Below are positions 1 through 64,000 of a stretch of 64,000 nt of DNA, piece after piece. This DNA comes from Heteronotia binoei (lineage: Eukaryota), in contig NC_083233.1 of assembly GCF_032191835.1 (NCBI RefSeq), forward strand, positions 47,244,001 to 47,308,000, written 5' to 3'. Under the pieces are notes generated by a model, which ran no database searches, was not told where the DNA came from, and was given only the letters and a program-made list of their open reading frames with translations. The translations under genes and the position numbers were made by a program. The first letter of the stretch is position 1. Each line of letters starts with the position of its first letter.

Positions 1-977
1 GGGCCACGGTGCCAGGAGGGTGTGGATAATGCCCACCCCTGTGTGAACACTGTGCTGGGCTTGATTGTGGGAGGTGGTATTACTGGGGTAGCACCTGGCC
101 TCATGCAAGGGGAACAAGGAAGCAGGTATGCGTTCCCTACCCTCGTTTACCAGTCACTGCATGGTCACCCCTTTGAGTAGAGCCTTAGGAGGTGAGATAG
201 GATTACACATTGAGACATGTTAGCCACACAGCATGGACTTTGCTCTCCCCATTGAATGGTTGCACTGAGGGCTCACCCAGTAGTGATAAGTGCCCTCTCT
301 ACTTTTCTCACTACCAAAGTGCCACAGCATTCGCTCTAAGTCCACACAGGGAGCTCTGAGACAGTCCTATGTTGCATACTGTACCTAATGAGTTCAGGCC
401 GAGGTTGTTGTAAGGCTGGGGGAGGGGATCTGGCTACCACAGGGGAGGCAGATGATTTGTTGTGTCTGTAGTTGCATCCTGGCTTCCTCTGGGCTGTTTG
501 GGTGTGTCTGCACCAGGGGTGGGTGGGGTGGGTGGTACTTGAGTTTTTGGCTTGTAAGGGCAACCGTGGGCTACAACATTTTTTTTTTTGCTGGTGTAAC
601 TTTCTGCTGCTGACTGGAGGTGGTGGTTTTTCCAGATTGAAACAGTGAAGAAAGGCAACTACCTCCTGCCATGCCCTCTAGGCCTGTCCACTTCCACACT
701 GGTGCAGGGACCTAGTCCACTGAGTGGCTGATGCAAATGCACACATTGGTTGTGAAAGCCACAGTTTGGGTTCTGTTCAACATTTCAGTAGGGATGATGA
801 GGACTCTCACAGATGAAAGGGCACACTGAGAGACTGTGGGATATAGAGAAGACCCTCCCATGTCTGTTGGGGTCTTTTTTCTGTTTAGGGCTTTTTGCAG
901 ATCAAAGGCAACACATCAGGTTGCCTTCTTCAGATTTCTCCAACATTTCACACTTATGTCCTATTTATTCATTCCAG

Positions 978-10011
<9,034 letters not shown>

Positions 10012-10390
10012 GCTCATCAGTGTATGATGTGAAGTCCCCAGCCCATTTTAGGAGTTAGATTTCCTTATTCAGGACAGCCAGTGCTGCTAAGAGACTTCTT
10101 GTTCATTCATTTTTATGTGCACATGTATTACAAGTGAATGAGATGACTTGACATAGAGGGCATCCTGCTGAAAGCATAATTTCACATGTAAATACAATAT
10201 CTGTGTGTGTGATGTAGCTAGTGTTATTTCTGTTGTAGCTGAAAATGGTGCAACCACAATGAGCCTTGAATGGCTGATATGTATACTGATCCTACTACTA
10301 CTTGCCAACTAAGCCTTTTTACTTCCAGTTGCGACTGTTTCAGCTTACAGGTTTTTGTTTACATATGTTGAAAAACTTGACCCAAATGTA

Positions 10391-10396
10391 AATAAA
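10391..10396 (+). terminator. TAF1 polyadenylation signal AATAAA
   Basis: AATAAA 380 nt after the stop, followed by a GU/U-rich stretch (gtgtggttgtttttgc). Confidence 0.7.
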
Positions 10397-10598
10397 CATT
10401 TTTTTAAAAAGCCAGTGTGGTTGTTTTTGCTTGCTACCCACTACCCTTCCTCCTATGTAACCAGCAGGTGAAAGTGGTAAGGGATCTTTTAACCCGTTTC
10501 ATGTTTGATCTTAGTATTATGTGTCCTTTGTTTGTGGATCCAGCCTGCTGTTACCCAAAGGAGGATGTATGATTTGGCTGGGCTGGTTGCCAGTATAT

Positions 10599-12084
10599 AT
10601 ATATATTTAAATTTTCAAAAACATTTTATTGAGCTTAATAAAAGCAAATACAAGGCAATCAATGACTGTATCACCAATCTTTGTGAATAAGCAAAAACAA
10701 TAAAATAATATACACAAAATAAAAACAAAACAAATACATAATTGGCAGCTGAATTAATAGATAACTATTTTGATCATATCCAGATGACATCAGATTGATA
10801 ATATCATAGTATCTATAAGGTATATGTGAACGCACTTGATCTACTGGGCCAAAAGAGAACTCAAGAAACGGAAGCCACTTGTACATCAGGGAATTGTTGT
10901 CTTCTGGGTCACTTGTACAACGTAAGCCGTCAGCTATCTTGTCCATTGCACAAACCTCCCAGATTTTTGCATACCAGATTTTAACCAAAGGAATATTGGG
11001 AGATTTCCAAAATTGAGCCAACACCATTTTAGCAGCAGTTAGTAAGAGATATCAGGGATTTGTTGAGTGACGTGATAGGAATACCTTTCCAGCAGTCTAA
11101 CAAAATGAGTTCCCATCTTAAGGGTAAACTGTAGCCCGTGATATCTTTGATTTTTGCTACAATCATTGCCCCAAAAGAATGCACCACCAGGCACGACCAC
11201 CAACAATGAATGAACGTGCCCTCATCTCCACAATCTTTCCAACATTTGGAAGATTGATTTATCGCAATGTGACTCAATCTCTGGGGTGTTAGGTACCACC
11301 TAAACAAAATTTTTTGTGTTTGCAATTGAATATTCAATGAATTTGAAGTGTATGAAGGGGAAGACCAGATTTGTTGCCAACCCTCCTCTTTAAAATTGAT
11401 TAAGTCATCCTGTTGCCAAATCACCTGGTAAGAAAGCAAATCAATGGTATCAATTTCAAGCAGTCCTTTATAATTAAATGAAATCAATCCCTTCCGCTTT
11501 AAAGAAGGTGAGAAAGGCAACGTTAGTCCCAAATCTGAACAATAGCTTTAAGAAAAAGATTGGATGGGATATGTGGTGATCTGTTCTTTGGAGATTCCCA
11601 TAATGTAGAGTGAAATGATTTGTTGCCTAGATAAGTTTCTTCCAGAACCTTCCAATCTGGATACAAAGCAAAATTATAGTATCTGATAAGACCACCTAAA
11701 ATGGCAGCTTCATAAAATTTGTGTAAGTTGGGAAGAGCCAAGCCACCTGAGAGTTTAGAACGAATAAGGGTAGAGTACCCTATTCTAGATAGGCCCTTAT
11801 TCCAAATATATCTTAAGAACGAACGCCACCAACCAGTGAATAAATCCTTGGGAATAAGAATAGGAATGGCTCAAAATAAAAACAAAAATTTGGGAAAAAT
11901 AAAAGTTTTAATAATCTGAATTTTTTCGTTCCAGGGAATGATGGAAGAATTCTTATTCTTTTGCAGATTAAGGATGTCTTTAATAAAAAGATGGTTGACC
12001 TTAAAAATATCGCCCAATCTTAAAGGAATATTAATCCCCGAATATGTCCAAAACCTATCAATTTTTTTAAAGTGGTACTTGGAA
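10599..12084 (-). mobile_element. 5'-truncated LINE-1 (ORF2 3' half, frameshifted)
   Basis: Minus-strand ORF fragments give IIKTFIFPKFLFLF, LALPNL..YY, KILFRWYLTPQRL, CWKDCGDEGTFIHCWWSC (L1 zinc knuckle). AT-rich tail at ~10600; 11-bp TSD tgccagtatat at 10588-10598 and 12085-12095. Confidence 0.88.
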
Positions 12085-12239
12085 TGCCAGTATATTTCGC
12101 AAGAGAACCAGGACTCTCTGCCTTCCTGGGAGCCCCTTATCACTAGACAGCTGCTTTGAGTTTCTTCACACACTACTAGTCAAACTGCAGGCTGTATGCA
12201 CACAAACTTAATAGTAAATATATTTAGGTTTGCTGCCTT

Positions 12240-14292
12240 ACAGCACAATTGGGGGGGGGGGTGCTGAAAGCGCTCTGAGAGCGGACTTGCCACTACGTGG
12301 GTGCCAGAAGCATTTGTGCCGACGTATGACCGGCGCCACCACAGTAGAGGGGAGTTATGTAGGGAGGGGGTTGCCCCAGCGCCGCTTTGCCTGAGAGCAG
12401 CAGCACCTGGGGGCTGAGCCCGAGAGTGAGCGGAAGTCAGGCGGAGCGTGGCGCTCAGGTCGAGAAGGGGGTAGAGTTGGGGGCGCGGCAGGCTTAGGCG
12501 GCTTCCTGAGCAGTCTGGGCCATAACATGCCCTCCCGAGAGGCGGAACGTTATGTCTACAAAAACAGTGGCATGTCCCATAGGCACTCGTTGAAACTAAA
12601 AACAAAGGTCGCCTCCGCCACTGTGGAAGCTCGCAAACCCCTTAGGGAGCAGCGTGATTGCCTCACCAATCCCCTCGTGCCTCGGCCTGGTGAGCCCCCT
12701 CCCCGGCGCCCAATCATGGTCCCCCCCTCCTAGAAATACTTCCATCTGCCTCGCACAACTCAGTTGTTAGGGAGAGGAGAGCATGGTGGAAGGCTCTGCT
12801 GGCTGGCTCCCTGCCATACGAACTTAGAGCGAGGAACAGGCAAGCATGTTGGTGATGGGGTTTGTACTATGCTGTAGCTTTGACTGTATCTTTGACTTGT
12901 GCGAGGGAGAGCGAGGTCTCTCCCCTGGGGCTAACTGCTCGTTTCCAGGTCTCCACAGGTTCCGGGCTTGCGGAGGCTCTGCATGCGAGCGAGGACTGTC
13001 GCCCATGCCTGGGTAAGTTCCACTGTACCCTTCCCTCGCTCTCGACCGCTTGGTGTGCGAGCGTCTCTGGCACTTGAACCAGGCAGTGGGCTCCGGCAGG
13101 GGGCATTGCTGAGCCCACTCCCCTGTGCTGCTGCCTGCCCCCTGCCGCATTCCCAACCCATGGAAGGGCATGGGGGGAAGGGGGCAGGATGTGTGGGAGC
13201 TGCCCCGATGCGGGGAGGTGGGGCAGAGACTGTCCCTTTAAGAGAACGCCTGGCTGAAACACAGCCTGCTCTTCCAGCTGCTGCCCCTGCAGGTGCTCTT
13301 GATCTCTGTCTCTGTTTGCAGGTGTAACTCCAACACAGAGGCTTCCACGTGTGTTGCTCCAATGCCCCCTCCCCCGCACTCCCTCAGCTATTTCTGCCTG
13401 CCACTCGGAATGGAGCCCCGCCCACGGCGAGACTGCCCAGTGCGCCCCAGGGAAACTGTTGCATTCTGTTCCGGAAAAATAGTCTGAGCTGTGCCCTCTG
13501 TTGTCTCTCCTGCTCGGCATTTGCTGCATGTTCCCGAGGCAAATCCACCCCCCTCGTCAGTGGCCTTTCTGAGGGAATGCCTGGGAGGGTGGGCAGACTT
13601 GGTTCTTGGGGAGGGGAATGGGCTATGAGCTGTCATGCTGCCCCCCGCGTGGCTGGACAGGGGAAGGGCGTGCCACCCCTCAGCCTGCCCGGGCTGATGG
13701 CCTACCTGACCCACAGGGCTGTTGTGCGCAGGGCACTAAGGGGGGGGGCTGCTGAAGTGGATGCATGCCCAGTGGCTCGCACTCTGAGTTCTGTGGCCCC
13801 ATGGGGAGGTGATCCTTGCACAAAGCAGAGGGTGGCAGCAAGGCAGCACCGGGGGGGGGGGGGGCTCCGAGTGGTGGTGGTGTCTTTTGGACTTGGTCTG
13901 CTTGCTCCCAGACACACATTCTAGCCATTGGGACTTCCTGCTTGTCCATGCATGCCTCTGCCCACCATTGGCAGTCTCTGACAGGAGTGGGGGGGACTTA
14001 TGGCCTCTCAGTCGTGGGGTTTCCACCCCCTCACCTAGTCTCGTGCAAGGTGCTGGCCAATCCTGTGGTCCCGTGCGAGCCTGTGCCTCCCCCACCCCTG
14101 CCTCGGCAGCAGGCCAATGGCATGCACCTGGGCAGAATCACCATGGCAACGGGTTCTCTCTCACTCATTGGGCTGCTCTTCCCCTTCCAAGCGTGGCGTG
14201 CTGTGCTGTCTCCCCTTTGGGAGCCATGGCCACCGATGCTAGTTCTGCACTTGAGTGCGGCTACACGGCGGTTCTCTGGATTGGGCTGCCCA
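12240..14292. mobile_element. ~2 kb GC-rich insertion, probable non-autonomous DNA transposon (Harbinger-related?)
   Basis: Sharp GC/CpG rise. Ends are (tta)cagcacaat and tctggattgggctgccca; the latter is the exact reverse complement of 43572-43589, the start of the Harbinger element. No recognisable protein. Confidence 0.5.
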
Positions 14293-14326
14293 ACTCCTTT
14301 CATACACAACGGGGGCAACAGTAGGG

Positions 14327-14518
14327 CAATGTTCCCTCTAAACTGCAGAGTCTTGTGAGCAAAAATTCTACTTTATGAGCTACTGGCATTAAAGTTGTGA
14401 GCTACTGCATAAATTATAGTGTGCTCTGGGGTCATCCTTCCTGAGCTAAGAAAAGTGTGAGCTGGAGGCTAAAAATCTGTGAGCTAGCTCACGCTAACTC
14501 AGCTTAGAAGGAACATTG
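14327..14518. mobile_element. hAT-type MITE (caatgttccctctaa family)
   Basis: TIR caatgttccctctaa / ttagaaggaacattg; same family as 42270-42465; no TSD here. Confidence 0.75.
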
Positions 14519-15414
14519 GCTGTGTATGCCCTGGTTGTTACAGTAGTACTAAAAAACTTGTGTCCAGTAGTACGTTAAAGATGAACAAAATTTCCCGGAA
14601 TATAAACTTTAGTGAATGAAAGATCAAACTGTCAGATAAGGATCTGAAAAAGTGAGCTGACTTACGAAAGCTTATATAGCATGGAAAATGTTGGTAGAAG
14701 GTGCTCCTGGACTCGAATTTTGTTCTATTAGTATCAAGTGATACGTCTACCCGCCTGAAACTAGATTCGTAGTCTGAACGTAATGGCTCCTCCGAGGGAG
14801 GGGACACACCATTTAGTCTCTTTCTGAGCCTAACAAAACTGAGCGCAGTTTTAATATTTTGTTTTCTCTCTGACTCTTAGTCAGGCCTCTAAAAAGATCT
14901 CGCCACTTCCTCAGTAGTCCCGTAAACATTTCACCGAGAGGACCTGGCTGCCCTTAGGCCCCGCCATTGTCGAATTCCCGCCGTTTCCTTTCCCATCAGT
15001 CTCCACGAAGCCGTCTCGCCATGACGCCCCGGATGTAGCCTTGGAGGGGGAGGAGAGACAAGGCCTTTGAGGCGCATGTGTGTTGCGCTAATGTGTCGCA
15101 GAGCCGATCTAGCGGAAGAACATTAGGGGGAAAAACTAATCGTCGTTTATTCACATTAAAACAATTCTTGTTAGAGCCAGTGCAAAATAACGACACAGGA
15201 TTATAAGGCGCAGCAAACGCGCCGGACTTAATGTTTTGCCTCCGCCGTGGCTTTCTTACAGTCCGGATGTCATTTTTCTATATCGCAGGGACTACTTTGT
15301 GAAAAGAAGATCCGGCGGCACCCGCCCAGAGTCAGCGTTCCCCGTGCAGCCGCCATTTCAGGAGGTGCACCCTGACGGCTGAGAGAATCGGTGGGGCGCC
15401 TGAGAGCAGGAACT

Positions 15415-35787
<20,373 letters not shown>

Positions 35788-35805
35788 AGAACTTCAGCCC
35801 TTGAG

Positions 35806-35811
35806 AATAAA
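35806..35811 (+). terminator. OGT proximal AATAAA (further AATAAA at 36557-36562)
   Basis: Canonical hexamers downstream of the stop; which one is used cannot be told from sequence. Confidence 0.45.
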
Positions 35812-38364
35812 AACCCTTCAGGAAATGTCTGATTCCTGAGCAGAAGCAATGGGGAGCCACAGACTCCATATCTGCTTAATCTGCCTGCTTCTCTTACCAG
35901 ATGTGATCTGTGGTAGTTATCGAAGAGCACAGCCGGACTCATCTCCTGCATGATGGGGAGATGAGAAATTTTGTATCCCTTGGGGAGTTTGCAGTTGAGC
36001 TGTGTGGCCTTGCTGTGTGCCTGCAGGGAAAGGTGTGAAATGCCCAGGCAATTGTGATTTCATGGGTTAAGTTTTCCTGTGAATTAGATTTTTCTCTTCC
36101 TGCATCGATTTGGAATTGGAGCTTTTTAATATTTGGTTTTCAGGTATTCCTGTTGGTACGTATGTGGGGTTCCTCTGGCAAGATTTCTGGCTAGTGAGTG
36201 TTGCTCCTCTCAGATATTTTTCTGAGCTCTACTGACTGAAGGGTGTCTGCTGGTGAAGCTTTTTTATAGGTTTTATAAACCACTTAAGCGTATCAGCTTC
36301 ATTACTGTTTGACTTCTCTTTTGTGGACTTTTCTGTGCCATCTTGACTTAGATGAGGATTTTTAAAGCTTCATCTGTGTAAATTAATTTCAAGATGACAT
36401 CTTTTCTCTGCGAAAATTAAACTCAGTTTAAAGCTTATTCTTCCCTTCCCTCCCCCCAATACATGGAGAGAACACAACTGGGTGCCAAATGCATATTCTT
36501 CAGGAATGATAGCTACAGAGGTGCAGGCCTAGCCACTGTAGCAAATACTTTATAAAAATAAAAGCATTTGTTCAGTTTGGCCCATCAGACATGTTTCACT
36601 GTTCAAGCTTGTCAAAACAATGATGTATTTGGCCACTGGCCTCTTGACGTACTTTTCTAAGCTTCGTTTTTAAAAATGCGGCTCTTCTGTTCACCTCAGC
36701 ACAAATGCAATTCCAGGTAAGTATGGATTTTCTTTTCAGTGTCTGCCTCCAGTTTGAACAGCTTTTACCATGGTGTGTTTCTTGGCAGAGCTCCCAGAAT
36801 TTTTTTGGTTTGGTTATTTGAGAGTGCAAGACATTTAATTTATATATTAAATGAGCAAGACAGAATCATTCTTAATCTCTTCACCTACTTTGTCTGCAGG
36901 TTCTAAACAAAGCAGTGTCACTGTGGTTGGTTGTGCTGCACACGGATATATGGTATTAGATAATAGAGAAAGTTCCCTACACATACTTTTCCAACACACC
37001 CATTAGTAGACTCAGTTGATGGTGCTCAGGTATTTAACCCTGAGATATGCTTGACTGCAGTGCCAGTGGTCTTTGTTTTAGTAGCAGTTCAGTTGAGCAA
37101 GACACATGTGAGGCCCTGTGCTCAAATTGTTTCTCTACAACAGCAGTGTGCTGCTTGTTATGGCAGGTGAGGAGGACTTCTAACTCTTGCCTCTTATTGA
37201 GAGAACGTCTTAGGAGCTGATGCTGCAGCTTGAGTACACATACACCTGGATTAAATTGAAATTTGGAGTAGAGGTTAAATTAGAAACTGTCCTCAACAGA
37301 TTAAGCACTGTGTGTAGTTTTAAAATGAGAGAAGGGAATTTCCCGCCTCGAGAGTGCAGCTGTTTTTACTTGCTTGCTCACTGTATCAGTTTTTGTTTCC
37401 AGATAACTGTATGACAAATACAAATGAAAATCACTGGCTTCTTCTGTGTTGTCATCATTTGGGTGGCTGGGATCTGAAATCTGCTTTTCTTGGTAATGGT
37501 TCTAAATGAGAACATAAACCTGTGGGGATCAGCATCAGCAGTCATACACCATCAGGACAGTACAACTGGAAGAAGAGTAGGGTTTTATAACCTGCTTTTC
37601 TTTACGTCTCAAAGCAGTTTGCAGTCATATTCCTTTCCTTTCTCTCCCCCAGCAGGCACCTTGTGAGGTAGGTGGGGCCGAGATATGAGAGAACCGTGAC
37701 TGCCCCAAGACCATCCAGCGGGCTTCATATAGAGCGAGGAACTGAATCTGGTTCACCAGATAATGTGCCGGTGCACTAGCACTTTAACAAAGGAGTTAAG
37801 CAACGCTGCATCCTGGCCGCTTTTTAACTACTAAATCAACTTGGTGCAGCATCTAAAAAATCCAAGCTTTCATTTTCCAGAGCTTGTTGGTAAAATGATT
37901 CCTGCCTTATTGTATGTAGATCCCATTCACAAGTGGACTTTAGGAAAGCATTGTGCCGTTACTGCATACTTTAAAGAGGAGCAGATAAATGACCAGAAGT
38001 CCTCATCTTTACCCAAAAACATCAAAATTATAGGTGACAAATAGAAACCACAACATCGAACAATAACAACAAAAGTCTTTAAATATCTTGGCATAGTCTT
38101 ACAATCACCTGGATGTTAGCTCAGGCAATGCATGCTGCAGAGACTGCCCACAGAGCATCCTCTGCCATTCTAAGATTATGCTTTATCCCTACAGCAATCA
38201 AGGTCTTCCAAGGAAAGGTTACCCAGCTCTTATATGACTCCTAGCTTTGTATTTACAAAGAAAGGTGTTTACTGGAAGCAAGTACCCACAAACAGCCTTT
38301 GGAGTCCATGATGTTTTGCAAATGCCCTTCTTAGAGGCTAGGCTGATCTTGGAGATACATATGT

Positions 38365-38628
38365 GAAGAAGAGATTGAATTTATACTCCACCCTTCACTA
38401 CTAGAAATCTCCAAGCAACTTACAATTTCCTTCCCCTCCCCACAACAGATGTGCTGCAAAGTAGGTAAAGCTAAGAGCTCTAACAGAAACTGATCTTGAG
38501 GAACAGCTTTACAAGAACTTGTAACTGACTCAAGGTCACATCAGCAGGTACATGTGGAGGAGTGGGGAATCAAACCAGGTTCTCCCAGGTAAGAACCTGT
38601 GTACTTAACCACTAGACCAAACTGGCTA
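38365..38628 (-). mobile_element. Squam3-type SINE (older copy; another degraded copy at ~37570-37790)
   Basis: gaagaagagattgaatttata...ggggaatcaaaccaggttctccc...aaccactagaccaaactggct. Confidence 0.75.
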
Positions 38629-38889
38629 CTAGTGTCCACCTGCTGGCTATAAATCATTTTCAACCCAGTAGGTCTAGTATCCTTGATCCTTGCTGAGGGC
38701 CACCGCTCAATCTGGCAAAGAGCAATTGAGCATGGCGTCTCCCACGTTTTACTGCCTCTCGGGTATCAAAAAGCAAAACAATTGAACAGCAGTTCTGGGA
38801 TCATGCCCTGTAATTAGATATTAATGATAAGGGAAATCACAGTAATCAGGCAGTGTCAAGCAAAAAATACAATAATTGACATTTAGCTA

Positions 38890-38995
38890 AATGACTGGGG
38901 AAGGCAATGGCAAACTACCCCATAAAAAGTCTGCCGTGAAAGCAATGTCACCCCAGAGTCGAAAACGACGGGTGCTGACCACCTTTACCTTTTTA
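38890..38995 (+). mobile_element. Sauria SINE 3' fragment
   Basis: ctggggaaggcaatggcaaac...cacctttacctttt. Confidence 0.7.
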
Positions 38996-40199
38996 AAAAA
39001 ATGTATATACCATACCACAAGTATACTTTGAAAATTCTTTGTCTATAATAGAGTTAGGTGTTAATGATTTTTCAACAATGTTAAATCTTTCATCCTTTTG
39101 CACACATTACTCTAGAAAAGTCTCCACTTGGTCAGTTCTATAAGGACCAAGAGCACTTTCAAAATGCCATCTGTGGGAAAACCTGATAACTCAGAGGCTG
39201 CCATATTAAACTTAAAAAAGTACACATTTTGAAATCCAGAGATGCTCCTCTAGGTCATCCTCAACAGAAAGGAGATACATGGAAGACTTTAAAGTAAAAA
39301 GCAAACAAAAAACAAAGCTAACTATTGAACATTCACAAATTTCTCAAGATTAACAGAAGCAAGGGCCTTTGGGCAAGCCAAAGAAATATGTGCACATAGG
39401 AAAGAATTTATTTTTTCACCACTGGCTGAGAAGCAGGCTTTGCTAGGAGTTTCTCCAGGAGTGTGAAGTTATACTAAATACAATCTTTTAACAAGAACCA
39501 AACTCACAAAACTGCTTTTTGTCTAAATGCAGTGACCAAATTTATTCTAGCAGCCTCATATTGCAATTGCCAGAACTGGCATCTCAAATAGTGTTCTTTC
39601 TGGGTTCACAGTAGTTTTGGAAAGCTGTTAAAATCTCTTACCAGGGTCTCATTAGGATGTGCAAACACACCTTGCAAATTTAAAGGGCTTTGTCTCTAGC
39701 AAACTTTTATGGGCTTTGTCTCCTATGCAGTGAAGCAAGACTGCAATTTTTTTAATCCCCAGGCTTGTTTTCAGCCTTGGTGACCTCAAGGTACAGTTTC
39801 AACTTTTGTTCCTGTCTGCAGTTCTCTAAATTTCCGGGAAAGGATAAAACTCATGGAGACTTTAAATGCTTCATTGCTTTAGAAGGGATGCAATCTGGAA
39901 CCTTCCTGTTCAGTGCTGGAGATCCAGGCCAACTTGACACCATATAATGCCTCCTTTTGGCTGTGACTTTCCAAGTTAAGGTAGTAAGGGCAATCGTTCT
40001 CAGGTCCATTCTATTTACAAACAATTTCAACTAGCAGGAAAAAAGGTGGAGCTCCACCCAAGAGAACCAAACCAAGTCATACACTGATATTGAAGGAGGA
40101 GCGCAATGTTCCGTTACAGATATACAATGAATATATATACCACAGTAAGCAAATACCGGCTCCAGTGGCAGTCTCTATGGTCTTAATGAAATGAAGATG

Positions 40200-40890
40200 A
40201 CTATGAACCACGCCTACACTATGGCACAAGGCGCCTGACCATGCACTCGCTGAAATTCCGCACTCGATCACTGCGTTTCATGGGGCTGTTTCTTTGCTCC
40301 CCAGGGAACATCAATAAACCCATATCTAGGTTAAGCTCCCATTAAATACGGTCCTGTAGCGTTTTCGAAAAGAGCTGCGTTCTTTCCTCATAGTTTTACA
40401 GGCACTAACTATACATGCTGCCGCGAAGGCTTGCCAGATATTGCAGCGTGCGTGTCTGTCCGAGCCGCTTGCCAGATATTGCAGCGTGCGTGTCTGTCCG
40501 AGCCGCTTCTCTCCTCCGACCCCCCCCCCCGTTGTCACAGTAACAGTGGAACCAATGTCCGCTGAAAGGACTGTTGCGGGTTCCACCCCCTTTGCAATCA
40601 GGCGAGTGTTTGCCGTTTAAGACGCTAACGGCCACGCAGGGCAGCGGACAGCAAGGGAAGGCGAGTGAAAGAAGGAGCAGGGAGTGGCTGGGTTTAAAGA
40701 TTTTATCCTTCGCTGCCCGGAAAAGGGGACGATGCCATCTTGGGGGCGTGGCTGGCACTGAACGCTGCCGCGGTCATGCGAATGCGCGTTGCCAGGGATA
40801 TGCGGCCTAGGGGGCGGGGCCAATGAGATCGTATTTTTTGACGGCAACTCGGAGCTCCGCAGTTTCACCTCGCCCAGTTAGTTGCTATGC
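40200..40890 (+). promoter_or_regulatory. CpG-island promoter, probably of the centrin-like gene
   Basis: GC box 40811-40820; CCAAT 40820-40824; RFX X-box-like gttgccagggata 40788-40800, acggcaac 40841-40848 and gttgctatg 40881-40889. RFX control is typical of ciliary/centrosomal genes. Confidence 0.6.
40429..40508. repeat. Perfect 38-bp tandem duplication
   Basis: gcttgccagatattgcagcgtgcgtgtctgtccgagcc at 40429-40466 and 40467-40504, plus gctt. Confidence 0.95.
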
Positions 40891-40895
40891 TTTTA

Positions 40896-41180
40896 AAAAG
40901 GTGAAGGTAGTCCCCTGTGCAAGCACTAGTCGTTTCCGACTCTGGGGTGACGTATCACGACGTTTTCACGGCAGACTTTTTACGGGGTGGTTTGCCATTG
41001 CCTTCCCCAGTCATCTACGCTCCCCCCCCCCCCCCAGCAAGCTGGGTACTCATTTTACCGACTTCGGTAGGCTGAGTTAACCTCGAGCCGGCTACCTGAA
41101 CCCAGCTTACACTGGGATAGAACTCAGATCATGAGCAGAGAGCTTGAATTGCAGTTTTACCACTCTGCACTACGAGGCTC
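40896..41180 (-). mobile_element. Sauria SINE (CpG-retaining)
   Basis: Full-length body with CpGs intact; imperfect TSD gctatgctttta (40884-40895) / gttatgcgttta (41186-41197). Confidence 0.85.
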
Positions 41181-42269
41181 CTCATGTTATGCGTTTAGGA
41201 ATGTGCAAATGAGAGGCAGGAATTCAGCCGGAGAAACCCGGCCCTTCCTGCTCAGCTTTACCGCATTTATACGCCTGAGCAGCTGTGAAATGTAGAAGAT
41301 TCAACTAGGGCTACCAACTCTGACTTCAGAAATTCCTGAAGATTTTTTGGGTTAGGGGTGGTGGGCGGGATTGGGGGGCGGAGCGGAGGGTGCTCGGTGG
41401 CGGTGTGTGATTCTGATGCTGTAATGACGACCAACCAAAGCTGCCAATATCCCCAGTGGAACTGTTCCCTGAAGTTTGGGATCATTTGGATCCCAACAGG
41501 ATTCCAGACCCCTGCCAGAATAAAGATAGCCCTGCAGAGCACACCTTTACCAAGGTGAAGCTTATTGCAGGAAGCTATAAGCACTCCTGGATTGTCATCA
41601 TTATTTGTCCTCATGAGATGGCGCATTTCCTTGCATTCTGAAGTGTGTTGGGGGGGGTGGGGGTGGGATGATAACTCACTTCTTTGTGTTTCCCTGTTTA
41701 TGTACCTTGCAAGTGTTGGGGGTATGGACACTGAAATAAAATCAGTGTTTTGCAGCCATGATCAAGGTTAACAAGATGTTAAATAAAGGACGTTCTTCTC
41801 TGTTTTGGCAAAGACACCCCCCCCCTGCAGTGTACAACCTTACCCTAAAGTTTATTAATAAACAATATGTTTTAATGAAATGCAAACTAATTTTCTAATG
41901 AACCATGTGGACAGCATATAGCAGACATGATAAAATGTACCCAGATGATGCATTTCACTGGGTGTAAAAATGCCTGTCTGGTAACTGTCGCTTGGGATGG
42001 GACCACTGTTGAAAAGGCTGCTGTTTACTGTGCTGGATCTTGTCTAAGAAAATTGGAGTATAGCCTTTCCCTGAAAATCTCAAAAGAACCTGTGTTGTAT
42101 TTGTTTAATGGGTTTTTTAGTTACTTTGCAACTGGAAGAGTTTTGCAGTGAATTAGAATATGGTCAGACACAGTTAAGGTGAGTCGACTGTACCCAGTAA
42201 GCTGTCAGGGAGCATCTTCAGGATCTCACCACTAGACAGAAAATCCTGAGAGCCCTGCACAGTCACACA

Positions 42270-42465
42270 CAATATTTCCTCTAAGCTGTGGAGTCTTGTG
42301 AGCAAAAATTCTACATTGTGAGCTACTGGCATTAAAGTTGTGAGCAAGTGATTTGGCTGCATAAATCAGTTTGCTCTGGGACTATTTTTTCTGAGCTAAG
42401 ACAAAAATGCGTGAGCCAGAGGCTAATAAACTGAGCTAGGTCATACTAATTCAGAGGGAACACTG
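42270..42465. mobile_element. hAT-type MITE
   Basis: TIR caatatttcctct / agagggaacactg; perfect 8-bp TSD gtcacaca at 42262-42269 and 42466-42473. Confidence 0.85.
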
Positions 42466-42781
42466 GTCACACATGAAACTCTTGCACTGTATCAGATCAT
42501 TGACCCATTATGGGTGATATTGTCTACTCAGACTGGCAGCTGTTGTCCAGGAACTTGAACCAGGCCTTTCATATCACCTACTACCTAGTCCTTTTAACTG
42601 GAAGTGCTGGGGGTTGAACCTGGGACTTTTTGCATGCCAAGCAGATGTCCCACCACTGAGCTGTAGCCTCTCCTTTCATTTGTTTCACCAGCCTATGGTC
42701 TGGTCTGTTGGAAGAAGGAATCTCAGCATTGTCTTTTGCTCTTCCAGGCTTCTAAGGCCAAGACATCCTTAGTAGTGGGGA

Positions 42782-42907
42782 ATGGCTCAGAAACGAAGGA
42801 CTGGCCCCAAACTTGAACTCACTGCAGACCAAAAGCAGCAAATGCGAGAGGCTTTTGACCTGCTGGATGCTGATGGCACAGGCACCATTGATGTGAAAGA
42901 CCTGAAG
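42782..42907 (+). CDS. Centrin-like exon (EF-hand 1)
   Basis: ATG in strong Kozak context (ggaATGg); ends AAG|gcaagt. Confidence 0.85.
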
Positions 42908-45900
42908 GCAAGTTTCTTGGTTTATTTGCTCCCTGCATGCTGAAAGACCAAAATGGAATCCCTTGTTTATTTCAGTAGTTACAGAGGGATAGCCAGAGCC
43001 ACCTTAAGTCTGTTGCAACAATACTGAACAGGAATTTTGTTGCAAGATTAATAAGATTTTATTCCAGCACAAACTTTTGTGACCTAGTCATTTTGTGAGG
43101 TGAGTGTAATGGTTCTTACTAAGTGGATGCTTATGTATGAGGTTATGAAGAAAAAAATATATAAATGTCCAGTCAAAGGCCATGAAGTACAAGGTGAGAT
43201 ACTGCTAAGTATTTCTAATGTGATTGAAATACATCCTGCATTTTATGGCCAAACAGCATTGAAGGATGCTACAGCTATGGAAAGGCTTTTCTGCTGTAGT
43301 TATGAGAGTGCATTTTAACAAAGCAAACTATAAAAGTTTTAAGGGGGGAATTAAATATCCAGGCTCTTTTAAATCTATTTTTATGTGACAGGACTGTCTG
43401 AAAATGAGAATTTTTGAGGAAAGTTCTTTTGGAAATTCCTAGTGAACTGCCTGACCTTATTCCTTTCAACCCTATCTCTGTTTTCCTAGAACTCTCAAGT
43501 GTCATTGAATACAAAGTTCATTTTGAATTCATTTAGAATCTTCTAACAGTTGCTAAAGTATTATCAGCAGTGGGCAGCCCAATCCAGACATACGTGGCAG
43601 GTGGCTGCTCAGGGGTAGGCGGATCTACGGCGCCGCTAGTCGGCTTTCAAAGGGGCTCGCGCCGGAGTGCAGCGTGCCCTAGTGGTGGCCACCGCCAGTA
43701 GATGTGTAAGATACACTGGAGTGTGGCCTCCCTGAGCTACGCGAGGGCGGGGACAGGAGGGGGCGCTTCTGCGGGGACAGCAGGAATTGGCTGGTGGCGG
43801 GCGGGGAGCCGGGTCATGTAATGCCTGCCACCGGAGAGAGCGCTCTGCGGCAATAGGCTGCCTGCATGCCCCACCCCCTTCATGCACACACCAAGCCCCA
43901 TGGTGTGGCTGTGTAATCCATGGGGGAGCATCCGGTCAGCACTTACCACTAGTTCCATGGAGCAGGCTACCCATCAAAGGGGTGAAGCCAAGCCTCTGTC
44001 AGTGTCCCCCCCCATGGCCTGCATGGGCGGATGGCCTCACAGATGCCGCAGGGGCCCCCTGCCAGGACACAGTAGGCCACCTACTGCAGGCACCGCCAAA
44101 GGTGCCGGCGGCAGTCCCCATGGTGGCTTCCGCTCATGCCCACCCGCAGAGAATCGGACACCCATGAGGGGCATGCGACAGTGTCGAAGTGGCTGTGTGA
44201 CGCACTTGCCGCCCCCTGCCCCCAGATCCCGCTTGAATAAGGACTCCACGCAATGTGCAGGAATCAGATTTATTGAAGTGCAGGGCTCCAGAGGGAGTCA
44301 CCTTGAGGAGGAAAGGGTGTCGCCATCAGACTGTGGTAGTCCCATGGTGGTGAGGGGGTGGTGGTGGGGGAGGGTGCCAACCTATCATGGGAGTAGGTAC
44401 CGACAGCGGGAATTCACCCCCCGGCTCTTGTGCCAGCGAGTGCCACCGCGGCATTCTCGGCCACCAAGCCAAAGAGGAGAACCTTCTCTGCCCCAGTCCA
44501 GTTCGGCTGTCGGTGCCGCTCTGTCTGCCGCCATTCCTCCTACGGGCAGTGGAATGCAGGGGCTGCTGACCACAACTGGCTGATAGTGGGCACTCTCATG
44601 CCGCCCCACCCAGCTTTTGCACGGTACACCAGCAGGGCATCCGGTGGTCTCGACGGCCCCACGCCCCCACTCAGGCAGGGCCCCTCACAGCTCCAGCGGT
44701 GTCTGGAAGCTGTGGTGGAGTGCGTCGGGGCAGCAGCCAGGGCACCGTAGCCCGCGCCACATCGCGCAAACCATGGAGGCCCATGATGGGTGGTGCCCCC
44801 TCATCCCACCTCCAGAGCCCCCCCGGGTGCGGACGCTGCACATCCTCCCCGCGCTCTATGTGTGGGTTGGTGGTGGTGGAGACGTCGGGCGCGTAGATAG
44901 CGGGAGTGCCTGAGCACTTTGCGTCTTGAGGATGCCACCTGTCTGAACCGCTTCCTCTTGGACCACGCCGCCAACCAGGACCTGTGTGAGCAGTTGGCTG
45001 GCCTCCGCCCCATCCCTGTCTTGCAGTGGATCCTCATTTCCCTGCGATTCCTGGTGGCCAGCTCCTTCCAGGGCATGGTGGCTGAGGTCCTGGAGTCTCC
45101 CAGTTGTCGGCCAGCCGCTGCCTCCACTCCTTCCTAGACACCATGCTTCAGCGCCTCCAGCAGCATGTGTGGTTCCCAACAGGTGAGGTGGAGCTGAGGA
45201 CAGCCAGAGATGGCTTTGCGGCGGTCGCAGGGTTCCCCAATGTCGTGGGGGCTGTGGACTGCACGCATGTTGCCCTGGTGGCCCTGCGGGAGGATCGCAT
45301 AGTGTACTGGAACAGGCACCACTTCTACAGCCTCAATGTGCAGGCTTCATGCGACCACCAGGGAGTCTTCACAGATCTGGTGGTGAAGTTCCCAGGGAGC
45401 ATGCACGACACCCAGATCTTCACGTCCTCAGGCCTCAACCGCCTCCTGGCAGCCTGGCCAGATGGCCAGGGGTGGTTGCTAGGTAAGGCCACCAGGTGGT
45501 GGTGTAGGGTGCCCCTCCCATCCCCTGTTCTCACCTTCCTGTCCTCCACAGGTGACCGAGGGTACCTGCTGCTGCCCTACCTGCTGACGCTGTACCAGGA
45601 GGACGCGCCCGAGGACCGGGCAGCGTACAACCAGGCACACATGGCCACTCGTATGGTCCTCGAGCGTGCCTTCAGGCAGCTGAAGATGAGGTTCCGCTGC
45701 CTGCACCACACAGGTGGTCGACACAGCATGCAGCCCCTGCCTGTGGCTAAGCTGGTGGCCGTGTGCATCATGCTGCACAACATCACCACCTGGCAATGCC
45801 TGCTGGCCCCCTAGGACCTTCCCCTCCCGGACCCTGGGTTGCCAATGCGGGAGAATGAGGAGGCGGGGGCACGGGCCGCTGCCCAGCAGGACTTTGGGGG

Positions 45901-48900
45901 GCACTTGAATCGGTAGTGTGTGTGAGCTCACATATGGGCCACTCGGAGTGCAGGCAGGGCACCCAAGGACGAGAGCATGCCGGGAGTGAGGCCTGTCTCA
46001 CGCCTGGGTCGCCGGGGGGACCCCGCGCACTCCCATGTATGCTTCTGCTTCTTGGGCACTTCATTCTATTATTAAACTACAATTGTCGGGACCACTCTCG
46101 GGATCCCTTCAATAATTCATGCACTTGTTGGAAAAGGCATGGGGAAGATGATGAAATGGCAGGTAGAGCTGAAGTCCTGGGGGGAGACACAAAAAACAAT
46201 GACAAGGTAGAAAAACATAGGGAGGAGACGCGGGAACCCCAGTGCAATGCCGGGAGCAGGGTTCTCGCATGCCTTGGCCGTGGGACTGTCAGGCAGGGCA
46301 CCACGGCAGGCATTCTGTGAGGTGTGAGTGGCCACAGACTCGACTCCCCGCTGAAGCCGCCCCTCGGCAGCCAGCAGCCACCAGGGATGATAGCCGCCAC
46401 TCCCACCTCCTCATGTGCTCCCTGGGCTGAGCAGGCGCACCTTCAAGTTCGCAGGTTTCCCTCATTTGCACTGCCCCCTGCTTGTGGCCCCTGCATGACC
46501 CCACCAAGACCACTCCGAAGGGGGCCGGGAGGAGCCGATCATGCTGACACTCTCAACCAGTACCAACCCCGCCCCCGGCATGTATTGGCTGTAAGCCGCC
46601 TCAGTACACAGCAGAGGCGGCTTGGCTTAGTGAGCTACTCCCCCGCCTCATAATGCTGGGATCGTGGGTTTGAGGCTGCCCTGTGGCAGGAATGCTGACA
46701 CGGCCAGCTTCCCTCTTTATTGAGCCTGCCATCCAGCCACCATTATTTTTGGTCGGCCAAGTCCCCTCCCTGGGTCGCCCCCCCTTTTCTGTGGGCACCC
46801 ACCCCAACCATGGCACCCCTGTCAGCTGCATCACAGACCCAGACGCTGTGGACACATGGTGCAACCCCAGACAAGTGTCTGCCTCGCCGCCTATCAGCCC
46901 CCCATTCACCGATAAAGCCCACTACAGTCCCCACAATCTGCACTAAGTGGGTGCCTCGAGAGTTCCCCTGGCCACAGAGCCATGCCCGTGGGACAGCCAC
47001 AAGCGAGTGCGCGGGGAATACAAGGGGCCAGGGTGAGGTAGGAAAACTGAAAGACACAGACGATGAAATGGGCACGCTGGGCTAAGTTTATTGATCTGCT
47101 AGCGGAGTGAGCAAGATTGCACGTGGAGGTTCCTGGCTCCCGCAGTCCGAGATGCCGTTGCTGGAGGACACATCCACACCTGCAGGGCTGCTGGGGCCAG
47201 GTGGCTGTGCTCTGGCAGCCGCAGAGGTTGCTGCGCAGTGCACACACCTGAAAGACAAAGAGACCAGGGGGGGCGTCGTCGGCTGCAGGCATAGGACTCC
47301 AACCCTGGGCGAACCTGCGGTGAGCAGGGTGAGCATCCTGGCTGCCTTTGTTGGAGCCATCCCACACATTTCCAGCTGTCCTTCATCATGGGCCAGCTGC
47401 ATTGCATGCGAGCCCGCAATCACAGCAGCCGCGGCAGAGGCGAGTCGCTGGCTGGGCTGTGGAAAGCCGGAACACATGTCACATCCCCTTTGCCTTGGCA
47501 TGGGGATTCCCGAGACACGGGGTGTGGGGGACAACAGTGGGATGGGCAGCCAAGGCGCACCCCCACATGCACATGTACGGGGGCTGGCACCCCACCCGGA
47601 GCTGCAACCACGCTGGCCGGTCTTGGGGGCTGCGAGGGCTCCTAGCCAGACTTACCTGTCCATATGGGGGGCTCTGGAAGCGAGACCTGTTAGGACTATG
47701 ATGCACAAGTGGTTAAGCAGGCAGCCCAGACTTAGCTCACCTCCCCCCAAGTCCAGCATCTATAATTTAAGTAACATCCCTCTATGTGCCACCACCAAGT
47801 GCACCCCTCCTCACGCTTAGTCCGCACGGCACGGCCCTCTGGAGCAGAGTGCCGTGCACCCTGTCCTCCCTGGGGAGTTGTGTGTGGCCGGAGTCAAAAC
47901 CTTTGTAGGGTGGGGGGGCACTGATTGGGTGCGGGAGGGGGGCCATGCCCAGCCTGCAGCGGGAGGGGATTGGTGGGCCAATAACATGGCTCCCAAAGGG
48001 GTTTCTGTGCTGCCATGCCGGCGCCGCCAGCGTGTGCTTCCTGCTTCCACTAGTGCCTATGGAGTACGCCAGCGTTTTCTGCGGCACAAGTTTGCGCCTG
48101 GCAGGGGGTGGGGTGCGTTCCCACACTGAAAGCTCTTTGGGAGCTGACCAGCAGTGGCCACGCCCCTGGGTTGGCCCCCTCCTAAGCCGACATGCTGCCC
48201 TGCGCCTCTGCTGCACCCCAAGTGCAGCACGGTGGCACTCCGCCATCAGCCCGTGGTGGTGGCCCGCTGCGGCAGCCAAAGAGTGGCGCATGCTCCATTT
48301 CCGCCGGCGCAGAGGAGGATCCGCCGGCGAAAGTCTCCAGACCGCCGGTGTAGCAGTAAGTCTGCTTCCGCAGCCCTTTCGGCCCTCCTCCTCTGGATTG
48401 CTCTGTAAGTGGAGTACTTCCACACTCCTGTCTGGTGGTTTAACTGTACCTGGAATGACAGTACTTTACAGTTCAAGAGAAAGGGAGACAGTACTTTACT
48501 GTTCAAGAAAAAGGGAAAGCAAATCAAATACTGAACTCTGTTAACTCTGTTACACAAAACACTAAAGAGTGCCTTGAATGGAAGTTTGTGTGTGTTCCTC
48601 CCCCTCCCCCCTTTCTTGAAATGTCTGTTGCATTGATGGAGGTCTTGTTTGGATCAAGCTTAGAGAGAGGGAGTTAACTCTTCTCCCCTAGCACTGTGTT
48701 CCCTACCACAAACAGCAGTGGGGAACTGCTGTTTGCCCTGTTGAAGCAAACATAAGTGTACCCCTGTCAAGTGTCATGTTTTTCCTTTCTTTGTTGATAC
48801 TTGCCTTATAATGTCTGAAGGTGTCCATACGAGCACTGGGGTTTGAACCCACAAAGGAAGAGCTGAAGAGAATTGTGCTCGAAGTGGATAAAGAAGGAAC

Positions 48901-51900
48901 AGGAAAAATTGGCTTTGATGCCTTTTATTCTGTGATGACTACAAAAATGGTATGTTTGCAATTCATCAGTGTATATATAAATGGACATGTTCTACTTTAA
49001 GAAGTCTTGAGGTACCACAGGGACTGTCATACATATTGTGGCAGATGGCTTTGTGGCCTAACAATGTCACTTTTGTCAGATGGATGCAGAAACGGAGAGG
49101 TGGTGAAATCAGAGCAGGTGGGAAAGCAAGGGGCCAACACTGTGGGACCAACAAGTCTTTGTTCTTGTTCTGGGAGTGAGTGAAGGCCCAATTGCTAGCC
49201 ACCCTATTCCCCATCAAGCTTTCTTCCGGATGGCACTGCTCTGGAGGGAAGACAACTGTTCTTTTTCTCTTCTGGAGCAATGAGGAAGTCTTTCTTGGCC
49301 TCTAGTTAATTAGATTTAGAGGAAGGTGTTGTCTTCCCTGCCCTTGCAAGATATTGGGGTTTCCTCATCCATGAGTAGTGTAACTGAAGTTGCTGGTACA
49401 GCTTTTTGCCTCTTTCCTCAAGTGCTCATCTGGGTGAGTCATTTGTTAAAAATCATTCCCCACTTCAGCTCTCCCCACCCCTCTTTATGGGAGAAAAGAT
49501 GATTGACATATCTTCTGCAGTGTGAAAAGTAGCTGCTGGTTGTATGTGGGAAAATTACCAGAGGGGAAAAGGTTAAGAATTTCCAACACACTCTGACCTT
49601 CCACTGCAAATGGTAACCCTCTTGACTGCATTTTGTAAATGAGAAAAAGGTGATCTGGGAAATTCACAACAGATTGACACAGGTGGTGTTTATCATGGAT
49701 TTTTGTCTGCTGTCATATGAGAATATCTACTTTTGAAAATAACTTTTTAGTGTACTAGCAGTCTGGTGTAAACATGTTAAGGATCTTGTGATTTTGACTG
49801 TTGACTATTTCATATCAAGTCTTTTGTAGAAAGGTTTTGTTGCATTTCAGGTATTCTCCCTGGTAGGATATGAAATGCCTGTATAGAATCTGGCAGTATT
49901 GGGTTTTTCATGGATTTCCACAGGTTCTTAGAAATGCTGATTCGTGATGAAATAACCTGGATGTGGAGTGGCAAGATGTAGGCATTCACACAGAGTGGAG
50001 CAGGGATTCTAGGAGCCCCACTTCAAGTAGTTGAAAATGCTGTCAAGTTGCAGCCAACTTATGGCAATCCAATAGGGTTTTCAAGGCAAAAGGTGAACAG
50101 AGGTGGCTTACCATTGTCTGCCTCTGCATAGTGACCCTGGATTTCCTTGGTGGTCTTCCATCCGTATACTGATGAGGGCCTACCCTGCTTATCTTCCGAG
50201 ATTGGACACAATTGGACTAGCCTGGGGCCATCCAGGTCAGGATAGGCAGCACAGAGCCTGTGACATTTCTGTGGGATTTCTGCTGCAGTTTCTAATGACG
50301 GAAATACTTCTGTACAACAAAAAATTGAATGAGGAGAACATAAACTCAAATGTTTGCCAATGAGTTCAAGAAGTATGGGCTTTATTTATAAAACCTATAT
50401 GGTGCCATTCTGCTCAGTGAAGTCCTCCAAGGTGGCTAATAGGGAAAATAAAACATTATAAAAACACGGGATCAAAAGAATTCCTAAAAGTAATTAAAAC
50501 AAAAACTGAAATACGTATTTAAAGTACCTAAAACACAGAGCAGGAAGGAGGGATCATTGAGGGAATGCCAGGTTGAACAAAAAGTCTTCATCCACTGGTA
50601 GTAGGGGACAGATGAATATCCCTGGAGGGGAGAACAGTTTTGATGCCGTGGCTGAAAAGGCTGTCTTGATTTATACCAGAAGGCAAGGCACCAAAAACAA
50701 GGCCTTGGAAGATGACCTTAGTGGTCAGGTAGGTTTTTATGGCAGGTAGTCCCCTCAGGTATGCTGGCTCCATGCTATATAGGTCAACCGAATCACCTTG
50801 AATTGGGCCCAGAAACAAATTGGAAGCTAATTTAGGTAGGCCAAGATTAGAATGATATGATTGATATGATGAGTCTACAGTCTCACTGTAGCATTCTGCA
50901 CCAACTGAAACTTCCAAGCTTTATTCAAGGGCAGTCCCATGTAGAGCACATTGTAGTATTGTAATCTAGATGTTACTAGGGCATGCACTACAATGGCCAG
51001 ACATTTTTTGCCCAGGAAAAGATGCAGCTGGCTGACCAGTCGAAGCTGGTAAAAGACACTCCTGGTCACAGCTGCTACCTGCTTATCCAACAGTAGGCCT
51101 GGGTTCAAGAAGCAGCCCCAAGCTATGGACCTGATTCTTCAAGGGGAATGCAACTCCATCCAGAAGAGGGAACTCCCTAAATCCTGGGTCAAGCCTTCCT
51201 CTCAACAATAACACTTCAGTCTTGTCAAGATTAAGCTCCCGTTTATTGGCCTGCATCCATTCCTAAGATTGCCTCCAGGCACTGGTTCAGGGTTTCTACA
51301 GCTTCCCTGAGATCCATCAGAAGTGTGGAACAGAGCTGAGCATCATCTGCATATTGGTGACATCCCTGCCCAAATCTCCAGATGAGTTCACTCAGCAATT
51401 TCATGTGGATGTTGAAAAGCATAAAAGGGTAAGCTGGAGCCCTGAGGACAGCCTAGAGGCCAATGGGATAAGTAGCTTGCCCTCCTTCTGAAGCCCAATT
51501 CTAGCTGGCAGACCAAGCCAGGCAAAGTGAGTGCCAAAGGTGCCTCCCTCCCTCCCTCCTTCCAAGCATGTGAGCAAAGCTTTTAAGTTTAAATGAAATA
51601 TTGGCAGCAGCTGAGCACAAGTAATGCTTGTGCTTGGCCTTTGAACTTGAGAAGAGCAGAAATGGCCATAGAATTCAGAGGTCCGGGTGTGAGCCTTTGT
51701 CCTGCATTTCTGTGTTAAGTCACAAATAGATCCCAAAGAAGAAATCTTGAAGGCCTTCAAGCTATTTGAGGACAGTGAGAGTGGCAAGATCTCCTTCAAG
51801 AACCTCAAGCAGATTGCCAATGAGATAGGAGAGAAACTGACAGATGAAGAATTGCAGGTAGGTGTGGCAGCTTTGTCTTGCCTTGGTGGCTGGGATCTGG

Positions 51901-53415
51901 CTTTTATCCTCCAGGCACACAAGTCACAGTAATGTGTCTAATTGTTTTATTTCATTCATAATAAAACAGAGGGGAGGGGTCCTTCATGTGTCATAATCCC
52001 TCCCTTAGTTTGTGGAGCCCAGAGGTCAGGAGCAAGCTATGTTTTCTTGGTGTAAAGTGTGTGTGAGAAGATGTGCATGTGTGTGTACTAGGGCAGCATG
52101 GAACCAATCATCTAGTGACCAGGCCAGAGTACACATGTCTTCGTCCTCCAAAGGGCTGAATTAACTACTTGCTGGATCTGGCAAAGGGGGAAGAGCAGGA
52201 CAAAGAAGGGCCCCTTCTCTCATCCTGGGACAAGGATGCCTAATGCTGCATCCAGAATTCCTTGCCAAGCCATGAACCTAGTCCAGGATCACCAGCCTTT
52301 TCTGTAAGGAGAGCTACTTCTGAGTAGTGAAAATTATCCCAAGCTAGTTCCTCCCCTCTGTCCAGCAGGTTACCCAGGTTTGTTCTGTCCTAGAAACAGA
52401 ATATGGATGATGATGAAGAAGAAGATATTGGATTTATATCCCGCCCTCCACTCCAAAGAGTCTCAGAGCGGCTCACAATCTCCTTTACCTTCCTCCCCCA
52501 AAACAGACACCCTGTGAGGTGGGTGGGGCTGGAGACGGCTCTCACAGCAGCTGCCCTTTCAAGGACAACTTCTGCCAGAGCTATGGCTGACCCAAGGCCA
52601 TGCTAGCAGGTGCAAGTGGAGGAGTGGGGAATCAAACCCGGTTCTCCCAGATAAGAGTCCGCACACTTAACCACTACACCAAACTGGCTCTCCAGAAATA
52701 GGAAGAACTCCAGAAATAAGCTATTAGCTAAGGAGCGCAGAGGAAAATACCATGAAGGTTTCTTTGAAAAATAAATAAATGGACATGTGAGGTGCTCTGC
52801 AGCAGCTAATGAAATTATCTGTAGATCTTGAGCTACCTGTTGGACCCTTGACCTAGCCATTTATTCTTCATTTGTATGAAAGTGGAGTTATTGTTTCAAT
52901 AAAGGGCCAGACTGTGGGGTTAATTTCTGAATATCTTGAGGAACTGAGGATGGCTCTGAATGTTTCTCTAAATACACACAAACCTAACAGGCCTTGTGAA
53001 AAGGGGAAGAATGAGCACCTCTTTTATCTTCTCTTGTTGATCTGCTGCCAGGAGCATTGCTGCTCTTTTTGGATCTCCTGGTTGGGGGAGAAGGAATGTT
53101 GTCTGCTTGTTCTATAAGGGGAATTTTCTCACTCTATCTCTCTGCCTTTCTACACACACACACACCTGCTACATCTGACGAAGAGAGCTGTTTCTCTCGA
53201 AAGCTTATGCTACAACAAAATTCATTAGTCTTAAAGGTGCTACTGGACTCTTCACTATTTTACACCTGCTGCACTTGTCTTTTCTGCAAGCAGCAAGGCT
53301 GCAGTCTGATTCTTTTTCTGCTCTGCAGGAAATGATTGATGAAGCTGATATGGATGGAGACGGGGAAGTGAATGAGCAGGAGTTTCTGAAGATACTGAAG
53401 AAAGTTGACAATTAA
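42782..53415 (+). CDS. Centrin/caltractin-like EF-hand protein (divergent CETN2/CETN4-group paralog), ~159 aa: join(42782-42907,48821-48949,51720-51857,53329-53415); exon 2 acceptor at 42748
   Basis: [42 protein letters not shown]|[16 protein letters not shown]...|[30 protein letters not shown]...EELQ|[28 protein letters not shown]. Junction positions match the centrin-2 gene structure; the first intron in this join is GC-AG. Confidence 0.9.
44880..45814 (+). pseudogene. Harbinger (DDE_Tnp_4/HARBI1-like) transposase pseudogene with a 69-nt intron (45483-45551)
   Basis: [36 protein letters not shown]|DRGY, YNQAH...[21 protein letters not shown]; DDE triad intact. TAG at 44898-44900 and a 1-nt deletion near 45092 break the N-terminus. 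Confidence 0.88.
47088..48423 (-). pseudogene. Probable Myb/SANT-like partner gene of the Harbinger element (degenerate, spliced)
   Basis: Across frameshifts: RKQ.Y...LET...EHAPLFG...W and VWERT...RRK...KTLA. Minus-strand splice signals at 47740, 47687, 47655 and 47248; stop overlaps AATAAA near 47088. Similarity is weak. Confidence 0.45.
48821..48949 (+). CDS. Centrin-like exon (EF-hand 2)
   Basis: [43 protein letters not shown]. Confidence 0.92.
50381..51420 (-). mobile_element. LINE-2 3' fragment
   Basis: Minus [27 protein letters not shown]...[20 protein letters not shown]...LQLVQNA-type region is characteristic of L2 RT C-terminus. Confidence 0.85.
51720..51857 (+). CDS. Centrin-like exon (EF-hand 3)
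   Basis: [46 protein letters not shown]. Confidence 0.92.
52406..52692 (-). mobile_element. Young Squam3(B-like) gecko SINE
   Basis: Full length with (TTC)n tail; near-identical to 63163-63449. Confidence 0.88.
53172..53250 (+). ncRNA. Minimal type-I hammerhead ribozyme motif in a Penelope pLTR/3'-end fragment
   Basis: cat-CTGACGA-a-gagag/ctctc(stem II)-GAAA-gct-T-atg; 3-bp stem I (cat/atg); palindromic AAGCTT in place of stem III; followed by the Penelope end attagtcttaaaggtgctactggactc. Confidence 0.65.
53329..53415 (+). CDS. Centrin-like terminal exon (EF-hand 4)
   Basis: [28 protein letters not shown]; ATTAAA at 53626-53631. Confidence 0.92.
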
Positions 53416-54114
53416 CATTGAATTTCTCTTGTTTCTTGAACATTTGCTCTGCCCTTCGCCCCTCCAGCCTTCCTGTTCTTCAAGGAGCTATGGAGATGGT
53501 GGTGGGTGGTTTCTGTTCAGGAATTACAGAATGCATTGGCAGGCAAGCAGTGATGGAGCATAACTGGTAAGAAGGGAAAGGCTGTAGCTTTTTGTTTTTT
53601 AGCTCCTAGTATGCACTCCGTTCACATTAAATGCTTCATGCCATTTCAGAACTGTTTCATTGTGGATAGTTGGTGTATTTTCATGCTAGGTTGGAAAAGC
53701 CTATGCTGGGGGTCATTGGACCTGCATGGACAAAGCCATGTGAGACAGGATTATGGGAAGGAGAAGAATTGAACAAGTCTGAGTAAAAAAGGTGGTTGGA
53801 TCCAACCAATCATGTCTGCCCCATCTGCTCTTCACAGACCAGGGGGACAGAGTGCAAGAGTTCCATCTCTCCCAGAAGCAAAAGGAGCCTGTGGTTAGCT
53901 TTCATCCTCTCCTTCACCTTCATCCAAATCCCAAGCAGGTGGCCATTGTTTTAAACCAAAGGGCAGAACAGAGGGGCATTCTGTGCTGCCAGCCCAAGCA
54001 TCCTCCCCCACCCTTTCAAACTGATTAGTAAGCTTATCCTTACCTGCACATCATTACTGATTGTGTGAGGAGAGAGTTCTGCTTTTTTTAATACAGACCT
54101 TCAAGGTAGACCTT

Positions 54115-54397
54115 GACTGATTCCTTACTAGCAGTTGCTCTGCCCCCGGGCGTCTGCTTTCCCCGGCTCAAGCAATCAGTTTCCCACCAATTGCTGTGCA
54201 GGCACATTTTGATCAGTGGCTCCCTCTAGTTTCCCTCACTGTTTCTGGATCTCCAAAAAATAAGAAGCTGCTGCGAGGGAAATTGGAAGGAGCCACGGAT
54301 CAAAATGCACCTGAGCAGCAACTGGTGGGGAATTGATCCCTTGAGCTAGGGAAAGCAGAAGCCCAGAGGTGGAGCAACTGCTAGTGAGGAATCAGTC
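54115..54397. repeat. ~280-bp inverted repeat (palindromic MITE-like)
   Basis: Arms of ~130 bp, roughly 80% complementary by eye, with a short spacer; 3-bp direct repeat ctt at 54112-54114 and 54398-54400. Confidence 0.85.
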
Positions 54398-54911
54398 CTT
54401 GTTCTGGAAGGCCAGGGGCCCTGACTCACTCTTGTGGTCTTCCAAATCTTTTTACTCCTGCACAAAATAAGCATGAGACTGCCAGTCTAGTATGGTTCCA
54501 GTTTTATTTGGGGTTGTATGTGGGCAGGGGGGAACACACCAACAAGCCTTCCACAAGGCGATAGCCTACTGTTAGCAATCATCCAGCCCTCTTTATATAT
54601 AGCCATCCTTTTAATATCCATCTTCTTTGTCCCAATGGGCTCTTCACAGTCTGAGCATGATGAAACAGGCAGAATGTTTGGAGCTGGCTGGAGGAGAAGG
54701 GAGACGTACAGCTTCAAAGACAAATGGCCTCTTCTCCGCCTGCTGCCCAAATGAGGCCTACGTTTGAGGCAGGGCTGCTGTTTGCAAGCCAGGAGCTGGC
54801 TTGGGAAGGAGAGAATGGTGGGTGGGGGAACGACCCAAGAATGGCATGTGTAGGTGGGCTGGAGATGTCGCTTTAACCCAACTTACTCCCATCCACCTCC
54901 CCATGAAGTGG

Positions 54912-55170
54912 TCAGAGCTTTTCACTAGCAAAGGTGAAGGGAGGGGTGTGGCCTGTTTCCAGCACTCTACTTCCCTTCTGAGCAAGCTTTAGCACTTCTC
55001 TGACCATCTTTCCAATGCCGTCATAGATGGTGTGGATGGGCGCATTGCACATGAAAGCACTTGTGGTCACCAGTTTGTGCTTCATATCCACATGGACCTC
55101 ATTAACATTTTTGTTCACGTGCTTGCAGCCCAGCTCCTTCAGGGCTTCGGCAGTGCTGGCGTTGGGCCAC
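54912..55170 (-). CDS. GATD3-like exon 4
   Basis: [28 protein letters not shown]...[25 protein letters not shown]; AATAAA on - at 54503-54508. Confidence 0.9.
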
Positions 55171-58100
55171 CTGTAGAGGCAGAAGTGAGAAGGTAGGGAG
55201 AGTTTTCAGGTGGGTCTATTTCAGAGGTCAGGCTCCCTTACGGGAAATCAGGACAGGGTTGAGGGGAAGGTAGTGACATTTTCCTCTGGGGTTATCAGGG
55301 TACTCTGTGGGCTGGACTTGTATCTTAAAAACACCATGCTTCTGAGATGGAGATGGGACCAGTTCTGGTAAGGAAGAGATAGCACCTCTTGTTGGTCACT
55401 CATAGTTGACTTGGTCAGCTTTAGAAAATTCAGTTGGGGAGGACTGTGTTGGGCCAGTTCTGCATGCATGTACACCTTCCTCTTATTTTTCAAAATTCTG
55501 TATGTACCACCTACAGCTGTCCTTGGGCTGACACCCCTCCCCTTATAGTTCCTTCTCTGGCTTAAGAGCTGATCAGGCAGTGCCTGTGCTGTCTTTGCAG
55601 CTTAGAAGGCTAGAACCCTGCATTTCAAAATGAGCCTCAGAATGTCAGGCTCAGTAGGGAATGTTGAAACAGCCGCTCACCATCTCCCACCCCCAGCCAC
55701 CAATAGTACTTACTTCTCACATTTTGTGTCATACCCAACAGTGACCTCGCAGCCTGGGAGAATTTTGGCTGCCAGCACGGGAGAGATACAGCACAGACCA
55801 ATGGGCTTCTTGGCTAAGTGGAAGGCCTTGATGGTATCTTCCACGAGTTTGGAGACTGTATAGTCCTTCCCATCCACAGCCCAAGAACAAAGGTTTTTAG
55901 CCACTCCAAATCCACCTGGGAATAAGAAACAGGGTTCAAAAAGGATGCCAGTCATGTTAATGATGTGTCAGATTAGGAAGAGAACGTAAGAGCTCAGGAG
56001 GACCTGATGCCATCTGCTCAGTTCTGAAGATCTTGGGCAGAGGACAGGATTTAAGCTCAAGTGGCTCCTCCTACCTGGGATGATGAGGGCATCTAGTTCC
56101 TTCACGTTCAGCATGGCCAGATCTTTGACATCGCCTCTGGCGATCCTAGCGCTCTCTACCAAGACATTGCGCTTTTCCTCAGTTTGCTGCCCGTTGATGT
56201 GGTTCACCACATGGAGTTGGTCAGTGTCTGGAGCATAGAGTTCAGCCTGGGAAAAGACCATCACATTGCTCTCAACATTTCGGCAGCAAGTCAGATTGGT
56301 GGACTGGGCTTTGACTATTCCTGCAAACTTATTTCTGCACAAAAGCTCTGTGACCTTTCATAACACCAGAACAGGCAGGAAGCCAGTGGAGAAGCTTTTT
56401 CCACCTTAGTGCTGCAATGATGGGAAAAGCAGCAATTCTGCCTGCTTAAGGCGTAGAGCTTTTTGCCCATGAACAATATTTGTGAGGAAGGTGGCTCTTT
56501 GTTTCAGAGTTTTCAGGAAGCAGTGGGTGAGGGCGGGGGGAGATTCTGCAAAGGAACTGGGAGCTTTCCTGATCTAGGAGGTAGGTATTGCCTTTGACTG
56601 TACAAGGGTGCTTGATTTGAAACACCCATCTTCTCCTTTATAGTGTTAATGGCAGTCAAGTGGAGCATAGTGAAACTGTGGTGGTTGAAGAGTTAAACCT
56701 CTTATTTTCCTACAGGACTAAAGGGCAAATTAAAGAGGTGTACGAGCCTGAAATTTGTATTGCATGGAGGGAACGAGAATAGTCTCATTTGTTTGACCCT
56801 GTAACTGGTCTCAAGAACAGCAATACTATATTCTTCCACAAGAGGGACCCCAAGAATTAAAAATAGTCTGGAAAACCCTAGCAGACTGAAGCAGCAGAAA
56901 ATGGGGTGGGGGGTGGGGTCCAGAGATTAAGAAATAAGATCAGTATGCAGCAAACTTGAAGCTTCTTAACCATTATAGATGACAATTGCTAACATGCAGC
57001 ACAATTCAAAGTAAGCTTATTCATTAGTAACTAATACTGTTCTCAGTTAAGCACTGTTACTTTGGGGACTTGGGATTTCTTACTAGAAGTGTTAGCTATC
57101 TTGCCAATACCTGGGACTCCTCACCCATTACAAATATAAAATAGGTTTAGTGTAAGTAGAGAATGGTCTGCATTTCATGGATGTCCCTGCTGTTTTCTCC
57201 TCCATAAAATAACTGCCTTCTGAGGATACATCTGAGGAAGTATCAATGAATACAGGAATAAAATTTCTTCGTCTTTTAGGTGCCATAAGACTTCTGTTCT
57301 AGTATTGCTGCAACAAACTAATACAGCCACCCCACTGAAATTACTGCTGATTTTAGTGAGTAAAGAGGTTCAGATTTATGAAGGAAGAAGGGTCTATGAA
57401 TGGCTATTAACTATAAAAGGCTGGAAAGATTTTCTTACAGAGGCAGCATACCTCTGACTCCAAGCTGCCAAGACCAACCACAAGGGCTTGTCCTCCTTTT
57501 CGCATCTTGCATCTGGGCTCCTTGGAGCATCTGGCTGTTCTTGGAAACAGAATGGACCTGCAGCTAACCCTGATAAAGTTGCCTTTTATGTCTTTGTGAG
57601 AGGCCAGGCTTTTTCAGAAGTGAGATTTAAACTGGTGTTTGCTACTTGAATAAAAAACTTACATTGACCCAAATGTGCATGCCATCTTCAACTGCTTTCT
57701 TTTTGGCTCCCCACAATACCACAGCAGTGTTCATGAAAGTTCCTAAACCCAGCCTGCCTTAGCATTGCTTGGGACCACACCCTCCCAGCAGCACACAGCC
57801 ACTGTCTGCACACAGAGACTTACTTCCTGAATCATCCACTTGCCCTCCCCCAACACATACACTAAAGAGGGCTTCAGATTGCTAAAACAGAATCAGTGTG
57901 TGTAAGTCTCCTCTTTATTAAGAATCAGTCGCACCACTATGTCGGGATTATAACATGAAATTGAATGCCCCCCCCCACACACACCAGAAGCACAGGAAAC
58001 TTGGTTGAGGGGCACCACAGTTGGCTGAGCAAGCCCCCATATTTTGCCCAGCTCTCCTGCCAAAAGGGCTCCTAGACTGTTCCAGTTTCTGTGAGACATG

Positions 58101-58403
58101 AACTCTTCCTTTAACATTTCACACATGCTATAGCATTCTGTATGTCCCTGGTTCATAAAGGGAGTTGAAGTCCATTGAAGGAGAATGACACTTGCATTAG
58201 AATGAGCAGAGCACTTAGCCCTTCAACCAATTTTGCAGTAAAAACTGGAAGCAAAATAGTGTGAACTGGCCCCAGCAGTGCAAGGAGTGTCTTACCTGAG
58301 CCCCCTCCCTGCTGAGATGCACCATGACAGCTGAAGACTCGTGGACTTCACTACCATCATACACACCACAGCCTGAGAGGACAACAGCGACTTTCTTGCC
58401 CAT
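54912..58403 (-). CDS. GATD3/ES1-like protein (class I glutamine amidotransferase-like, DJ-1/PfpI superfamily), 246 aa: complement(join(54912-55170,55714-55915,56075-56246,58296-58403))
   Basis: [36 protein letters not shown]|AELYAPD...[13 protein letters not shown]...IIPG|GFGVAKNL...[15 protein letters not shown]...|WP...[30 protein letters not shown]; 741 nt in frame, GT-AG. Confidence 0.93.
55714..55915 (-). CDS. GATD3-like exon 3
   Basis: [18 protein letters not shown]...GLCCISP...TKCEK. Confidence 0.92.
56075..56246 (-). CDS. GATD3-like exon 2
   Basis: [57 protein letters not shown]. Confidence 0.92.
58051..58168. repeat. ~115-bp direct repeat, copy 1 (copy 2 at 60167-60278)
   Basis: Near-identical apart from a 7-nt indel and few substitutions. 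Confidence 0.9.
58296..58403 (-). CDS. GATD3-like exon 1
   Basis: [36 protein letters not shown]. Confidence 0.9.
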
Positions 58404-58448
58404 GGTCAGCAGTGGGGAGGTGATCTTGGCAGTTAGAAGCGTTGTGCT

Positions 58449-58491
58449 GAACTGATGCCTGACAGGCTTCTGCTTCCTTGAGGTTTTTATA
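58449..58491 (-). promoter_or_regulatory. TATA-box core promoter of the GATD3-like gene
   Basis: TATAAAAA on - at 58491-58484; tcA initiator ~31 nt downstream (58460); ATG 57 nt further on. Confidence 0.6.
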
Positions 58492-59679
58492 GACAAAACC
58501 TCCACCCACAACGGTGAAGCTGGGCATGGTCTTTACCGGCAGGAAGCTTTCCACTCCCTGCAGGCAGGCCAGGGCTATGCATGTCATCCAACTGGCTTCT
58601 GTTGTTGGTTTCCCTTTCAAGTCTTGGAACATGGCCAATCCCTTGCCAGACAGAGTCAGTTTGGTGCCAGTTAGTTTGGGTCTGAGCTCTGAGGGGCATA
58701 CCAAGATAGTTTGTGAGGCAGCTACATCTCACCATCAGTCATCCACAGCCCCCAAAGACCTGCCTTCCTACAGAGTGGGGTGGATGTACAAACTGACATT
58801 TGTGCTCTGGCATCCTTTGCAAGGTTGCAAAGGACCCTGGGCTTTGCCTCCTAGGTGCCCATGCTGTTTCCTTGGCATTCCTGAAAACAACAGTGCTCCC
58901 TTCCATGTGATGATTGCTGTGCAGTCAGAGTAGTCTTGTCTTCTAGGGAAGAATAATTGTGTAGTGTAAGGGTGCAATTGCATGAGAGATTTGGCCTGAC
59001 TTAGCCATAACTCCCATCTGGATTTAATGTGCACAATCACACATTAATATCTGTCCCCAGGGTCCTGCCTGTACCTACCTCGTCTTAGGATGGGTTGGCA
59101 CCAGATTAAATAGCTATCAGGAACTTCCCGGTAGCAAACCTCTAAAACATATGTAGAGCCCGTTTTCTGAATGGCTGGGAGTGTGAAGCACCCACCCCTC
59201 AAACGCATGAGCACTCTGAATGCTCTTCTTGTGTGTGTGGAGCCCATGCCTCTCCTGGCAGCAAGGTGGGAGCTGTGTAAATGCTGGGGCACAGATCAAT
59301 GAGAACCGGCTTTTTCAGAGCCAGGGTATTGCTGCACCAAATCTCTCATGTGATCCTACCCAAAGATGATAACACTCAGGGATTTTGACTATGTATGCCA
59401 ACATTGAAGCTGCAATTGCCTCTGACTTTCAGAAGCCTGCACAAAACACCATCCCATGTAATATGGGCTCCATCTAACTTGGCATATTGAAAACCTTCAG
59501 TGATGGAAACATATACTGAAGTGGTATCTGGTAATCATCAGACTGAAGGCCCATCTGCTTCTGTCAAGGGATAATTGTTTTCATGTTCCTTTTCAGGCTT
59601 CTACAACACTCTTCTGCATCCACTGCTATAAACAACTAAAACCTTTTGAGCTCTGAATTGCTTGTCTGATATTAAGCCA

Positions 59680-60128
59680 CAGGGCTGGCCTTAAGGTGCA
59701 TGGCACCCTAGGCAGGCCCCCCCACCGTCCTCTTCCGTGGCACTGCCCCTCTCCATGGTGGCACCCTGCAGCACCACACCCCACCACTCACACAGCAAGG
59801 GAGGAGAGATGGAGGTGGGGAAGGCAGCAGGGAAGGCAGTGCAAGCATGAGAAACCCTGTGCAAGAGTGGGGAAGGTGGCAGGAGAGTGGGGAAGCCAGT
59901 GTGGGAGTGAGAATGCCAGCACGAGAGCGGGAAAGGTGGCAGGAGACTGAGAAAGCTGGCACAAGAGTGGGGAAGCCAGTGTGAGAGTGAGAAAGCTGAT
60001 GCAAGAACAGGAAAGGCGGCGTGAGAACGGGGAAGGCCTCTGCGAGTCATGTAGGGGGCACCCAATTCAGCACCCCCCAGGGCTGGTGCCCTAGGTAAAT
60101 GCCTAATTTGCGTAGTGGGCCAGCCCTG
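59680..60128. mobile_element. hAT-type MITE with internal ~18-bp minisatellite
   Basis: TIR cagggctggcc / ggccagccctg; perfect 8-bp TSD ttaagcca at 59672-59679 and 60129-60136. Confidence 0.9.
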
Positions 60129-62399
60129 TTAAGCCACCTAACAGAGTTAGGTGTCTATTGCGGAGGGCTCTCCTACCAAAAGGGCTCCTAGACTGTTCCA
60201 GTTTCTGTGAGACATGAACTCTAACATTTCACACATGCTATAGCATTCTGTATGTCCCTGGTTCATAAAGGGAGTTGATTTCTCTTAGCATTTATTTTAA
60301 CTCCAAAAGTATAAAATTTATTTCTAAGCACAGAGGCAGAGGCACGAAGGGAAAGTTGGAAACCAGTAAAGATTCCAAAAGAACATAAAACAGTTTCTAA
60401 TCTAGAATAACATAGACATTCAGTGGAAAGGGTGGGGGTGATTGGGACTAACCAGGAAGAGGGGGGACTATATGCAAACCTTCCTTATGCACTCCTCCTC
60501 AGCCCATGAGACATGACACCTAGGATTTGGATGTATTTTGCACAGTCCTTTGGGGGTTGCATGGAAAGCTTGCATGGAGTGCAGATGTGTGTGTTTTTTT
60601 ATCAGTGTGCACCAGACGTGTCAATGGGTTTCCCGTGTTTTCTTCCCAGGATGGCAGTGACAGTTAACAGAATGCTTTGCAGCCATCCATGGTGTCATGT
60701 CTTTGGGGCTGATGTGACCATGGTAGGCGGAGATGGCTTTTGTTATATAACTGAGATGGACAGTGTGTTTGATTCATTATCTCTCCAGTATTCTGTTTCC
60801 TTCAGTGGCCAGCTAGATGCTAATAGGAACCTCACAAGGAAAGACCTGATGCCCATAAACAAGGCATCCCACCCACATGTGAGACTTGCCCGAGTTTGTC
60901 CTCCAGCTACGGCAATTCAGAAGCATGCCTCCTGTAACCTTCCCCAGTGTTTGTCAGAGGGCAATATGTTCATCGGTAAGAAAATAAAAATAATAATCCT
61001 GGTATCAGGAAATGCATAGCTCTCTTCATATGTGACATACATATCTATTCTTTCCTGGTTGGGCATCAAACTGCTTAGTCATGCTCACTGTCAATGTGTT
61101 CTGACTTCCTCCAAAACTGGACTTTGATTGCCTAAATAAATTAAAGAAACCACAGGTTGTGTCAGACAACTTGAAACAGTAACATCAAACTAACGTATTT
61201 TTTGTAGACCAGAATGCTGTTCTACCTGCTGGGATGCCTTGCAGGTTTTAGGAAGCGCAGTGGCCTGATCCTCAAGCGGACCAAAAGGTCTACATCTGCA
61301 ACGGACTGCAGCTTCCACTGCATCAGGGAAGCTAAGAGGGTCTCTTGTAGCAAGTTGACATGACATCCTATGGCCTAATAGAATTATTCATTGTGTATTT
61401 TATGAAAAAATCCTCACCCTGGCTCTTCCATCCTATCCTGGATCTCCAGGGGAGCATATGGCAATTTTACAATTATTTAAATAGGGTTTGTTGGGGTTTT
61501 TTTTTAAAGAATCCAGTGAAAAATTAGGCCACCCTTTTTGGATCTTAGTCCTCTGACATAAACTCAATGTTGTATTTGGACAAAATTGCTTGCCTCCCTA
61601 CTGATCTGGATACAAGTGAATGTGGAAGTGTCCAAGCAGGGCTTCTCTTTGGAGGAGTTCCAGCTGCTGATGACCAAGGCTGTGGAAAGGACACTTGGTT
61701 CTGTTTGGAACATGGTTTGTTCTCCTGACCTATAGCCATCATTAAAAAAAAATATTTATCTTGTGATGATTCCACTCAACAGGCATATGAAAGTGACACT
61801 TTTCAGGGCCTGCTGTTCCCCCATGTGGGAGTTCAGTTGTGGGGTCTCCCAGATACTTACACTACTTTCTAGAATCTAATCTGAAGCTTGCATTTGTGGG
61901 TTGCTATCAGTATGTAGCACTGGCTACATTTCTCCTTCACATCTAAACCAAGCAAGATGTTTATACCCATGAATGGCTTTGAAGACAGTAATGGATGGTG
62001 TTGGTGGTGAACATACTGAAACTCATTCCATAGATATGCAGTTGCTCATAGTGGATAGTTCTGGGTCTGGTGAAATGGAGGGGAGGGGGGAATACTTAGA
62101 TGGAATCATGTTTCCCCAGTGTGGGGAAGCTCTTGGGGCCAAGCCTTTTTTTGGATGACCAGTGGAAGCTGTGGCACGGAGTGCATTTTATCTGTGTAAC
62201 TAATTCACCGGTGACACCCTTCACATTAAGGAATGAAGCTGCTTTATATCAGGGATAGCTATGGCTGACCCAAGGCCATCCCAGCAGGAGCAAGTGGAGT
62301 GGGGAATCAAACCCGGTTCTCCCAGATAAGAGTCCTCACACTTAACCACTACACCAAACTGGCTCTCCGTAGGGGGGACTGCTCAAGGTTTCTTTGCCC

Positions 62400-63160
62400 A
62401 AGGATGAGAATGAAGGCCTCTTTCCTCTTTTTCTTGAAGGGGGGGGGGCGCGAGAAAGCCAGTGAGCAGGTTCCAGCCCCCTCATCTCCGCCGGCGGTGC
62501 GCGCCTTGCCACTGCCAAGCCAGGGAGGAGGAGCGAGGCGGAAAGGCTATAAAGCGCCGGTCAAGGCGCGGGAACGCTCAGGACGGGAAATGGAGTCGTT
62601 GCACCGCGCCGTCGGGCTCCTGGCCATCGCAGCCGGTAAGCAGAAGCCGCAGCCAAGTCCGCCTCGCAGGGACCAGGAGATGCCCCGGCGGCAGAGTCTC
62701 TTGGCGCGGAGGTAGCCAGCCGGCGGAGCGGACGGGCTACCTCCGGGGACTCACCCAGCCCGAGGCGTCCTCCTCCTCCAGGGGCCTGGGCTGCCTCGCC
62801 GCCTCAGCCTGCTCGGGCAACGAGCGCTGGCGCTGGGGGGCGCCGCAGAGTAGCGCCTGATTCTCGCCCGGGCGCTCCACGCCGTTTGCCTGACTCGAAC
62901 TTCGCGCCCTGGGGGCTGCCCTGCCAGTCGCCCTCCCGCATCGCGTAGACGGAGCAGATTTTACCAGCACGGCTCTACCCCGATAGCACGGCTTTTGGTG
63001 CCCGCCGCTTCCAACTTTTCTTCCCACCGCCCCCTTGCTCTCTCTCCGTCCTTCATCCCGCCGCTCCGCGCAGTCCTACAGACGCTCTTTGCTTGCTCGA
63101 CTCTCCCGCAAGTCCCGCTTTGCTTGGCGCGCCTGGCCTCGCTTCCCGCTGGGCTTCCAC
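62400..63160 (+). promoter_or_regulatory. CpG island and TATA promoter of the membrane-protein gene
   Basis: Dense CpG; TATAAA at 62548-62553, ~40 nt before the ATG. Confidence 0.7.
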
Positions 63161-63758
63161 AAGAAGAAGAAGAAGAAGAAGATATTGGATTTATATCCCG
63201 CCCTCCACTCCAAAGAGTCTCAGAGCGGCTCACAATCTCCTTTACCTTCCTCCCCCACAACAGACACCCTGTGAGGTGGGTGGGGCTGGAGAGGGCTCTC
63301 ACAGCAGCTGCCCTTTCAAGGACAACCTCTGCCAGAGCTATGGCTGACCCAAGGCCATGCTAGCAGGTGCAAGTGGAGGAGTGGGGAATCAAACCCGGAT
63401 CTCCCAGATAAGAGTCCGCACACTTCACCACTACACCAAACTGGCTCTCCCTGCCCAGAGCCCCTGCCCACTCCCCCCCTTCCCCTCCCCTCCCCTCCCC
63501 TCCCCTCCCCTCCCCCCCGCTCCTGGCTTCCTCGCAAGTTTGAATTTTGCTCTTGGGCATGACGAGCACGTGGCCCGAGCTCCGCTCTCCGCCTGTCCGA
63601 TTAAGGGCTTCGGTTTGTGTCTCCTTTCTCCCTCGCAGGCGCTCTCTTGCTGGCGGCCCACTTCTACAGCTGGGCAGGGCCCACCCCGACCCCGCTGATT
63701 CCCGGCACTGCCCTGGGGGCCTTGCTGCTCGTTTTGTCGCTTCTTCTGGCATATGCAG
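62590..63758 (+). CDS. Unidentified multi-pass membrane protein, 5' part: join(62590-62635,63639-63758), continuing beyond the window
   Basis: gaaATGg Kozak; both exons phase-1 GT-AG; MESLHRAVGLLAIAAGALLLAAHFYSWAGPTPTPLIPGTALGALLLVLSLLLAYAG gives two hydrophobic helices. Confidence 0.7.
63163..63449 (-). mobile_element. Young Squam3(B-like) gecko SINE in intron 1 of the membrane-protein gene (partial copy also at ~62255-62368)
   Basis: Near-identical to 52406-52692; (GAA)n at 63163-63181. Confidence 0.88.
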
Positions 63759-64000
63759 GTGAGAACATGGTGGCTGGTCTGGGAAGCTCGGGAAGGCAAG
63801 CTGAGGGTTTTTTCGTGTATATGTTAATACTAGTGTATTTTTGCCAGTTTACCTACCTAATGTGTGTGGGGAGGGGAGAGGCCAGGGCTCAGTGGAAGAG
63901 CATCTGCTTGACATGCAGAAGGTCCCAGGTTTAGTCCCCTGCTTCTCCAGTGGAAAGGACCGGTCGCACTAGGTGGTGTGAAAGACCTCAGCCTGAGCCC

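What the first reader, a model, noticed from the sequence alone, without database searches (positions are those of the whole stretch)
36680..36724. 17-nt acceptor/donor unit ending in a perfect U1 site downstream of the OGT stop
Seen: a pyrimidine tract and AG (ctcttctgttcacctcag) are followed by 17 nt (36700-36716) and then CAG|GTAAGTAT (36714-36724), a perfect 11-nt complement of the U1 snRNA 5' end, ~930 nt after the stop codon. From memory (unverified), the human OGT 3' UTR has a similar TTTCAG-CAGAAATGAAATCCCAG-GTAAGTAT with the same 17-nt spacing. Established: U1 binding in terminal exons suppresses polyadenylation or promotes nuclear retention, and 3' UTR splicing can trigger NMD. Inference: this could be a second decoy-type control on OGT levels. 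It sits downstream of AATAAA 36557, so it may be included only in long 3' UTR isoforms.
Basis: partly seen in the sequence, partly recalled or inferred. Interest (0 to 1): 0.7.

Follow-up and report, generated by a model that had tools for sequence, protein, structure and literature searches.

The report
Conserved U1-binding site in OGT 3'UTR
The tail (3'UTR) of the messenger RNA for the sugar-tagging enzyme OGT carries an unspliced, perfect docking site for the splicing particle U1. A lizard-like reptile and three non-human mammals share it letter for letter, so it is probably an undescribed brake or gate on how much OGT message a cell makes.

Summary

- **The motif.** CAG|GTAAGTAT lies at 36714-36724, 929 nt after the OGT stop codon. 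It occurs once in the 64 kb window (0.02 expected). With the preceding C it complements U1 snRNA nt 1-12.
- **Transcript context.** RNA reads show it sits inside the main 3'UTR (35788 to about 37438), not only in a long isoform. The upstream AATAAA at 36557 is bypassed.
- **No splicing seen.** No junction uses 36716/36717 or 36699/36700.
- **Conservation.** Three non-human mammal OGT sequences carry the same unit: pyrimidine tract, AG, 17 nt (14/17 identical), then the same 12 nt, 989-1051 nt after their stops. One of these is a fully spliced mRNA contig. CCAGGTAAGTAT is one of only two exact blocks of 12 nt or more shared by the reptile and all three mammals.
- **Absences.** Four bird-like lineages end their UTR at the proximal AATAAA and lack the site. 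One fish lineage has an analogous AG-11 nt-AG|GTAAGTAT; three other fish loci do not.
- **Acceptor half.** The acceptor AG reads AT in two RNA samples filed under the species label of the best-matching RNA run, so this half looks dispensable.

Best reading: a conserved, unspliced U1 snRNP site in the terminal exon. It probably acts on poly(A) site use, nuclear retention or decay. It is a new member of a known kind, and U1 binding and its effect are untested. The scan had not noted this before on other DNA.

The parts
35613..35787 (+). Last coding exon of OGT; stop codon TAA at 35785-35787
   Evidence: The translation ends ...[31 protein letters not shown]. It is 89% identical to the sauropsid OGT C-terminal fragment P0001, which has a Pfam Glyco_transf_41 hit.
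35788..37438 (+). Main OGT 3'UTR, 1651 nt
   Evidence: Raw RNA reads of two samples cover it continuously. RNA contigs are collinear over 35790-37491 and 35790-37436. Apart from repeat-derived pieces and traces of low-depth contigs, cover is lost beyond about 37800.
36557..36562 (+). Proximal AATAAA, conserved with the bird-like relatives but bypassed in this species
   Evidence: There is no depth step across it. In four bird-like lineages homology to the window ends about 20-40 nt after the equivalent AATAAA, and their RNA contigs L002-L004 stop there.
36682..36699 (+). 3' splice-site-like pyrimidine tract plus AG
   Evidence: Sequence. The AG and the 17-nt spacing are kept in three mammals. 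However, 36699 reads T in 9/9 and 27/27 reads of runs X21 and X22.
36700..36716 (+). 17-nt spacer (CACAAATGCAATTCCAG), 14/17 identical to the mammal version
36713..36724 (+). CCAG|GTAAGTAT: 12-nt complement of U1 snRNA nt 1-12, the core element
   Evidence: Unique in the window. One of only two exact blocks of 12 nt or more shared with all three mammal UTRs. The U1 5'-end complement is given in PMC3105408. It is unspliced in reads and contigs.
36725..36739 (+). Strong 3' splice-site-like tract (GGATTTTCTTTTCAG) directly after the U1 site; too close to form an intron with it
   Evidence: Sequence. Only the CAG aligns with the mammals. No junction is seen.
37417..37438 (+). Used poly(A) site: variant hexamer AATACA at 37417-37422, molecule ends at 37434-37438, GU-rich tract downstream
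   Evidence: Many molecules begin or end at 37434-37438 in both raw-read runs, and depth collapses after it. Sequence.

Best explanation
This is a selectively maintained, unspliced U1 snRNP binding site inside the terminal exon (3'UTR) of OGT.

**Shown**
- The RNA carries a maximal 12-nt complement to the U1 5' end.
- The site lies in weakly structured sequence in the middle of the mature 3'UTR.
- The amniote ancestor already had it, since a squamate-type reptile and mammals share it.

**Inferred**
- U1 snRNP docks there but has no usable partner acceptor, so it acts through its non-splicing functions. Three such functions are possible, alone or together:
  - U1-70K interferes with cleavage or polyadenylation at nearby poly(A) signals. 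[quoted passage not shown] - The same combination feeds mRNA to ZFC3H1/PAXT-exosome decay.
- The net effect would be a built-in brake or gate on OGT mRNA output.
- The conserved purine-rich 17 nt upstream probably help U1 binding as an exonic enhancer. The acceptor-like AG appears dispensable.
For: - **Perfect, unique match.** Once in 64 kb against 0.02 expected; P about 5e-4 for the UTR.
- **Identity with the U1 5'-end complement** and with the synthetic 'U1 domain' of U1 adaptors.
- **Inside the mature UTR.** Even cover from 35790 to 37438, with a sharp end at 37434-37438.
- **Unspliced.** No junctions were reported at a 2% share or 3 reads. Two RNA contigs are collinear. The fully spliced mammal mRNA contig L019 retains the site.
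- **Conservation.** The block is identical in three mammal lineages whose UTRs are only about 80% alike. About 27 of the roughly 30 nt of the block match between reptile and mammal, in a UTR that is otherwise about 46-54% identical. Conservation stops exactly at the ends of the U1 complement.
- **Accessible.** No conserved RNA structure hides the site.
- **Proximal AATAAA.** It is silent here, yet terminal in relatives that lack the site.
- **Established mechanisms** for such sites: PMC5071671, PMC4380460, PMC9074902 and bioRxiv 10.1101/2024.07.23.604837.
Against: - There is no direct evidence of U1 binding or of any effect on OGT RNA.
- The site is 721 nt from the used poly(A) site here and about 1.1 kb from it in mammal M3. 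That is much farther than in the BPV-1 or U1A examples.
- The UTR containing the site is well covered in RNA-seq, so any destabilising effect is partial.
- Four bird-like lineages and three fish loci do without it.
- Plain U1 docking does not explain why the upstream AG and the exact 17-nt spacing are kept between mammals and the reptile.
- The mammals have no canonical poly(A) hexamer upstream of the site. The poly(A)-occlusion part therefore cannot be the whole story.
Confidence: 0.55

Rival explanations
1. It is a genuine 5' splice site of a conditional 3'UTR intron, or the 17 nt form a real micro-exon. The spliced products would carry a junction more than 55 nt after the stop codon and be removed by NMD. 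This would give a second splicing-based feedback on OGT.
For: - Acceptor-like and donor-like signals with a conserved 17-nt spacing occur in the reptile and the mammals.
- Candidate acceptors lie downstream, for example ...ctttgtctgcag at about 36888-36899.
- A conserved weak donor-like TTTCAGGTATT lies upstream at 36138-36148.
- NMD would hide such isoforms, and only about 6% of each raw run was read, at a depth of 17-60.
Against: - No junction at 36716/36717 or 36699/36700 was reported in four runs.
- The mRNA contigs of the reptile and of mammal L019 are collinear through the unit.
- The acceptor AG reads AT in X21 and X22.
- Seventeen nucleotides is below the usual exon-definition size.
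- The nearest downstream acceptor-like tract is only 22 nt away.
Confidence: 0.17
2. Its main role is poly(A) site choice (telescripting or occlusion). U1 bound here silences neighbouring poly(A) signals so that OGT makes the long UTR. It would have no important role in retention or decay.
For: - The conserved AATAAA 155 nt upstream is not used here. In the bird-like lineages that lack the site, that same signal is where the transcript ends.
- Mammals M2 and M3 have an ATTAAA 48 nt downstream of the site, yet their UTR continues to about 2.1 kb.
- In the HIV-1 5'LTR precedent, a downstream 5' splice site inactivates an upstream poly(A) site (PMC5071671).
Against: - This is correlation only. 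Loss of the distal UTR in birds would remove the site whatever its function.
- The mammals lack a canonical hexamer upstream of the site but keep the site perfectly.
Confidence: 0.15
3. The block is conserved for a reason unrelated to U1, such as a site for a protein or a microRNA or a DNA-level element, or the match to U1 is a coincidence within a generally conserved UTR.
For: - This UTR has other conserved islands with no link to U1, for example the 23-nt block at 36261-36283.
- About 6% of human 3'UTRs contain a looser 5' splice-site motif (PMC4380460).
- The scan looked at very many windows, so some perfect 11-mers in UTRs are expected by chance.
Against: - The exact conserved block begins and ends where U1 complementarity does.
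- Only 1.3% of 12-mer positions in this UTR are conserved that well.
- The motif is generally depleted from terminal exons.
- A fish OGT UTR carries an independent 10/11 match in a similar setting.
Confidence: 0.1

Closest known systems
5' splice-site-like U1 sites in terminal exons that inhibit polyadenylation (BPV-1 late 3'UTR; the U1 site in the U1A/SNRPA 3'UTR; synthetic U1 adaptors and U1i)
   Same: An unspliced sequence complementary to the U1 5' end lies in the last exon upstream of the used poly(A) site. The OGT 12-mer is the same string as the U1-recruiting domain of U1 adaptors (review PMC5071671).
   Different: It lies 0.7-1.1 kb from the used poly(A) site rather than within about 100-200 nt. 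It is preceded by a conserved acceptor-like AG at 17 nt. No functional test exists.
The '5'SS motif' / '5' splice site + poly(A) tail' nuclear retention and PAXT decay code (PMC4380460, PMC9074902, bioRxiv 10.1101/2024.07.23.604837)
   Same: An intact consensus 5' splice site is retained in a polyadenylated RNA. The published distance rules allow it, because mid-UTR is where such motifs are tolerated.
   Different: Those studies treat the motif as a mark of misprocessed RNA, a reporter insert or a disease mutation. Here it has been kept by selection for over 300 million years in a normal, essential mRNA.
[quoted passage not shown]
   Same: A strong 5' splice site lies about 150-200 nt downstream of a poly(A) signal that stays silent.
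   Different: The mammal OGT UTRs keep the site without a canonical upstream hexamer. The OGT donor has no productive intron.
OGT intron-4 detained intron with a decoy or poison exon (PMC6097662; PMC12894984; PMC4281565)
   Same: It is in the same gene, and it has the same logic of splice signals that engage the spliceosome without productive splicing.
   Different: Decoy exons sit inside a retained intron and are included at low level. This unit is in the terminal exon, no inclusion is seen, and its acceptor AG is not fixed.

Membership tests
Terminal-exon U1 snRNP sites (polyadenylation inhibition / 5'SS-motif retention) | Extended complementarity to the U1 snRNA 5' end | tested here: met
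   The 12 nt CCAGGTAAGTAT match the U1 5'-end complement given in PMC3105408.
Terminal-exon U1 snRNP sites (polyadenylation inhibition / 5'SS-motif retention) | Located in the last exon, upstream of the used poly(A) site, in mature transcripts | tested here: met
   RNA cover runs from 35790 to 37438 with a sharp end at 37434-37438. The site is also present in the spliced mammal mRNA contig L019.
Terminal-exon U1 snRNP sites (polyadenylation inhibition / 5'SS-motif retention) | Not removed by splicing | tested here: met
   No junctions were reported at a 2% share or 3 reads, and the contigs are collinear. Splicing below about 5% cannot be excluded.
Terminal-exon U1 snRNP sites (polyadenylation inhibition / 5'SS-motif retention) | Close to the regulated poly(A) signal (about 200 nt or less, as in BPV-1 and U1A) | tested here: not met
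   The site is 721 nt upstream of the used site. It is 155 nt downstream of the silent AATAAA, which fits the HIV-type geometry instead.
Terminal-exon U1 snRNP sites (polyadenylation inhibition / 5'SS-motif retention) | U1 snRNP binds, and mutating the site raises expression in a U1-70K- or ZFC3H1-dependent way | not testable with these tools
   This needs CLIP data, reporters and a compensatory U1 snRNA.
Decoy exon (Parra et al. 2018 sense) | A cryptic exon located inside a retained or detained intron | tested here: not met
   The unit lies in the 3'UTR of the terminal exon.
Decoy exon (Parra et al. 2018 sense) | Flanked by functional 3' and 5' splice sites, with low-level inclusion junctions | tested here: not met
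   No junctions are seen, and the acceptor AG reads AT in X21 and X22.
3'UTR intron coupled to NMD | Junction reads from the donor to a downstream acceptor | tested here: not met
   None was seen in four RNA runs at a depth of 17-60. NMD-inhibited data are not available.
Poly(A) site occlusion by a downstream 5' splice site (HIV-1 5'LTR type) | A poly(A) signal within about 200 nt upstream that is silent when the site is present and active when it is absent | tested here: inconclusive
   The signal is silent here and terminal in bird-like relatives without the site. This is correlation only, and the mammals lack the hexamer.

The most novel reading that the evidence does not exclude
The whole conserved unit (pyrimidine tract, AG, 17 nt, perfect U1 site) is a terminal-exon pseudo-exon. 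It would load U2AF and U1 onto every OGT transcript and anchor it in nuclear speckles. There, O-GlcNAc-sensitive factors would decide both the fate of the detained intron 4 and the release or decay of the mRNA. This would be a second, 3'UTR-borne arm of O-GlcNAc homeostasis dating back to early amniotes, or to bony vertebrates if the fish site is homologous.
Probability: 0.12. Interest if true: 0.85.

Novelty: new member of a known kind. Interest (0 to 1): 0.62.

Why it matters
OGT levels are held within narrow limits. The only well-described RNA-level control is the detained intron 4 with its poison or decoy exon.

A docking site for U1 snRNP kept letter-perfect in the 3'UTR from reptiles to mammals would be a second control point, and an easily testable one. 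It would also be one of very few natural, deeply conserved cellular examples of the '5' splice site in a terminal exon' signal. That signal is otherwise known from viruses, the U1A mRNA, disease mutations and synthetic U1 adaptors.

The finding gives a precise 12-nt target for mutation or antisense masking, to raise or lower OGT output.

Tried and rejected
- **Rfam.** A scan of 35600-37700 at E up to 1 gave no family.
- **RNA structure.** Single-sequence and alignment folds showed none (z-scores 0.2-0.5, no covarying pairs). A switch or masking hairpin was dropped.
- **Search for a homologue elsewhere.** The 81-nt block has no significant match in bird-like loci (L001-L004, L008-L016) or fish loci (L005-L007, L017, L018). 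None has a U1 match of 9/11 or better after the stop, except fish L005 and L007.
- **Frog contig** (P0005, Staurois parvus).
- **Four-way MAFFT alignment.** It misplaced GTAAGTAT, so conservation was measured by exact shared k-mers and pairwise alignment instead.
- **Runs X4-X20 of other organisms.** They hold 10-16% of the sampled words of the stretch. I attribute this to the repeat pieces at 37650-37780 and 38440-38620, which have huge depth.
- **Literature.** Four searches for OGT with U1, UTR, polyadenylation or the motif string found no paper describing this site. The absence applies to the held library only.
- **Rules kept.**
  - The N run at 25101-25287 was left alone.
  - Mammal contigs were not taken for human. 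The L019 protein differs from the solved human OGT chain at four residues, and P0013 and P0018 have KKIRG where that chain has KKVRG.
  - Human DNA was not examined.

Full report
**1. What is in the sequence**

The window carries a vertebrate OGT gene on the + strand.
- The last coding exon runs 35613-35787 and ends ...PIESSESA, followed by TAA at 35785-35787.
- CAGGTAAGTAT occurs once in the 64 kb on both strands, against 0.02 expected.
- The chance of a perfect 11-mer in the 1651-nt UTR is about 5e-4.
- The string is the complement of the U1 snRNA 5' end as used experimentally. PMC3105408 uses the antisense oligo CAGGTAAGTAT and the U1 probe CTCCCCTGCCAGGTAAGTAT.
- With C36713 the complement reaches 12 nt (U1 nt 1-12).

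**2. Is it in the transcript, and is it spliced?**

Raw RNA reads were laid from two samples, X21 and X22, which carry the species label of run X1. RNA contigs of two further runs, X1 and X2, were laid on 35790-39790 as well.
- Cover is continuous and even from 35790 to about 37438. Many molecules end at 37434-37438.
- A variant hexamer AATACA (37417-37422) precedes that end and a GU-rich tract follows it.
- Apart from repeat-derived pieces and traces of low-depth contigs, cover is lost beyond about 37800.
- The main 3'UTR is therefore 1651 nt. The site lies 929 nt into it and 721 nt before the poly(A) site.
- There is no depth step at the AATAAA of 36557, so that signal is bypassed. The site is not confined to a rare long isoform.
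- No junction at 36716/36717 or 36699/36700 was reported, with thresholds of a 2% share and 3 reads. Contigs cover 35790-37491 and 35790-37436 collinearly.

Limits of this test:
- Only about 6% of each raw run was read, at a depth of 17-60.
- Two joints and many weakly supported loose ends were not printed.
- Splicing below about 5%, or of NMD-cleared products, cannot be excluded.

In X21 and X22 every read has T at 36699 (9/9 and 27/27). In those animals the acceptor AG is AT, while no change was listed in 36700-36724.

**3. Relatives**

No vertebrate genome library was on hand. I therefore searched the last-exon peptide, by reference, for fragment proteins and fetched their contigs.

*Bird-like lineages.* There are four: L001-L004, L008-L010, L011-L013 and L014-L016. 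I call them bird-like from their GC-rich flanks, which is an inference; the species are unknown.
- They align to the window only as far as about 36560-36600, just past the proximal AATAAA, whose context they conserve strongly.
- RNA contigs L002-L004 end there.
- What follows is unrelated GC-rich DNA.
- None has a U1 match of 9/11 or better in up to 6 kb after the stop, and none has a significant match to the 81-nt block.

*The metagenome hit.* A metagenome scan with a degenerate pattern taken from the window gave one contig, L019.
- It is a fully spliced mammal OGT mRNA, with its ORF at 214-3324.
- Its protein differs from the solved human OGT chain at four residues. I therefore do not take it for human.
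- It reads tttctttcAG / cagaaatgaaatcccAG / GTAAGTAT, with the CAG ending 989 nt after the stop.

*Two further mammal lineages.* These are L020 and L021-L024.
- Their last exon has KKIRG where the human chain has KKVRG.
- They carry the identical unit 1051 and 1039 nt after the stop.
- L020 and L021 are 97.7% alike. L019 is only about 80% identical to them across the UTR.

*Reptile against mammal.*
- The two align around the unit with the same 17-nt spacing, 14/17 identical spacer bases and about 27 of 30 matches over the block.
- The UTR as a whole is about 46-54% identical.
- Only two exact blocks of 12 nt or more are shared by the window UTR and all three mammals: a 23-mer at 36261-36283 and CCAGGTAAGTAT at 36713-36724.
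- Only 1.3% of 12-mer positions are conserved that well.
- Conservation stops exactly where complementarity to U1 stops.
- The simplest history is that the amniote ancestor had the unit, and that the bird-like lineages lost it together with the distal UTR.

*Fish.*
- One lineage (L005 and L007, a close pair) has ttttaccAG, then 11 nt, then AG|GTAAGTAT. This is a 10/11 match, about 590-600 nt after the stop and about 100 nt before an AATAAA.
- It is not alignable to the amniote block. By my rough estimate a 10-mer hit in the roughly 12 kb of downstream sequence scanned has a chance of a few percent.
- Its protein is of the C-terminal type closest to tetrapod OGT.
- Three loci of the other fish type lack any such site (L006, L017, L018).
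- I rate this as suggestive only.

**4. Structure and families**

No Rfam family matches. There is no stable or covarying structure around the site, so the site is probably accessible.

**5. Mechanism**

*Established background*
- A 5' splice-site sequence retained in a terminal exon binds U1 snRNP and inhibits polyadenylation through U1-70K. Known cases are BPV-1, the U1A mRNA and U1 adaptors (PMC5071671; PMC3105408).
- A 5' splice site downstream of a poly(A) signal can silence that signal, as in the HIV-1 5'LTR.
- An intact 5' splice site together with a poly(A) tail causes speckle retention and ZFC3H1/PAXT-exosome decay (PMC4380460; PMC9074902; bioRxiv 10.1101/2024.07.23.604837).
- Human OGT is already known to make nuclear, hyperadenylated intron-retaining RNAs (PMC4618350). 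It also carries a decoy or poison exon in intron 4 (PMC6097662, PMC12894984).

*My reading*

The OGT element is a natural, conserved U1 docking site that uses these non-splicing activities to gate OGT mRNA output.
- Shown: sequence identity with the U1 complement, presence in the mature UTR, lack of detectable splicing and deep conservation.
- Inferred: U1 binding and its consequences.

*Open points*
- The distance to the used poly(A) site is large.
- The conserved AG and the 17-nt spacing are not explained by simple U1 docking, although the AG reads AT in X21 and X22.
- Birds do without the element.

**6. Rivals**
- A conditional 3'UTR intron or micro-exon with NMD (0.17).
- A pure poly(A)-choice role (0.15).
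- Conservation unrelated to U1, or coincidence (0.10).

**7. Novelty**

Four literature searches found no description of this site. This holds for the held library only. The kind of element is known; the OGT instance and its age appear to be new. I score it as a new member of a known kind, with interest 0.62.
Noticed in passing
window 36261-36283: TTTTTATAGGTTTTATAAACCAC is the longest exact block shared by this UTR and all three mammal OGT UTRs. It starts with a UUUUUAU string, which from memory resembles a cytoplasmic polyadenylation element. Its function was not examined.
   Followed up: partly
window 36138-36148: The 11-mer TTTCAGGTATT is conserved between the reptile and the mammals. It is a weak 5' splice-site-like CAG|GTATT about 570 nt upstream of the perfect site. 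The mammals also have AAA|GTGAGT about 45 nt upstream of their perfect site; the reptile does not.
   Followed up: no
window 36478-36565: The block GGTGCCAAATG...ACTGTAGCAAA...AATAAA is conserved with the bird-like relatives. In the mammals the AATAAA is degraded to AATAATATA. The signal that ends the transcript in bird-like OGT is therefore silent here and eroded in mammals.
   Followed up: partly
window 37650-37780, 38440-38620, 38890-38980: These are pieces of very abundant dispersed repeats, which I infer to be SINE-like. They reach depths up to about 1e5 in the RNA-run contigs. They show 'goes back' and 'skips' joints between 37657-37683 and 38449-38560, typical of copies elsewhere in the genome. 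They probably explain the small word shares in other organisms' runs.
   Followed up: partly
L005 1221-1253; L007 about 1363-1395: A fish OGT 3'UTR has a pyrimidine tract, CAG, 11 nt, then AG|GTAAGTAT (10/11 to the U1 complement). It lies about 100 nt upstream of an AATAAA. It is analogous to the amniote unit, but homology is not demonstrable.
   Followed up: partly
window 45104-45814 (+): A 236-aa ORF has a full-length Pfam DDE_Tnp_4 hit (E 1e-27). It is a Harbinger/PIF-type transposase or a domesticated relative, inside the GC-rich region downstream of OGT.
   Followed up: partly
window 40428-40510: A roughly 40-nt stretch (cttgccagatattgcagcgtgcgtgtctgtccgagccgct) occurs twice in tandem, followed by a C run.
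   Followed up: no
window 36699 and other places in 35849-37345: The raw-read samples X21 and X22 differ from the window at more than a dozen fixed positions in 1.65 kb. These include a GC-to-CT pair at 36605/36607 and indels at 36510, 36914 and 36965. They come from a distinct population or a sister taxon, although they share the species label of run X1, the best RNA holder of the stretch.
   Followed up: no
L019 4314-4329: Mammal M1 has an 8-nt tandem duplication right after the donor (GTAAGTATATAAGTAT) that the other two mammals lack.
   Followed up: no
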